From a virus (Duplodnaviria > Heunggongvirae > Uroviricota > Caudoviricetes), in IMG/VR virus record IMGVR_UViG_3300045988_151382: DNA of 48,925 bases. One strand, 5' to 3'. The translations under genes were made by a program, and so were the position numbers. Positions 1 through 48,925 of the stretch are shown one piece after another. Each line of letters starts with the position of its first letter. Position 1 is the first letter of the stretch. The notes under the pieces are model-generated. The model was not told the DNA's origin, made no database searches, and worked only from the letters and a program-made list of their open reading frames with translations.

Positions 1-836
1 AAAGCTGATTTATCCTGGATATCTGCACCGTTCTGATTTTTCGCCAGACGTGAATTTGCGTTGTCATTTGCTGCCTTGACCGCTTTTGGCGTTGCCGCCT
101 GCGTTTCAGACGTACTGTTAGTGGCACTACTGAGCTGAACTATCCCTTTTTGTGCCGTGGTGGCATTCTGGGCGGTATATTTTCCGTCAGCCAGGTCATA
201 TGCAGCCTTAACAGCCTTAGGCGTCGCTGCGAGCTTTTCAGACGTGCTATTGGTGGCATTACTGAGTTGAACAATGCCTTTTGATGTTAAAGTTGCATCA
301 GGATGATTACGTGATTGCTCATGTTTTACAATAGCTTGCTTAAGCCGCTTTGCTGAAACAGCCAGGGAATCATCTGTACCTGCATCAATTTCTTGTTCAT
401 TAGCAAATCTTGCTACTCCAACAACAGTTTCGGTTGCGGGAGGGTTAATAAACTCAACATCACCAAATGTAATGTTTTTAGTATCAAGATTTTTAATTGC
501 TATATCACTTGATATTAAAGCAATTGTAGAAGATGCTTTATTTATTATTACTTGTTCTTGCGAGTATACAGCAAACAATGTTCCTTTATTTGTATACAAA
601 CCTATTGTATGGACAACATACTCATCTTTACTATCATCCTTCGCAGTTACATGAATGGTATCAGGAGAAACGACTTTGCCTCCTATTGTGGTAAGTCGCT
701 TTATTTCATCTGTTATTTTTGTTTGTGTGGTTGATGTGGCATAATATCTACTACCTAAACCAACAGAAACGATCTCAACTTTATTTGTTCCAGTCTTGTT
801 GGCATTAACCAGCGCCTTACGCCCGGCGTCAGTCAT
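1..836 (-). CDS. Tail fiber protein, N-terminal portion; ORF starts at ATG 836 and continues across the circular junction into 46847..48836
   Basis: Hand translation from ATG at 836 gives MTDAGRKALVNANKTG... with two diverged copies of the tail-fiber repeat GIVQLS-ATNSTSE-AATPKAVKAA; no stop before position 1; frame matches the ORF ending at 46847. Confidence 0.75.
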   Translation of the reverse strand, partial: MTDAGRKALVNANKTGTNKVEIVSVGLGSRYYATSTTQTKITDEIKRLTTIGGKVVSPDTIHVTAKDDSKDEYVVHTIGLYTNKGTLFAVYSQEQVIINKASSTIALISSDIAIKNLDTKNITFGDVEFINPPATETVVGVARFANEQEIDAGTDDSLAVSAKRLKQAIVKHEQSRNHPDATLTSKGIVQLSNATNSTSEKLAATPKAVKAAYDLADGKYTAQNATTAQKGIVQLSSATNSTSETQAATPKAVKAANDNANSRLAKNQNGADIQDKSA

Positions 837-887
837 CGTAAATAATAATTTACTCACGCTTAATTCCTTGGATTAACAAATCGCAAA

Positions 888-1469
888 TTAGCACTCACCA
901 ATTAATCGTACATAAGACACAGGCTGGAAAGCACCGACAATACCAACACCACCTGAAACATTGGTTGCTTGCGAAAATGTAAATAGTGTTCTTGCCGACT
1001 TTGCACTCTTGATACTTCTTAACGTATCCTCCAACATCTCTTTCGAAGGAACAGCACCATCAAAAGAGTTAATCGAAGCAACAATTGAGGCTGTATATGG
1101 TTCGCCAGGTGGTGATGTTTCAAACCATTCTGTTATGTTTACCTCTCCACCCAAGCTATTTACTACATCTTCAACCGCTGCCCTTGTACCCTTTATTCGC
1201 TTTGTTCGTATTATTGATTTAAAAACAGAACGCTTTAACAATACAGGCCAACTATCCCTCCATGTATCAGCATTCCATTGCCAAGCTAAATGATCGAGAA
1301 CAACTGAGTCCAGGTTATCAACAACGCTATATATTTCTGTCTTATATATTAAATTGTTAATTGCTTGTAGTTCATCATCAATAGCTTTCGACATAGCTAT
1401 CACGTTGGGATCGCTAGCTAAGTTAGGAGGTAAAACATCCAACAAGCTAACATTAAAGATATCAGCCAT
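888..1469 (-). CDS. Tail/baseplate protein, P2 gpI-like
   Basis: 193 aa ORF; position between baseplate J-like and tail fiber genes; N-terminal LLDVLPPN motif typical of gpI family. Confidence 0.6.
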   Translation of the reverse strand: MADIFNVSLLDVLPPNLASDPNVIAMSKAIDDELQAINNLIYKTEIYSVVDNLDSVVLDHLAWQWNADTWRDSWPVLLKRSVFKSIIRTKRIKGTRAAVEDVVNSLGGEVNITEWFETSPPGEPYTASIVASINSFDGAVPSKEMLEDTLRSIKSAKSARTLFTFSQATNVSGGVGIVGAFQPVSYVRLIGEC

Positions 1470-2586
1470 CCTCTAACCCCGCATACTGGCAATTTATATT
1501 TCTCTCTCTGGCGACCTGTGTCTCTCCAATCACAGTAAAAACAGGACTTGATATTTCTAATCTTTTAGCCCCAGCATTTTTTAAACGTTGAATAATTTCA
1601 TCTGGATTTATATCTCTTCCCATAACCGAACGTTGCCATTGTTTATACTCATCAATAGCTTTCTCAACCTCACTTTGAATTAAAGTTGTTCTGTTTTTGT
1701 CCGATGAGTTAATCCAGTATTTAATTATTATATCGTATTCAATGCTCTCTGGTTTCTTAACAAGAACTTTATCTGTGAATGGTCGAATATTAGTTGCAGA
1801 GAGAACGCTATTTATCTGCTCTAATAGTTCATTAGAAGGTATATCTCCGTTCTCTAACAAAGAACGGATTTCTACAATTCCGGGCGATGGTGTATATACA
1901 TTCACATCTTTTATATTCTGATTGGCTGTTCTTGTCCAATATTTATAAGAATCCTCCGGCCCTGCTGTAGACAGTTTTTCCGGCGACAGTTTTATTCTTT
2001 CAGCATAATTATCATCTGACTCCGTATCAGCACCAGAATTAGATGTTGTTACATTCCTTACGCTGGAAACATACGGCAACGGAGTCACCAACTCATTTAT
2101 TTGCCCTGGTAAAAAGCCATTCCCAGATAAACCAGGTATAACAGCATATCCTGAGACTGTACCAACTGTTTTCCCAGCAGGTATTTCCAACAAAATATCT
2201 GTTTGGAAAATAACACCATTTCCAGTTGAAACTTGAGTGCCAGCAGGTATTGTATATATCCCCGATAATTTTGTTGACAGATTAAACTCAAATGTAGTCA
2301 AGGCAGATTGAGCTTCCAGCCTAGGCGTATCCGTCAGATAGCCTATATGGTCGAGATATTCACCTTCACCATATGTAAGAAGGTTTTGTTTTGCAGAAAA
2401 ATCGATAGCTTTTCTTTGCTGTATAATAATCTCACACAATGATAAGATGAATAATCTACGTGGATCAGCAGGTGCTAATGTTTCACCTGTTATACTCTCA
2501 AAAGCCCTGATTGAACGAGTTGTTATATCAGTCGGGTTAGAATCTGCGAAAGTAATATCTGGCAAACCACCACGCGGCAACGTCAT
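1462..2586 (-). CDS. Baseplate protein J-like
   Basis: 374 aa ORF; size and gene order W-J-I-fiber as in P2/Mu baseplate modules. Confidence 0.65.
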   Translation of the reverse strand: MTLPRGGLPDITFADSNPTDITTRSIRAFESITGETLAPADPRRLFILSLCEIIIQQRKAIDFSAKQNLLTYGEGEYLDHIGYLTDTPRLEAQSALTTFEFNLSTKLSGIYTIPAGTQVSTGNGVIFQTDILLEIPAGKTVGTVSGYAVIPGLSGNGFLPGQINELVTPLPYVSSVRNVTTSNSGADTESDDNYAERIKLSPEKLSTAGPEDSYKYWTRTANQNIKDVNVYTPSPGIVEIRSLLENGDIPSNELLEQINSVLSATNIRPFTDKVLVKKPESIEYDIIIKYWINSSDKNRTTLIQSEVEKAIDEYKQWQRSVMGRDINPDEIIQRLKNAGAKRLEISSPVFTVIGETQVARERNINCQYAGLEDG

Positions 2587-2903
2587 TCTCTAACTCCTAT
2601 CACAAGTTTTGGCCTAATAAAACCATCAGAAACGTCCGTTCTTTCAAAAGTAACAGAATGGATAATCGCTCTAGGCTCAAACTCACTAATTTTTTGAATT
2701 ATTTCTCGTGTTGCTGTAGCAATAAAAATTGGACTAGGGCTATCAACAAGACTTGAATTAATTCCTAATTTTCTGGCATATGGTACAGTGCCAATTTGAG
2801 TATTAATAATAGTAGAGACATTTTGCAAAACTTCTTCTACAACTGTTTTGGGCGACCAATCAATCGAGTAAGAAGGTGATGATATGGTAAACGTATTATT
2901 CAT
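2583..2903 (-). CDS. Baseplate protein W (gp25-like)
   Basis: 106 aa ORF immediately upstream of J-like gene with 4-nt overlap; size and position typical. Confidence 0.6.
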   Translation of the reverse strand: MNNTFTISSPSYSIDWSPKTVVEEVLQNVSTIINTQIGTVPYARKLGINSSLVDSPSPIFIATATREIIQKISEFEPRAIIHSVTFERTDVSDGFIRPKLVIGVRE

Positions 2904-3367
2904 AATAATTTACCTAACGCACTTCTAGTTTTTGACTCTATATTGCCAGCAATATCAACTAATGCTTCTTTCAGAGAGGTCTGTCCGACTTCCTGTAATT
3001 TAATGCCGACGATAATCACTCGTGGATTCCCAGTTGGACCGAAATAAGTCCATGATTCCTCTATATCTGTAATTATAAAATTACCAAAATACTGAATACC
3101 AATTACAACAGGATTTACTTCCTGAATTGATTGCATTGTCCTAAGTAATGAAAGCGCAGCCAATGGAACAATGCCAAGTGTTGTATCCAACCGCATATTA
3201 AAACTAACTTCATCCAGATCTGGACCTATATCCTCCAGAACAGGTTTAAGCCCAATAACATCATGGCGCGCTACACGACGCTTTGACGTCCTTTTAAAAT
3301 TGTTGAACGTATTCACCACTATTGATGAGGCAACAAAAGGCATTGTACCAAGCATACCCACAATCAT
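2900..3367 (-). CDS. Baseplate-associated protein, unassigned
   Basis: 155 aa ORF translationally coupled between V-like and W-like genes. Confidence 0.4.
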   Translation of the reverse strand: MIVGMLGTMPFVASSIVVNTFNNFKRTSKRRVARHDVIGLKPVLEDIGPDLDEVSFNMRLDTTLGIVPLAALSLLRTMQSIQEVNPVVIGIQYFGNFIITDIEESWTYFGPTGNPRVIIVGIKLQEVGQTSLKEALVDIAGNIESKTRSALGKLL

Positions 3368-3984
3368 GCCTGAGCCTCCGTTGTCGGAGCGTATTCCCCC
3401 TGAGCTGTGTGATGGTGGCCTTTAGATTTAATCCCATCAACATCTATATCACCACCAACAACCTTAACATTCCCAGAAATTGTAGCTGCAACACCTCCAG
3501 CAGAAGATCCTTTCATTCCACCTTTGAAGGTTAGTAATCCTTCAACTGTAGCATTTCCGGTAATGATGGTTTCTGGAGCATCAATAGTTACGGTTCCTGT
3601 AGCCTTAATGGTTACATCTCCGACAGCATCAACAAGGAGTAAATTAGATTCTCTGTCTATCTCAATACGAGTTCCGTTATTAAATCTAATGACGCGTTTA
3701 TTAACAGTATTAGATGGCGGCTTCTGTGTTTCATCATAAAAACTACCAAGAATAAAACCTTGTTGCGGCCCCGCGGGATGAAAGATACACAAAACTTGCT
3801 CACCAATATCTGGCATCCAGTAATCAGCATTCTTATCTGTATTTTTCACAATAACTGATAACTTTGCCGAAGTGACGTTATCCTGATCATCGAAAGTAAC
3901 TCTTGCTGTAACATCACCATCATCAATATCAGAAACAACGCCAACTCTTATAGTCTGACGTAATAATGTTTCTAAATCATTCAT
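3364..3984 (-). CDS. Baseplate spike/hub protein V-like
   Basis: 206 aa ORF; OB-fold-like N-terminus and beta-rich C-terminus with GG-repeats; position typical of gpV. Confidence 0.55.
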   Translation of the reverse strand: MNDLETLLRQTIRVGVVSDIDDGDVTARVTFDDQDNVTSAKLSVIVKNTDKNADYWMPDIGEQVLCIFHPAGPQQGFILGSFYDETQKPPSNTVNKRVIRFNNGTRIEIDRESNLLLVDAVGDVTIKATGTVTIDAPETIITGNATVEGLLTFKGGMKGSSAGGVAATISGNVKVVGGDIDVDGIKSKGHHHTAQGEYAPTTEAQA

Positions 3985-3986
3985 AA

Positions 3987-4988
3987 TTAATACCCATTAA
4001 TTACTCTTCGGACATCAATCGAGGTGGTATAACCACTAGTCCCAATTGAATGCACAGCTTTCGATATAAGATATTTTCCAGAAAATGAACCGAATCCCTC
4101 CAGATTTATAGTTACACCAGCTACCAATCTGGTGTCTCCAACCAATACTAAAGATCCGGTATTTTGATATCTATTTTTAAGCCGCAAAGCAGCCTTTGCC
4201 TTACGTTTTGCTTCATCTAAATTAGCTACCAGTTTTCTTATCTTAAGATTCGACCCTTCTTCTACGGATGGATCTACCCAAGTATACGAAAGCGACTTTC
4301 TTTTTTTAGGTACGCGATATTTGCACGTGCAACTTTTATACAAATCTGTAGATTGTGTGCTAAAGCTATATCTGATTATCTCATCAATACCTAACGTAAG
4401 CGTAGCGATAGGATCTTTTTGCTCAAACATCTCTTGAGCAAATATTATTAATTGGCTATCAGTGACCTTTAACGACAACCCTTCATCCTGGCAAAGTCGA
4501 TGGAGAAATTTTAAATCGCTTTCCTCCATTTGATCTTCACGCGCATAATATGGATTACTATCACCATCAATAAGAAACAACAGTTCAAGGTTAGCTAATT
4601 TAGCTATAGAAGTTGCTATATCTTTAAGAGTTGTTTTTTCCCATGCATTACTTTTTAAATCACGTCTAATGCCTGATGAAACAGGAACAGAAACAGCAGT
4701 TACCTCAACCACAGAAGGTGGTCCAGAGCAAGTTATGCCATCTACCTGGAATTTCCCGCACTCAAGGACGATTTGATTTATAGGCTTAAAGCTCAAATCA
4801 ATAAAATCACCCTTTTTAGGTGTCCAGTCTCCAGACCATTTCCCATCATCATTTTTTAATATAATAGAAATATCATCGACCTGACCATCTTCATTATCTG
4901 TATAAGACATTGACAAAACATCAGGTGACATATGAGCGGTAATATTTACATTCTGATATATAACATCAAAAAGCGTTTTACGTAACAC
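3987..4988 (-). CDS. Tail protein D-like (late control D family)
   Basis: 333 aa ORF directly downstream of tape measure and X-like gene, as in P2 T-U/X-D order. Confidence 0.55.
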   Translation of the reverse strand: MLRKTLFDVIYQNVNITAHMSPDVLSMSYTDNEDGQVDDISIILKNDDGKWSGDWTPKKGDFIDLSFKPINQIVLECGKFQVDGITCSGPPSVVEVTAVSVPVSSGIRRDLKSNAWEKTTLKDIATSIAKLANLELLFLIDGDSNPYYAREDQMEESDLKFLHRLCQDEGLSLKVTDSQLIIFAQEMFEQKDPIATLTLGIDEIIRYSFSTQSTDLYKSCTCKYRVPKKRKSLSYTWVDPSVEEGSNLKIRKLVANLDEAKRKAKAALRLKNRYQNTGSLVLVGDTRLVAGVTINLEGFGSFSGKYLISKAVHSIGTSGYTTSIDVRRVINGY

Positions 4989-5196
4989 TATTGCGTCTCC
5001 ACGGAGGAAAATTGTTTACTGATATTGGCATAACCGGAGCATCAGGAACTTTAAGAATAATCCCCGCAGAAAAAAGCACCGTAAAGCGGTGCTCAGTATT
5101 AGCATCAATAAGAAGATAAGACAGGTACTCATTACCATACAACTTTAAAGCGATACTATCCCATGAGTCCCCTTGAACCGTTCTATAATCATCCAA
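4978..5196 (-). CDS. Tail protein X-like with LysM-like motif
   Basis: 72 aa ORF, motif DSWDSIALKLYG resembles LysM; located just after tape measure gene. Confidence 0.5.
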   Translation of the reverse strand: MDDYRTVQGDSWDSIALKLYGNEYLSYLLIDANTEHRFTVLFSAGIILKVPDAPVMPISVNNFPPWRRNSVT

Positions 5197-7981
5197 AACT
5201 TAATCTCCGTTGTTGGAACATATGAGCACTCAATTTCTTCTCAAAATCAGAATATCCCGCATCTAATGCTCTTTTAGCTGCCGCCTCAGTTTCCTTTGGT
5301 GAACCAGCCGGAAGATTGATTACAGGTGAATAGGTTATTCCACCAGTCACAGCGTTAACGTTCTGGCGAGGTCCAGAAGTCCCGGCGGCAGATATCCCGT
5401 GAGGTGATAAATTTGATTGCCCGAACTTGCTTGCTATTGCATTCTGTAAGCTGTTATTCCTGCTAACACCTGATGCCAGAGTAGTCATTATTGCACCACC
5501 TGACTTTGTTAGCTGTGAGAATGGACCTTTTTTCGCGTCAGAGAACGGTAAATACTCACGTACAGAAGAAAAAACGCCTTTCACTTCATTAATTAAAGCA
5601 TTTGCTTTTGATTTTATCCCAGTGATTAACGTCTCAATTATTTTTGCGCCTGACTCACTCCAGTTTATTCCAGATAAATAAGTCGTTACAGATTGGAATG
5701 CTCTTATAAAGAGTCCAACTGGTGAAAAACGCATAAAAACAGATACCAGTGTATCTATGATTTTCTTTCCTGTTTCGCTCCAGTTAATGCCAGAAAGGTA
5801 ATTTGTTGTAATTTTAAATGCTTTAATTAAGAACGGAAGCGGAGACATCCATTTAAAAGCACTAATTAATGTACTGTAAATTCTTACACCTGCCGAACTC
5901 CAGTTTATGTTGGAAAGATAATCCCATGCTTTACCAAACATAGATATAATCCATCCATTGAGGTCAAAGTTTAAGATAAAGTTTTTTATAGCCTCAAATG
6001 ATTTAACTGTATATTCCTTAACAGAAGGCCAAACTCTGACAGCATAATCTCTGATCTTATCCCAATTCTGATAGAGCAATATTCCTGCGGCAACCAGCGC
6101 AGATATAGCCATCTGAATCCACCCGAAGGGTGTTAGCTTTGTCGCTACAGATAAAGCCAGCATAGCTACCCTACACGCTATAACCACACTTTTCATGGTT
6201 AGAAACGCACCTGCCGCCATCACTATCTGAGACACAAAATTGGGGTTGTTAGCTACAAATTCACTAATTTTTGTAATCAGCGGAACCAAAACACTAAGCG
6301 CGGCATTCAAAGCAGGTTGCAAGGCCTGACCAAAACTTAATGATGCATTGCTAGCCTGAATACGTAATTGTTTCAATCGCTCCGCATTATCTTTCGTTAT
6401 GTTGGCAAAATCGCGGTCAATAACAGCACTTCCAGCTCCAAGAGATGTTGCTTTGATTCTCTGGTATTCCTTCCAGTTTTGAATCATCGGACGAACAAAG
6501 TTCTGAACCTGCATATCGCCAAATAGTTCACCAAGTAACTTCTGATCTCCGTTCTTAGTCATTTTCATGACAGAATGCATTGCAGCTTCGAATGGATTCT
6601 TCCCTTTTTTCTGCGCTGTTGTAACAATTTTATATAAATCTACACCGAAATTTTTCTTTGCTTTTTTTAGTGTTTCAGGGGAAAGTATTTTTGCCAAAAA
6701 GTTGTTCATATTATTAGCAGCCTCATCCGAAGTTGCAGCCCCCTTGCGAGCTATCTGCAAAGCTGCACCCATCGTCGCGGCTGCTTCTTTACCTCCCATT
6801 TTTAATGCCTGGAACTGAGCACCAAGCACAGGAAGATTTTTGGCCATATCTTTAAATTCAAAGTTCCCCTCTTTCCCTGCCTGAACCAGAATCCCCATTG
6901 CAGACTTCATTTGAGATGGATCAATCTTCAATGAGTCACTTAATGTAAATGATGCTTTCGAGACATCGAGGATATCAGAGCCAGTAGCTGTAGCTGTTCG
7001 CCCAATAGTTAGTAGATTCGCCTGAGCCTCTTTATAATCCTGCCCAGCAGCGACGAGAAAACCCTGAGCGGCCTGAATATCAGATGCAAACTGGTTGGTA
7101 GCCGTTCCGGTAACAAGCATCGCCTGCCCCATCGCCTGAACTTCTTCCGGCTTCATATCTGCCGTAAGACCAATCATTTTGTTTTCACGATTGAAATTTG
7201 CTGCATTGTTAGCAGCAGCAAATGCACCAGCCGCTACAGCACCAGTTTGTAATCCTGACCTTACAAGTTGACTCTTTGCCTCACCAAGATGCTCTCGCTT
7301 CAATTCACGCTGCCTTTCCAACGCGCGGTTTAACTCCTCCTGAGCACGTTTTACTGCAAGAACATTTTTCCGTGCTTCAGCCAACGCATTTTTATAGCTG
7401 TTAATTTTATCAATACGTTGTTTTTCTAATGCCCGGTTAAGTTCCTCCTGCTGTTTTTTCACTTGCTGAACATTTGCTCTGGCTAAAGCCAAAGCCGTTC
7501 TGTAGCGGTTAACCTGCTCAACGCTACGGGCCTGAGCCTCACGATTACGATCAATGCTGGCTTTAAGCTCTTTCTCTCTTGAGGCCAAAGCTCTGGCAGA
7601 TGTATCAGCTCCCTGATAGGCAGACTTTAAAGCGGCCAGTTCTTCACGCTGAGAACGTAGTGATGCTCGTAAATTCGATGAATGTGTTTTTGCCTTCTCA
7701 AAGTCACGAAGCATCGCTCTGGTTGGATTGGCCGTGTTTTTTATTTGCTTCTGTAACTCTTCAACGCGAGCGGCAGCTTTATGATATTCGAGGGCAGTCT
7801 GTCCAACCTTTACTTTTACAGATTGTAGCTTTTGAATTTCCCCATGTTCTTTCGTTAATCCAGCAAGCTCGGCATTTAATTTAGCAACAGCCTGATTAGC
7901 TGTAGTAAAACTTTTGGGGAGAGAGGCGGCAACTTTGCCGCCAATTTCAAAAGCCAGCTTAAAGTTCTTATTGCTGGCCAT
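5189..7981 (-). CDS. Tail tape measure protein
   Basis: 930 aa ORF, N-terminal coiled-coil rich in A/K/E/Q, multiple hydrophobic segments, C-terminal region; position after chaperone pair. Confidence 0.8.
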   Translation of the reverse strand: MASNKNFKLAFEIGGKVAASLPKSFTTANQAVAKLNAELAGLTKEHGEIQKLQSVKVKVGQTALEYHKAAARVEELQKQIKNTANPTRAMLRDFEKAKTHSSNLRASLRSQREELAALKSAYQGADTSARALASREKELKASIDRNREAQARSVEQVNRYRTALALARANVQQVKKQQEELNRALEKQRIDKINSYKNALAEARKNVLAVKRAQEELNRALERQRELKREHLGEAKSQLVRSGLQTGAVAAGAFAAANNAANFNRENKMIGLTADMKPEEVQAMGQAMLVTGTATNQFASDIQAAQGFLVAAGQDYKEAQANLLTIGRTATATGSDILDVSKASFTLSDSLKIDPSQMKSAMGILVQAGKEGNFEFKDMAKNLPVLGAQFQALKMGGKEAAATMGAALQIARKGAATSDEAANNMNNFLAKILSPETLKKAKKNFGVDLYKIVTTAQKKGKNPFEAAMHSVMKMTKNGDQKLLGELFGDMQVQNFVRPMIQNWKEYQRIKATSLGAGSAVIDRDFANITKDNAERLKQLRIQASNASLSFGQALQPALNAALSVLVPLITKISEFVANNPNFVSQIVMAAGAFLTMKSVVIACRVAMLALSVATKLTPFGWIQMAISALVAAGILLYQNWDKIRDYAVRVWPSVKEYTVKSFEAIKNFILNFDLNGWIISMFGKAWDYLSNINWSSAGVRIYSTLISAFKWMSPLPFLIKAFKITTNYLSGINWSETGKKIIDTLVSVFMRFSPVGLFIRAFQSVTTYLSGINWSESGAKIIETLITGIKSKANALINEVKGVFSSVREYLPFSDAKKGPFSQLTKSGGAIMTTLASGVSRNNSLQNAIASKFGQSNLSPHGISAAGTSGPRQNVNAVTGGITYSPVINLPAGSPKETEAAAKRALDAGYSDFEKKLSAHMFQQRRLSFG

Positions 7982-7986
7982 TAGTA

Positions 7987-8169
7987 TTAATCCTCATTAA
8001 ACACGTCAATCCATGCGACGATTCGCCTCAACCGAAGCGAAAGCCAGTAGGATATAGGTGTTGATTGAGATGATTGAGATAGAGAACTCGCGGCCCTCAT
8101 TATTTGCTTATCAATAGGTTTTTGCTCATCAAAACCTACGAGAGCAAAAAATTCTGTACCTTTTGACAA
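7987..8169 (-). CDS. Tail assembly chaperone frameshift extension (E-prime-like)
   Basis: 60 aa ORF overlapping the 3-prime end of 8136..8417 in the -1 frame; slippery heptamer present in the overlap. Confidence 0.5.
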   Translation of the reverse strand: MSKGTEFFALVGFDEQKPIDKQIMRAASSLSQSSQSTPISYWLSLRLRRIVAWIDVFNED

Positions 8170-8417
8170 ACTTTAACAAAGTCTTTCGCTGGTAATCCAT
8201 TCAGATACTCTATTGGACGACCAATACAGCGAGCAGCCAAGGCTGCATGGACTTTATTATCAAGTGATGTTTGAACTGAAACATGCCCTTGAGATTGCAG
8301 TAAGTCCGATACCTCTAAAATATCACTGCCTTTTAGGTTGTCTAAATCAAGGTTGAGTTCAGTCACTGGCTCAAAGTCTTCAAAACGATATTCTTTACTT
8401 AATTTAACGGTTTCCAT
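8136..8417 (-). CDS. Tail assembly chaperone (gpE-like)
   Basis: 93 aa acidic ORF between tube and tape measure genes; ends with codons AAT TTT TTG CTC TCG TAG. Confidence 0.6.
   Translation of the reverse strand: METVKLSKEYRFEDFEPVTELNLDLDNLKGSDILEVSDLLQSQGHVSVQTSLDNKVHAALAARCIGRPIEYLNGLPAKDFVKVCQKVQNFLLS
8143..8151 (-). other. Candidate programmed -1 ribosomal frameshift site (TTTTTTG slippery heptamer)
   Basis: Minus-strand sequence GAATTTTTTGCTC at the end of the chaperone ORF, same heptamer class as P2 E/E-prime. Confidence 0.5.
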
Positions 8418-8426
8418 TTTTTCACC

Positions 8427-8948
8427 TTATAAACCTAAATCATCACGAACAGTTTTTAATATATCTTCGCCATCAAAGATACAAATAAAGTTCAACTTAT
8501 CAATTTCTAAGACTTCTTTCCCATCAATAAATAATTTGATATAGAGAACTTCGAATTCATTTTCTGAATCAGTGGCCTTTGCTACCTGTAGCGAACCTAA
8601 ATCCAGTTTTTTAGGGTTTAGCTTCATTGAAGCCCGAATAGGAACCGTTTTATATTTTCCTGTTCCTGCATCATAAACCTGCTGGCTACCGCGAAAATCT
8701 ACCTGATGCGATGAGGATAGAAATAATTTTGTACCAGCAGAGGTCAGAGTTCGCCATTTAAGAGAGACAGTCATTGGTTTGAAATGCCCCAGCGTTCCGC
8801 TCTCAAGCTCTCCAGCGATACCTGCACCACTAACAGTTTCTGTCATCATCTCAATTGATGGCAGCTTTGCGTCAGCAACACCGATAATACGGTTTCCTTC
8901 ACCGTATACTGTAAAGTTAATAAGTCTCTCAGGAATTTGATTGCTCAA
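8427..8948 (-). CDS. Tail tube protein
   Basis: 173 aa ORF directly downstream of sheath gene; size matches contractile-tail tube proteins. Confidence 0.6.
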   Translation of the reverse strand: MSNQIPERLINFTVYGEGNRIIGVADAKLPSIEMMTETVSGAGIAGELESGTLGHFKPMTVSLKWRTLTSAGTKLFLSSSHQVDFRGSQQVYDAGTGKYKTVPIRASMKLNPKKLDLGSLQVAKATDSENEFEVLYIKLFIDGKEVLEIDKLNFICIFDGEDILKTVRDDLGL

Positions 8949-8964
8949 AGCAACCTCCTATTAT

Positions 8965-10428
8965 TTATTCAGAAAACAAGTTCAGCAGATAATCAGGATT
9001 ATATTCCATGACGAACTCTATATCTCTGGCAGGTGAGAATGGTGTCATTTTCACATGGAATTTAACAATCCCGTCCATCAATGACGTAATCGTGTTTTCA
9101 GACTGATCAAAGGTAACAACACCACCTGCAATATCCTGATTACCAGTGAGGCCGTTAAGCCAAATATTCGCACTAGTAACAATCGATTCAATTAATCGAC
9201 GGTTTGCAGGATTGTCTATTTTTGACCAATGCGAAAGAATTAACGTATTACCCACCCAGTTAAACATACGTCGGCAAACACGAAATGCGTCTTTGGGGTC
9301 TGTAGATGTTGGATAAATAGCATTACGGTTTCCCCATGATTTCCAACCATCAAAATTAAGGCTTGTTACAATCCCCTGTCCATTTAAGTAGTTTGCCTGG
9401 CTAATGTTAAGCCATACCTCACTGCCATCTTTACGTACAGCACCGTCCATCTGTAGTTTTATATTTGACGGAGAACGTGATGGAATATCACCATACTGAC
9501 TATCCAGCAAGCATGTTGCTGCCGCTAAATGGGTTGAGTGATGGTAAATATTGTCACCAAGTTTCACCATCGGCCAGCACACTGTCTGGTTAGCTGCCAT
9601 ATGATTATTGTTCTGCTTCCATTCAGGAACAGCAGAATAATCACTGATAGTAGATTTATCAGTCGGCGCATCGGTGATAGCTTCTGCTTTGAACAATTCA
9701 CTAATCAGCGCAGCTTTAGCCGCCATTAGCTGGCCAACTTCACTATCAGAACTAAATCCAGGCGCAATCACTTGTCCTGGAACTAGTTTGAAGCGGGGAT
9801 AAACATCCGACAGTAACTCAAGCCCCGTATTCGCTTTAGTGTTGGAATCCACGCCACCAATAATATCGTTTTTAGTTACAGCCCCGGGATCAAGATACGT
9901 ATAACTAACCTTAAGAGTGGCGTCTTTTTCAGTAACTTTTCCTCCGCTAATAGCGGTAATGACCGTATAGCCATTATCATCCAGCGCCAGTACATAATCT
10001 GTATCAACCGTTAACCCTGGAGAATCACCATCTGCTTTTTTCACAACAACAGATTTATATAAGACACCATCGTTAGAGAGCGTACCTTTCCCGCCAGAAA
10101 GTTTTACTACCTCATCAGTTACGTCTTTCTTATGCTTTGCTGGATCAAGCACATTGATAAATACAACTGGCGCAACACCATATATTCCAAATGCGACTTT
10201 AATTACTTCGCTTAAAGTATATTTCTCGAAGTTTGTGCTATATCCTATTTTAGATACGGCCTCTGCGTATGTATAAGCAATGATAGGTTTATTTACCGCT
10301 GAGGCTGGATCTTCTAACTGATTAACAGGAGCTGTACCAAATGCGACAATCAACCCAGCACTAACTTGTACTGGAGGAGTTATAGATGTAGCCAGCTCAG
10401 ATATATAAATACCGTGGCGATATCCCAT
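8965..10428 (-). CDS. Tail sheath protein
   Basis: 487 aa ORF upstream of tube; size and order typical of contractile tails. Confidence 0.65.
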   Translation of the reverse strand: MGYRHGIYISELATSITPPVQVSAGLIVAFGTAPVNQLEDPASAVNKPIIAYTYAEAVSKIGYSTNFEKYTLSEVIKVAFGIYGVAPVVFINVLDPAKHKKDVTDEVVKLSGGKGTLSNDGVLYKSVVVKKADGDSPGLTVDTDYVLALDDNGYTVITAISGGKVTEKDATLKVSYTYLDPGAVTKNDIIGGVDSNTKANTGLELLSDVYPRFKLVPGQVIAPGFSSDSEVGQLMAAKAALISELFKAEAITDAPTDKSTISDYSAVPEWKQNNNHMAANQTVCWPMVKLGDNIYHHSTHLAAATCLLDSQYGDIPSRSPSNIKLQMDGAVRKDGSEVWLNISQANYLNGQGIVTSLNFDGWKSWGNRNAIYPTSTDPKDAFRVCRRMFNWVGNTLILSHWSKIDNPANRRLIESIVTSANIWLNGLTGNQDIAGGVVTFDQSENTITSLMDGIVKFHVKMTPFSPARDIEFVMEYNPDYLLNLFSE

Positions 10429-10718
10429 TATTTAATCTCCATGATAGAAGAAGAAACTCTAGAGTACATTACATACTCGACACTGGTTTTATCAGAAAGT
10501 CTTTTTTCTGCATCTGAAAAATCACTGGTTGCCACAAACAAACACTTTGCACCAGGAATATGTGATATTAATTTTTCACACTCTGGAGATAAGCCATTCT
10601 TAAATAGTTTATGCTTCAAAATTGAGAGTTGAGGGATTGTTGGCCCTATATATACAAATGTTTGAGCAACATCTTCCTTCTTTTCTATATCTTCTTTACT
10701 ACTTTTCTTATTAGCCAT
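10428..10718 (-). CDS. Hypothetical protein (head-tail region)
   Basis: 96 aa ORF, AT-rich codon usage. Confidence 0.35.
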   Translation of the reverse strand: MANKKSSKEDIEKKEDVAQTFVYIGPTIPQLSILKHKLFKNGLSPECEKLISHIPGAKCLFVATSDFSDAEKRLSDKTSVEYVMYSRVSSSIMEIK

Positions 10719-11204
10719 TTAGATAAACTCCTGAGACTGAATATTCTGAGGCTTTAATACTAGCCACGTTCCAGTTGCTTCCGTTATCCAATATGGATAT
10801 GGTTGATCATCAAACATTCGCCATCTGATATCACCCTGAAAGAGAAATTTCTCTTCAAGTAAAGGCTTCTCCTGAAAATGAAACATCATCCTTTCAAGAA
10901 GAGCCATTACCCATTCATATCCAGTATGGTCCTCACAAAAACCACCTAGAAGAAACTTAACCTTAACTTCATCCGTTTCAGGCTGCATTCCTCCTTCCGT
11001 GGGCCTGATAATCACATGAGGAAATTCTGGCGGTTTATCTGGAGATGGTTGTGATTTAGGAGGCAAGTACCCTTTAAATATTGTTGGAACAAACAATTTA
11101 ATATCGCTGTCTGTTTCATCATAAGGAGGCCCCTGCACTAATAAATCATGGAAAACCTCATGTTCCAACCGATTTTTTATTGCATCTATCAAAAGATTAA
11201 TCAA
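10719..11204 (-). CDS. Putative head-tail joining/tail completion protein
   Basis: 161 aa ORF between head and sheath genes. Confidence 0.35.
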   Translation of the reverse strand: MINLLIDAIKNRLEHEVFHDLLVQGPPYDETDSDIKLFVPTIFKGYLPPKSQPSPDKPPEFPHVIIRPTEGGMQPETDEVKVKFLLGGFCEDHTGYEWVMALLERMMFHFQEKPLLEEKFLFQGDIRWRMFDDQPYPYWITEATGTWLVLKPQNIQSQEFI

Positions 11205-11545
11205 ATCGGCATTCCTCTGTTAGTATTAACAGTGAGAGTTATTTCCAATACACCAACATTATCTGATACTTCATCAACAATATAATTTTTACCGTTGATT
11301 TTCATTGACTGGTCTTTGACAGGGAGAACAGGAAAATCTTTTCTTGAAACAAATAATATTATTTGCCCCTGATTTATTCCCTCTGCAAACTCAGCATATG
11401 AGCGTTTATTCCGCTCATGAATAAGGTCTGTATCAATAACGGCAAGGATATCCTTGCCGTCTATGTTATATGTATCGGCAAACTCTTTTTCATTGAGGAA
11501 TATTGCAGAAATATCTTGCGCTATAACCTCTTTGAAGGAGTTCAT
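11201..11545 (-). CDS. Putative head completion protein
   Basis: 114 aa ORF translationally coupled in the head-to-tail connector block. Confidence 0.35.
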   Translation of the reverse strand: MNSFKEVIAQDISAIFLNEKEFADTYNIDGKDILAVIDTDLIHERNKRSYAEFAEGINQGQIILFVSRKDFPVLPVKDQSMKINGKNYIVDEVSDNVGVLEITLTVNTNRGMPI

Positions 11546-11937
11546 TACTTCTTATTACCTTTTTTTTGCGTTGATTTTTTCGAATTACTGGTATCAGAAG
11601 TAGCTACAGATTCAGATGAATCATCAGCAACCATTTCCTCATTGCCGCCATCATCCTCAAACTCAACCTCGAATACACAGCTACCCGCCTCCGTTCGCGT
11701 AATCAACCCCGCGTCCACAGCATCATTAACAGCAGATGCGTATCCATGCTCAAAAGCTAACTTAGCAGCATCATAGCCCCCAGCCGATGCCAAATCACCA
11801 TCCTCTTCGGTGGCAATAGCATGTCCTGACGCAATCAGTTCGGCAATTCTGGAGTTATCCATTAGCCCATTAAGCAAACGGCCCGCTTTTAGCGAGCCGT
11901 GGCTTATCGTATCAATGTTTTTAATCAGTCTGGCCAT
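11545..11937 (-). CDS. Putative head-associated protein with basic C-terminal tail
   Basis: 130 aa acidic ORF ending in KKSTQKKGNKK, immediately after major capsid gene. Confidence 0.35.
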   Translation of the reverse strand: MARLIKNIDTISHGSLKAGRLLNGLMDNSRIAELIASGHAIATEEDGDLASAGGYDAAKLAFEHGYASAVNDAVDAGLITRTEAGSCVFEVEFEDDGGNEEMVADDSSESVATSDTSNSKKSTQKKGNKK

Positions 11938-12981
11938 TTAAACCACCTTAGCCACCAGATAGGCATCAGCCACACCAGGATTAGGCAGTGGAGATGACTT
12001 CATGGCAACATAACGGCCAGCCGGCTTACGAGTTACCCAGGTGTCTGGAACTCGTGGTGACTCAACAATCGTTAGAGTCTTTTCGGCGTCATCTACAAGC
12101 TCTACAGCACCATACAGCATCGTTCCTCGACCAGGAGAGCCAAAGAGGATCTTATCTTCCGGTACTAATGATTCAGGTTTTCCTGTTTTATCATTGCGAA
12201 TAAGTTCGTCGTAACCATAAAAATCGACACCTTCAAGATTGCCATAATGAGTTACGCCTTCTTCTAACTCTTTAGGCTCAATATACCCAAGCTCTTTTCG
12301 GCGATTATCAAGATATTTAGTTACTGCTTCATTTTTAACGAAGGCATCAACAACTTTTGCGCCCATTACGGCAACACGAGGTGTAAAACCTGAAGTTAGT
12401 GATACCCGACGTTTCCAGTTGCGAACATTGACTAACGGATCTGATTTTGCTGCACTCCATAAATCATCACCTGTCAGTTCAAGATATGGTTTATCTCCTT
12501 CCTCTTCAGGCCAAAAATAAACTGTGTCATCCACTCCTTCACCAACAATATCAACCTGCCCCGTAAACAAGACTTGTGCACACATCCATTCTTCACGGCG
12601 GTTAACCATTTCATCAAGCTCAAGCAAATCTTTACCTAATTGCTCGGCGGCTCGTTCTGCTGGCGATTTTGCGTTGTAAATATTCTCACCCGGAAGCCTG
12701 TTTAAAAGCAGCTCGGCTGTTGTTACCAAATCAGGTGCAACAAGTGGTGGCTCCAGAGTTCTCGTTACAAAGCCGCGTCGCTCAACGGTTTTTGAGCCAA
12801 AACCTTTACCAACAAACGGAGCCATAGTACGGCCACCGCGAACAAAATCCAGATCAACTTTCTTTGTATTAAAGGTCTGAACACCAGGAAAAAAGGTACG
12901 AAGAAGAAAACGACGAGCCTTGAAATTCTGAATAACAGGCTCAAGCATCGTACGTCGTTCAAAAATATCAATATTCGGCAT
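11938..12981 (-). CDS. Major capsid protein, lambda gpE-like
   Basis: 347 aa; size and position after decoration protein gene; recalled resemblance to Phage_cap_E family. Confidence 0.7.
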   Translation of the reverse strand: MPNIDIFERRTMLEPVIQNFKARRFLLRTFFPGVQTFNTKKVDLDFVRGGRTMAPFVGKGFGSKTVERRGFVTRTLEPPLVAPDLVTTAELLLNRLPGENIYNAKSPAERAAEQLGKDLLELDEMVNRREEWMCAQVLFTGQVDIVGEGVDDTVYFWPEEEGDKPYLELTGDDLWSAAKSDPLVNVRNWKRRVSLTSGFTPRVAVMGAKVVDAFVKNEAVTKYLDNRRKELGYIEPKELEEGVTHYGNLEGVDFYGYDELIRNDKTGKPESLVPEDKILFGSPGRGTMLYGAVELVDDAEKTLTIVESPRVPDTWVTRKPAGRYVAMKSSPLPNPGVADAYLVAKVV

Positions 12982-13001
12982 AAAAATACGACCTCTTTAT
13001 A

Positions 13002-13385
13002 TTATGCAGATGGATTTTGTTGTGCGGTATTAAGGAATATTCCAACCTTCCGGCAAGCCAGATATACATCGGCAACTTTTGCTGATTCAGGAAGGATAAC
13101 CGCATGTGCATTGAACATTCCGGTCAGCCATGCTGTTCCGACTTGCGCTGAATCAGTCGCATCAATATTGTGTTGAGCGATACAATACGGTTCTTTTGCC
13201 TCCCCTTCACCAGAGAGATTTATTGGCGCCACAGTGACAACATTTGTTGTCTGATCAATACTGACAAAAGCAAGTAACTCACCCCGTTTTACTTTACCGC
13301 TGGCAAGTTTAATACTTGTTGGAATTGCTGGCATACCACCAGAAATAATCAGATTATCTGGTTCAAATGAAAAAGACTCTCGCAT
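13002..13385 (-). CDS. Head decoration protein, lambda gpD-like
   Basis: 127 aa ORF between protease/scaffold and capsid genes. Confidence 0.6.
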   Translation of the reverse strand: MRESFSFEPDNLIISGGMPAIPTSIKLASGKVKRGELLAFVSIDQTTNVVTVAPINLSGEGEAKEPYCIAQHNIDATDSAQVGTAWLTGMFNAHAVILPESAKVADVYLACRKVGIFLNTAQQNPSA

Positions 13386-13394
13386 AAACTCACC

Positions 13395-14483
13395 TTAATT
13401 TTTATCGCGGTTTTTAAATACTGACCCAATAACATTTTTTACTGCTTCAGCCTGTTTGTTGCCGTTGTTTTCTGGTTGATTAACATCAACTGAATCATTC
13501 ACCTCACTTGCGTCTTCTTGCCGTTGATTAAGAAAGTTTTTGTTACGCGCTCGCTCTGCATTCATAATTTCCAAAGCAAGTTCAGCCGCAGAAACTCCTG
13601 TTTTGAATTTTGCATTCTTAACCAGGTCGTCATGACCAGGAATCACGCTATTCTCGATTGTTTCAATGCGCTCGCGTTCTGATTTAACGCCCTCGTCTTT
13701 ACCAGCATTAAAAACCTGATTGTATAATTCTGGATATTTATTTTTTAATTCATCAAGAGTCACAATATCGTCCTCATTTTGTTCATTTGATTCAGTAGAT
13801 AACTCATTTTTATTTTGCGGCAACTTTGCGAGTGAATCAGGTAATTTTGAAAACCTTGATGCTTCAAAAGTTATTCCATTAAGCGAAAGCATCCCTTCCT
13901 TTATAGAAGCGGATAAGCGTATTGGTTTTTCAACTTCGTCAGCAAATCCAAGCTCTACAGCCTCTTCTGCATTTAGCCATGTTTCCTGATCCATTAGTTC
14001 AATTAATTTATCCTCAGAAAGCCCTGTTTTCTCCTTATATGCAGATAAAATACTATTGCGTATCTTATCCATCATCTCAGCAATATCACGCAATTCATCC
14101 GCATCGCCAGAAGCAAATGTCCACGGATTATGGATCATCATCATAGCATTAGATGGGATAATAATTTTATCACCCGCCATTGCAATAATAGTTGCAGCCG
14201 ATGCAGCAATCCCGTCGATATAAACCGTAATATTCGCTTTATGACGCTTTAATGATGAAAGAATAGCTTGAGCAGTAAAAACAGAACCACCATAACTATT
14301 AATTTTTACGTTGATAGTATTTGATGAAATATCCTTTAATTTATTAACTATGTCAGAAGAAGAAACCTCATCAAATTCACCAATATACCCGTAAATTAAA
14401 AGTTCAGCCGGAGAGTCATCTTCACCCGTGCTATTTTTTATTTCCCACCAATTAGGCATCATCAGTCTCCATATTTTGTTCAT
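13395..14483 (-). CDS. Prohead protease (ClpP/S49-like) fused to scaffold domain
   Basis: 362 aa; N-terminal half with SYGGSV...GIAASAATIIAMAGD serine-protease-like motifs, C-terminal half coiled-coil acidic region. Confidence 0.7.
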   Translation of the reverse strand: MNKIWRLMMPNWWEIKNSTGEDDSPAELLIYGYIGEFDEVSSSDIVNKLKDISSNTINVKINSYGGSVFTAQAILSSLKRHKANITVYIDGIAASAATIIAMAGDKIIIPSNAMMMIHNPWTFASGDADELRDIAEMMDKIRNSILSAYKEKTGLSEDKLIELMDQETWLNAEEAVELGFADEVEKPIRLSASIKEGMLSLNGITFEASRFSKLPDSLAKLPQNKNELSTESNEQNEDDIVTLDELKNKYPELYNQVFNAGKDEGVKSERERIETIENSVIPGHDDLVKNAKFKTGVSAAELALEIMNAERARNKNFLNQRQEDASEVNDSVDVNQPENNGNKQAEAVKNVIGSVFKNRDKN

Positions 14484-16026
14484 TTACCTCAGAAACAGGA
14501 GGTGTAATAAGCCCCAACTCACGGCGAGCATTCTCTTCTCTGCCACAGATTTGTGCGGTTTCTTCCCAGTTAAGACCTGACATTTCAGCCGCTTCTTTTT
14601 CACGGGTAGAGAATGTTTCCTCAACACGCAGTTTTGCAGCTTTGACTTCTTTAAGGGGATCTAATTGGCCTTGTGATGGGCCATACCATTGAGCGCCACT
14701 CCATGCAGCGCGATATTCAGGCCCATAAAAAAAACCAGGGGCAATAACACGACCTTTAGCAACGGCTTCGGCCAACCATTCCTCATAGATCGGTTGGCAA
14801 AATGACTGAACCATCCAGTCACGTCGCATACGGAACATTTTCCAGGCTTCAAGTAATGCGGCCCTGCTTGCGCTATAACTTGCTGTAAAATGCTTTACCA
14901 AGAGTTCGTAAGGGAGTTCTAAAGCAGCCCCAATTTGACGGCATATGGCGACAACAAAACCATCAAATGCCGTATTTGGTCGCCCGGGATTTGCTGTATC
15001 TATCGACTCACCTTCACCCAAACTTACTATGGAGCCATTCCCCATTTCTTGGGTGTTATCATCATGGTTATCGATCTGCTCGTACTGAGGGATACCCGAT
15101 TCACCGACTGGCCCATCAGGAGCGTCTGTTTTAATAAAGACAGTAAACATCCCTGACACAACCGCAGCAACCAATTCAGCATCGGTGTATCGTCCTAACT
15201 GCTTCAATGCTTCAATTACAGGAGCAAGGACAGGAACGCCACGGCGTTGCCCAGGCCTTTCAAAATCCTGCATGACATGCAGAATATTTCTTCTTCCTGT
15301 TTTACTCCCATATGCGGGAATACGTTCCCACTTGCGGGTTACAAAACCAGAAGTCCCGGCTGGGTGATGTTTTGCAACCCAGTACGCCACAGGCTCGCTA
15401 AATTCACCAACCTCTACGCCACCGTAAAGATTTGGTATAAAACGATCCTCTGGATTGCAAACACGATCACCTTCAATTAAATAGACGCACAAATCATATA
15501 TAACACCCTTACGCTTAATAACTGGTAGCGCAGCAAATATATCGCCAGATGTTAACGCAGATATTTGGACCAATGATTGCAATTGTCCAAAAGTACACAT
15601 TCTTGATGCATCACAATTTGGAGAATCAGCCCATAATCTAAACTCACGCTCAACATGCTTTTCCCATGCTCGCGCTTCTTCCTGCGTCATCCCCAAGAAA
15701 TCGGCATCAATGTTCGCATTTAGTTTTAAACCGGAACCAACAACGTTTGTCCTGATAGTTTTTATTGCGCCAACAGATAGCGGGTTTCCCATGAAGAGAT
15801 CACGAGAACGCTCACGCAATTTATCTATATTTTTAACAATATCATCATCAGGAGAACCAGCTTTACTAAACCAACCCCTTAATGATTTTTTATGAGTGCT
15901 TGCACCATGACGTGAATATCCAAGGTTATTAATACCTTCAAGTGCTTCTAACCGTTTTCTTGCCAAAGCTCGATTTAATGCCCTCTGAGGTGAAAACGGC
16001 GCAATAACTCGATCAAGAATATTCAT
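14452..16026 (-). CDS. Portal protein, lambda gpB-like
   Basis: 524 aa ORF between gpW-like and protease genes; size and order as lambda A-W-B-C. Confidence 0.7.
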   Translation of the reverse strand: MNILDRVIAPFSPQRALNRALARKRLEALEGINNLGYSRHGASTHKKSLRGWFSKAGSPDDDIVKNIDKLRERSRDLFMGNPLSVGAIKTIRTNVVGSGLKLNANIDADFLGMTQEEARAWEKHVEREFRLWADSPNCDASRMCTFGQLQSLVQISALTSGDIFAALPVIKRKGVIYDLCVYLIEGDRVCNPEDRFIPNLYGGVEVGEFSEPVAYWVAKHHPAGTSGFVTRKWERIPAYGSKTGRRNILHVMQDFERPGQRRGVPVLAPVIEALKQLGRYTDAELVAAVVSGMFTVFIKTDAPDGPVGESGIPQYEQIDNHDDNTQEMGNGSIVSLGEGESIDTANPGRPNTAFDGFVVAICRQIGAALELPYELLVKHFTASYSASRAALLEAWKMFRMRRDWMVQSFCQPIYEEWLAEAVAKGRVIAPGFFYGPEYRAAWSGAQWYGPSQGQLDPLKEVKAAKLRVEETFSTREKEAAEMSGLNWEETAQICGREENARRELGLITPPVSEVNEQNMETDDA

Positions 16027-16262
16027 AAATCTCTTATCACCACTCGTTTAATTCGTGGGCCTCGGCGTACACCTGCTGATAATCTTTCTACTTCATTACG
16101 CCAGTAATCCATCTCTTTTCTGACTTCTGATAAATCCGCACGAGTTAACTGCCGCGTACCAAATTTATATGACTGACCGCCAATAGCAATAGCGCGATAT
16201 GCTTCCCGCCAGACAGATAACATCTCTCTGGCTTCAGTCAGAGAAAATGCTTCATTGTTCAT
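16023..16262 (-). CDS. Head-tail joining protein gpW-like
   Basis: 79 aa ORF between terminase large subunit and portal, as in lambda. Confidence 0.55.
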   Translation of the reverse strand: MNNEAFSLTEAREMLSVWREAYRAIAIGGQSYKFGTRQLTRADLSEVRKEMDYWRNEVERLSAGVRRGPRIKRVVIRDL

Positions 16263-16273
16263 TTATATTTCCT

Positions 16274-18130
16274 CTATATGGTTACGCCTTTACTTATAAC
16301 TCTACGGCGTCTTCTACGTATACCTGACGAGTTCTGCACATACACATTACCTCGCATTTCCTGTTCGGCAAGCCAGTTAAAATTAGGGTTCAGAATTTCC
16401 ATCGCGGCAGTTGCATAGTTACGGCAATCAAGAGGCTCGTTACGCTCGTAGACTTTCACCCACTTTTCTTTTGTCTGCCCATTTTTATATTCAAATATTT
16501 TTTTCTCTGATAATAATCCTTTAAAGTATTCGGTATCATATCCTCTGTCAGAATCTAATGGGAAATGCATATAACCAGGACCAGGATCATGTAGTTTAAT
16601 TCTTGCCATGATGGTCCCTTTACCATCATCAACCCCCAAATTAAACAACATAGCACCCACACGGTTATTATTACTTGGCTTTCCTATAAATGGTAAACCT
16701 ACCCCACCACGCCCCCTGATAGAGTATATTCGCCTTGATTCTCTCAGCTTAGTGAAGCGATATACCTCTGTCGTAAAATGCCCACCAGAGTCAATACAAA
16801 CAGAAGAAATCTGTAATTTTCGACCGTCACGGAATGACCAGCTACGGAGTAAGTATTCATCAAGTTGTTTCCAGACAACATCTTGTGCGGGATCACCTGG
16901 GAATATTTTATATTCTATCCCCCATGACTCCTTACCTTTTCCCCAACCGACCAATTCACAAACTAAATACGTGTCCTGTACGTCAACACCAGCACTTAAC
17001 AATAAAACATCATCTGGTAAAAACTCTTCAAACCTTATTCTGCGTTGCAACAAGTATTCAGGATCGATATCGTCTTTAGCATCCTCTTTCCATGGCTCAC
17101 CCAGCTTAAGGTTAATAAACTCCATTAATCCATTTTTATCGCGGTTTCTGGTTGCTTCCGTAAATTCTTCAACCAGCTCTGACAATGCAACCCACGGGGA
17201 GTAAAGACTGTTAATATGAAAACCAACAATACCTTTAACTCCAGTATGTTCAGCTATCCATACCCCCTTTGCCAACCAATCAACGTCTGGTTTACCAGAT
17301 CCGCGCATAATCCCGCCGCACTCACAGCACTCATATCTGGCCGTTTCCGGTAACGCCTCACCTGAATCGCTCTTATCCCATCTGACTTGCGACCATTTCA
17401 TCACCTGCATGGTGCCACAACATGGGCAAGGAACATGGTAGTAACGCTGATCGGAGAGCTTAAACCACTTGTGGATTTTGCTCGTTTCCTCCAAAACAGG
17501 AGTAGAAACAAAAACTTTCTTACGATTATGAAAGTTGGTAGTACGCTGAATACCTAGTTTTAGTGGGTCGCCCTCCTGCGTCACACCGTAACGATCAATC
17601 TCATCACCTAACAGTATTCGAATTGGCCTGGATGCAAGACCTGCTGGGGAATTAGCACCAACAAGTGCTATATATCCACCAGCGTAATGCTTCATACGTA
17701 TAGTCGTGCTGGACTTTTTGGCTGCACCGCGCCCCTCTTTCCCTTCATGCAGCTTGTGTTTCAAACCAGGGGAATATTTGAACGTCGGATCAATACGCTC
17801 CTTTGAAAAAGCCTCAGCCGCCTCTACCGTTGGATAAATCATCAACTGAGGAGATGGCTCCTGATCTGCAAAGTAACCCATAACATTTAGCTGTAATTCG
17901 GATTTACCAATTTGCGAGCTACATTGCATCACTACTGTTTCTGTATCAGCGTCACCAATAACATCCATTGGTTCACGCAAATATGGCACTCGGCTTGTAC
18001 GCCACGGCCCTGGCTCTGGAGACGTTCCCGGCGCTACATGACGATACTTATCAGCCCATTCGGAAACAGTTAGCCGTGATTTAGGGCGAAGCGCACGGAA
18101 AAAAGCGGTGCTCCATACTGTTTCGCCCAT
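16274..18130 (-). CDS. Terminase large subunit, lambda gpA-like
   Basis: 618 aa; cysteine cluster CPCCG...CCECGG and ATPase-like N-terminus; followed by gpW and portal. Confidence 0.8.
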   Translation of the reverse strand: MGETVWSTAFFRALRPKSRLTVSEWADKYRHVAPGTSPEPGPWRTSRVPYLREPMDVIGDADTETVVMQCSSQIGKSELQLNVMGYFADQEPSPQLMIYPTVEAAEAFSKERIDPTFKYSPGLKHKLHEGKEGRGAAKKSSTTIRMKHYAGGYIALVGANSPAGLASRPIRILLGDEIDRYGVTQEGDPLKLGIQRTTNFHNRKKVFVSTPVLEETSKIHKWFKLSDQRYYHVPCPCCGTMQVMKWSQVRWDKSDSGEALPETARYECCECGGIMRGSGKPDVDWLAKGVWIAEHTGVKGIVGFHINSLYSPWVALSELVEEFTEATRNRDKNGLMEFINLKLGEPWKEDAKDDIDPEYLLQRRIRFEEFLPDDVLLLSAGVDVQDTYLVCELVGWGKGKESWGIEYKIFPGDPAQDVVWKQLDEYLLRSWSFRDGRKLQISSVCIDSGGHFTTEVYRFTKLRESRRIYSIRGRGGVGLPFIGKPSNNNRVGAMLFNLGVDDGKGTIMARIKLHDPGPGYMHFPLDSDRGYDTEYFKGLLSEKKIFEYKNGQTKEKWVKVYERNEPLDCRNYATAAMEILNPNFNWLAEQEMRGNVYVQNSSGIRRRRRRVISKGVTI

Positions 18131-18135
18131 GAGGT

Positions 18136-18696
18136 TTATTCTTCCTGCTTAATAAATCGGGATTCCTGGAGCGCCTGAAGCGCAAAATTAATTTCGTCTT
18201 CAATAATGCGTTCGATCTCCCTGGCTGTTTTGCCTTCACAACGGGGAGCTGCTCTTGGAGCAATACTAAATAAGCGGCTACGCAATTCATTAGCTGCCAG
18301 AAATGCATCATCCCTGACCGCATCTTTAGCGATGAGAGAGCCTTCCTTTTCTTCAAATTCAAGGCGTTTCAGCTTTGCCTGATAAATTTTTTCTGCGGTC
18401 TTAGCCTTGTTGAATTGCACCGCAACACCGGAAGTACCACCAGCTAATCCGGCATCATCAGCGGGTAACTCTGGTTGTTCCGAAGATATCCCATGCCCTC
18501 TTTTTCCATTTTCAGCAGATACCTCACGACCAACCTGTCGGCTCGCTTCATAAGCCGCACTGGCTTTATCAAAATCCAGCTTGCCGCTTTTCAGCACTGG
18601 AATGCGACCGGAACGACAGAGCTTCGTAACCATTGCCGGAGAAATACCTTTCCGGCGGGCAAACTCTGACTTACTGACGATGGCCATTACTTGCAA
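18136..18696 (-). CDS. Terminase small subunit, Nu1-like HTH
   Basis: 186 aa ORF directly upstream of the large subunit; N-terminal HTH-like segment KSEFARRKGISPAMVTKL. Confidence 0.55.
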   Translation of the reverse strand: MQVMAIVSKSEFARRKGISPAMVTKLCRSGRIPVLKSGKLDFDKASAAYEASRQVGREVSAENGKRGHGISSEQPELPADDAGLAGGTSGVAVQFNKAKTAEKIYQAKLKRLEFEEKEGSLIAKDAVRDDAFLAANELRSRLFSIAPRAAPRCEGKTAREIERIIEDEINFALQALQESRFIKQEE

Positions 18697-19277
18697 CCAT
18701 TAGCAAGATACTGAACAAATCCCTCATGCGTTTCATGCGCGTCGTGGTACTGACGATAAACATCCAGCAACAATGCAATTTCCATATCCGTCGCGGGAAT
18801 ACGTTCTTTATCAATAGCCAGGTACTTAATTTGAACAACAGGGGAAGAATTATCGTCTTCTTCCTGCGGCTGTTCATCGCTTAACATTTCGTCAAGCTCT
18901 GCATCATTAAACCCAAGCAGATCAATATCAAAATCATCATCCATTAACTCTTTGACTTCTTCGGCCAGAAGCTGCATATCCCAGCCAGCATTTAAGGCCA
19001 GCTTGTTATCTGCAATCCTGTACGCCTTCTTCTGTTTTTCAGAAAGGTTACTCAACCGAATCGCCGGAACTTTATCCATTTCCAGAATTTCGGCTGCTGC
19101 AAGCCGACCATGCCCCGCAATCAGTTCATTCTTTTCATCGATCAGCACAGGATTAGTGAAACCGAACTCACGGATACTGTTCACCAACTGTTCAACCTGC
19201 TCATCTGAATGAGTCCGTGAATTTTTGGCGTATCTGAGCAGCTTACCGACTGGTAAATATTCGATTTTTAGAGCCAT
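18687..19277 (-). CDS. ParB-like nuclease domain protein
   Basis: 196 aa; motif NPVLIDEKNELIAGHGRLAAA characteristic of ParB/Srx N-terminal domain; paralog of 21944..22567. Confidence 0.7.
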   Translation of the reverse strand: MALKIEYLPVGKLLRYAKNSRTHSDEQVEQLVNSIREFGFTNPVLIDEKNELIAGHGRLAAAEILEMDKVPAIRLSNLSEKQKKAYRIADNKLALNAGWDMQLLAEEVKELMDDDFDIDLLGFNDAELDEMLSDEQPQEEDDNSSPVVQIKYLAIDKERIPATDMEIALLLDVYRQYHDAHETHEGFVQYLANGCK

Positions 19278-19834
19278 TTTTTAACCGCCATAACACAACA
19301 GGTTAAAGAAAACTGTTTAACTTATTGATACTAAAAGAGAAAAATGACGATCTTTTTACTCATAAAAAATCACACAAACCAGCATAATTATCTGATTTTA
19401 TTAAGTTTTTATAAGTAAAAAGGATCTTGCGATGGTGTTTTGGTTAAAAGATTGGATGTATTTACATGATTTATAACGATTTTTATCAGAACAACATCAC
19501 ATTGGTTAAAGATCTGCACGTATCTTGATGATCTAAAAGAAAATTTTCTACTTTCTTTTTACCAGCACAAATACAGCAAAAAATCACGTTTTCCCGATAT
19601 TTTTCAATGAGATGAGTAAATTTCTTTTACCGCAACTTTTAACCTAACTTTTTTCACGTTTAGCTAGCCGAACATCGGGGTTCGAATGACCCGCATCCAA
19701 CGCTTTTGGCCAGAAGGACCCAATTCTGCCGGACGATGAAACGATGCTCGTGCTCCCCCACAGACAGCCAGCGAGCGACGCTACAGAACACAGTGAATAC
19801 CCCCTGCATAACAACACCATCAACCACACGATGA

Positions 19835-20554
19835 TTAACGAGAGAACGTCTTAGAAAGGATGTCATCAATAGCCTTTGTGACTTCATCAGCAAACGCATC
19901 CTCACCAGCACGCAGCGCCACGCCATGCCAATCAAGACGCTGCGAATAGTTAGGTTGCTGGATGAACGTAAGGATCAACGTAGGACGCCGCCCAACGCGC
20001 TGCCAGACGCCTGGTTGAAGCGGGTTACTTGTACCAGGTCGAACAACAAAAAACTCCGTAGGCTTGCCCTGACGGCGATTTTGATGCGCATCTCGCTGAA
20101 CTCTTAGGCCAGATAAGACCTGCTGTAATTGCCCCCGCGAAATATTCCCGTATTTGTCCAGCTTTGCGCCGGGACCAGGAGCAAGCTGCCAGCCGTTAGG
20201 CAAATATCCACCAGCCCTTAGCGCCCCTTCTGAGCGTTTGTACTGTCGTTGGCCGCCTTCGATTTGCGGAGTCAACGTTACAGGGGCTGGCGTTCCACCC
20301 CATTCACGAGCATACACAATGGCTGTAGGATCACTCTTCTTTGCGGCTAAAACGTAAGTAGAGTTCTGAATCCACGGCGTGGGCCTGTCAAATACCCGAT
20401 TAATTTCATCCTTAATCGCAGCCTGAGAAGCCTTTGCCGTTCTGGTTGCTGTAAGCGCCATTGCGAACGGCAATTCGCGTTCTTCAATGCGCTGGAGTTG
20501 CCGTTGAATATCCTGAGAAGAAAAATCCATCTTTATCTCAATTCTGTCAGCCAC
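19835..20554 (-). CDS. Hypothetical protein
   Basis: 239 aa ORF between ParB-MTase fusion and a 550-bp non-coding region; no motif recognised. Confidence 0.4.
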   Translation of the reverse strand: MADRIEIKMDFSSQDIQRQLQRIEERELPFAMALTATRTAKASQAAIKDEINRVFDRPTPWIQNSTYVLAAKKSDPTAIVYAREWGGTPAPVTLTPQIEGGQRQYKRSEGALRAGGYLPNGWQLAPGPGAKLDKYGNISRGQLQQVLSGLRVQRDAHQNRRQGKPTEFFVVRPGTSNPLQPGVWQRVGRRPTLILTFIQQPNYSQRLDWHGVALRAGEDAFADEVTKAIDDILSKTFSR

Positions 20555-20570
20555 CAGCGCCTCCTACACA

Positions 20571-21950
20571 CTACTTAATCAGCGGCCGGAAAGCCGCCAG
20601 CACATCATCAGATCGTCCGATTGTTGAACCACCAGGCAACGGCAACTCAAACTCAAAACGAACAGCTTTCTCCAGACTCGCCCAACTAAGGGAATCATCG
20701 TTAATGACGTGCAAATACCAGCTCTTACAGTTGAATATTGACCGCTTAATCCTGAAACCATGTACACGACACAACTGCTTCACTTCATCATCAGAGTGAA
20801 ACTTCTGGTAAAACCAGTGCCCCTTCCGGTACAACGCGGTAAAACCGTTATGATCAATAAAATAAAGCCGGCTTTTGGAACTCGCCGCTTGTGTTTGCTT
20901 CAGGACTGTTTCCAGCTCTCCACGGCTACGACCAGAAAAGAATATTGACCCACCAGCTTTACACAGGCCTTTCAGAACCGTCAGAACAGACCATTCAGCC
21001 TCGACACTATCGACCGAGTTCAAAACGCTATCGCAAATCACGTAGTCGTAACGCCCTCGCGTTTTTAAGTCGTCCACCAGCGTATCAATCATCCGGTTTG
21101 TTGCGGTCCTATCCAGAGTGTTTCCAGCGCCCTTACGGCGGAAAAGCTCGAGATCATGCAGGTTATATCCCTTTGCCCTGAGCATTCGCGCGTAGTCTCC
21201 CTGCCCCGAACCAAAATCAATTCCTCTTGGCGTCTTGGCAATGATCGGGAGGATCAACGACTCATACAGGTTTGATTTCAGGCTGCCACCATTACGCAAC
21301 CGCATAAGCTGCGCATACGTCTGGATGTATGTTGTTTTCTCCAGATGAGAATACTCAAATACACCATAAGTTTTATTCAGATAACTTTGGTATTTTTCCT
21401 TCTCAACATCAGGGATCACAAACACCGTTAGCGGTGTGCGCGTCATTTTCGCTGCTAATGCATACTGAGCACAGTGAATAACCTCACCAGACTGAGTAGC
21501 AACACAACCACCCCACGGACCATACTTGATAACCAGTTCCGCTATGTTCTTTCGAACATATGCCATTTTCGCGCGCATATTGCCTGAGATCTGGCTTGCC
21601 GATACCTGAACAAAACCATGCTTATCTTCCAGACCGGACACCCTGCAACGCTCATCTCCGCTATCAAAATCCGTTCCGTTATGCAGTTGGTTAAACCGTA
21701 CTTCGTCGTATACCGTCGTTTCACAGGGCAACACATACACCGCAGCACGCGTTATTCCCAACTTACGTAGCGCCTTCGTCCTTTGGTGTCCCGCCACCAG
21801 CAAATCGCCGCGCACTATCAATGGCTTCACAAGCCCCAGCTCCCTGACGCTTTCCGCCAGCCTCGCAAGATCATCCTCACCGATAAAACGCGGGTTATAT
21901 TCCGCGCCGCGTAGGTGCGTTATGTCGTAATTCAGGTGAAGCATCAGCAC
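20571..21950 (-). CDS. ParB-like N-terminal domain fused to class I SAM-dependent methyltransferase domain
   Basis: 459 aa; N-terminal KPLIVRGDLLVAGHQR (ParB-like); C-terminal IDFGSGQGDYARML (GxGxG SAM motif), later acidic and DSV motifs; no DPPY/NPPY motif seen. Confidence 0.6.
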   Translation of the reverse strand: MLMLHLNYDITHLRGAEYNPRFIGEDDLARLAESVRELGLVKPLIVRGDLLVAGHQRTKALRKLGITRAAVYVLPCETTVYDEVRFNQLHNGTDFDSGDERCRVSGLEDKHGFVQVSASQISGNMRAKMAYVRKNIAELVIKYGPWGGCVATQSGEVIHCAQYALAAKMTRTPLTVFVIPDVEKEKYQSYLNKTYGVFEYSHLEKTTYIQTYAQLMRLRNGGSLKSNLYESLILPIIAKTPRGIDFGSGQGDYARMLRAKGYNLHDLELFRRKGAGNTLDRTATNRMIDTLVDDLKTRGRYDYVICDSVLNSVDSVEAEWSVLTVLKGLCKAGGSIFFSGRSRGELETVLKQTQAASSKSRLYFIDHNGFTALYRKGHWFYQKFHSDDEVKQLCRVHGFRIKRSIFNCKSWYLHVINDDSLSWASLEKAVRFEFELPLPGGSTIGRSDDVLAAFRPLIK

Positions 21951-22567
21951 ACCTCCCCAGCCAGCAATGCGGATACAAATCCGATATAGCTGCCATTATC
22001 ATCAACATAACGAGACACCGCGCAGTCAAAACGATCCGCTTCCTCATCCGTTGCCGGGATTTTATGACCTCCAAATGACAGGTACTGAACTTTTACGCCT
22101 GATTTGGCCTCATCCTTCTCAAATGGGATATCCATACCCTCTGTGTCATCGTAGACCGCCGCACTCAATAAGTTATCCAGTTCGCGCTGAGTAAAACCAA
22201 TTGAGTCCAGAGCAAAATCATCGGCCGCAAGATCTGCAAGCTCCGCGCTTAACAACTCTTCATCCCAACCAGCATTCAGCGGAATACGGTTGTCGGCCAG
22301 ACGATATGCCTTCTTCTGATTCTCCGTTAGCCCAGCCAGAACAATGCAGGGAACATCATCCATCCCCAACTGAGTGGCCGCAGCAATTCGACCATGACCA
22401 GCAATTATAACGTTGTTCTCGTCTATCAGGATCGGATTAGTCCATCCGTACTCCTGTATGCTGGCAACAATCTGATCTACCTGCTCCACGGAGTGTGTGC
22501 GAGCGTTCTTTTCATAACCAATCAACACAGAAAGTGGTAAAGAAACCACATTAAGATGTTTTGTCAT
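21944..22567 (-). CDS. ParB-like nuclease domain protein
   Basis: 207 aa; motif NPILIDENNVIIAGHGRIAAA; clear paralog of 18687..19277. Confidence 0.7.
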   Translation of the reverse strand: MTKHLNVVSLPLSVLIGYEKNARTHSVEQVDQIVASIQEYGWTNPILIDENNVIIAGHGRIAAATQLGMDDVPCIVLAGLTENQKKAYRLADNRIPLNAGWDEELLSAELADLAADDFALDSIGFTQRELDNLLSAAVYDDTEGMDIPFEKDEAKSGVKVQYLSFGGHKIPATDEEADRFDCAVSRYVDDNGSYIGFVSALLAGEVC

Positions 22568-22689
22568 GCCGTTTATCCGCTAAAATCCCCTCGCTTGTGC
22601 AAGCAAGTGGGCCTCGGTTTGTATCCACGGCACCCTGTGGGTATGAATGACTGTCGTCAGGTCGCAACTGACGGCGGTCGCCCACCTTC

Positions 22690-22745
22690 CAGTAATAAAA
22701 AAGCCACCAGCATTAACTCCACAGCGAGCTGGAGTTAATGAGGCA
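22690..22745 (-). terminator. Stem-loop with downstream T-run on the minus strand (weak intrinsic terminator candidate)
   Basis: 11-bp perfect stem CATTAACTCCA/TGGAGTTAATG with 8-nt loop, then an 8-nt spacer before TTTTTTATT on the minus strand. Confidence 0.3.
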
Positions 22746-22801
22746 GCTTTGGTTTGCGCATTATCGCAGCCCCTGATTAGCACAAGAGCTGCTGTAATGC
22801 G

Positions 22802-23212
22802 TTACGCAGGGATCAAACAGATGTGGCCGTTATTTACCTCAATACGGGAATATTCCGGCTTACCATCCACGATTCCGGTAATGACAAGTTCGCCATCAGG
22901 CGACCATTCTTCTTTGTCGTCTTCAAGTACCGCGCCTTCTGGCAAATCAATACAGGCAAAAACAGGGCAGCCAGGATGACGTTTATCCTCCATCGCAATC
23001 AGCATCGACTCACCGAACCACTCTGTGGTAGCACGGCCATCAGCCGCCTGATAGTGAATCAGATACTGGTTTTCGCCATTTGCATACTGAGCACGGGCTT
23101 GAACTTCTCCCCACTCTTCACTGATACGCATTGTTACCAGTTGGGATAATTCAAACTTAAACGGAACAGACTCTGCACCAATGGCAATCGGTTTATCTTC
23201 TTTCTTTTCCAT
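22802..23212 (-). CDS. Hypothetical protein (start taken at internal Met with SD)
   Basis: ORF track 22802..23281; internal ATG at about 23212 preceded by AGGTGA; upstream part overlaps a terminator. Confidence 0.4.
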   Translation of the reverse strand: MEKKEDKPIAIGAESVPFKFELSQLVTMRISEEWGEVQARAQYANGENQYLIHYQAADGRATTEWFGESMLIAMEDKRHPGCPVFACIDLPEGAVLEDDKEEWSPDGELVITGIVDGKPEYSRIEVNNGHICLIPA

Positions 23213-23222
23213 AACATCACCT

Positions 23223-23253
23223 GAAAATAAAAAGCCCCGCGACACCGCGAGGC
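23223..23253 (-). terminator. Rho-independent terminator (minus strand)
   Basis: GC-rich stem GCCTCGCG/CGCGGGGC with 4-nt loop followed by TTTTTATTTT on the minus strand. Confidence 0.5.
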
Positions 23254-23261
23254 TGTAAGAG

Positions 23262-23414
23262 TTACTTTCGATATAAATCAAGGCGCATTTGCTCCCGCTT
23301 AAGCCGAAAAGCCCTCTGCGCCACTAAGATGCGCCACAGGACACCAGCGATAACCACCAGCGAGATACAAAAACACACGGCCACAACCATCAGAAAAATG
23401 CCAACACCATTCAT
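23262..23414 (-). CDS. Small membrane protein (about 50 aa), not in ORF track
   Basis: Hand translation MNGVGIFLMVVAVCFCISLVVIAGVLWRILVAQRAFRLKREQMRLDLYRK; ATG overlaps stop of upstream gene (ATGA). Confidence 0.35.
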   Translation of the reverse strand: MNGVGIFLMVVAVCFCISLVVIAGVLWRILVAQRAFRLKREQMRLDLYRK

Positions 23415-23623
23415 GAAACTATCCATTCTTCAATGAATATCTCCAGTAATGTCAAGAGATACGCCGTCCCCAGCGCGGTTCCTACCGATATAGCTAAGAC
23501 AAACCTCAAAGATAACGAGGTGTCTTTCGCTTTTCTCCAGACGTAAGCGCCAGCTAGAAATACCAACAAATCTCTTATTGGAAGCGGAAACCAGAACAAA
23601 TCACTCGGCATAAGCACGATCAT
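23411..23623 (-). CDS. Small membrane protein
   Basis: 70 aa ORF with two hydrophobic segments. Confidence 0.4.
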   Translation of the reverse strand: MIVLMPSDLFWFPLPIRDLLVFLAGAYVWRKAKDTSLSLRFVLAISVGTALGTAYLLTLLEIFIEEWIVS

Positions 23624-23900
23624 CTTCCGCTGCTGATTTACATGCCGCAGTTACTGATATATTGATAACCGGTGCGCTAATCGTGATGGACGACGCTGTC
23701 GGTTGACGCGATATAACTGAACGATGGCTATCAATGAAGTCCACAATCTCATTCAGGCACTCTTTAGCTGCCTCATCGTGACTTTTTCCGTATGCTTCAT
23801 GGAGGACTTTCATCCTCATCATTGCTCCGTCACATATAGTCGAAAGCGCGTAAAGCACATCACTAACCGCCATTTCTTTTTTGGTGCTTGTCGAAGGCAT
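23601..23900 (-). CDS. Hypothetical protein
   Basis: 99 aa ORF preceded by terminator and SD. Confidence 0.4.
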   Translation of the reverse strand: MPSTSTKKEMAVSDVLYALSTICDGAMMRMKVLHEAYGKSHDEAAKECLNEIVDFIDSHRSVISRQPTASSITISAPVINISVTAACKSAAEDDRAYAE

Positions 23901-23925
23901 CCCATGTTCTCCTTTGTCTGGATGT

Positions 23926-23951
23926 AAAAAAGCCCCGGCAATTGCCGAGGC
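23926..23951 (-). terminator. Rho-independent terminator (minus strand)
   Basis: Stem GCCTCGGC/GCCGGGGC with AATT loop followed by TTTTTT on the minus strand. Confidence 0.55.
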
Positions 23952-23974
23952 TCGTTGTTCGTTATCGTTACGGT

Positions 23975-24175
23975 TTAATGCTCGCGTCGTCCGGCGACAA
24001 CTTCGGATTTGTATTTCAGGTCGCCCAGCAAGAATTGCAGTTTAAGCATCTTTGCCGCCGTGTAGTTTCCTGATTCCACAACCTCTTTCATGAGGTCATA
24101 AACGGCCGCAACATCATCAGCCAGGAACTCTTTGCGTTGCTGCTCAGTCGCACGTTTGAAGGAAATACGCATCAC
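23975..24175 (-). CDS. Hypothetical protein
   Basis: 66 aa ORF overlapping upstream gene by 4 nt. Confidence 0.35.
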   Translation of the reverse strand: MMRISFKRATEQQRKEFLADDVAAVYDLMKEVVESGNYTAAKMLKLQFLLGDLKYKSEVVAGRREH

Positions 24176-24441
24176 TCATCATCTCCTGCCGCACATACAA
24201 CCTCACAAAAAACATCAGCGGAATGTTTCTTTTTGAATGAATGGCGCTCAAAACCGCACTCAATATCAGGCGCAAAAACATCCACCACATACGGTCTTTC
24301 AGAATGTTTGTTTTCCCAACGATAAACCGTAGTGACGTTGAAATGTTTTAACGCTTCACGGTACTCAACGCTGCCCGTCAGGTTTTTTGAGGTCAGGTAT
24401 TGCAGGAGGTTTTTTACTACTTCACGGTCTTGTACTTTCAT
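24172..24441 (-). CDS. Hypothetical protein, first gene after promoter cassette copy 1
   Basis: 89 aa ORF; ATG preceded by GGAG within conserved leader. Confidence 0.45.
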   Translation of the reverse strand: MKVQDREVVKNLLQYLTSKNLTGSVEYREALKHFNVTTVYRWENKHSERPYVVDVFAPDIECGFERHSFKKKHSADVFCEVVCAAGDDE

Positions 24442-24553
24442 CGGGTTATCTCCGGTTTAACCAGGGCGGGTATCGCTCGGTTTCGGGTATAACCATAGGA
24501 AATTTTTTCCCACCTGTAAAGCACTTTTTATATAAATATATAATTATATAATT
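24442..24553 (-). promoter_or_regulatory. Conserved promoter-plus-leader cassette, copy 1
   Basis: In gene orientation: AT-rich motif, TTTACA, 17-nt spacer, TATGGT, then a conserved ~50-nt leader ending GGAGATAACCCGATG; near-identical copies at 32944..33060 and 41984..42096. Confidence 0.55.
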
Positions 24554-25141
24554 CTATGCCACTTGCCAGAGAGCATCATGCAACTGGATACCTCCATTGC
24601 ACTGGTTGCCCCAGCCATGCCAACCATCAGGTAAATCACCGCGAGCAAACAGCTCAATACGAGGAACATCACCTAACAGCCTTACCAGCTTGTCACGAAC
24701 CACATCAGGCTTCCGAGAATGCTCCAGACGAGGCGATGTAAACGACTGAATGATCCCCGCATCAAGGCGGGTCGGCAATTTGCCTTTTACCGCAAACAAG
24801 CAATCTTCACTGTTTGCACGAGTCATATGCCCCATCCCCATCACCAGCTTATCTGGTTGTCGGCTACCACATTTGTTCCATGTGAAGCCCTTCATGGTCA
24901 TAAGCCTGAATCCCCATGCTTTCACCACCAGCAACGCTTCTTCTGGCTGAGTCGGAACCCACCACATGGCCAACAAACACGATTCAGGATTAGCAAGCTG
25001 CCAGACAGGAATACGAGCAATATCCTCAGCTTTCATCGTTGGATACTTAAAACCAGCTCCACGATTCCCATCCTTACACTTATCTTTGTATTCCCAGGGG
25101 GGATCTGCATAAATCAGATTAAACAATGCAATTGCCTCCAT
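24554..25141 (-). CDS. MT-A70 family DNA N6-adenine methyltransferase
   Basis: 195 aa; N-terminal YADPPWEY motif (DPPW catalytic motif of the MT-A70 family). Confidence 0.7.
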   Translation of the reverse strand: MEAIALFNLIYADPPWEYKDKCKDGNRGAGFKYPTMKAEDIARIPVWQLANPESCLLAMWWVPTQPEEALLVVKAWGFRLMTMKGFTWNKCGSRQPDKLVMGMGHMTRANSEDCLFAVKGKLPTRLDAGIIQSFTSPRLEHSRKPDVVRDKLVRLLGDVPRIELFARGDLPDGWHGWGNQCNGGIQLHDALWQVA

Positions 25142-25449
25142 GTTAGTTGTGCCTCCGGCGCTGATCTCCGGCAGTCATAACGCTGGCCAGCTCTACAGCA
25201 GACACAACGAAAAGGGCACTAACCAGACTGATTAATGCCCTTGCCTGTTGTGTGCCGGATATCGCCCGACAACGCTGTTTTGGTAACACGGCTACAGTTC
25301 CGTGCCGCTCCAGCTTTTACCCCTTTGCGGATAACAGGCCCTGCCTGTAACTTAGCCCCACGTTCGCCCGAAATGCGCACCAGGCACGCATAAAGATGAG
25401 CACGAAGGAAGTAACTCCACCGCGCTTATCTTTATGTGTGAGAGTGAAT

Positions 25450-25525
25450 TGGTGGCCCCTACCGGATTTGAACCGATGACCGTGCGATTATGAGTCGCCT
25501 GCTCTAACCACTGAGCTAAGGGGCC
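25450..25525 (-). tRNA. tRNA with CAU anticodon (Met or Ile2/lysidine type), CCA encoded
   Basis: Minus-strand sequence GGCCCCTTAGCTCAGTGGTTAGAGCAGGCGACTCATAATCGC...GGTTCAAATCC...AGGGGCCACCA; 7-bp acceptor stem, D-loop AGCTCAGTGGTTAGAGC, T-loop TTCAAAT. Confidence 0.8.
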
Positions 25526-25663
25526 ATATTTGATCTGTTTGTCTGGTGTGGCGCCGCGCACGAAAATCCCAGCCAATAAATTCAGGATTTTTGGGCGCGG
25601 CGGCATATCAGACAAACATGGTTGATGCGTGCGCCCATGAGAAAAGCGCATAGAATGTTGTAA

Positions 25664-25698
25664 CTATATATTTATATAATTATAGAAATATATATTAC
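25664..25698 (-). promoter_or_regulatory. AT-rich 17-bp-class motif upstream of the tRNA
   Basis: TATATATTTATATAATTATAGAAATATATAT; member of the dispersed ATTATAGATTTATATAA-like motif family. Confidence 0.4.
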
Positions 25699-25904
25699 TT
25701 TGGGCAGTTGATTTCCCATGCCCTGTTATGAGCCAGAATATCTTTCTTTGTCTGGCGGTCCATAACATTGATGTCGTGATCAGTCAGGTAGATGGGCTTT
25801 ACCCAATCACAGGCGGTATCAACCACCACCGGGACGCTTCCACGACTCCCGCAGCTCGCGATCAACATCGTCATCAGCCATATGGTTAACACTCTGCTGT
25901 ACAT
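25695..25904 (-). CDS. Outer-membrane spanin lipoprotein (Rz1-like)
   Basis: 69 aa; signal peptide ending in lipobox LIASC; overlaps the 3-prime end of the Rz-like gene. Confidence 0.6.
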   Translation of the reverse strand: MYSRVLTIWLMTMLIASCGSRGSVPVVVDTACDWVKPIYLTDHDINVMDRQTKKDILAHNRAWEINCPK

Positions 25905-26097
25905 TCCCCACCTCTTTTGTCACTTCTATACGCCGCTCCGCAGTGGCTTTTACAGCGGCTGCATTCTCATTAATGCGCTGCTTTTCAGCTTCATCTTCGG
26001 CCTTTTCTCGCCCCTTCATACGACCAAAACCAAACGCACCGAATGCAACCAATATAACGGTGCCGATAAATGACAAAACGGCTTTCAAACCAGTCAT
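25819..26097 (-). CDS. Inner-membrane spanin (Rz-like)
   Basis: 92 aa; N-terminal TM helix then charged coiled-coil region; directly downstream of endolysin. Confidence 0.6.
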   Translation of the reverse strand: MTGLKAVLSFIGTVILVAFGAFGFGRMKGREKAEDEAEKQRINENAAAVKATAERRIEVTKEVGNVQQSVNHMADDDVDRELRESWKRPGGG

Positions 26098-26636
26098 ACC
26101 ACCACTCGCTCTTTCATCCAGCCGTAGACAAACGACTCATTAGCCTCGCGCTTCTCCGCCAGCTCCAGATAGCGTTCGCCCTGCGTACAGTTCAGCGACG
26201 TCAGCATCACCCGTTCGCCGTCTTTTCCCCGATTCCCAAGATAAGCACGTAGCGCATTAATGGTACGTGGACCGATTCGTCCGTCTGCATCCAAATCGGG
26301 ATACAGCTTCCCGCGCAGGTTGAACACATTCAGCCAGCGTTGAAGCATTTTTGACGCCACTGTTGGCCCCATGTTCACCCCCGTGTCACACAGCTCTGCG
26401 GCAATATCAGAGGATAATGCGGCCACCTGATCAAAGCGTGGTCCGTACCAGTAATCAGCCTCAAGGATTTCCAGTGCCTGTTCGCGGGTTAAATCGCGCA
26501 TATCGCCACGGTATCCATGAGCACGGGCAGTGTTCTGAGTAATGCCCCACTTTGTTGGGCCTCCCTTGTCGTCAGGGTGATCCACATAGCCGCCCTCTTT
26601 TCCAAGAACGCTGTTAAAAATCTCATCTTTGGTCAT
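26094..26636 (-). CDS. Endolysin, GH108-like lysozyme with peptidoglycan-binding domain
   Basis: 180 aa; N-terminal LGKEGGYVDHPDDKGGPTKWGIT motif; lies between holin-like and spanin genes. Confidence 0.65.
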   Translation of the reverse strand: MTKDEIFNSVLGKEGGYVDHPDDKGGPTKWGITQNTARAHGYRGDMRDLTREQALEILEADYWYGPRFDQVAALSSDIAAELCDTGVNMGPTVASKMLQRWLNVFNLRGKLYPDLDADGRIGPRTINALRAYLGNRGKDGERVMLTSLNCTQGERYLELAEKREANESFVYGWMKERVVV

Positions 26637-26919
26637 GATTAAACCCTAATGCGTCAACTATCCGCGCCAGATTGCCCCTGAAATACAGAACAACGATGCA
26701 GATAATCAGATTTCCAATAACCACCAGCCAGTGGGATTCTTGATAAAGACCGAACACATAACGGAAGGGAACATTGGCGTATACAATGACGTAGATATAA
26801 GCCAGAAAGGAAACAAATGGACGATGCCTGGAGTCTTTCCGTCGATAAAGCATCAGCGCCATTACTATTACTGTGCAAAGCACCGCATTAATCAGTGCTG
26901 ACGGGTCACTGCTTACCAT
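26623..26919 (-). CDS. Small membrane protein of the lysis cassette (holin/antiholin candidate)
   Basis: ORF track 26623..26955; internal Met start; three hydrophobic segments. Confidence 0.4.
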   Translation of the reverse strand: MVSSDPSALINAVLCTVIVMALMLYRRKDSRHRPFVSFLAYIYVIVYANVPFRYVFGLYQESHWLVVIGNLIICIVVLYFRGNLARIVDALGFNHDQR

Positions 26920-27301
26920 TTGAACCCCCTCCACGTAAGCGGGAAAGCATTCCAAAGATGCTACCGAGATCCTGGCTGTTTACGAACGTGAGGATTTTAA
27001 TTGTCAATGCAGCCACAATAACCGCACCAAGTGCATCAAGAGGACGATCGTTGTAGCTGGTCCATTTGGCAAGAAATGAGCCAACTAACGGCGCTCCAAT
27101 CACTCCAACAATGAACGATGTAAAGAAATAGCCAATCAGCTTGAGACGGCTAATATTCACCGCTGTAGCAACATAGAAAACAGCGCCAGCAAATGCCCCG
27201 AATACAACGCCGTAATCAATACCAGTTGCAATACCAAAAACGCTGGCCCCCATCAGGCCACCAGCAGCAACGGCCGTACCGGAAATTGGTTCTGCTGACA
27301 T
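26906..27301 (-). CDS. Holin-like membrane protein
   Basis: 131 aa, glycine-rich multi-TM protein at head of lysis cassette, preceded by SD and terminator. Confidence 0.5.
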   Translation of the reverse strand: MSAEPISGTAVAAGGLMGASVFGIATGIDYGVVFGAFAGAVFYVATAVNISRLKLIGYFFTSFIVGVIGAPLVGSFLAKWTSYNDRPLDALGAVIVAALTIKILTFVNSQDLGSIFGMLSRLRGGGSNGKQ

Positions 27302-27314
27302 TGAAATCCTCGTT

Positions 27315-27345
27315 AAAAAAAAAGCCCCGCCGAAAAAGGCAGGGC
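27315..27345 (-). terminator. Rho-independent terminator immediately upstream of the lysis cassette (minus strand)
   Basis: 8-bp stem GCCCTGCC/GGCGGGGC followed by nine T on the minus strand, then SD GAGGA and holin ATG. Confidence 0.6.
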
Positions 27346-27491
27346 TTCATAAAGCAACAAATTACGCGGTAATCGCTTAACGCAGTTTTACTACGTTAAA
27401 TGAAACACTACACCCAGTTACCACCTAAAACAAGGTTTCTTCATAAAAAAACCTTCAAAATGTGGTTGATCGATCAATAAAAAAACAATAC

Positions 27492-27767
27492 TCACAGTAG
27501 TGCAGAAAAGAATAGCGGCTTAACTGCTTTCCTCACCTCACTAGCGTACATCCCCGCAGCTATCTCAGTTGTGAACAAACGCCCTCCAACTAGCCATGCA
27601 ACAGGTGCAGATGCCAGGGATGCCAGTGCAATTTCATCTGTAGCAAGCTCTCTTTCAAGATATTCACGAAATCCGGGGTTAATAGTTACCGTATCCAACA
27701 TTCTCTGGCGCGCTTCCTTACGTTCACGAATATGGGCAATCAATTGCTCTTTGGTAAAAGTAGCCAT
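27492..27767 (-). CDS. Small protein, member of 3-paralog family
   Basis: Starts MATFTKEQLIAHIRERKE at internal Met; paralogs at 27769..28182 and 28193..28456 share N-terminal motif and upstream leader. Confidence 0.45.
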   Translation of the reverse strand: MATFTKEQLIAHIRERKEARQRMLDTVTINPGFREYLERELATDEIALASLASAPVAWLVGGRLFTTEIAAGMYASEVRKAVKPLFFSALL

Positions 27768-27768
27768 A

Positions 27769-28182
27769 TCACTTCCCTTTCCCCTGAAGCATAGCGGCGC
27801 GGCAGGCGTTCCAGCCTGTAGCGTATGCAGCCGCTTTGCTGCTGCCTTCAACTGGCGCATCCTGCCAATACATTTCATCCGGCACTACCGGCGCTGGCAA
27901 GGCAGCGTGATAGTAGAGTGGCATAGTTTTGTACAGTGGTTCGCCAGGACTTCCGTCAACCTGATTCCATTCTTCAACCCAGGCATCAACAACCGCTTTG
28001 CTGGTTGATACATGTTCTTCTGAATCTACATTTTGTCCTGATATACAGAACATAACTGCCTCTGCTTCCAGCGATGCCAGAGCAATTTCATAAGCCCGAC
28101 GCTCAATATTGTCTCGGACGTCCAGGCTGCCTATGCGCTCTTTGATTTCTTTAATCAGTTCTTTGTCGGTAAAAGTAGTCAT
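27769..28182 (-). CDS. Small protein, member of 3-paralog family
   Basis: Starts MTTFTDKELIKEIKERIG. Confidence 0.45.
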   Translation of the reverse strand: MTTFTDKELIKEIKERIGSLDVRDNIERRAYEIALASLEAEAVMFCISGQNVDSEEHVSTSKAVVDAWVEEWNQVDGSPGEPLYKTMPLYYHAALPAPVVPDEMYWQDAPVEGSSKAAAYATGWNACRAAMLQGKGK

Positions 28183-28192
28183 GTGTTAGTCC

Positions 28193-28456
28193 TTATCCTG
28201 CTGTGCTTTCAACTGATGAGGGGAACAAAATCTTTTCATCAAACCCTGCATTCATATCATGGACAGCAACACACCAATCCATTGACGAACGATTATCAAG
28301 AGCCTCCATGATTTCATCCATGCGGCGCAGGTCATACAGGTAAATGCTTTTATCGCCAATGGTGTAAAAACCAATTTTTTTCGGTGATGGGCAGCGATCA
28401 AGAACGTCCTGTAATTCGTTCAACCATGCCCGTTCTTTTTTTGTTAAAGTTGCCAT
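28193..28456 (-). CDS. Small protein, member of 3-paralog family
   Basis: Starts MATLTKKERAWLNELQD at internal Met. Confidence 0.4.
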   Translation of the reverse strand: MATLTKKERAWLNELQDVLDRCPSPKKIGFYTIGDKSIYLYDLRRMDEIMEALDNRSSMDWCVAVHDMNAGFDEKILFPSSVESTAG

Positions 28457-28457
28457 A

Positions 28458-28952
28458 TCACTCTCCTTTGATGCGAATGCCAGCGGCGCGTGGCACATTA
28501 ACTTCCACGATGCGCACTGTTGGTTTGTACATCTCAATCTCTGTCAGCCAGTCAGCTCCTGTCATGCGCTTTTCCGCATCGCCATTAGTCCACTGAACCG
28601 GTACACCAATAGCCTTCATCGCGATTTCTATTTCCCCGGCAATGGCGCTTTTTCCGCAACCAGTAAAACCAGAAACAACGACAAGAACTTCACCTTTGGC
28701 TGGTTTTATTTCCCGTGCTTCCAGTTCTGCAATGCGCTTTTTGTCTGCTTCCCGTTCATCCAGTAGTGCCAGCACGGTTTCTGGTCCGGCCAGAAATTTG
28801 AAGGCGTTGAGCGCATCAATATCCACACCGTAATCTTTAAGTTCCTGTTCACTTAACAAATCATCATCAGCTGGCAACATTAACAGGCGTTCCATTGCTG
28901 GAATTGCACGTTCCGCCGCCTCACGCAGTGCCTGGTAATTAATTTCGCTCAT
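28458..28952 (-). CDS. Ea22-like lambdoid accessory protein
   Basis: N-terminal MSEINYQALREAAE motif recalled from lambdoid Ea22-like family; shares terminal blocks with the next two genes. Confidence 0.45.
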   Translation of the reverse strand: MSEINYQALREAAERAIPAMERLLMLPADDDLLSEQELKDYGVDIDALNAFKFLAGPETVLALLDEREADKKRIAELEAREIKPAKGEVLVVVSGFTGCGKSAIAGEIEIAMKAIGVPVQWTNGDAEKRMTGADWLTEIEMYKPTVRIVEVNVPRAAGIRIKGE

Positions 28953-29590
28953 TGGTTGCCTCCTTTGCGAAGCTGGGCAGCGAACCTATCAGCTGCATCC
29001 GCGCAAGCAGAAGCAACGGAATCAAAAAATGGATCATCTCCTGTATCGCGCATCGTCAAAGCGAATGCCTCCACCCCTTGTGCCTGTATTTCTACAAGGG
29101 ATGCCTTAGATGTACTGCTTTTCGCCTCGCCTAATTCGTTATGAGCGATGTTCGCTATACATGCGATGTCTATATCTGGATGATTAATTGGGCAATGGCT
29201 AAGAATTGCCTCAAGTGCTGCTTTTTTGCTTTGGCATTCCGCCACCAGCGCCCCGCAATTGCTTTCATATTCGGCAATACGCTGTTTAGCAGCCTCCAGC
29301 TCAACACGCAGCTTCTCAAGCGTTAGAGCCATCTCCATGTTCTCGTCCAGCAGTTCAATCACATCAGGATCGCTATCATCAACTACTGTTATGCGCGATT
29401 TTTTGTAATGCTCGTCAGCATAAGTTCGTCCAGTTTTGAAGCATCCGTCGTCCTCCATGCCGGAACAGGCATAAACGACATGTGATCCAGATATGCGCTG
29501 CATTGACATTTCCTCGCCACAAACAGAGCATTTAGGCGCTGGTTTCGGTGAAAAACGTTCACGTAACGTATGATAGTAAAGCTCGCTCAC
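28949..29590 (-). CDS. Ea22-like protein with Cys-rich zinc-ribbon-like segment
   Basis: 213 aa; CSVCGEE...YACSG..GC cysteines; C-terminal AAQLRKGGNQ shared with 29587..30396. Confidence 0.4.
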   Translation of the reverse strand: MSELYYHTLRERFSPKPAPKCSVCGEEMSMQRISGSHVVYACSGMEDDGCFKTGRTYADEHYKKSRITVVDDSDPDVIELLDENMEMALTLEKLRVELEAAKQRIAEYESNCGALVAECQSKKAALEAILSHCPINHPDIDIACIANIAHNELGEAKSSTSKASLVEIQAQGVEAFALTMRDTGDDPFFDSVASACADAADRFAAQLRKGGNQ

Positions 29591-30396
29591 TGGCTGCCTC
29601 CTTTGCGAAGCTGTTCAGCGATATCTTCGAGAACGCCATCAGAGAATGAGCGGTCAAAATCGCCTTCCGGCGCATTAGCCATAAACTCAGTAGAGGTAAG
29701 AATCATCCGGGCAATATCCGCGGCGTTCTTCGCAGTATCATCAATAAAACCAGCTTCCCAGGCAGCCAGCATTCTGTTCGCCACAAAGTAAGCTCCCTCC
29801 TTGCGTGCTTCAGTCTTCACTTCATCCAGGAAAGCATCGGTGGCTGGGGTTTCGACATTAGGTCGAAGCTCATAATCACAAACTCTTTCAATCCATGGTG
29901 ATACTCTGTCGCATTTCCTCTTCTTGCGTTCACCGACCTTGGTTGCCTGCTGAATAATTACCCCCCAGCAAATGCTTTCGACCTCTTCGCTCCATCCATC
30001 GCAAGCATCGCCTCTATAGTCGTCAATTGCAGCCTCAGCAGCAGCGATAGCCTCCTCAGCAGTTTTGTGACACTCGAAACTAAATTCAGAGCCATATGAG
30101 AAATACATAGCCCCGGCCTTAAGCCCCGCATTCTCCGCCACCAGCGCCGCGAGATTAGTCTCAAGCTCTGCAATTCGACACATAGCATCAATATTTGTGT
30201 CCTCCAGCCGCTTAATTTCATCCAGAAGCGCCAGCACAATATGTGGCGTTATCAAGGACTCAAATTCGGCAACAGCTTGCTCGCCTCGCTTGTAATTCTT
30301 AATCCCACCTAAATTTTTCGCGTTCTGTGCCGCCTCACGCAGTGCCTGGTAATTAATTTCGCTCACTGGTTGCCTCCTGAATACGCTTAAACTCAA
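29587..30396 (-). CDS. Ea22-like protein
   Basis: 269 aa; contains SEINYQALREAAQ and C-terminal EQLRKGGSQ. Confidence 0.45.
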   Translation of the reverse strand: MSLSVFRRQPVSEINYQALREAAQNAKNLGGIKNYKRGEQAVAEFESLITPHIVLALLDEIKRLEDTNIDAMCRIAELETNLAALVAENAGLKAGAMYFSYGSEFSFECHKTAEEAIAAAEAAIDDYRGDACDGWSEEVESICWGVIIQQATKVGERKKRKCDRVSPWIERVCDYELRPNVETPATDAFLDEVKTEARKEGAYFVANRMLAAWEAGFIDDTAKNAADIARMILTSTEFMANAPEGDFDRSFSDGVLEDIAEQLRKGGSQ

Positions 30397-30979
30397 TTAC
30401 CCATACCCACGGGTTAGATAGCCAGTTCTCTTGCCCGTAAATACCGCGCCAGATATCACCAAAGCCAACGCGATAAACCGCTTCCGGCGGTGTAATCTTG
30501 TACGTCGCCGGAGATGCACCTTCCGCTTTAGCATCTGCCTCGCTCATGTCATGTAGCCGTTCCACACGCACGTCGGTTATTTCCAACAGAATACGGCTGG
30601 CCCAACGTGGCATGTGAATTGATGGGGTCCAACCCTCAGCTGGCTTGCTACTATCTGAGTAATCAGCCTTGTAATCACACAGTTCAGAAGCCAGAGAGAC
30701 ACCATCTTTGATTTCCTGAATGACATCGTTATCCAGCCAAAAAGCGTTGAATGTTTCACGTACCCATATGCGATCACCAACGTTACCGAACGGGCATAAA
30801 CCATGTTCAGGTGCATCCATAACGTGGGTATAGACACCATTGCGTTTCTTTGTCGGTTTACGGATAACCAGGCAGTTATCGGCCCTGACATTTTTTACAG
30901 GTCGGCGAGTCTGCGTCTTCCTTCCTTCGAGGATGGCCCTAACCATATCGTCATTAAAAACAACACCACGTTCTTTCAT
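30353..30979 (-). CDS. Conserved prophage protein (possible ASCH/PUA-like fold)
   Basis: 208 aa; N-terminal DDMVRAILEGRKTQTRR motif recalled from prophage hypothetical proteins; assignment uncertain. Confidence 0.3.
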   Translation of the reverse strand: MKERGVVFNDDMVRAILEGRKTQTRRPVKNVRADNCLVIRKPTKKRNGVYTHVMDAPEHGLCPFGNVGDRIWVRETFNAFWLDNDVIQEIKDGVSLASELCDYKADYSDSSKPAEGWTPSIHMPRWASRILLEITDVRVERLHDMSEADAKAEGASPATYKITPPEAVYRVGFGDIWRGIYGQENWLSNPWVWVIEFKRIQEATSERN

Positions 30980-31230
30980 TTAGAAGCCACCTTGTTCAAT
31001 TTCCGGCGACAAGACACGCAATCATCAGGACTCTCAAAAGTGTCTGGCTCACGGTAATCACCAAAATACATCCAACGGCCGCAAATGCTGGTTACTTCAC
31101 CTTCATTAAAATAATGATGTTTATTCGCCTTCATTGGCCTGACCCATCCGGCATTTTTCTTGCTCACTTCAACTCCTCCCGACGACGTTCCTGAAGCTCT
31201 AGCATTGCGGCTCGGAAATCCTGCCACCAT
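30976..31230 (-). CDS. Small cysteine-containing protein
   Basis: 84 aa ORF, probable internal start MKANKHH; cysteines in CGRW and CVSCRR. Confidence 0.3.
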   Translation of the reverse strand: MVAGFPSRNARASGTSSGGVEVSKKNAGWVRPMKANKHHYFNEGEVTSICGRWMYFGDYREPDTFESPDDCVSCRRKLNKVASK

Positions 31231-31529
31231 TCCTCATCTGCAACGGGGGTGTTCCGCTCCAGCACCTTGTCCGCATCGGCGATCAGGTTTGACAGACTCT
31301 TGTCTGAAATCTTCGTTACCGGAGTCGTTGGTTGCTCAACCTGCCCGATAGGTTTTATCGTGCTCAAAAGGAGGCGACGGCGGGAAAGTGGTGCCCCACA
31401 ACGACGGCCATCTTCCTTGCGATATGTTTCTTTCGGACCAACACACCAGGTTGTCGGCGTTTCGCGCAACTTCACTCTTTTCTCACCATCATTGGTAATG
31501 ATTATTCCGGTATGGGTTTTGATGCTCAT
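31164..31529 (-). CDS. Hypothetical protein
   Basis: 121 aa ORF overlapping neighbours by 4 nt. Confidence 0.35.
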   Translation of the reverse strand: MSIKTHTGIIITNDGEKRVKLRETPTTWCVGPKETYRKEDGRRCGAPLSRRRLLLSTIKPIGQVEQPTTPVTKISDKSLSNLIADADKVLERNTPVADEEWWQDFRAAMLELQERRREELK

Positions 31530-31828
31530 GCCACAGCCCCTCTCAACGGCTTAACTTTGGCTAATAAGGTGTTAAACAACATGGAGTTAGGATTCATGCC
31601 AAATGGCAATTCCGGTTTAGCGGAGTAGTACAGGCAACCATTTATTTTCCTGGTTGTTATCTGTCCTTCGGCAACCATGCTTCTCAGTCTGCAACGCATA
31701 GAGTTCTGCGACACACCAATGTGTTCCGCGATTACGTCCACTTTTGAACATGGGTGATCGGTCAGGAAATTAATCACATCTTGGGGGTTAATAATTTTGC
31801 GTTTCATTGTCGAGGCCTCCTTATACAT
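31526..31828 (-). CDS. Putative DNA-binding protein (winged-helix-like)
   Basis: 100 aa; segment VIAEHIGVSQNSMRCRLRSMVAEGQI resembles an HTH; preceded by AT-rich motif and AAGGAGG SD. Confidence 0.4.
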   Translation of the reverse strand: MYKEASTMKRKIINPQDVINFLTDHPCSKVDVIAEHIGVSQNSMRCRLRSMVAEGQITTRKINGCLYYSAKPELPFGMNPNSMLFNTLLAKVKPLRGAVA

Positions 31829-31884
31829 TTATATAAATATATAATTCTATATACAGCGGGAGACATCCCGCCGTAGACTTACTG

Positions 31885-32943
31885 TCAGGCTTTCAATAGC
31901 GATTCTTTCAGATATCGGGCATCAGCCAGGGCGTTTGGAGTAATCTTGCGAACCCATGCATTACGGGTTGGACTCCACTTAAAGGCGCGTGATTTAAGCA
32001 GCGAACGAATGTTTGCCTCTGGTTTGCCAGGGAAATAAAACAGGATACGGTTATCCTCTGGATCTATCTCCATAGAAAAGCCGTCGTATTCTTCGCGCTG
32101 TGCTCCTGTTACAGACTTGACCGATTCAAGCTCCTTAATACGGCTCTGTAGTCGTTTGATTTCGGCATTATTGTTACTCAGTGAGTATGAAGGGAAGCCA
32201 ATGTGCCCACAGAAATCTCCGGCGAGTAACCCTTTGGCTTCGCTTTCAGTAAACTCAAGGTCAATTAATGCGGAAAGCTGCTGTAATTGGTCTTTTTTGT
32301 ATTTGCGAATAGCCTTATTTGCGGCCTTCATTTTGATGTGTGACTTCATGCAGCCTTGCAGCTTACGAAGCAACTTAAATAGCGCATCAGGATCATCAGA
32401 CGAAACTCCATTACGGCCGACACCTGCGGCTTTGCTTTCGTAGTACGATGCTCTGCTTTCACACTCAACAAACGATTTTCTGAATAACGCATCAGCTTTA
32501 GACAAACGGCGGCGATGGCCTTTCGCGCTATAATGGTCAACTAAAATCGGCTGGCCTAACGGGATCACATCCAACAGTTCATGCGCTCGCTTATGCGCCA
32601 CCGCACCTTCTTTTCTGGCTTTTTCTGCACGAGCAATATATCGGGCAAGACGCGCGTTCTGGCGTTCCTGATAGGTATTTACGTAATCATCTCCGCGCTG
32701 CTGCTGTTCAAGCCATGCTTTGCGCAGCTTTTCTGTTACGTCTACCAACTCTGCAGGGATACAACCTGTTTGGGATTCATAAGAGTGACCATCCTCATAA
32801 AGACGTCCATCGTCTTCAACAACGAAAAAGGTTTCGTGCTCATCGCTTTTGACCATACGGCCATTAACATGACGTAATCTATAGCCAGTATCAGTGCTCA
32901 ACAGGCTGTTAGGGTTGTTGATCCAGTCAGAAATAATTACTTG
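31885..32943 (-). CDS. DUF3560-like protein
   Basis: Start at internal ATG 32943 (MNKQVIISD) directly after leader cassette; motifs PLGQPILVDH, SSDDPDAL, MKAANKAIRK, GFPSYSLSN recalled from DUF3560. Confidence 0.5.
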   Translation of the reverse strand, partial: QVIISDWINNPNSLLSTDTGYRLRHVNGRMVKSDEHETFFVVEDDGRLYEDGHSYESQTGCIPAELVDVTEKLRKAWLEQQQRGDDYVNTYQERQNARLARYIARAEKARKEGAVAHKRAHELLDVIPLGQPILVDHYSAKGHRRRLSKADALFRKSFVECESRASYYESKAAGVGRNGVSSDDPDALFKLLRKLQGCMKSHIKMKAANKAIRKYKKDQLQQLSALIDLEFTESEAKGLLAGDFCGHIGFPSYSLSNNNAEIKRLQSRIKELESVKSVTGAQREEYDGFSMEIDPEDNRILFYFPGKPEANIRSLLKSRAFKWSPTRNAWVRKITPNALADARYLKESLLKA

Positions 32944-33060
32944 TTTATTCATCAGATTTCTCCGGTTTAACCAGGGCGGGTATCGCTCGGTTTTGGGTAT
33001 AACCTTAGGAAATTTTTTCCCACCTGTAAAGCACTTTTTATATAAATCTATAATTATATA
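32944..33060 (-). promoter_or_regulatory. Conserved promoter-plus-leader cassette, copy 2 (immediately downstream of Q-like gene)
   Basis: Same architecture and about 90 percent identity to copies at 24442..24553 and 41984..42096. Confidence 0.55.
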
Positions 33061-33122
33061 TTTATAGATTTTCCGATATTCCCGGTGCCTACAAATCACC
33101 AAAACAGCTCAAAATGACACTT

Positions 33123-33500
33123 TCATTCTCTTCTCTTTTTCAAGTAGTCGACAACATACGCCCTGGCTTTTGCCAGCTTCCGGCGATACTGTCTGAGACT
33201 AAGAGAAAGGGCGTGGGCTTTATCAATATGCGGTGCATTTATGTCGAGGCCCCGAATCTCCCACGCCCCGTATTCAATTCGGACAACCAGCGCCGCAGTC
33301 TCATCAACTACCGTGAGGGCCGTCACCGCTCCCTCGATACTGGTTTCCAGTGAGTCATTTGGTGCGCCGCCCCCTCCGGTAAACTGGCAACGCGTAACCA
33401 TCATCATTTCTAACATCGACGCGAAACCGCTACGGGCGTTGCAGCCATTGCGCACCCACAGCGCCCATAGCTCAAACAAGCTATCCAGATCGCGTCTCAC
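33123..33500 (-). CDS. Putative antitermination protein Q (82/QuuD-like family)
   Basis: 125 aa; N-terminal RRDLDSLFELWALW resembles the RD..LE.WGAW start recalled for 82-type Q; lies directly upstream of a promoter cassette. Confidence 0.4.
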   Translation of the reverse strand: MRRDLDSLFELWALWVRNGCNARSGFASMLEMMMVTRCQFTGGGGAPNDSLETSIEGAVTALTVVDETAALVVRIEYGAWEIRGLDINAPHIDKAHALSLSLRQYRRKLAKARAYVVDYLKKRRE

Positions 33501-33503
33501 TGT

Positions 33504-33836
33504 TCAGATCTCCCGTATCGTGACGGGATAAAGCGCCTCTACCTGCTTTTTCTTCATGATGTAGACGTCTGTTCGCACACCTTTAGTGTCGACACAACCA
33601 ATAGTCCCATCGTCATAAAACACCATGAAATCAAGTTTATAAACGACACCACCTGGCAGATGAAAAGGCACCTGCATAAGAAACGTCACAACGCGGCCAG
33701 CTTTTCTCAGTAGCTTCAGTTCGCAGTAGTAATCAGCCTCTTTTTTGCTATCAAAAGCGATATCATCGACAACCGTTTTTTTATTGCCATATTTGCTTTT
33801 TCTGGTCGCTGGTTTGCGAAAGCCGGTATATCTCAT
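33504..33836 (-). CDS. DUF1064-like phage protein
   Basis: 110 aa; KYGNKKT...FDS..EA motif recalled from DUF1064. Confidence 0.35.
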   Translation of the reverse strand: MRYTGFRKPATRKSKYGNKKTVVDDIAFDSKKEADYYCELKLLRKAGRVVTFLMQVPFHLPGGVVYKLDFMVFYDDGTIGCVDTKGVRTDVYIMKKKQVEALYPVTIREI

Positions 33837-34237
33837 TTGGTATCCCCTGGTACTTCACCAAGACTAAGATCAAACCCAATTTCGTCTTTAACTGACTGCG
33901 GCAACAGCTCCCACGTCTGCGCACACAAAAATTCATCGGAGCCATAACGCTCAACAAAGCGAGCACAATTACTCAGGGGAGGGTGACGAACGGCAATATG
34001 CGGAGGCACACGCCCACCACTAGGCACAACACCGCGATGATGTGGTGCGCACAACCCAAAGCTATGGAAGTGGCAATTCTCATCAACGCTGCCGTAATCA
34101 GGATCGTGATGCAGCTCCGTCCACAGCTCTGGATTATCAATTTCACGGCCATCAATAATGCAAGCTATGCAACCCACGTGAGTGAGCACCGCTTGTATAT
34201 AAAGTTTCTCTTTCTTCGTTGGTGTACGTCCGTTCAT
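33833..34237 (-). CDS. HNH-type protein resembling P1 Ref
   Basis: 134 aa; GCIACIIDG...HH...CHFHSFGLCAPHH pattern matches the Cys/His arrangement recalled for P1 Ref. Confidence 0.5.
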   Translation of the reverse strand: MNGRTPTKKEKLYIQAVLTHVGCIACIIDGREIDNPELWTELHHDPDYGSVDENCHFHSFGLCAPHHRGVVPSGGRVPPHIAVRHPPLSNCARFVERYGSDEFLCAQTWELLPQSVKDEIGFDLSLGEVPGDTK

Positions 34238-34470
34238 CAGCGCCCCTTACCATTGATAAAGAGGTTGAACTCGTTAATTAACTGGACATACATGCTTCTG
34301 GCCGCGTAGTTCTTTGCCAGCTCTTTACGGGATGAGATCCCGCAAAACTCACGCAGAATCACAGAGGCCTCAGAACTGTTTGAAATGTTCTTCCCTGTTT
34401 TACTGGTCAGAAAGCGCCAGAATTGGGGATTCTGGCAATGCATCGCAGCACCGCGAACATAACCACTCAT
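34237..34470 (-). CDS. Hypothetical protein
   Basis: 77 aa ORF in the early operon. Confidence 0.3.
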   Translation of the reverse strand: MSGYVRGAAMHCQNPQFWRFLTSKTGKNISNSSEASVILREFCGISSRKELAKNYAARSMYVQLINEFNLFINGKGR

Positions 34471-34982
34471 TGATGCCCCCCGTCATTCCTGGTGCTTTTC
34501 ACCGTGCGGCTGCTTAAAAACCTGCCATCACGAGAAACAGACACATCTCGTTTACCCAACCTCATTTCACGGCGGTAACATTCAGAAAATGCCTCGTCCG
34601 GCAGCATATAAATGCGACGCTTCGCCTCCGAATCCAGAAGGGAACGGCTTGGAGTTACATATAAAAACGACTCATCAATAGGGACAAAACCACGAGCAAG
34701 AATTGCTGGCAGAATGCCAGGAAGAACGCAGAAAACAGCTCCACGATGCAGCAACATCTGGTACTCCATGACCTCCGTTATCCCCGTGACGACTGTTACG
34801 GTGTCACGTCTGTTACGGCTGGCAACCAGTCGCTGCACACGTCCAATTTTCTGCTCTACAGATAGACGTTTACTATCGTTATCAATATGATCGATAACAA
34901 ATCCTTTAATCGTTTGATCAAGGTAGTGCACCACCTGCGATTGAATCTGGTGATTATCACCAAAGAAGGCCAGAATCATCAT
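34467..34982 (-). CDS. Hypothetical protein
   Basis: 171 aa ORF in the early operon. Confidence 0.35.
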   Translation of the reverse strand: MMILAFFGDNHQIQSQVVHYLDQTIKGFVIDHIDNDSKRLSVEQKIGRVQRLVASRNRRDTVTVVTGITEVMEYQMLLHRGAVFCVLPGILPAILARGFVPIDESFLYVTPSRSLLDSEAKRRIYMLPDEAFSECYRREMRLGKRDVSVSRDGRFLSSRTVKSTRNDGGHQ

Positions 34983-35473
34983 TCCTCAAGCCTCCCAAGT
35001 GCTGAACGCCGGGCGTTGCTAATCTCCTTATGAATCAGCTCGATATCGCTGGAATCTTTATTCTTAAACTCCAGCACGGCAATCGCATCACGAACCTCTG
35101 AAACGGTTACGTGTGAGTGTTTCCAGCGAGCAATGAATCGCGGACCGCGTAGATTGCAACGCTCCGCAGGTATCCCCAGCTCAGAGAAAACCGCTTTCAG
35201 CCTTGATAAGCAGTTAACAGGGAGATTCCCTTTGATCTTGTTCTGCCGAACCGATGTGCCATCGCTACGCTGGCGCTGACGTTCGGCAAAATCTGCCGCC
35301 CATTGCTGGACATTAATCCGGCCTTCCGAATACGCCACCAGCAGCGTCAGGTTATCCGCACGAGGGAATCTCTCGAAGCGATACCAGGCACCAATCAGTG
35401 ATGACGTAAAGCCAAACTTTCTGGCAACACCAATTTGGCCTCCATTTTCATCAACCCACTCCTGAAAGGTCAT
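34979..35473 (-). CDS. Early regulator, Cro/YdaS-like HTH N-terminal domain
   Basis: 164 aa; divergent from the CI-like repressor across an operator-containing intergenic region. Confidence 0.45.
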   Translation of the reverse strand: MTFQEWVDENGGQIGVARKFGFTSSLIGAWYRFERFPRADNLTLLVAYSEGRINVQQWAADFAERQRQRSDGTSVRQNKIKGNLPVNCLSRLKAVFSELGIPAERCNLRGPRFIARWKHSHVTVSEVRDAIAVLEFKNKDSSDIELIHKEISNARRSALGRLEE

Positions 35474-35489
35474 TTAACTAACTCCAGTT

Positions 35490-35612
35490 AAACCACGATT
35501 TGTGGTATTAAAACCACAAATCGTGAGTTTTTCAATGGAAAAACAAAAAATAACCTTCTATTTGTGGTCTACCTCTCGTCTTGCCGTGTGAAAACCACTA
35601 AATGTGGTAATG
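35490..35612. promoter_or_regulatory. Immunity operator/promoter region with three ACCAC-N5-GTGGT operators plus a half-site
   Basis: ACCACGATTTGTGGT, ACCACAAATCGTGAG and ACCACTAAATGTGGT between divergent repressor and cro-like genes; TATAAAT -10-like element near 35612. Confidence 0.65.
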
Positions 35613-35645
35613 TATAAATAACCCCCCATTCACGATTGATGAGAA

Positions 35646-36308
35646 ATGAAAAGCAACGACGAGAACATCAAGAAAGAAATAGGTCTGCGCATTCAGACTC
35701 TACGGAAACAATCCGGCATGACTGCCGGAGATCTCCAGCAAGTCACTGGAATAGGCTTAAGCACCTTGCAGAACTATGAGGCCGGATTAAGACAACCATC
35801 TATACCTGCCATCAAGAAAATCGCGCACGCCCTGAAAGCATCAGCGCCTTATATCGCGTGCTTAACAGATAACCCGTTCCCACCCCAGAATACTAACGCT
35901 CCTGTTATTCCTGGGCTTGTAGCTATAAAAAATGACATAGCATCGCACGCCGGAGAAAAGCCAGTGCTGGCGATAGAACAGGAGATTCTACGAAGCAAGA
36001 ACATCAACCCATCGTCTCTGTCTGTTCTCCAGAGCAACGATGAGCTAAAGCTAATGTCACCAACAATATCCCCTGGCTCCCAAGTCCTGATTAATACAGA
36101 CGATACAGAGGTTCATGAGGGGATCTATGCCCTTGAAGACAGAAATGGCCTGGTTGTTTTGAGGCACTGTAGAGTCATACCGGGTGACAATGCTGTTATG
36201 CTGTCAACCGAAAGGGATGCTGAAATAAACACTAAGCATCTGAATAACGAGGAATTTAAGCGTTATAAAGTTCTTGGCCGCGTAGTTAGTGTTGTCAACT
36301 GGTTATGA
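35646..36308 (+). CDS. CI-like repressor (HTH_XRE N-terminus, LexA/S24-like C-terminal domain)
   Basis: 220 aa; N-terminal IGLRIQTLRKQSGMTAGDLQQVTGIGLSTLQNYEAG HTH; C-terminal beta-rich domain. Confidence 0.7.
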   Translation: MKSNDENIKKEIGLRIQTLRKQSGMTAGDLQQVTGIGLSTLQNYEAGLRQPSIPAIKKIAHALKASAPYIACLTDNPFPPQNTNAPVIPGLVAIKNDIASHAGEKPVLAIEQEILRSKNINPSSLSVLQSNDELKLMSPTISPGSQVLINTDDTEVHEGIYALEDRNGLVVLRHCRVIPGDNAVMLSTERDAEINTKHLNNEEFKRYKVLGRVVSVVNWL

Positions 36309-36400
36309 TACACAGCACGGCGAAAGCCGTGCATTTCTACGCTCAAAAAAACCACGCTTTGTGGTTTTGACAACATGAAAAAGTATAAAAGAGGCTACGC

Positions 36401-36775
36401 ATGGAATTACATACAGCCAATAAAAACGAAACTCTGATCACTGCTGGAATCGAAATCCAAGCGTTGAACATAGCGATTGAGTGTATGTTATGCCAACTCA
36501 TTGATAATGAGAAAGATATCGACTGGATAGAATCTATCCTTCATCTGGCATCAGAACAAAAAGTCTGCCTCAAAACGGCCTTACAATACGATGTGCCAGC
36601 GATATCGAAGCTGTGCCAGCCATTGATGGCATATAACAGGGCTATTATTTCTGTATGCCTCATGATTCTCGATGAAAACACCCCTCTTAGCGACCGCTCA
36701 GAAGCTGCTCTAACCCTCTCACGTAAACAGCGACAGCTAGCAAATCAACTGATATCAACGATAGCTGACCTCTGA
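36401..36775 (+). CDS. Hypothetical protein co-transcribed with repressor
   Basis: 124 aa ORF downstream of the CI-like gene. Confidence 0.4.
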   Translation: MELHTANKNETLITAGIEIQALNIAIECMLCQLIDNEKDIDWIESILHLASEQKVCLKTALQYDVPAISKLCQPLMAYNRAIISVCLMILDENTPLSDRSEAALTLSRKQRQLANQLISTIADL

Positions 36776-36784
36776 CTGCAAGCG

Positions 36785-36905
36785 GGCTAACGCCCGCTTA
36801 TATGATTATAGATTTATATAATTATATAAAACACTTTTCATCCGCCAAAAAGTTGGTTATGCTTACCTCATTCTATAAATATAGATTTATAGAATTATAT
36901 AATCA
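36785..36905 (+). promoter_or_regulatory. AT-rich repeat block upstream of the partition genes
   Basis: Two copies of the TATAGATTTATA(T/G)AATTATATAA-class motif. Confidence 0.5.
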
Positions 36906-36925
36906 AACACATGGAGTCTCGACAA

Positions 36926-37579
36926 ATGACTATATCTGTAGGTATTTTCAACGGAAAAGGCGGCGTAACCAAATCAACCATTGCTCGTGCTTTAGCAGTT
37001 GCTTATGCAAAGGCTGGCTGGAATGTATGCCTGATCGATATGGATGTGCTTAACGGAACGGTAACGCGTTGGGTACAACGCAGAATGGCCAACAATATCG
37101 AACCTGCAATCGCGGCGCAGCCGTGCGGCACGCCATCACAAGTCCAGAAAATCATCGAATCAGAAGTATACGACCTGGTTATCGTTGATGGCGGTGCCTA
37201 CGCATCTGAATCAGTACCGAAGCTCTCTGAATTTCTGGATATGGTTATTTTGCCAACCAGATTCTCTACCGATGACCTGGAAACCACCGTTAACACAGCT
37301 CACGGCATCGTTAAAAAGGGTGTACCAATCAAGAAAATTTGCATGGTGTTTTCCGGCGCGGCTGAAAACGAAGCTGACTATATTGAAGCCCAAGAGTACC
37401 TGGCTAATACGCCATACTTTGTTGTCGATAAGTACATTCCCCACAAGCCAGCTCTGAGCAAAGCTCAGGATAAAGGCTTAAGCCTCATTGAGTGCTCATA
37501 CGTTGCGCCACGCAAAAAAGCAGACGACGTTATTCAGGGGATTATCAACCAGCTTGAGGCTCTGACTACTGCCGCGTAA
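36926..37579 (+). CDS. ParA-like partition ATPase (short type)
   Basis: Deviant Walker A GKGGVTKST near the N-terminus when started at 36926 (ORF track starts 36911). Confidence 0.7.
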   Translation: MTISVGIFNGKGGVTKSTIARALAVAYAKAGWNVCLIDMDVLNGTVTRWVQRRMANNIEPAIAAQPCGTPSQVQKIIESEVYDLVIVDGGAYASESVPKLSEFLDMVILPTRFSTDDLETTVNTAHGIVKKGVPIKKICMVFSGAAENEADYIEAQEYLANTPYFVVDKYIPHKPALSKAQDKGLSLIECSYVAPRKKADDVIQGIINQLEALTTAA

Positions 37580-37622
37580 TATATAATTATAGTTTTATAG
37601 ATTTATATAAGAGAGGATACAC

Positions 37623-37871
37623 ATGGCCGCACCATCAAAACCACCAAAGAAGAACAGCAAAGGCGTACCGCCATCGATCGAACAACCGCAGGTTTTCGAC
37701 CCGACTGAAACGCCAGCCAGAACCAAATCAGGTGGGGCACAAATGGCGTTTAACGTCGACCCTGAATTTAAACGCGAGTACAAAACGTTCGCCAGCTCAA
37801 TGGATATGTCATTGAAAGAAGTGCTAACAAAATCTTTTGAGTTACTCAAGGCTCAATACAACCAGAAGTAA
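37623..37871 (+). CDS. ParG-like ribbon-helix-helix partition protein
   Basis: 82 aa; disordered basic N-terminus and C-terminal RHH-like segment; follows the ParA-like gene. Confidence 0.55.
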   Translation: MAAPSKPPKKNSKGVPPSIEQPQVFDPTETPARTKSGGAQMAFNVDPEFKREYKTFASSMDMSLKEVLTKSFELLKAQYNQK

Positions 37872-37900
37872 GAGAAGGTGACGGCCTCCAGCGCCAACTG

Positions 37901-38083
37901 TTGGCCGTAGCGACACAACAAGGGGAATTTGTTATGTCCGAGCAACAATATACACGGTTACTGAAAACTCGTCTAACCGACCTCAAACGGCTGCAAGCTG
38001 GTCGCTTATTTGCCCTGCTATCCACCAGGCCAGCATGGGTACGTGAAGCAGTTCTGAAAGGCTTAATGCGCTCCAGCGTTTAA
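37901..38083 (+). CDS. Hypothetical small protein
   Basis: 60 aa ORF after the par genes. Confidence 0.3.
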   Translation: MAVATQQGEFVMSEQQYTRLLKTRLTDLKRLQAGRLFALLSTRPAWVREAVLKGLMRSSV

Positions 38084-38093
38084 ATTCAACCAT

Positions 38094-38115
38094 AAAAAAG
38101 GCCCCCGAAGGGGCC
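38094..38115 (-). terminator. Rho-independent terminator (minus strand)
   Basis: Stem GGCCCC/GGGGCC with 4-nt loop followed by TTTTTT on the minus strand, just downstream of small ORF 38122..38244. Confidence 0.55.
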
Positions 38116-38121
38116 TAATCG

Positions 38122-38244
38122 CTACTTGCTGCTAATGTTTATCGTCACATTCAGAGCGTTATCAGTAATCTTCCAACCCTCTCCATGTGGCGTAAACAAA
38201 GCTCCAGTAACAACGATAAAAATACACATACAGTATTTTTTCAT
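38122..38244 (-). CDS. Small hydrophobic peptide (about 40 aa)
   Basis: MKKYCMCIFIVVTGALFTPHGEGWKITDNALNVTINISSK from internal Met of ORF 38122..38304; own terminator. Confidence 0.3.
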   Translation of the reverse strand: MKKYCMCIFIVVTGALFTPHGEGWKITDNALNVTINISSK

Positions 38245-38559
38245 TGTATGGCCCTTACAGGCCGTTTCACGGCATCCCCACCGACGAAAACAACGCGAGA
38301 GCAAGCACGGCTGCTTGTGCTTGCATGTACGGCAACGGAGAATCCTCCCCTAAAGTCGGTGCCCGGGTGCGAATCGGCGGGAAGGTCCACAGGTATTTTA
38401 CGATTATTTTAAGATTAGTAATAGGAAAGAAATTAAACGAAAAAACTCGTTTATTTTCACAAAATCAGTAACCTACCCACAATCTGTGAGTTTGCAGGCA
38501 CAACAAGAACCACAATTTTTTGAAGCATAATAGTGGACTATTATTACCTTTTGGGTAAA

Positions 38560-38840
38560 ATTAACTTGCTGCTTGTGCTTGCGTGGTTGTTTATACAACA
38601 ACGTAATGCTGAAAGGACCGCGAATCCGATCAGCACGAAAGAACCGTCCTCAATAGGGCGGTTTTTTTGTTTCTGCCTACCAATAAACCCACGCTATGTG
38701 GTTGTCTCTGTTAAAATCCCGCCGTATTGACATGAATGCGCCATTGGTGGACACTTTCCGAGCCGTAGCAAAATCTACGGTCGGGATTGGAACCCCGTAG
38801 ACACAATGGCGCATACCGCGTTAGCGGTTTTTTTATGCGT
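38560..38840 (+). ncRNA. Candidate regulatory RNA region upstream of the antirepressor operon; two intrinsic terminators
   Basis: Terminators at about 38644..38668 (ACCGTCCT/AGGGCGGT stem then T7) and 38815..38834 (ACCGC/GCGGT stem then T7); no ORF; repeated GATTGGAACC element. Confidence 0.45.
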
Positions 38841-39000
38841 AAAGCACTGCTACACCCAAATTATGGTGGGGCGTGCGGGGGAGTCGTAAGACTCGCCGGT
38901 TCGTCATTGTGTCCGGTAGTTCCAACCCTGCACGTCTCACCACCCAATGATTGGAACCTGACGGTGGTGAGTATCCTTAACCTTTAAGGGAATCATCACA

Positions 39001-39192
39001 ATGACAAACCTACCCCATGACTATTACGTCAACCTCGTAAAGATCCTTCTCAAGAAAGCCTCATACGCCGATAAATTCCGCCTGGCTGAAATCATCGAGC
39101 GCGAAGCTATGCGCATCGCCAGCAACGATAACGCTGTTTCTGTCGCAAAAATCTCCCTCGTAACCAAAGTAGTTATGGGAGGTGCAAAATGA
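39001..39192 (+). CDS. Small protein translationally coupled to antirepressor
   Basis: 63 aa ORF whose stop overlaps the ant ATG (ATGA). Confidence 0.4.
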   Translation: MTNLPHDYYVNLVKILLKKASYADKFRLAEIIEREAMRIASNDNAVSVAKISLVTKVVMGGAK

Positions 39193-40457
39193 AAACGCTT
39201 CCGACCGTTAACACCCTACAGCCTATCCTGCATAACCAAATCCCTGTCATTACTACCGAGTTACTGGCACAGCTTTACGGCGTATCTCCTGTACGCATTC
39301 GACAAAATCATCATGAGAATAAGGAACGCTTCATTGAAGGTAAGCACTACTTCAAAATTGAAGGTAACGAACTTCGAGAGTTAAAGCACAAAGTGACTCA
39401 AGATAATGATGTGAAGAACAAAAACTCTTTAAGAGATTCAGTTAATGACGCCCCCTCTAAAAGAGAGAGCGACGAGCACAGAGTAGTTTTAAACTACTCT
39501 GTTAACCACAAGGTAACTAAAAGTCACTCTGTGAAAATCGCCCGTAACGTTCGCTCCCTCATTCTCTGGACAGAACGCGGGGCTGCACGTCACGCTAAAA
39601 TGCTCGAAACCGATCAGGCATGGGATGTATTCGAACGGCTGGAAGACTGCTACTTCAACCAGAACGCGCAAACGGCCGCGACCGTAACCGTCTCACCAAA
39701 CAATGCTCGTGAGGTTGTCGATACGCTCAACGCTAAACCAATGTATTACGTTAAGGTGTGCAACAACGAGCCACTCACAACCTCAGCCGATGTTGCCCAA
39801 GCATTCAGCACCACAAACAATTCCATCGTTATGGCCATCGATGCGTTACGCATTCCTCGCACGGCTGCGGCGCGTCACTTCTTTAAAGAACAACGACCGC
39901 TGGAAGGAAGCGACCGCGAAATAACAATCTATCGCATGACAAAAGACGGATTTACCTTGCTCATGGAAAGTATCGACGGTCCAGGCGTGAAGGATATCAA
40001 GCTGGCCTACATTGAAGCCTTTAACGCTATCAGCAGCGTGTTAAAGGCAGAATACGAGCGAATGCTATACAACCGACTGTATCAGGAAACAAAGATTATC
40101 CGAACGGCAACAGAACATCATCGGCTATTAACGGAACCAAACTACCGCAAGACACTAATCAAAGAGTTTGACAAGGCGACGGAGAAAACTAAAGCGGCAC
40201 TAAATCTACCAACAATGACTAAAGATGATGTGATATCAGCCTTACTTCTTGATCTGCTCAGAAACGCCAGAGCACTTATCAGTTTTGACGAAAACCTGAA
40301 TCCTCAGCTCAAGCTACTACCACCGACAGGCAAAGTAGTCGACCAAGCAGATCACAACAGCATACTCAGCGTACTGGATGCAAACCTGCCAGCCAGGACA
40401 CTACAGGATCTGATAAAAACATGTGCTGATAAGCTGGCACAGAAAAGCAGACCATAA
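39189..40457 (+). CDS. Antirepressor (ORF6N/KilA-N-type N-terminal domain plus Ant-like C-terminal domain)
   Basis: 422 aa; N-terminal IPVITTELLAQLYGVSPVRIRQNHHENKERFIEGKHYFKIEG resembles ORF6N/Bro-N-type domains. Confidence 0.6.
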   Translation: MKTLPTVNTLQPILHNQIPVITTELLAQLYGVSPVRIRQNHHENKERFIEGKHYFKIEGNELRELKHKVTQDNDVKNKNSLRDSVNDAPSKRESDEHRVVLNYSVNHKVTKSHSVKIARNVRSLILWTERGAARHAKMLETDQAWDVFERLEDCYFNQNAQTAATVTVSPNNAREVVDTLNAKPMYYVKVCNNEPLTTSADVAQAFSTTNNSIVMAIDALRIPRTAAARHFFKEQRPLEGSDREITIYRMTKDGFTLLMESIDGPGVKDIKLAYIEAFNAISSVLKAEYERMLYNRLYQETKIIRTATEHHRLLTEPNYRKTLIKEFDKATEKTKAALNLPTMTKDDVISALLLDLLRNARALISFDENLNPQLKLLPPTGKVVDQADHNSILSVLDANLPARTLQDLIKTCADKLAQKSRP

Positions 40458-40465
40458 CTACAAGG

Positions 40466-40495
40466 GGCTACGGCCCCTTACTCTTTTCTCTCTTA
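40466..40495 (+). terminator. Rho-independent terminator after the antirepressor gene
   Basis: Stem AAGGGGC/GCCCCTT with 4-nt loop followed by a T-rich tract. Confidence 0.5.
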
Positions 40496-41197
40496 TCAAC
40501 ACCAGAGACTTTCTGAAAATCCTTTCGAATAGCGTCAGCATCACGCGCCAAGCCCATACTGGAACGTGTCGCCATATGACGAAAATGATCAACTGCCGGA
40601 AACAAAGAAATAATGGACCCAATAGCTTGCAGCAAACTTGCTTTTCTACGCATCATAATTCCACCATAACCGATAGCCACCCTTCAGACACAACCCCCCC
40701 CTCCCCCCATACAGGGTGCCCTTTACCGGAGTTCCGGCCCCTTCTCAAAAGCATCAAAAAAGCTCGAGATCGAGTACCGGAACTCATGCCACCAGATAGC
40801 TCCACATCGTTTCCAATGCTTCGCCGCCGTGTGCGCCCTGTGGCCCACAATCATGCCATTGGTCGTCTGATATACCTTCTTCTGCTCATTGAGCACAGGC
40901 GAGTTGTCGCACTCCTGCCTTTCTCAGACTCGACTTAGTTTAGATCGCTGTTCCTGGCTTGCGTCAGCACACTTTCCCCTTGTACGCATACCCGCGCGCC
41001 ACTCCGTCCAAAAACACCGAACCCAACGAAGTGGCAAAGACAACGACGCGAGCGTGAGTCTGAAACAGGCACCAGTAAAAAAGGGGTTGCAGGCGCAAAA
41101 AGATTTGATTATCTTTAGACGCAAGAAAGCCGCCCCAATCAAGAGGTGTCTTTTTAAATCCAGCCTACCAAGCAAGATTTAAATTTCAGACTGAAAA

Positions 41198-41222
41198 CCG
41201 CCCGGCAAGGCGGTTTTTGTCT
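41198..41222 (+). terminator. Rho-independent terminator (plus strand)
   Basis: Stem AACCGCC/GGCGGTT with loop CGGCAA followed by TTTTTG. Confidence 0.5.
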
Positions 41223-41266
41223 TTCTGGCGCTTACATTACACCACCATAAAACGATCCGTAAAGGA

Positions 41267-41539
41267 TCATTTGATCTCTTGTTCCAATTCTGACGACACT
41301 TTAACCTTTTCCCATACAAGGGTTTGCAGCCTTAACAGAATCGCATCTTTATCAAGGTGTGAAAGATCCTTAACCATATCGTCAAATGACAGAACGCGAA
41401 TGGCCATCTCAATGACCCTCGGCGGCTCCCCCTTCTCATATCGCTTATATGTAGCCAACGATATCCCAAATTCTTCGGCGGCTCGCTCCTGCGTCCAGTT
41501 CATCCCACGACGCCATAATTTCAATTCATAACCCGTCAT
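41267..41539 (-). CDS. XRE-family HTH regulator
   Basis: Start at internal ATG 41539 preceded by GAGGAGGA; sequence LKLWRRGMNWTQERAAEEFGISLATYKRYE is a typical HTH. Confidence 0.6.
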   Translation of the reverse strand: MTGYELKLWRRGMNWTQERAAEEFGISLATYKRYEKGEPPRVIEMAIRVLSFDDMVKDLSHLDKDAILLRLQTLVWEKVKVSSELEQEIK

Positions 41540-41567
41540 AGCATCCTCCTCGCACAATATTAACACT

Positions 41568-41594
41568 CGCAAAGTGTCAAAATGACACTTTGCG
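41568..41594. promoter_or_regulatory. 27-bp perfect palindrome, probable operator
   Basis: CGCAAAGTGTCA-AAA-TGACACTTTGCG, about 30 nt upstream of the HTH gene start. Confidence 0.55.
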
Positions 41595-41602
41595 TATTGT
41601 GT

Positions 41603-41983
41603 TTACTTAACGAGGAATAAAAATGGTTTATTGTTCGGCGGTGTAATCGGAGCTGGCTCGCTTTTGCTCATGCGATCAGTGTACCAGGCCAGCTCCTTGT
41701 CAAAGTAAGCCTGATTAAAATAGGCAATGAATGTAGTTTCAAATCCATAACGACCGCTAATACGCAGCATCTGATTGCCGTTCTCTGTTTCCAGGTATAC
41801 CTGGGCACGTTCCTGATTCTCCTTCAGCCAGGTTAAAGCCTCATCGCACGAGGACACACGATACTCATCATCGTAGCCGTCATCGATGCGGCTTGAAGAA
41901 GAACGGCAAATCACGCCAACAGAACCAGCCAGGATAGTTTGAATTTTAAGGAAAGCGTTTTTGCGGATTTTAATCATGCTCAT
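41603..41983 (-). CDS. Hypothetical protein, first gene after promoter cassette copy 3
   Basis: 126 aa ORF. Confidence 0.4.
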   Translation of the reverse strand: MSMIKIRKNAFLKIQTILAGSVGVICRSSSSRIDDGYDDEYRVSSCDEALTWLKENQERAQVYLETENGNQMLRISGRYGFETTFIAYFNQAYFDKELAWYTDRMSKSEPAPITPPNNKPFLFLVK

Positions 41984-42096
41984 CGGGTTATCTCCGGTTT
42001 AACCAGGGCGGGTATCGCTCGGTTTCGGGCATAACACTAGGAAATATTTTCCCACCTGTAAAGCGCTTTTTATATAAATCTATAATTATATAATTC
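41984..42096 (-). promoter_or_regulatory. Conserved promoter-plus-leader cassette, copy 3
   Basis: Same architecture as the copies at 24442..24553 and 32944..33060. Confidence 0.55.
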
Positions 42097-42104
42097 CATG
42101 AGCA

Positions 42105-42130
42105 CAAAAAAGCCCCTTTGCAACAGGGGC
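42105..42130 (-). terminator. Rho-independent terminator after the toxin-antitoxin pair (minus strand)
   Basis: Stem GCCCCT/AGGGGC followed by TTTTTTGT on the minus strand, 17 nt after the antitoxin stop. Confidence 0.55.
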
Positions 42131-42146
42131 TTATCATTCGTTCTGA

Positions 42147-42446
42147 TCAGATGTTAAACGCTATTCGTTTTCCTGTGGGAAGCTCAACATCCAGGCTTAA
42201 TTTGCCTCCCATAGCTTCAACGTAACGCTTTAATGTCGCCAGCTTTAAATCATTTCCGCGCTGCTCCAGCTTTGTTACTGCTGGCTGGCTTATACCCATC
42301 GCCTCAGCAACCTGCTTTTGTGATAACTGGAGTTCTTCACGCATCATCTGCAAGCCGACCTCAAGAATCATCTCATCTGCCATTTCTTTAATTCGCGCCT
42401 GGCTTTCCGGTGAACGGCTGGCAATCACCTCATCTAATGTTCTCAT
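42147..42446 (-). CDS. HigA-like XRE-family antitoxin
   Basis: 99 aa; HTH LSQKQVAEAMGISQPAVTKLE; directly downstream of toxin-like gene with ATG/stop overlap. Confidence 0.6.
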   Translation of the reverse strand: MRTLDEVIASRSPESQARIKEMADEMILEVGLQMMREELQLSQKQVAEAMGISQPAVTKLEQRGNDLKLATLKRYVEAMGGKLSLDVELPTGKRIAFNI

Positions 42447-42799
42447 TACTTGCTCTCCAGTGTGTTCAGATGTGCTGCAAACTCATCCTCAGCTATACGC
42501 ACCAGTTTTTTATAAAACCGCTTATCGTTACTTTTGTCTCCTGCACAAAGAACGATAGCCCGGCGAATCGGATCGAACGCATAAAAGGCTCTTATCGGAC
42601 GGCCAGAAAACTGAACGCGAAGCTCTTTCATATTTTTGTACCGAGAACCTTTTACGGTATCGGCATATGGCCTGGGTAACTCAGGTCCGTAAACCTGTAG
42701 CTTTTTCAAATCAGCCAAAACCTTTTCCTGAAGAGCGTCTTCTTGCTCATTTAGCCAGTCGTCAAATCGCTGGCTAAAAAGTACCGTCCACATGCTCAA
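42446..42799 (-). CDS. HigB-like (RelE-fold) toxin
   Basis: 117 aa; toxin-first arrangement characteristic of HigBA modules. Confidence 0.5.
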   Translation of the reverse strand: MSMWTVLFSQRFDDWLNEQEDALQEKVLADLKKLQVYGPELPRPYADTVKGSRYKNMKELRVQFSGRPIRAFYAFDPIRRAIVLCAGDKSNDKRFYKKLVRIAEDEFAAHLNTLESK

Positions 42800-43037
42800 T
42801 CCTATAACCTGTAGTTTATATCACTAACTATATAACCTGTGGGTTATAATTTCAAGAAAAACGGGGCCATTTAACATAATGGACGTTATCGGCACCACCG
42901 GATCACCGTTCATTGTCGGATCTAAAAAATCCGCTCAAAAGATCATGTTTTCCTGGGCGTTTTCCACCGTTTTTTATGTTGCTTATTTGTTAATGAAATC
43001 TCGTTTTCAGTTTCGCCTCATTTTCGACACGAAAGCC

Positions 43038-43328
43038 CTATTTTTGTGACTTTACTCCTGGCATATGGACTTCCCAGCGACGAATCCCCATAGCTGCGCA
43101 AAAATCAGCCACATAATTCAATCCCGCCCATTCGCGGATACCACCACGGGCTTTTTCAATGAAAACGGCAATCCCTTTTTTATTGAGAGCAAAAAGCCGC
43201 CAGCTTTTTGTCACTTCGTCCTGGGTAGCCACAACACAAGTGAAAGCTCCCATGCGATACAGGTCCAAGAACTCTTTGCGTGTTTTGCGTACAAGTTCCA
43301 TAACAAGCCTCATATTTGCATGTTTCAA
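43038..43328 (-). CDS. Hypothetical protein
   Basis: 96 aa ORF, coupled to upstream gene. Confidence 0.35.
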   Translation of the reverse strand: MKHANMRLVMELVRKTRKEFLDLYRMGAFTCVVATQDEVTKSWRLFALNKKGIAVFIEKARGGIREWAGLNYVADFCAAMGIRRWEVHMPGVKSQK

Positions 43329-43624
43329 ACATCTGTTTTGTTATCAATGAAGATTAACCCTAACCCAGCGAAGTAACACAGCAGCGCCCAGGCTGCATAC
43401 GGAATGCTGGATCTGGATGTGGACTCCTTTAACATCTGCCAGTTGCGAACATTGCGACTATCTTTTAAGCCTAGTTTTTTGGCCAACTGCGAGCCGCTCA
43501 TTCCGGTCAGGCCAATGACTGCCCGAACTTCTCCACATGTAGGAGATTCCCATTCATCCGCTTTTTTTAAACAAGCCGGATTCAACATTTTTAAAACAGT
43601 ATCTTTATCCATAACCATCTCCAT
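43325..43624 (-). CDS. Putative HTH protein with C-terminal transmembrane helix
   Basis: 99 aa; HTH-like GMSGSQLAKKLG and hydrophobic AAWALLCYFAGLGLIF. Confidence 0.4.
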   Translation of the reverse strand: MEMVMDKDTVLKMLNPACLKKADEWESPTCGEVRAVIGLTGMSGSQLAKKLGLKDSRNVRNWQMLKESTSRSSIPYAAWALLCYFAGLGLIFIDNKTDV

Positions 43625-43979
43625 TTATTATATCTACGATGGTAGGAAATCTTTTCCTATGTGGCAATAGAAATTTACTACATTGCGTATAAGACAAGTT
43701 TTCTATGTCTAATAGAAAATGATGTTTCTTACGTTTTGTCGCGTTCTGATTGCTACTGTGTGCGTATTTATCGACGTTTATTGATAAGGTCCGTCCCTTC
43801 CTCCTGCAAAGCCCGGCCGTAGGCCTTATTTCGGCCTTATATAAATTGATTTTGTATAGTTCGAAACGTGCCGTTTCGAAAAGGATGATCAGGCTGCTCC
43901 ATGCCTCCGGCAAGTGCCGGAGGAGGTATATTTGAGCGTAGCGACTCGAACCGGCGCGAGCTTTAGCTCGCTGCAAGGG

Positions 43980-44255
43980 CGAACATATTCACAGGCAAAG
44001 CCTGCGTAAGTTAAATAAAGAAAGTCTTAATAAAAGAAAGTGATTTTGCATTTATTTGTTTAGTGCATCTATTATAAAAAACCATTTGCATATACATATC
44101 AAAACTGTGGATAACTTTATTAGCCGATGCCTGTAAAGGCGATATTTTTGCTGTGTCCAGGTTTAGAGAAAATTAATTTAGACTATTTTTTGAACAGATA
44201 TTTTATTGCGACGTAGATAATCCTCCGGTAAAACCGGATTCATCATTCAGGTGGG
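43980..44255. other. Candidate plasmid replication origin region with consensus DnaA box
   Basis: AT-rich region immediately downstream of repA; TGTGGATAA (reverse complement TTATCCACA) at about 44106..44114. Confidence 0.5.
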
Positions 44256-45104
44256 TTAATGTTGGAGTGATTTCCAGGTCTTTCTTAGCCTGTTATAACG
44301 CTGCTCAACGAGGGATCGTAAATATGCAAGGTCAGCACCTGGATACATGCCATCAGCAAATTCCTGGCTAACCTCTCTAGTGATTTGATGACGAAGTTCG
44401 GCCTCTCCCTTTTCCCGGACAAGACGCGCAGCTCTCTCCGCTGCTTTCTGTTTTGCCTTTATCTCTCTGGCCGTCTTCCTCTGGCGCCATACATTCTCCA
44501 TCTGCTCCTGAATAACAATACGCTTATAATCAGCCTCCGTTATCGCTTTTTTAAGCCGTTCGCTATTCTTCGCATTGAAGTAATTAAGTTTCTGGCTAAC
44601 CGCACGTCTCCATGCTTGTTCAGTAATACCAACGGTTTCCAGCAGTTGATCACGAATCTCTATTTTCGCTGGCCAATACTGTTTATTCACCCGATCCCAG
44701 CGACGTTCATAATCAATAAAACCTAACGCTTTCAGTTGCGACAACGCCCTTGTACAGCGCGTTATAGACTTGTTCCCAGCTTCGGATACGGTAGACAGGC
44801 CGCAAAAATCAGCCAACGCCTCAGCACTAGCCAGAACCCGCTTAGAAATGATGTTTACATGGTGCAAAATCGCAGCGATCACAGCATTAATCGCCCGACG
44901 ACGATGCTCGTTTATCCGGCGCTTCCGCCCTGACGGTTGATTAACGTAGAACGCAACCTCACACGTAAGATCACGACCATTAATGCGCTGTAAAGCATCA
45001 GATAACACCAGCGGCAGCTTGTGCGTATGGTGCTTTGGAGGCTGGAACTCCGGCGACAAATTACAAACGTAAGCGGAACGTAGAGACGGCATTGGTCTAT
45101 CCAT
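44256..45104 (-). CDS. repA: Replication initiator RepA, IncFII RepA1-like
   Basis: Segment CGLSTVSEAGNKSITRCTRALSQLKALGFIDYE resembles recalled IncFII RepA1 block; start uncertain (ORF open to 45236, internal ATG at 45104). Confidence 0.65.
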   Translation of the reverse strand: MDRPMPSLRSAYVCNLSPEFQPPKHHTHKLPLVLSDALQRINGRDLTCEVAFYVNQPSGRKRRINEHRRRAINAVIAAILHHVNIISKRVLASAEALADFCGLSTVSEAGNKSITRCTRALSQLKALGFIDYERRWDRVNKQYWPAKIEIRDQLLETVGITEQAWRRAVSQKLNYFNAKNSERLKKAITEADYKRIVIQEQMENVWRQRKTAREIKAKQKAAERAARLVREKGEAELRHQITREVSQEFADGMYPGADLAYLRSLVEQRYNRLRKTWKSLQH

Positions 45105-45136
45105 ATGTTCGCTCTTGCGTCCACGGAAAACCAACG

Positions 45137-45229
45137 TATAATGGGAGTTGTCGAGGCGCCCATGGATTGTTGTTGTTGGTTTTCCGTGGATGTCGCAAGA
45201 AGCCCGCAGATTTATCTGCGGGCTTTTTG
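45137..45229 (+). ncRNA. CopA-like antisense RNA candidate opposite the repA leader
   Basis: TTGCGT-N16-TATAAT promoter, 15-bp inverted repeat CCACGGAAAACCAAC/GTTGGTTTTCCGTGG, then terminator GCCCGCAGA-TTTA-TCTGCGGGC-TTTTT. Confidence 0.5.
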
Positions 45230-45702
45230 TTTCCATATCTGGTCAGTTTCCAACCAGACACCCACAATCATAACCACGTTACGTGGTTTTAAGAGAACTC
45301 TACCACAACACTTTCGGTCATGCACGAAGTCTCTCACTGATCGAACGATAATCCACCAGTAAAAGGATCTAAATTGGATCTCGTTTTGCGAGCATCATAC
45401 TACTGGCCTAACTCCAGTCAATGATTCCCAGCCAGAAACCTGCGGTAAACTCATCGTTCAGCAATATGCTGTCCGGCTTCAAAGATAAGGTGACATCATC
45501 CCTTAACAGCGCGGCCAGTTCAGTTAAAGGGCTGTTCTGATTTAATGCTGGCCACTCATACCTGGTAATAAGTGGTCAGTCTTAACACTCACCATTTGAT
45601 TGCACCCGTGTTGACGATTTGTTACTGGATATCAGACACGCTGGATAGCCAGTAGAAACATACCATTAAAATTATTACAATAATTGGTCACATGATTATC
45701 TT

Positions 45703-46266
45703 ATGCTGAATAATAAAGATATGAATATTAATGAACTTAAAGACTGTATTCACTATGAAGTAATCGGTAGCGAGCGTCCTTTCTCCTGGCGAAAGGCAAT
45801 TGTTCGCGCAATAAAACATAGAAGGGTTCGTTATTTATTTTGGTGGCGCATAGCCAAATACCTTTTTGATAAAGGCGGATACTGTCGGAAGATTGCGGGA
45901 AAAATAGAACGTTTCATTCTTGATAAATATAATGTAACAGTCCCTTTAACTGTAAATATAGGGAAAGGCTTTGATATTTCTTATCTCAACAGTGTTGTTA
46001 TCGGTCACAAAGTAACAATCGGTGAAAATTGTTCAATTAAGCCCGGAGTAACTATTGGACTTCGCGGGGAATTTAATGATATGGATATTGTTATAGGGCA
46101 TAATGTGACCATTGGTTGTAATGCCACCATTCTTGGTGGCAAAGTGCGTATAGGAAACAATGTCACAATAGGTGCTCATGCATTGGTATTGCATGATATT
46201 CCTGATGATTCAACATTCATCACTAAATTTCAGTCTGAAGTTATCTGCTCGTCCTCCCGAACATAA
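45703..46266 (+). CDS. Hexapeptide-repeat (left-handed beta-helix) acyltransferase
   Basis: 187 aa; tandem hexapeptide repeats [21 protein letters not shown]...[34 protein letters not shown]; AT-rich codon usage. Confidence 0.7.
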
Positions 46267-46847
46267 CCCTGATTCATCAGCTCTGGCCATACGATATCCG
46301 GAGCTGTACTGGTGTCAATTCTACTCACTAATACTCTGTATTTTCTCCAGGAATCCAGTTGTGAATTTTCCTCGTTTGTTGCTATTTCAAGATTAACTGC
46401 ATCCTGCAGAATTGCGATGTTATCTGTTGCTTCCTGGATCAACCTTGCCTTTTTCTCTTCCGCTTCCCGTATCCGAAACAGTTTTTCTGCTTCCTCATCA
46501 TTCACCCAGGATACGCCGTCCCACTTCTGATACTCCCCTGCTGGCGACAACCAGGTGACATTCTCTGGTAGCGGTCCGAGTTCAGAAATAAACAATGCGT
46601 CCCCCGACGCCACGTCATAGACCGTTTTACCACGATGGTCTTCAACAATATTCCACGATTCATTTTCACTGTTAAAAACTGCCACAAAGCCAGCAGGAAT
46701 TTCCGGTGGGGCGATATCTGTAGAATTAGCTGGCAGCCCTGTATGAGGTGGAATATATGCGTCACCTTCACCAATAAACTCATTAGTTCCGGCCAGCAGG
46801 TTATAAATTTTTACGGTACGTGATTGTTCACTCATTCTGAATGCCAT
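46230..46847 (-). CDS. Tail fiber assembly protein (Tfa)
   Basis: 205 aa; C-terminal [15 protein letters not shown]...WPE motif matches recalled Tfa consensus; immediately downstream of tail fiber gene. Confidence 0.8.
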
Positions 46848-48836
46848 TATGCAAGCCTCACAATATAATTAAATGCGATGTTTTTAACGGTGTTTTCCGC
46901 GTTACCAGCAGCGTTAACGGTGATGGTGTGTCCATGTGAACCAATCTTAACAGAGTGCGTATGAGCGCCAATACCAACAGTGTGTGCATGTGCCCCAGCA
47001 CTTGTAGCGGTACCTGATACTGAGTGGGTATGTGCGCCAGAAGAAGGCACAGTTCCATTCCCCACCACCGTGCCACTTGATGAACCATCCAGCCAGTCGA
47101 AATTCATACCGCCACTGTTTGGTCTCCTTAATGGAACGGTATGAGTATGTGCGCCAGCACTATTTGCAGTACCAGATACATTGTGGGTATGTGCACCTGT
47201 GTTATTCGTTGATTTAGTACCGTAATCAAACGACGATGTGGTTTTCGTACCCAAATCCGTACTGGATGCGCTGGCACTGTGGGTGTGCGATTTAATGCCA
47301 TCCTGTTCCTGAGACAATACGGCCCGACCACTGGCGGGTTTGCCCTTGATTGTCCAGCCGCGCATATCTGGAATAACACCAGAAGGATAGGCAATAGCCA
47401 GTTTCGGATATGCTGCCTTATCAAACGTCTGCCCCTGCATGATTGCATAACCTGCAGGTGGCGTATCTGATGGCCACGGCAGCGGAACACCTGGCGGAAA
47501 CGCTTCAATATTTGCCGAGCCGTCAAATTTTACGCCGTTAATTGTCCTTGCCGTTTTCAGCTTTGTTGCTGTAGCAGCATTGCCGGATAGTTCGCCTGAA
47601 AGACCACCGCTGAATGTCTGTTTCGCCATCCATGTCTGAGCTTCGTCGATAATTGGCACACGTCTTGTCGTGATCGTGCGGCTTCCCGGATTTCCTGAAA
47701 TGCGAACCATAAAAAAGCGGTAGTTGGCTTTACTTACAGTGCTGCGCCATACATGCATTGAGCGTCCCGAACCAGAATCATCACTCGGACCGACTGAGAT
47801 GTTTATCAGGTTGCCATCAATGACGCCCCAGTCCATACCGTCGGGAATATTGGTCATGTTATCAAGCCGAACGGTTATCAGACTGCCCGGCACAAAATCG
47901 TAGGTCTGCCAGTCCAGGCTGGTGAGCTTTGCCACAGCACCGCCGATACCCAGATTCAGGGGAAGTGAATACGAGGTGTAGACTTCCCGCCATTCGCTCC
48001 ATGAGCTGCCGGTAAAGACGCGCTCAAAGGTGCGGCCTTTAAGGGTTGTACCTGTTCCGGCAGTTGTATAACGCTGCCATACATTAACACCATCAAACCG
48101 CCTCAACACTTCCAGAATGCCGAGTACAGTCACGCCGTTTCCGTCCAGTACTGGACCGTTGGTCGCTTTACCTGTAACGCTGTAAATACCTGGTGAGGTT
48201 ACATCATTCAAATCACCTTCGTAATAACGACTCTCTGACTGATGACCGACTCTTAACCACGGTTCCCACTGCGGATTTGATGCATCCCAGCTTGCCGCAA
48301 GACAGCGGACATACATATTTCCACGGCGAGTGGTATAACGTTGCGTTCTTCCATAATTTCCGCCTTCGAGGATCTCAAGCATCCCCTGAGCAAAGCCGCC
48401 TTCCTCTGGATAATTGCGTTCATATGAAGCTATAGCTGAGCTACTGTTACGCCATAAACCAAGATGCTCAGCGGCTCCAAGCGTATTCAGGTCTATAGTC
48501 GTACTCAAAGGGCGGGTAGCAGATTGAGTGTGACGCCATACGCCCCACGGACCATCAGTGCCATTCCACTTATTGGCGAGTTTACGCATGTATACATTGC
48601 CGTCTCTCGTGGTAAAGCGTTGCGTACCTGCAAAATGGCCGGCAGCAAAAACCTCAAGCACACCGACAGCATTATCTTCCGGGAAATTTTTCTCCAGTGT
48701 TGCGTTGGTGGATGTTGCTTTAGACCAGATACCTGAATAAGCCTTAACAGGACCAAACGTATTCAGATCAGCATCAAGCGGCATTTCGCCATTGTTTTTC
48801 ATAAACGTCAGGCTGGTAACGCCAACATTGTCCAGA
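46847..48836 (-). CDS. Tail fiber protein, C-terminal portion (continuation of 1..836 across the circular junction)
   Basis: ORF track 46847..48802 is the internal-Met part; frame stays open upstream through 48836 and joins position 1; C-terminus has repeated GAHTH(N/S/T)V His-rich motifs. Confidence 0.75.
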
Positions 48837-48925
48837 AAAGCTGATTTATCCTGGATATCTGCACCGTTCTGATTTTTCGCCAGACGTGAATTTGCGTTGT
48901 CATTTGCTGCCTTGACCGCTTTTGG
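48837..48925. repeat. Terminal overlap: exact copy of window positions 1..89
   Basis: 89 identical bases at both window ends, coding frame preserved across the join. Confidence 0.85.

Follow-up and report, generated by a model that had tools for sequence, protein, structure and literature searches.

The locus at positions 43,980 to 45,702 raises the question of which kind of replicon keeps a phage genome as a plasmid, and what holds its replication in check. An IncFII-type replicon with a CopA-like antisense RNA inside a phage genome was the original prediction. The window (the whole stretch of DNA that was analysed, 48,925 nt) was compared with relatives of the replicon in phages and plasmids, and we consider it probable that the locus is an antisense-RNA-controlled plasmid replicon of the IncFII/L-M family, by which a temperate myovirus maintains itself as a circular plasmid. 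The replicon is only distantly related to IncFII, and its predicted antisense RNA, which is unlike the known CopA RNA, appears to throttle replication.

Carrier of the replicon

The window holds a complete, circular phage-plasmid of the myovirus type, 48.8 kb in size. Over nearly its full length it shares 98% identity with Yersinia phage vB_YpM_44, a phage isolated on Yersinia pestis, and about 70 plasmids of E. coli, among them the 48.5-kb one of ATCC 25922, are also 98% identical to it. The identity to an isolated phage, together with a full set of myovirus structural and lysis genes, bears out that the molecule is a phage genome. Annotated in the phage family are terminase, portal, capsid, tail, holin, ParA, RepA and a toxin-antitoxin pair; no integrase and no replication initiator other than RepA was found among these annotations.

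The replicon was present in 71 of 5,426 complete E. coli genomes (about 1.3%). All of its 82 sites in those genomes were on plasmids of about 47-50 kb, with none on chromosomes and none integrated, so the location of the replicon is exclusively extrachromosomal. Virion and lysis genes, plasmid replication and partition functions and an extrachromosomal location are found together here, as is expected of a phage-plasmid. MOB-suite typing in PLSDB assigned no replicon type to the family, and no description of the replicon was found in the literature within reach of our search, which left most subscription journals outside. One ATCC 25922 assembly has a 94-kb record, which is a head-to-tail dimer of the same plasmid. 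We rejected its reading as a pair of co-resident replicons, as it is a dimeric assembly of one plasmid.

Since no other initiator is annotated in the phage family, RepA and its origin may also drive lytic replication. It could even be argued that they serve mainly or only the replication of lytic phage DNA and not plasmid maintenance, as the lytic cycle may also need RepA and a head-to-tail dimer occurs in one assembly. However, the plasmid location of all 82 occurrences, the ParA and toxin-antitoxin genes beside the replicon without an annotated integrase, and the predicted tight negative control by a countertranscript described below, which is a copy-number device, make this very improbable. 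The lytic and plasmid roles of RepA are not mutually exclusive.

RepA family and start site

44256-45236, minus strand: long repA ORF of 326 codons, which contains a further in-frame ATG at 45104
44256-45104, minus strand: probable true extent of repA, 282 aa from ATG 45104
ATG at 45092, minus strand: alternative RepA start giving 278 aa, which matches the start conserved in relatives
45105-45236, minus strand: 44-codon extension, in RefSeq part of the 326-aa RepA, most likely untranslated leader
45112-45116, minus strand: Shine-Dalgarno-like AAGAG, 7 nt upstream of ATG 45104

The expected resemblance of RepA to IncFII RepA holds at the level of the superfamily. RepA scored 149 bits with Pfam model PF02387 (cut-off 22.9; 2e-43; residues 53-319 of the long ORF) and 233 bits with NCBIfam model NF040977, RepA_IncFII_LM (cut-off 70), and PHROG 7060 spans its residues 10-282. 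In the narrow sense the name "IncFII-type" does not fit, because RepA failed the incFII equivalog model TIGR03474 with 78 bits against a cut-off of 446.9, and its identity to the canonical IncFII RepA was 41% over 97 residues only, in the same register (E 3e-20), or about 32% over 45% of the protein with tblastn. By these scores RepA is a distant member of the broad IncFII/IncL-M initiator family. A scan of one-genome-per-species contigs for RepA relatives gave a spurious Streptomyces match only, and no solved structure was found for the family.

Two starts of repA had been considered, 45104 and 45236, and the 44 codons between them had been taken as a possible leader peptide region. The choice narrows to 45104 or 45092, and 45236 is dropped. 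The 44-codon extension is most likely non-coding: its frame relative to repA differs among relatives that are 80-85% identical, near-identical variants have 9-, 11- and 12-nt versions of a loop inside it, with indels that are not multiples of three, and no Shine-Dalgarno sequence could be read in the leader before ATG 45236. The 326-aa RepA annotation of RefSeq appears to be over-extended into a regulatory leader.

RepA relatives are called at 277-284 aa and begin at residue 49 of the window protein (long-ORF numbering). A conserved ATG with an upstream AAGRG precedes this conserved RepA start by 12-17 nt, and every window-like leader keeps AAGAG or AAGGG at a fixed distance from that ATG. In the window and in relative L019 the upstream ATG shares the frame of repA, so the window appears to have no separate leader peptide. 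In relatives L012, L016 and L011 it is out of frame and opens ORFs of 13 or 46 codons. Short ORFs overlap the repA start in some relatives.

Probable origin downstream of repA

44224-44238, minus strand: conserved hairpin TCCGG-TTTTA-CCGGA, directly after the repA stop
44106-44114, minus strand: DnaA box TGTGGATAA (also given as TTATCCACA), in the same orientation as repA
44000-44105: A+T-rich origin core, 25-33% G+C, with conserved blocks containing ATGCA
44011-44025 and 44027-44041: two 15-nt direct repeats in the origin core
43860-44005: cluster of G+C-rich hairpins, with inverted repeats at 43860-43880, 43904-43923, 43955-43972 and 43989-44005

The consensus DnaA box reported downstream of repA, near 44106, was confirmed as a perfect box at a conserved position in an oriR-like origin. 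It is the sole perfect box in the 48.9-kb window; one perfect 9-mer is about the chance expectation for this length, and the information lies in its position. The box is 142 nt past the repA stop in the window, and 12 of 13 scanned relatives have a box, perfect or with one mismatch, 122-143 nt past their own stop; L022 went unscored because its anchor was out of frame. The corresponding distance in canonical IncFII is 175 nt. The position is kept in relatives down to 59% RepA identity, and the flanking blocks are conserved too.

Every relative, and the canonical IncFII locus L026 too, has the hairpin after the stop, with compensatory variants (CCGG/CCGG to CCAG/CTGG). By its position it corresponds to the CIS/terminator element of IncFII- and IncB-type replicons, whose function it may share. 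The G+C-rich hairpins are conserved too and show compensatory changes such as GCGAGCTAAAGCTCGC versus GCGGCGTAAACGCCGC, and this cluster is possibly a priming signal or a boundary of the origin. Copies of the invariant GGAGTTGTCGAGG were sought as a possible origin protein-binding site, and no extra ones beyond chance were found. The layout of the origin is clearly conserved in the sequences compared, and the roles given to its single elements are presumptive.

Predicted antisense RNA opposite the repA leader

45115-45142, plus strand: proposed antisense promoter, TTGCGT at 45115-45120, 16-nt spacer, TATAAT at 45137-45142
about 45150-45232, plus strand: predicted antisense RNA of about 80 nt
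45155-45194, plus strand: antisense stem-loop 1, pairing 45155-45158 with 45191-45194 and 45160-45166 with 45183-45189
45167-45182, plus strand: apical loop of stem-loop 1, 16 nt
45195-45232, plus strand: antisense stem-loop 2, an intrinsic terminator with core 45200-45210/45215-45225 and a U-tract from 45226

The plus-strand promoter is present as described before. Its -10 is perfect and its -35 has only 3 of 6 consensus matches, which is why the consensus scanner did not list it. TTGCGT-16-TATAAT is invariant in the window-like leaders (group 1), and a diverged group 2 of leaders has TTGCAT-18-TATAAT in the same place. The terminator that had been placed on the plus strand was recovered as well, as a G+C-rich stem (45200-45210/45215-45225) followed by TTTTTGTTT. 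On the minus-strand side the stem runs into CUUCUUGCG, so there is no terminator in that direction, and by its sequence the element would work only in the plus direction. The ORF list shows no plus-strand gene upstream of it. Two groups whose leaders are otherwise different in sequence thus keep a perfect -10 with a terminator about 85 nt away from it.

The ends of the RNA were placed from the -10 for the 5' end and from the terminator for the 3' end. The fold of 45149-45236 on the plus strand had a minimum free energy of -41.1 kcal/mol and a z-score of -5.6 against shuffles, and the wider plus-strand fold of 45115-45236 a z-score of -9.5. The fold with two stem-loops is common to 7 variants. 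RNAalifold gave 11 pairs for stem-loop 1, two of them with compensatory changes, and in the terminator stem an A-U pair is replaced by G-C in L012 and L016; about five independent lineages stand behind the covariation counts of group 1. Across groups 1 and 2 the terminator has three compensatory pairs, where the cross-group counts exclude stem-loop 1 as only the 5' end and the terminator of the RNAs align with MAFFT. A covariance model of group 1 matched the group-2 RNAs over their full length with about 30 bits (E about 1e-5), in every case antisense to repA, and had no match in the IncFII locus L026 or in IncB-like controls. Five marine metagenome matches to a 20-nt motif were rejected as unrelated coding sequence.

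Conservation and covariation of the RNA element are evident in these alignments, and from them we infer that the RNA is produced and where it ends. These comparisons strongly suggest that the repA leader has a countertranscript of about 80 nt. The original prediction of such an RNA at about 45137-45229 stands by comparison, with the limits moved to about 45150-45232, but the 15-bp hairpin which had been counted as part of it does not belong to it.

The same hairpins might act purely in cis, in mRNA stability, translation efficiency or protein binding, with a silent plus-strand promoter and no trans-acting RNA. The weak -35 would agree with this, and so would the sense leader itself, which is extremely structured (z-score of the minus-strand fold -7.6 against shuffles); also, compensatory changes within an inverted repeat support structure in an RNA of either strand, and covariation alone cannot separate the two. 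But the U-G pairs of stem-loop 1 would be A-C mismatches when read on the sense strand, the perfect TATAAT is in the same place in two groups of otherwise different sequence, and the terminator works in the plus direction only, where there is no upstream gene to terminate. In addition, antisense control is, to our knowledge, the rule in the IncFII/L-M initiator family. We therefore regard a purely cis-acting leader as unlikely.

A ribosome-mediated attenuator on the plus strand, with a Cys-rich leader peptide, was also considered. The Rfam model Thr_leader hit the plus strand at 45119-45232 with 31 bits, and a plus-strand ORF from 45105 reads through TGT TGT TGT TGG. However, this score is far under the gathering cut-off of 55, and the downstream plus-strand gene is not conserved, being a transferase here and an invertase on the opposite strand in phages and ATCC 25922. 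The attenuator is disfavoured above all because near-identical copies differ by 1- and 3-nt indels in just this tract, which disrupts any frame, and we find it hardly credible.

Relation to CopA and copB

The countertranscript reading then raises the question whether the RNA is CopA itself. The Rfam models CopA (RF00042), PK-repZ (RF01087) and PK-repBA (RF01089) gave no match at E<=10 in 45040-45440. As positive control, the canonical IncFII locus L026 scored 92 bits with CopA, and relative L018, with 62% RepA identity, scored 49.3 bits with PK-repBA against a cut-off of 45. "CopA-like" as a statement of homology has to be given up on these scores; as far as family models can tell, the antisense RNA is not a CopA homologue, and the lack of CopA similarity predicts compatibility with R1/R100. 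No ORF of at least 60 aa that could be copB was found on the repA strand in 45237-45700, which holds only ORFs of 41 and 56 codons overlapping the leader. In relatives the neighbour of the replicon is an invertase or a tail-fibre gene.

An orthodox IncFII circuit as in R1/R100, in which a CopA homologue binds CopT and blocks a tap-like leader peptide coupled to repA, is disfavoured and in our view quite improbable. It shares with the window the protein superfamily, the order of repA and then origin with a DnaA box, and a countertranscript similar in size with two stem-loops, and in some relatives short ORFs overlap the repA start as the circuit would have it. Against it are the Rfam searches, empty here but not in L026 and L018, the score of RepA far under the incFII equivalog cut-off, the lack of a copB-sized ORF upstream, a reading frame through the target that is not conserved, and an RNA that ends about 45 nt before the start codon.

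Leader hairpin and possible refolding

45114-45199, minus strand: long leader hairpin, lower stem 45199-45194/45119-45114
45189-45175/45135-45121, minus strand: upper 15-bp stem of the leader hairpin, with arms of 15 nt
39-nt loop of the leader hairpin, minus strand: holds a mini-hairpin, 45163-45159/45145-45141
45090-45136, minus strand: alternative hairpin of the freed 3' arm and the start region, putative "off" state
45394-45421, minus strand: candidate repA promoter P1, TTGACT, 16 nt, TATGAT
45297-45305, minus strand: candidate second sense promoter P2, extended -10, TGGTAGAGT

P1 is the best promoter match in the region (10/12). Its -10 block is conserved in the window-like relatives, and its -35 is absent in L012. 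Both leader groups share a TGnTAGAGTTC block at P2, and we name P2 as a sense promoter with low confidence.

The inverted repeat of the 15-bp hairpin exists (45121-45135/45175-45189), but its left arm is the exact spacer of the proposed antisense promoter. As this arm lies upstream of the antisense start at about 45150, the hairpin cannot belong to the antisense RNA and is assigned to the sense repA leader. There 98.4% of cells were paired, against 31-45% with the partners slid, and the upper stem has three compensatory pairs.

The antisense RNA stops about 45 nt short of the start codon, upstream of the ribosome-binding site. As the RNA and this site do not overlap, inhibition would need an indirect step, which is predicted from folding energies. 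When the stretch covered by the antisense RNA was held unpaired, the alternative hairpin was predicted in 5 of 5 group-1 variants. It buries AUG 45104 and ends at AUG 45092. Taken alone it has -19.7 kcal/mol and a z-score of -3.4, with none of 200 shuffles as good, and z-scores of -2.4 to -4.5 in relatives. An analogous hairpin predicted in group 2 touches the Shine-Dalgarno sequence of the leader ORF, with one weak variant (z-score -1.05). When about 120 nt of coding sequence were added to the blocked leader, the freed arm of the window was predicted to pair elsewhere, with sequence that relatives do not share. For this reason we relied on the local hairpin, which recurs in all variants. A pseudoknot of IncB/IncI style, in which the leader loop (GGGCGCC) would pair with the start region, was dropped, because relatives do not keep the candidate pairings (AUCCAU/AUGGAU, and CGACAA and AACUCC with a site inside repA).

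These folds would fit the following scheme. RepA would most likely be made from a long, highly structured leader and act on the origin just downstream of its own gene, and a constitutive countertranscript of about 80 nt with two stem-loops, the second being the terminator, would most likely determine copy number. The variable apical loop of antisense stem-loop 1 would meet its exposed complement in the large loop of the leader hairpin, and pairing would extend across the hairpin's 5' arm. The 3' arm, now free, would then fold onto a degenerate copy of the 5' arm which overlaps the repA start (AUG 45104 and 45092), and translation of RepA would be switched off. The refolding step taken by itself, which comes from the modelled folds, we hold to be possible, at somewhat less than even chance.

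Hypervariable loop

45166-45180, either strand: hypervariable spot, formed by the loop of antisense stem-loop 1 and, on the sense side, by the 5' portion of the large hairpin loop

In a comparison of 13 distinct 275-nt leaders that are nearly identical, the loop collects 13 variable or indel columns, against nine isolated variable columns in the rest of the leader. Natural loop variants include AACAACTAA, AACAATTAA and AACAACAATAT. We propose that the loop is the specificity (incompatibility) determinant. It is an (AAC)n-like tract, so slippage and not selection could explain part of its variability.

Taken jointly, a control-RNA family that was not described before, a translational refolding switch, "replication-immunity" types defined by the loop and a possible lytic use of RepA and the origin make up a reading that we offer as tentative and, in all its parts together, rather doubtful. 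If it were true, the hypervariable loop would create many mutually compatible "replication-immunity" types among near-identical phage-plasmids, a counterpart in plasmid prophages of the immunity regions of integrated prophages. On induction, transcription reading through from phage genes upstream would overwhelm the antisense RNA.

Phage-plasmids can transfer genes in two ways, as a virus and as a plasmid. In a survey of them most were not Inc-typable, and those that could be typed were mostly IncFIB. The replicon family described here is also present in the quality-control strain ATCC 25922, with a control region identical to that of the window. With its natural series of loop variants, a defined control RNA would give direct access to incompatibility and co-residence, a means of curing or tracking these elements, and a tractable case of strict plasmid copy control against lytic amplification in a phage. 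The apparent over-extension of the 326-aa RepA into the leader would be corrected in RefSeq.

Comparison with known replicons

IncFII replicons (R1/R100/NR1) consist of copB, copA/CopT, tap, repA, CIS and oriR, and the countertranscript of R1, about 80-90 nt against the repA leader, has two stem-loops, the last being the terminator. The window resembles them in its initiator, which is of a homologous superfamily and keeps the conserved core in register, in the order of repA, hairpin, DnaA box and A+T-rich origin, and in its predicted RNA of about 80 nt, also with two stem-loops and a terminal terminator. It differs in that it has no CopA homologue, no evident copB and apparently no separate tap-like peptide, and its RepA fails the incFII model. 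Its RNA stays short of the ribosome-binding site, the proposed contact is made through stem-loop 1 and not the terminator stem-loop, and its carrier is a phage and not a conjugative plasmid.

IncB, IncI-alpha, IncK and IncL/M replicons use RNAI or Inc RNA, a leader peptide (RepB or RepY) and an activating pseudoknot. The window is like them in that its RepA fits the NCBIfam model joining IncFII and L/M initiators and it has no evident copB. The nearest plasmid-borne relative, L018 (62% RepA identity, in a T4SS context), passes PK-repBA, and in the group-2 phage relatives the stop of the leader ORF overlaps the repA ATG. Unlike them, the window has no PK-repBA or PK-repZ match and no convincing conserved pseudoknot partner, and the leader ORF is lost or vestigial in its group.

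Antisense RNAs that refold their target, without masking the ribosome-binding site, are known from pT181/pIP501 (attenuation), ColE1 (RNAI/RNAII) and ColE2, where RNAI lies upstream of the rep start. The modelled switch would resemble these, as upstream binding is proposed to change between two mutually exclusive hairpins, but the output here would be occlusion of the start codon and not termination or primer maturation, and there is no relationship in sequence or family.

P1/P7, with an iteron-controlled RepA (IncY), and SSU5/pHCM2, of RepFIB type, are also temperate phages kept as low-copy plasmids, in which partition and addiction genes accompany the replicon. Their initiators bind iterons, whereas the replicon of the window belongs to the IncFII/L-M family and is predicted to be controlled by an antisense RNA.

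Phage-plasmid carrier

The same 89 bases stand at both ends of the window (1-89 and 48837-48925), therefore the genome is circular, 48,836 bp long, and its assembly ran on past the join. With Yersinia phage vB_YpM_44 it is collinear at about 98% identity (host as deposited, Y. pestis EV76-CN), and the 2.1 kb around the replicon matched 71 PLSDB plasmids of about 47-50 kb each, nearly all from E. coli and typed as non-mobilizable. E. coli ATCC 25922 contributes one of them, a plasmid of 48,488 bp whose replicon is 98.5% identical and whose control region is identical. Its RefSeq annotation includes virion and lysis genes (terminase, portal, ClpP-like protease, capsid, contractile tail, baseplate, holins and endolysin), tail fibres with an invertase, and maintenance genes (a ParA protein, a RelE/ParE-type toxin with antitoxin, and RepA), and contains neither an integrase nor a replication initiator other than RepA. 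The replicon was present in 71 of 5,426 complete E. coli genomes, at 82 places, all 82 on plasmids and none on a chromosome, therefore the carrier is a phage-plasmid. The original prediction of a replicon inside a phage genome is thus borne out by the likeness to vB_YpM_44, the phage gene set and the plasmid-only occurrence, and phage-plasmid is the more exact term.

Similarity of the window to the Yersinia phages and the ATCC 25922 plasmid stops at 45449. In those elements repA has a Hin-type invertase gene of its own strand as immediate upstream neighbour; in its place (45450-46266) the window carries a hexapeptide-repeat transferase gene on the strand opposite to repA.

A second ATCC 25922 assembly (NZ_CP032086.1, 94,204 bp) contains the 48-kb element twice, as a linear dimer joined head to tail, and the annotation of the tail-fibre region differs between its two copies. 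Judged from this annotation, an invertible segment may have flipped between them. The dimer may fit concatemers or plasmid dimers together with an active invertase, or alternatively an assembly artefact.

Several other elements were observed in the window. A Gp49/HigB-type toxin (117 aa) and an HTH antitoxin (99 aa) are encoded at 42147-42799 on the minus strand, 1.5 kb from the origin, and form with two small conserved proteins (43038-43612) a maintenance neighbourhood which is kept in relatives. A 121-nt repeat occurs in three copies with 88-94% identity (24438-24558, 32948-33068 and 41980-42100), each with a TTATATAAATATATAATTATATAAT-like A+T-rich motif at its end. This motif has eight intergenic occurrences in the window, with further sites at 25651, 31808, 36785 and 36858, and repeat and motif may be promoter or operator sites of a phage regulatory circuit. 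At 46306-46500 (minus strand), inside the tail-fibre assembly gene, the Rfam sRNA IS009 matched below threshold (70 bits, gathering 117), probably because this Rfam family is itself homologous to tail-fibre assembly sequence of prophages.

RepA and its start

RepA matched Pfam IncFII_repA (2e-43) and NCBIfam RepA_IncFII_LM (233 bits, cut-off 70), but gave only 78 bits with the narrow incFII_RepA equivalog (cut-off 447). The predicted resemblance to IncFII RepA1 therefore holds for the superfamily and not for the narrow family. The alignment to canonical IncFII RepA spans residues 68-164 in each protein, with 41% identity (E 3e-20), and tblastn against plasmids returned thousands of canonical IncFII genes with about 32% identity over 45% of the length. 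Nearer relatives fall into two identity bands, 80-86% and 57-62%. Seven of these loci lie on contigs of about 20-60 kb: at six of them repA neighbours phage tail-fibre or baseplate genes, and at the other an invertase gene; one 62% relative, L018, adjoins type IV secretion genes. Because of the model scores, the identities of the relatives and the phage gene neighbours, we regard RepA as forming a branch of its own, mostly phage-associated, within the IncFII/L-M initiator superfamily. PHROGs lists the family as phrog_7060, 'unknown function', and the Yersinia phage records annotate the ORF as 'hypothetical protein'.

44256-45236, minus strand: repA ORF, 326 codons, with an in-frame ATG at 45104

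Which of 45104 and 45236 is the start had been left ambiguous, and the 44-codon extension between them had been suggested to be a leader peptide region. In relatives 80-85% identical the frame of this extension relative to repA is not the same, a tract inside it has 9, 11 or 12 nt among near-identical copies of the window's leader, and ATG 45236 has no ribosome-binding site, so the extension is most likely non-coding and 45236 drops out. RepA calls in relatives (274-284 aa) begin at the equivalent of window residue 49, which is ATG 45092, and the Pfam and PHROG matches start just past that position. An ATG preceded by AAGAG or AAGGG is kept at the equivalent of 45104; in the window and the relative L019 this ATG shares the repA frame, and in three other relatives (L012, L016 and L011) it opens an overlapping 13- or 46-codon ORF. 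These comparisons place the start at 45104 (282 aa) or at 45092 (278 aa). The RefSeq 326-aa call from ATG 45236 (WP_224158527.1, WP_228465520.1) appears over-extended, and the comparisons indicate that its first 44-48 codons are regulatory leader.

Two side observations concern relatives. In those with about 59% RepA identity, a leader ORF begins some 30 nt past the target hairpin, and its ATATGA end overlaps the repA ATG:

L017, 5516-6004: leader ORF, 162 aa
L020, 4516-5004: leader ORF, 162 aa
L021, about 4890-5002: leader ORF, only 33 aa

The 162-aa ORF has a weak PF02387 match, which suggests a duplicated N-terminal part of RepA. In L019 (about 844-1822) the leader and first 20 or so RepA codons are like those of the window's group and the RepA body is like that of the diverged group (62% overall). 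It suggests recombination just inside repA, so that control module and initiator body were swapped separately.

Predicted antisense RNA and leader hairpin

Public viral and metagenome contigs were searched with the invariant 20-mer of the leader, the stretch upstream of the repA start, which gave 33 distinct leaders; five were unrelated marine coding sequence. The leaders form two groups with almost no other shared sequence, group 1 being window-like and group 2 accompanying RepAs of about 59% identity.

45115-45142, plus strand: proposed antisense promoter, TTGCGT-16-TATAAT
45121-45135 and 45175-45189: 15-nt inverted arms
45200-45225, plus strand: G+C-rich stem, then T-run (terminator)
45421-45394, minus strand: sense promoter candidate P1, TTGACT-16-TATGAT, best consensus match; -35 missing in L012
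45305-45297, minus strand: TGnTAGAGT block, common to groups 1 and 2

Promoter, arms and terminator all lie where they had been predicted, and folds of the region were far more stable than shuffled sequence. On the strand opposite to repA, groups 1 and 2 share four parts in identical order:

Part 1: TTGC-type -35 and perfect TATAAT, spacer 16 nt (group 1) or 18 nt (group 2)
Part 2: conserved 5' end GUCGAGGC
Part 3: first stem-loop
Part 4: strong terminator, 80-88 nt from the start

RNAalifold with seven group-1 variants recovered the terminator and stem-loop 1; the fold includes three compensatory pairs, and U-G pairs whose sense-strand counterparts would be A-C mismatches. Between the groups, the terminator shows three compensatory pairs. 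A covariance model built from group 1 matched every group-2 RNA at full length (about 30 bits, E about 1e-5), each match being antisense to repA, and did not match the IncFII and IncB-like control loci. The T-run follows the stem in the plus direction only, and the window has no plus-strand gene upstream that the terminator could serve. An antisense RNA of about 80 nt to the repA leader is thus a well-supported prediction.

The 15-bp hairpin had been assigned to this RNA, which does not hold: its left arm is exactly the -35/-10 spacer of the proposed promoter, and a transcript starting near 45150 includes only the right arm. Therefore the hairpin is a structure of the sense repA leader, formed between a 5' arm at 45199-45175 and a 3' arm at 45135-45114, and the repA start region follows immediately 3'. 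Across variants 98.4% of positions were paired, versus 31-45% with partners slid, and the upper stem has three compensatory pairs.

P1, the TGnTAGAGT block or both may drive repA. Just downstream of P1 are two GATCC motifs about 14 nt apart (45361-45378, minus strand), a pair kept at the equivalent place in most relatives, group 2 included; it may serve as a repressor operator or as a site sensitive to Dam or SeqA. Immediately upstream of the stretch complementary to the antisense RNA stands a small hairpin, GUCUGGUUG-GAAAC-UGACCAGAU (45240-45262, minus strand), in which near-identical leader copies keep the stem and vary in the loop (45245, 45246, 45250).

Thirteen distinct window-type leader copies (275 nt) are otherwise nearly identical, with 13 variable or indel columns clustered at 45166-45180 versus nine isolated variable columns elsewhere. 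This stretch forms the predicted apical loop of stem-loop 1 in the antisense RNA and, on the sense strand, the single-stranded 5' part of the leader hairpin's large loop. Such variation would be expected for a kissing-loop specificity determinant diversifying to escape incompatibility. The tract is (AAC)n-like, so slippage contributes to its variability.

Proposed repression by refolding

The predicted antisense RNA would base-pair with the terminator complement, with the 5' arm and with half of the loop, which leaves about 45 nt between its end and the start codon. When the covered stretch was made unavailable, the freed 3' arm was predicted to fold onto the start region, a degenerate copy of the 5' arm, in every group-1 variant. 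This alternative hairpin buries AUG 45104 and abuts AUG 45092 (window -19.7 kcal/mol, z -3.4; relatives, z -2.4 to -4.5). An analogous hairpin was predicted in group 2, reaching the Shine-Dalgarno of the leader ORF whose stop overlaps the repA ATG. Because of these hairpins in both groups we propose, from energy models, that RepA is repressed by leader refolding: the antisense RNA would occupy the 5' arm and part of the loop, and the released 3' arm would pair with the start region and bury AUG 45104. The window's prediction changes with longer downstream sequence in the fold, and the hairpin is weak in one group-2 variant.

Probable origin region

44106-44114, repA orientation: DnaA box TGTGGATAA, the sole perfect one in the window
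44224-44238, directly after the repA stop: conserved hairpin, with compensatory variants (CCGG/CCGG to CCAG/CTGG), also in the IncFII control
Origin core: ATGCA-containing blocks and a stretch of 25-33% G+C, conserved
43860-44005: G+C-rich hairpin cluster, conserved, with compensatory changes

The DnaA box predicted downstream of repA is present and conserved in position: in 12 of 13 relatives scanned (the other, L022, was not scorable) a perfect or one-mismatch box lies 122-143 nt past the repA stop in repA orientation, and in the canonical IncFII plasmid 175 nt past it. By position, these elements would correspond to CIS, oriR and a priming site in replicons of the R1/IncB type.

Comparison with known replicons

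The antisense RNA had been called CopA-like. An Rfam search of the window at E<=10 gave no CopA, PK-repZ or PK-repBA match, while the same search found CopA with 92 bits in the canonical IncFII locus, which has annotated copB and tap, and PK-repBA over its threshold in the IncB-like L018. No copB-sized ORF stands ahead of the leader in the window. CopA-like is therefore not upheld, and the control module was diverged or replaced, with initiator and origin layout kept.

In the MOB-suite typing that PLSDB displays, these plasmids are without a replicon type. A phage-plasmid survey reports that Inc typing failed for most phage-plasmids and that IncFIB made up most of those typed. We found no description of this replicon in a literature search whose coverage excluded most subscription journals. 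Its main interest is the distinct control RNA, the natural loop series and the presence in the standard laboratory strain ATCC 25922. The replicon differs from IncFII proper in lacking the equivalog RepA, CopA and copB which define it, and from IncB/IncI in lacking their pseudoknot leader, but it is like the IncFII/IncB/IncL-M family in predicted antisense control, initiator superfamily and origin layout.

What the first reader, a model, noticed from the sequence alone, without database searches (positions are those of the whole stretch)
45703..46266. Hexapeptide-repeat acetyltransferase inserted convergently beside the tail-fiber assembly gene
A plus-strand acyltransferase with clear left-handed beta-helix hexapeptide repeats overlaps the 3-prime end of the minus-strand tfa gene by about 37 bp and has AT-rich codon usage unlike its neighbours. 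Cargo genes at this position often modify the cell-surface receptor (for example O-antigen acetylation) to block superinfection or change serotype.
Basis: partly seen in the sequence, partly recalled or inferred. Interest (0 to 1): 0.5.

Follow-up and report, generated by a model that had tools for sequence, protein, structure and literature searches.

The report
Tail-fibre-linked acetyltransferase-like phage cargo gene
A small, AT-rich gene for a beta-helix acetyltransferase-like protein sits tail-to-tail against the tail-fibre assembly gene of an E. coli phage-plasmid; it moves between unrelated phages with the fibre tip, is wrongly labelled "serine acetyltransferase", and lacks the usual catalytic histidine, so what it does is untested.

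Summary
A + strand ORF (45703-46266; the likely true start is 45721, giving 181 aa) encodes a confidently predicted left-handed beta-helix protein. It overlaps the convergent tfa gene by exactly 37 bp and is AT-richer than its neighbours (GC 0.38 against 0.46-0.50).

New findings:
1. It belongs to a roughly 2-kb host-range cassette made of the fibre tip, Tfa and this gene (window 45450 to about 47485). The cassette is shared at 92-94% nucleotide identity with P1-like plasmids and P2-like prophages. Sister phages carry other cassettes at the same site.
2. In 5426 complete E. coli genomes, this Tfa C-terminal type is never found without the gene.
3. Relatives only 36-53% identical occupy the same convergent position beside tfa in three other phage lineages.
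4. A promoter-like site is conserved upstream, and homology between elements begins at its -35 element.
5. It is not a serine acetyltransferase. None of six aligned CysE active-site residues is kept. The catalytic His is Tyr and its partner Asp is Thr in this clade only, yet dN/dS is 0.04-0.10.

The receptor-modification or exclusion reading is plausible by linkage and analogy (NeuO), but it is unproven. The altered active site leaves the chemistry open. I rate this moderately interesting: a new variant of a known kind.

The parts
45450..47485 (.). Mobile host-range cassette: P2-type intergenic leader, the acetyltransferase-like gene, tfa, and the last ~212 codons (tip) of the tail-fibre gene.
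   Evidence: Left breakpoint: homology to the sister phage-plasmids (Yersinia phages vB_YpM_39/41/44) ends at 45449. Homology to P2-like prophage L003 starts at 45450, and to P1-like plasmid L002 at 45633. Right breakpoint: P2-like phage PhiR44_2, which lacks the gene, is 94.5% identical over fibre residues 1-439 and then diverges.
45653..45681 (+). Promoter-like site: -35 TAGAAA (45653-45658), 17-nt spacer, -10 TACAAT (45676-45681; TATAAT in other alleles).
   Evidence: Found by the consensus scan at 9/12. Both hexamers are conserved in all six aligned elements, and similarity to the most divergent allele group begins at the -35 hexamer. Function was not tested.
45721..46266 (+). Acetyltransferase-like CDS (181 aa from the preferred start; an upstream in-frame ATG at 45703 gives 187 aa). 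Residue numbers below use the 187-aa frame. Tyr94 is 45982-45984 and Thr79 is 45937-45939.
46230..46266 (.). 37-bp 3'-3' overlap of the two convergent genes. It encodes the last 12 codons of the acetyltransferase-like gene (its low-confidence tail) and the last codons of tfa.
   Evidence: The overlap is present in both E. coli allele groups but absent in yong2, phiNP and JL22. No intrinsic-terminator-like site lies between or just beyond the two genes.
46230..46847 (-). Tail fibre assembly gene tfa (205 aa).
   Evidence: Pfam Caudo_TAP E=1.1e-39. The 3' third (46267-46450) is found in E. coli genomes only when joined to the acetyltransferase-like gene.
46847..48925 (-). Tail-fibre gene. The longest ORF with a start inside the window is 46847..48802, but the gene as annotated in identical plasmids is 2847 nt and runs over the window end. 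The tip is of the T4 gp37 / lambda Stf type.
   Evidence: Pfam Collar and Phage_fiber. The annotation in pSCU-204-5 is 2847 nt. The tip is 61.5-79% identical to lambdoid Stf, T4-like distal fibres and the phiNP fibre.

Best explanation
The gene is a lysogenic-conversion ('moron') gene built into a ~2-kb exchangeable host-range cassette (fibre tip + Tfa + this gene).

Shown:
- It encodes a soluble protein with a short SAT-type helical N-domain and a left-handed beta-helix, in PHROG family 2154 (function unknown).
- It is under strong purifying selection.
- It has a conserved sigma-70-like promoter of its own and points against the late operon.
- It travels with one Tfa/fibre-tip type among P2-like prophages, P1-like plasmids and this IncFII-RepA phage-plasmid.

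Inferred:
- It is expressed in the lysogen and forms the usual LbH trimer.
- It uses acetyl-CoA (or another acyl-CoA) to modify a cytoplasmic precursor of an envelope glycan (LPS core/O-unit, colanic acid or a similar molecule). The modified surface no longer serves phages that use the cognate receptor. This would give superinfection exclusion and less loss of progeny on debris, analogous to NeuO in CUS-3.
- The canonical His/Asp dyad is replaced by an invariant Tyr plus a non-acidic residue. The transfer chemistry must therefore differ: for example, attack by an amine acceptor that needs no general base, or Tyr-assisted catalysis.
- The transcript has no terminator before tfa, so it probably also runs antisense into tfa.
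For: Fold and family:
- Hexapep E=1e-12.
- Model pLDDT 91.
- The SAT fold is the top match, TM about 0.7.
- phrog_2154 matches full-length at 7e-79.
- The best NCBIfam models include the polysaccharide-locus enzymes EpsC and WcaB, all below their cut-offs.

Selection:
- dN/dS is 0.04-0.10 over 22 alleles, with T79, Y94, H102 and D128 invariant.

Own promoter, with homology beginning at its -35 element.

Cassette behaviour and linkage:
- define the cassette and its breakpoints.
- In the 46 IMG/VR loci, nearly every copy with an intact 3' end is convergent with and overlaps tfa; L047 (no Tfa detected) and L041 (only a partial, divergent Tfa match) are the exceptions.
- 172 of 5426 E. coli genomes carry the joined pair, and this tfa 3' part is never found alone.

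Deep synteny:
- Homologues of 53%, 40% and 36% identity lie convergent beside tfa in Hafnia phage yong2, Citrobacter phage phiNP and P1-like JL22.
- phiNP and JL22 share the same fibre-tip and Tfa class.
- The phiNP and JL22 copies keep an acidic residue plus His, which argues that the ancestral activity was a normal acyl transfer.

Precedent:
- NeuO is a prophage LbH O-acetyltransferase that protects against K1 phage (PMC3046976, PMC13001214).
- Prophage acetyltransferases associate with Klebsiella K-types (PMC13123978).
Against: - No substrate or phenotype is known. The only paper found that mentions the homologue calls its role unknown (PMC9603915).
- The catalytic His is Tyr and the activating Asp is Thr. 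PMC3046976 states that all LbH enzymes crystallised up to 2011 share a catalytic His.
- Non-phage relatives are orphan genes, none in O-antigen or capsule loci.
- The hosts span many E. coli lineages with different O antigens, so a serotype-specific sugar target is unlikely.
- The fibre tip is of the gp37/Stf class. From my own knowledge, its classical receptor includes the protein OmpC, which a cytoplasmic sugar acetyltransferase would not mask.
- Many lambdoid phages with 73-79% identical tips lack the gene.
- IS1 has inactivated it in one E. coli lineage without loss of the prophage.
- Physical linkage could be mere hitch-hiking enforced by the 37-bp overlap.
Confidence: 0.42

Rival explanations
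1. It is hitch-hiking cargo whose target is unrelated to the receptor. The protein is an active acyltransferase acting on an intracellular small molecule, metabolite, xenobiotic or an invading phage component (a defence or fitness moron). It sits beside tfa only because the end of the late operon is a permissive slot, and because the 3' overlap welds it to the most frequently exchanged phage module.
For: - Relatives outside phages are stand-alone genes. One lies next to an MFS transporter and a HAD hydrolase, and others lie near a transposase, near a UDG-family gene, beside two further hexapeptide-repeat genes, or next to the integrase at a prophage end.
- Similar fibre tips are common without it.
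- The junction between convergent tail operons is where P2-type phages carry accessory genes such as Z/fun (my own knowledge; position shown).
- IS1 knock-outs persist.
Against: - PADLOC has no match.
- The same convergent position beside tfa recurs at 36-53% identity in four phage lineages, which is more than a single hitch-hiking event explains.
- The best family models are polysaccharide-locus enzymes.
Confidence: 0.25
2. It is a non-catalytic LbH protein (pseudoenzyme). After losing the His/Asp dyad, the clade kept the trimeric beta-helix as a binding scaffold. It might sequester a nucleotide-sugar or CoA, or bind a host or phage protein, and it acts without acyl transfer.
For: - His is replaced by Tyr and Asp by Thr/Lys/Val in exactly the eight members of this clade, while 82 of 93 family members keep His.
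- No alternative His is conserved across the clade: H102 is Leu or Arg, and D128 is Asn or His, in yong2, P0013 and P0014.
- Strong purifying selection shows the protein is used.
Against: - Tyr94 is itself invariant from 53 to 100% identity, which suggests an active-site role rather than an abandoned site.
- The E108-N109 motif and the coil glycines typical of active family members are retained.
- Some LbH N-acetyltransferases work without a catalytic base (my own knowledge: WlbB, QdtC).
Confidence: 0.15
3. It is a genuine serine O-acetyltransferase (the database label) that boosts cysteine synthesis in the lysogen.
For: RefSeq and GenBank name it 'serine acetyltransferase'. The closest solved structures are all CysE.
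Against: - Scores fall far below the curated cut-offs: cysE 71.5 against 210.65, EpsC 81.2 against 150.
- All six aligned NgSAT active-site residues differ: Asp147 to Thr, Asp161 to Ser, His162 to Tyr, Gly188 to Leu, Arg196 to Met, His197 to Asp (alignment; residue list from PMC8786284).
- There is no C-terminal CysK-binding tail. The protein ends ...SSSRT, encoded inside tfa.
Confidence: 0.02
4. It is a virion-assembly accessory: the protein modifies or helps fold the linked fibre or Tfa during lytic growth.
For: Strict linkage to one Tfa C-terminal type and fibre tip.
Against: - The orientation opposes the late operon, and the gene has a separate promoter-like site.
- Phages with closely related tips and Tfa assemble without it.
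- IS1-disrupted copies exist.
- No known Tfa system needs an acyltransferase (my own knowledge).
Confidence: 0.04

Closest known systems
NeuO, the polysialic acid O-acetyltransferase of E. coli K1 prophage CUS-3 (PMC3046976; PMC13001214)
   Same: Both are prophage-borne soluble LbH acyltransferase-family cargo. NeuO modifies the surface polymer used by phages and raises survival against K1 phage. From my own knowledge, neuO also lies next to the phage's receptor-binding (tailspike) gene.
   Different: - It belongs to a different LbH subfamily. The NeuD/NnaD model scores only 50.5 bits against a 160.8 cut-off.
- NeuO has catalytic His and Trp. This protein has Tyr at the SAT-type His position and Asp at the LacA/NeuO-type loop position.
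- NeuO has 5' heptanucleotide repeats for phase variation. No repeats are found here.
- The substrate here is unknown.
SAT-like polysaccharide acetyltransferases WcaB (colanic acid) and EpsC
   Same: These are the best-scoring curated families. They share the architecture of a short helical N-domain plus LbH, covering residues 30-173.
   Different: Scores are 62.4 bits (NF007564, cut-off 196) and 60.1 bits (TIGR04016, cut-off 194.65) for the two WcaB models, and 81.2 against 150 for EpsC. The gene is not in a polysaccharide locus, and the catalytic His is missing.
Serine O-acetyltransferase CysE
   Same: Closest solved fold (Foldseek E about 3e-8, TM about 0.7). There is homology from the last N-domain helices through the beta-helix.
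   Different: None of six aligned active-site residues is conserved. The N-domain is truncated and there is no regulatory or CysK-binding tail. Scores are far below the cut-offs.
'SacF'/'Sat' genes of P1-like phage JL22, Citrobacter phage phiNP and Hafnia phage yong2
   Same: They belong to the same protein family (36-53% identity) and occupy the same convergent position directly beside tfa. JL22 and phiNP also share the fibre-tip and Tfa class. The JL22 authors state that the role is unknown (PMC9603915).
   Different: JL22 and phiNP keep the acidic residue plus His. They do not overlap tfa. yong2 shares the Tyr variant but has a different fibre tip and a short Tfa.
Receptor-binding protein / exclusion-gene pairs such as T5 pb5-llp, and the P2 Z/fun accessory slot (my own knowledge, not tested here)
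   Same: An accessory gene expressed independently of the late genes sits next to the receptor-binding module and moves with it. In the P2-type prophages, its position is at the end of the fibre operon.
   Different: Llp is a lipoprotein that plugs FhuA, and Z/fun is unrelated in sequence. No exclusion phenotype has been shown for this gene.

Membership tests
Hexapeptide-repeat / left-handed beta-helix acyltransferase superfamily | Tandem [LIV]-G-x4 hexapeptide repeats detected by the Pfam model above its gathering score | tested here: met
   PF00132 47.5 bits against 27, E=1.1e-12.
Hexapeptide-repeat / left-handed beta-helix acyltransferase superfamily | Left-handed beta-helix fold | tested here: met
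   AF2 model pLDDT 91.2. All of the top 50 PDB matches are LbH enzymes.
Hexapeptide-repeat / left-handed beta-helix acyltransferase superfamily | Catalytic histidine at the inter-subunit active site | tested here: not met
   The SAT-type His aligns with Tyr94, and the loop His (SAT His193 / LacA-type) aligns with Asp128. In the family alignment, 82/93 have His and only this clade has Tyr.
Hexapeptide-repeat / left-handed beta-helix acyltransferase superfamily | Trimer that binds acyl-CoA between subunits | not testable with these tools
   Only a monomer model was available. No binding assay was possible.
Serine O-acetyltransferase (CysE; TIGR01172, NF041874, NF008349) | Score at or above the curated family cut-off | tested here: not met
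   71.5 against 210.65; 81.2 against 150; 44.7 against 397.
Serine O-acetyltransferase (CysE; TIGR01172, NF041874, NF008349) | Catalytic His158/Asp143 and serine-binding Asp157, Gly184, Arg192, His193 (E. coli numbering; NgSAT 162/147/161/188/196/197, PMC8786284) | tested here: not met
   They align to Tyr94, Thr79, Ser93, Leu120, Met127 and Asp128, so 0 of 6 are kept.
Serine O-acetyltransferase (CysE; TIGR01172, NF041874, NF008349) | C-terminal tail that regulates the enzyme and binds CysK (my own knowledge: it ends in Ile) | tested here: not met
   The protein ends ...EVICSSSRT (or ...IIYNSSHT). This tail is encoded in the overlap with tfa and has low model confidence.
Colanic acid acetyltransferase WcaB | Score above the curated cut-off and location in the wca cluster | tested here: not met
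   62.4 against 196 (NF007564) and 60.1 against 194.65 (TIGR04016). The gene lies in a phage tail-fibre cassette.
Prophage surface-polysaccharide O-acetyltransferase of the NeuO type | Carried by a temperate phage, outside the late operon | tested here: met
Prophage surface-polysaccharide O-acetyltransferase of the NeuO type | Catalytic His and Trp; 5' heptanucleotide repeats giving phase variation (PMC3046976) | tested here: not met
   No His at either catalytic position. No tandem repeats in 45400-46400.
Prophage surface-polysaccharide O-acetyltransferase of the NeuO type | Demonstrated acetylation of a surface glycan and a phage-resistance phenotype | not testable with these tools
   Needs LPS/capsule chemistry and adsorption assays.
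Moron (independently transcribed prophage cargo) | Own promoter | tested here: inconclusive
   A 9/12 sigma-70 match is conserved in all alleles, and homology starts at its -35 element. No transcript data are available.
Moron (independently transcribed prophage cargo) | Own terminator | tested here: not met
   No + strand terminator-like site between the stop codon and 46900. The gene ends inside tfa.
Moron (independently transcribed prophage cargo) | Composition unlike the flanks, and absent from otherwise near-identical genomes | tested here: met
   GC3 is 0.30 against 0.41-0.47 for the flanks. The gene is absent in vB_YpM_39/41/44 and in PhiR44_2.
PHROG 2154 (phage protein family, function unknown) | Full-length match to the profile | tested here: met
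   E=6.9e-79, residues 5-186 on profile positions 2-184 of 185.

The most novel reading that the evidence does not exclude
Host-range cassettes of enterobacterial temperate phages may carry their own 'cognate' surface-conversion gene, locked to the fibre tip and Tfa by a 3' overlap. Whichever phage acquires a new receptor specificity (P1-like, P2-like or phage-plasmid) would then simultaneously acquire the factor that neutralises that receptor in its lysogens. In this clade, the factor would be an LbH protein that has swapped the universal catalytic His/Asp for Tyr. That would mean either an acyl-transfer mechanism new to the family or a non-catalytic receptor- or precursor-binding role.
Probability: 0.2. 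Interest if true: 0.7.

Novelty: new variant of a known kind. Interest (0 to 1): 0.42.

Why it matters
- The gene is in about 3% of complete E. coli genomes (184 of 5426). These include ETEC, STEC O121 and clinical isolates from blood, urine and CSF, on three kinds of mobile element. It is propagated in databases under a wrong metabolic name.
- If it alters the cell surface, it changes phage susceptibility and possibly antigenicity wherever the cassette lands. That matters for phage therapy, serotyping and the spread of resistance-carrying P1-like phage-plasmids.
- A conserved Tyr in place of the family's catalytic His is a clean, testable enzymology question.
- The tight fibre-tip/Tfa/cargo linkage offers a general way to look for receptor-directed exclusion genes.

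Tried and rejected
- PADLOC scan: no defence-system match.
- Accession search in the literature for WP_001523082, WP_001418511 and WP_038428224: nothing. 'P2-like hotspot acetyltransferase anti-phage': nothing.
- The search for related loci on genome contigs with alignment A1 failed because there was no stretch conserved enough. It was not repeated.
- The afdb50 fold library was unavailable.
- BFVD viral fold search: no meaningful match, best TM 0.37.
- Tandem repeats as a NeuO-like phase-variation device: none.
- Rfam: only a sub-threshold IS009 hit inside tfa and chance-level hits in repA. No RNA family lies at the gene.
- H102 or D128 as a relocated catalytic base: rejected as a clade-wide solution, because yong2, P0013 and P0014 have Leu/Arg and Asn/His there.
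- The 187-aa start at 45703: disfavoured.
- Model coordinates could not be inspected, so the geometry around Tyr94 was not examined.

Full report
**1. What is in the sequence**

- It carries hexapeptide repeats (Pfam PF00132, 47.5 bits against a gathering score of 27, E=1.1e-12).
- An AlphaFold2 model built on 93 homologues is confident (mean pLDDT 91.2, pTM 0.85). It shows four N-terminal helices followed by a beta-helix. Only the first three residues fall below pLDDT 50; the first and last ten-residue blocks average 69 and 62.
- The gene is convergent with a Caudo_TAP tail-fibre assembly gene at 46230..46847 (E=1.1e-39). The two reading frames overlap by exactly 37 bp.
- GC is 0.377 and GC3 is 0.30. 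The flanks are tfa 0.456/0.413, the fibre gene 0.499/0.443 and repA 0.482/0.471. The gene is thus AT-richer than its neighbours. It lies only at the 12th percentile of equal-length windows of the whole element, so composition alone is weak evidence of foreign origin.

**2. Refinement of the gene model**

- An alignment of the upstream region from six elements shows that a second allele group (L039, L042) lacks the first ATG in frame.
- All alleles share ATG 45721, followed by N-I-N/S-E-L-K. More distant homologues start at the equivalent Met.
- RefSeq annotates the 546-nt form in P1-like and P2-like copies.
- The protein is therefore most likely 181 aa (45721..46266). I keep the 187-aa numbering for residues.
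- The same alignment shows a promoter-like site: TAGAAA, 17 nt, TACAAT/TATAAT at 45653-45681. It was also found by the consensus scan at 9/12.
- This site is conserved in every allele. Similarity to the most divergent group begins at the -35 hexamer.
- No terminator-like site follows the gene on the + strand. No tandem repeats are present.

**3. The element and the cassette**

- The window is a roughly 49-kb E. coli phage-plasmid. It has P2/Mu-type tail genes, an IncFII-type RepA (44256..45236; NF040977, 233 bits) and a RelE/ParE-type toxin-antitoxin pair.
- The 751 bases around the gene (45550-46300) are 100% identical in a dozen 47-49-kb non-mobilizable plasmids. Pieces of the window are 99.8-100% identical to phage vB_EcoM-613R2.
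- Sister phages isolated on Yersinia pestis (vB_YpM_39/41/44) are about 98-99% identical in the structural genes and through 43000-45449. From 45450 on, they carry a Hin-type invertase with other fibre/tfa genes instead.
- Homology to a P2-like prophage starts at that same point, 45450, and runs through the gene, tfa and the fibre at 92% nucleotide identity. Homology to a P1-like plasmid starts at 45633 at 94%.
- On the other side, P2-like phage PhiR44_2 has the same fibre shaft (94.5% over residues 1-439), then a different tip and a different GpG. It has no gene between GpU and GpG.
- The gene is therefore one of three components of a roughly 2-kb exchangeable cassette (about 45450-47485): fibre tip, Tfa and the acetyltransferase-like gene.

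**4. Linkage**

- The IMG/VR scan returned 46 loci with a relative. Nearly every copy with an intact 3' end lies convergent with and overlapping a Tfa homologue. The exceptions are L047 (no Tfa detected) and L041 (only a partial, divergent Tfa match). There are two allele groups: AT about 95-100% with Tfa 98-100%, and AT about 90% with Tfa about 83%.
- Among 5426 complete E. coli genomes, 184 carry the gene, with 158 places on chromosomes and 59 on plasmids.
- With a probe spanning the junction, 172 genomes have both parts joined. The remaining hits to the tfa side cover only the conserved 5' part of tfa, so this Tfa C-terminal type never occurs without the gene. The few copies without this tfa intact are a deletion remnant (L070) and one partial match (H134, 65% of the probe) that was not examined.
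- One lineage carries an IS1 insertion in the gene.
- The arrangement also recurs at deep divergence. Homologues of 53% (Hafnia phage yong2), 40% (Citrobacter phage phiNP) and 36% identity (P1-like JL22 'sacF') all lie convergent and immediately beside tfa, without overlap.
- phiNP and JL22 share the same fibre-tip class (64-68% over the last ~220 residues, ending ...[25 protein letters not shown]) and a full-length homologous Tfa at 53-78%. yong2 has another tip.
- The tip class is that of lambdoid Stf and T4-type distal fibres. Many lambdoid phages with 73-79% identical tips lack the gene.

**5. What the protein is and is not**

- Curated NCBIfam models rank EpsC (81.2 bits, cut-off 150), CysE (71.5 against 210.65) and WcaB (62.4 against 196) first. 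All are far below threshold.
- PHROGs places it full-length in phrog_2154, function unknown. PADLOC has nothing.
- The closest solved structures by sequence and by fold are all serine acetyltransferases.
- The HMMER alignment to N. gonorrhoeae CysE was read against the published active-site list Asp96, Asp147, Asp161, His162, Gly188, Arg196, His197 (PMC8786284). It gives Asp147 to Thr79, Asp161 to Ser93, His162 to Tyr94, Gly188 to Leu120, Arg196 to Met127 and His197 to Asp128. None of the six aligned residues is kept.
- The label 'serine acetyltransferase' is therefore wrong.
- In a 93-member family alignment, the catalytic position is His in 82, Asn in 3 and Tyr in exactly the 8 members of this clade.
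- The nearest out-groups (P0015, P0016, P0020/ESSI2_ev015, P0022, phiNP, JL22) have an acidic residue plus His. The Tyr clade (this gene, the second E. coli allele group, P0007-P0010, P0013, P0014, yong2) has Thr/Lys/Val plus Tyr.
- There is no gap between the nearly invariant I-G-K-G motif and this position, so the assignment is robust.
- No substitute His is conserved across the clade: H102 and D128 vary in yong2, P0013 and P0014.
- The gene is nonetheless under strong purifying selection. dN/dS is 0.04-0.10 in comparisons with dS up to 0.6, and T79, Y94, H102 and D128 are invariant in 22 distinct E. coli alleles.

**6. Context of non-phage relatives**

- P0020 lies at the outer edge of a prophage next to chromosomal genes, and next to the integrase in ESSI2_ev015.
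- P0015 sits beside two further hexapeptide-repeat genes on the same strand.
- P0016 lies beside an MFS transporter and a HAD hydrolase.
- P0014, P0009 and P0022 are orphan genes.
- None is in an O-antigen, capsule or colanic-acid cluster.

**7. Interpretation**

- Firmly shown: this is an independently oriented, selectively maintained cargo gene of the LbH family. It is welded to one fibre-tip/Tfa type and moves with it between P2-like, P1-like and IncFII-RepA phage-plasmid backbones.
- Inferred: it is expressed in lysogens from its own promoter and acts on the cell envelope to neutralise the cognate receptor.
- The inference rests on four things: the repeated association with the receptor-binding module; the resemblance to EPS/colanic-acid SAT-like enzymes; the NeuO precedent (PMC3046976; PMC13001214 shows protection against K1 phage); and the association of prophage acetyltransferases with Klebsiella K-types (PMC13123978).
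- Against it: the lack of any polysaccharide context; the wide host range across O-types; the possibility that the receptor is a protein; and above all the non-canonical active site.
- I put the envelope-modification/exclusion model at about 0.42, a receptor-unrelated enzymatic cargo at 0.25, a non-catalytic LbH scaffold at 0.15, a virion-assembly role at 0.04 and a true SAT at 0.02.
- The only paper found that discusses a member (JL22 sacF) treats it as a serine acetyltransferase of unknown purpose (PMC9603915).

**8. Novelty and verdict**

- The gene is already annotated in hundreds of records, so its existence is not new.
- As far as my limited searches show, four things are undescribed: the cassette structure; the strict Tfa linkage and 3' overlap; the recurrence of the arrangement in four phage lineages; and the clade-specific His-to-Tyr / Asp-to-Thr replacement under purifying selection.
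- It is best filed as a new variant of a known kind (prophage LbH acyltransferase cargo), of moderate interest, with clear experiments available to settle its function.

Noticed in passing
window 45449/45450; L071 7419-10277: Sister phage-plasmids isolated on Yersinia pestis (vB_YpM_39/41/44) are ~99% identical up to 45449. They then carry a Hin-type DNA invertase with alternative fibre/tfa genes (a Mu G-segment-like host-range switch) where this element has the acetyltransferase-tfa-tip cassette.
   Followed up: partly
window 46306-46504 (- strand): Sub-threshold Rfam match to IS009 (81.5 bits, gathering score 117, E=4e-18), lying inside the tfa coding sequence on its sense strand. It probably reflects homology to a tfa remnant of an E. 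coli K-12 cryptic prophage rather than an RNA gene.
   Followed up: no
window 45200-45225 (+ strand), inside the 5' end of repA (44256-45236, -): A strong hairpin (11 pairs, 7 G-C) followed by a T-run, antisense to the start of the IncFII-type repA. It looks like the terminator of a CopA-like copy-number control RNA. Weak Rfam hits (CsrC, Thr_leader) fall on the same hairpin.
   Followed up: no
window 46318-46291 (- strand): Promoter-like site with a perfect -35 (TTGACA, 16 nt, TATCGT; 10/12) inside the 3' part of tfa. It points antisense into the acetyltransferase-like gene. It could be chance or an antisense promoter.
   Followed up: no
L004 5172-6494 (E. coli L1_E925 and related chromosomes): An IS1 element splits the acetyltransferase-like gene in a set of related E. 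coli chromosomes. The gene is thus dispensable for maintaining that prophage.
   Followed up: partly
window 42147-42799 (- strand): RelE/ParE(HigB)-type toxin and HTH antitoxin pair next to the replication region, annotated as such in identical plasmids and in the Yersinia phages.
   Followed up: no
window 46847-48925 and 1-~770 (- strand): The tail-fibre gene runs over the window ends. The annotation in an identical plasmid is 2847 nt, and the first 138 bases of the window match P2-type gpH. The window therefore appears to be a complete circular element opened inside the fibre gene.
   Followed up: partly
L009 6001-7697 (Enterobacteriaceae bacterium BIT-l23 chromosome): A chromosomal relative (P0015, 49-51% identical, catalytic His intact) is followed on the same strand by two further genes with hexapeptide-repeat Pfam hits.
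   Followed up: no
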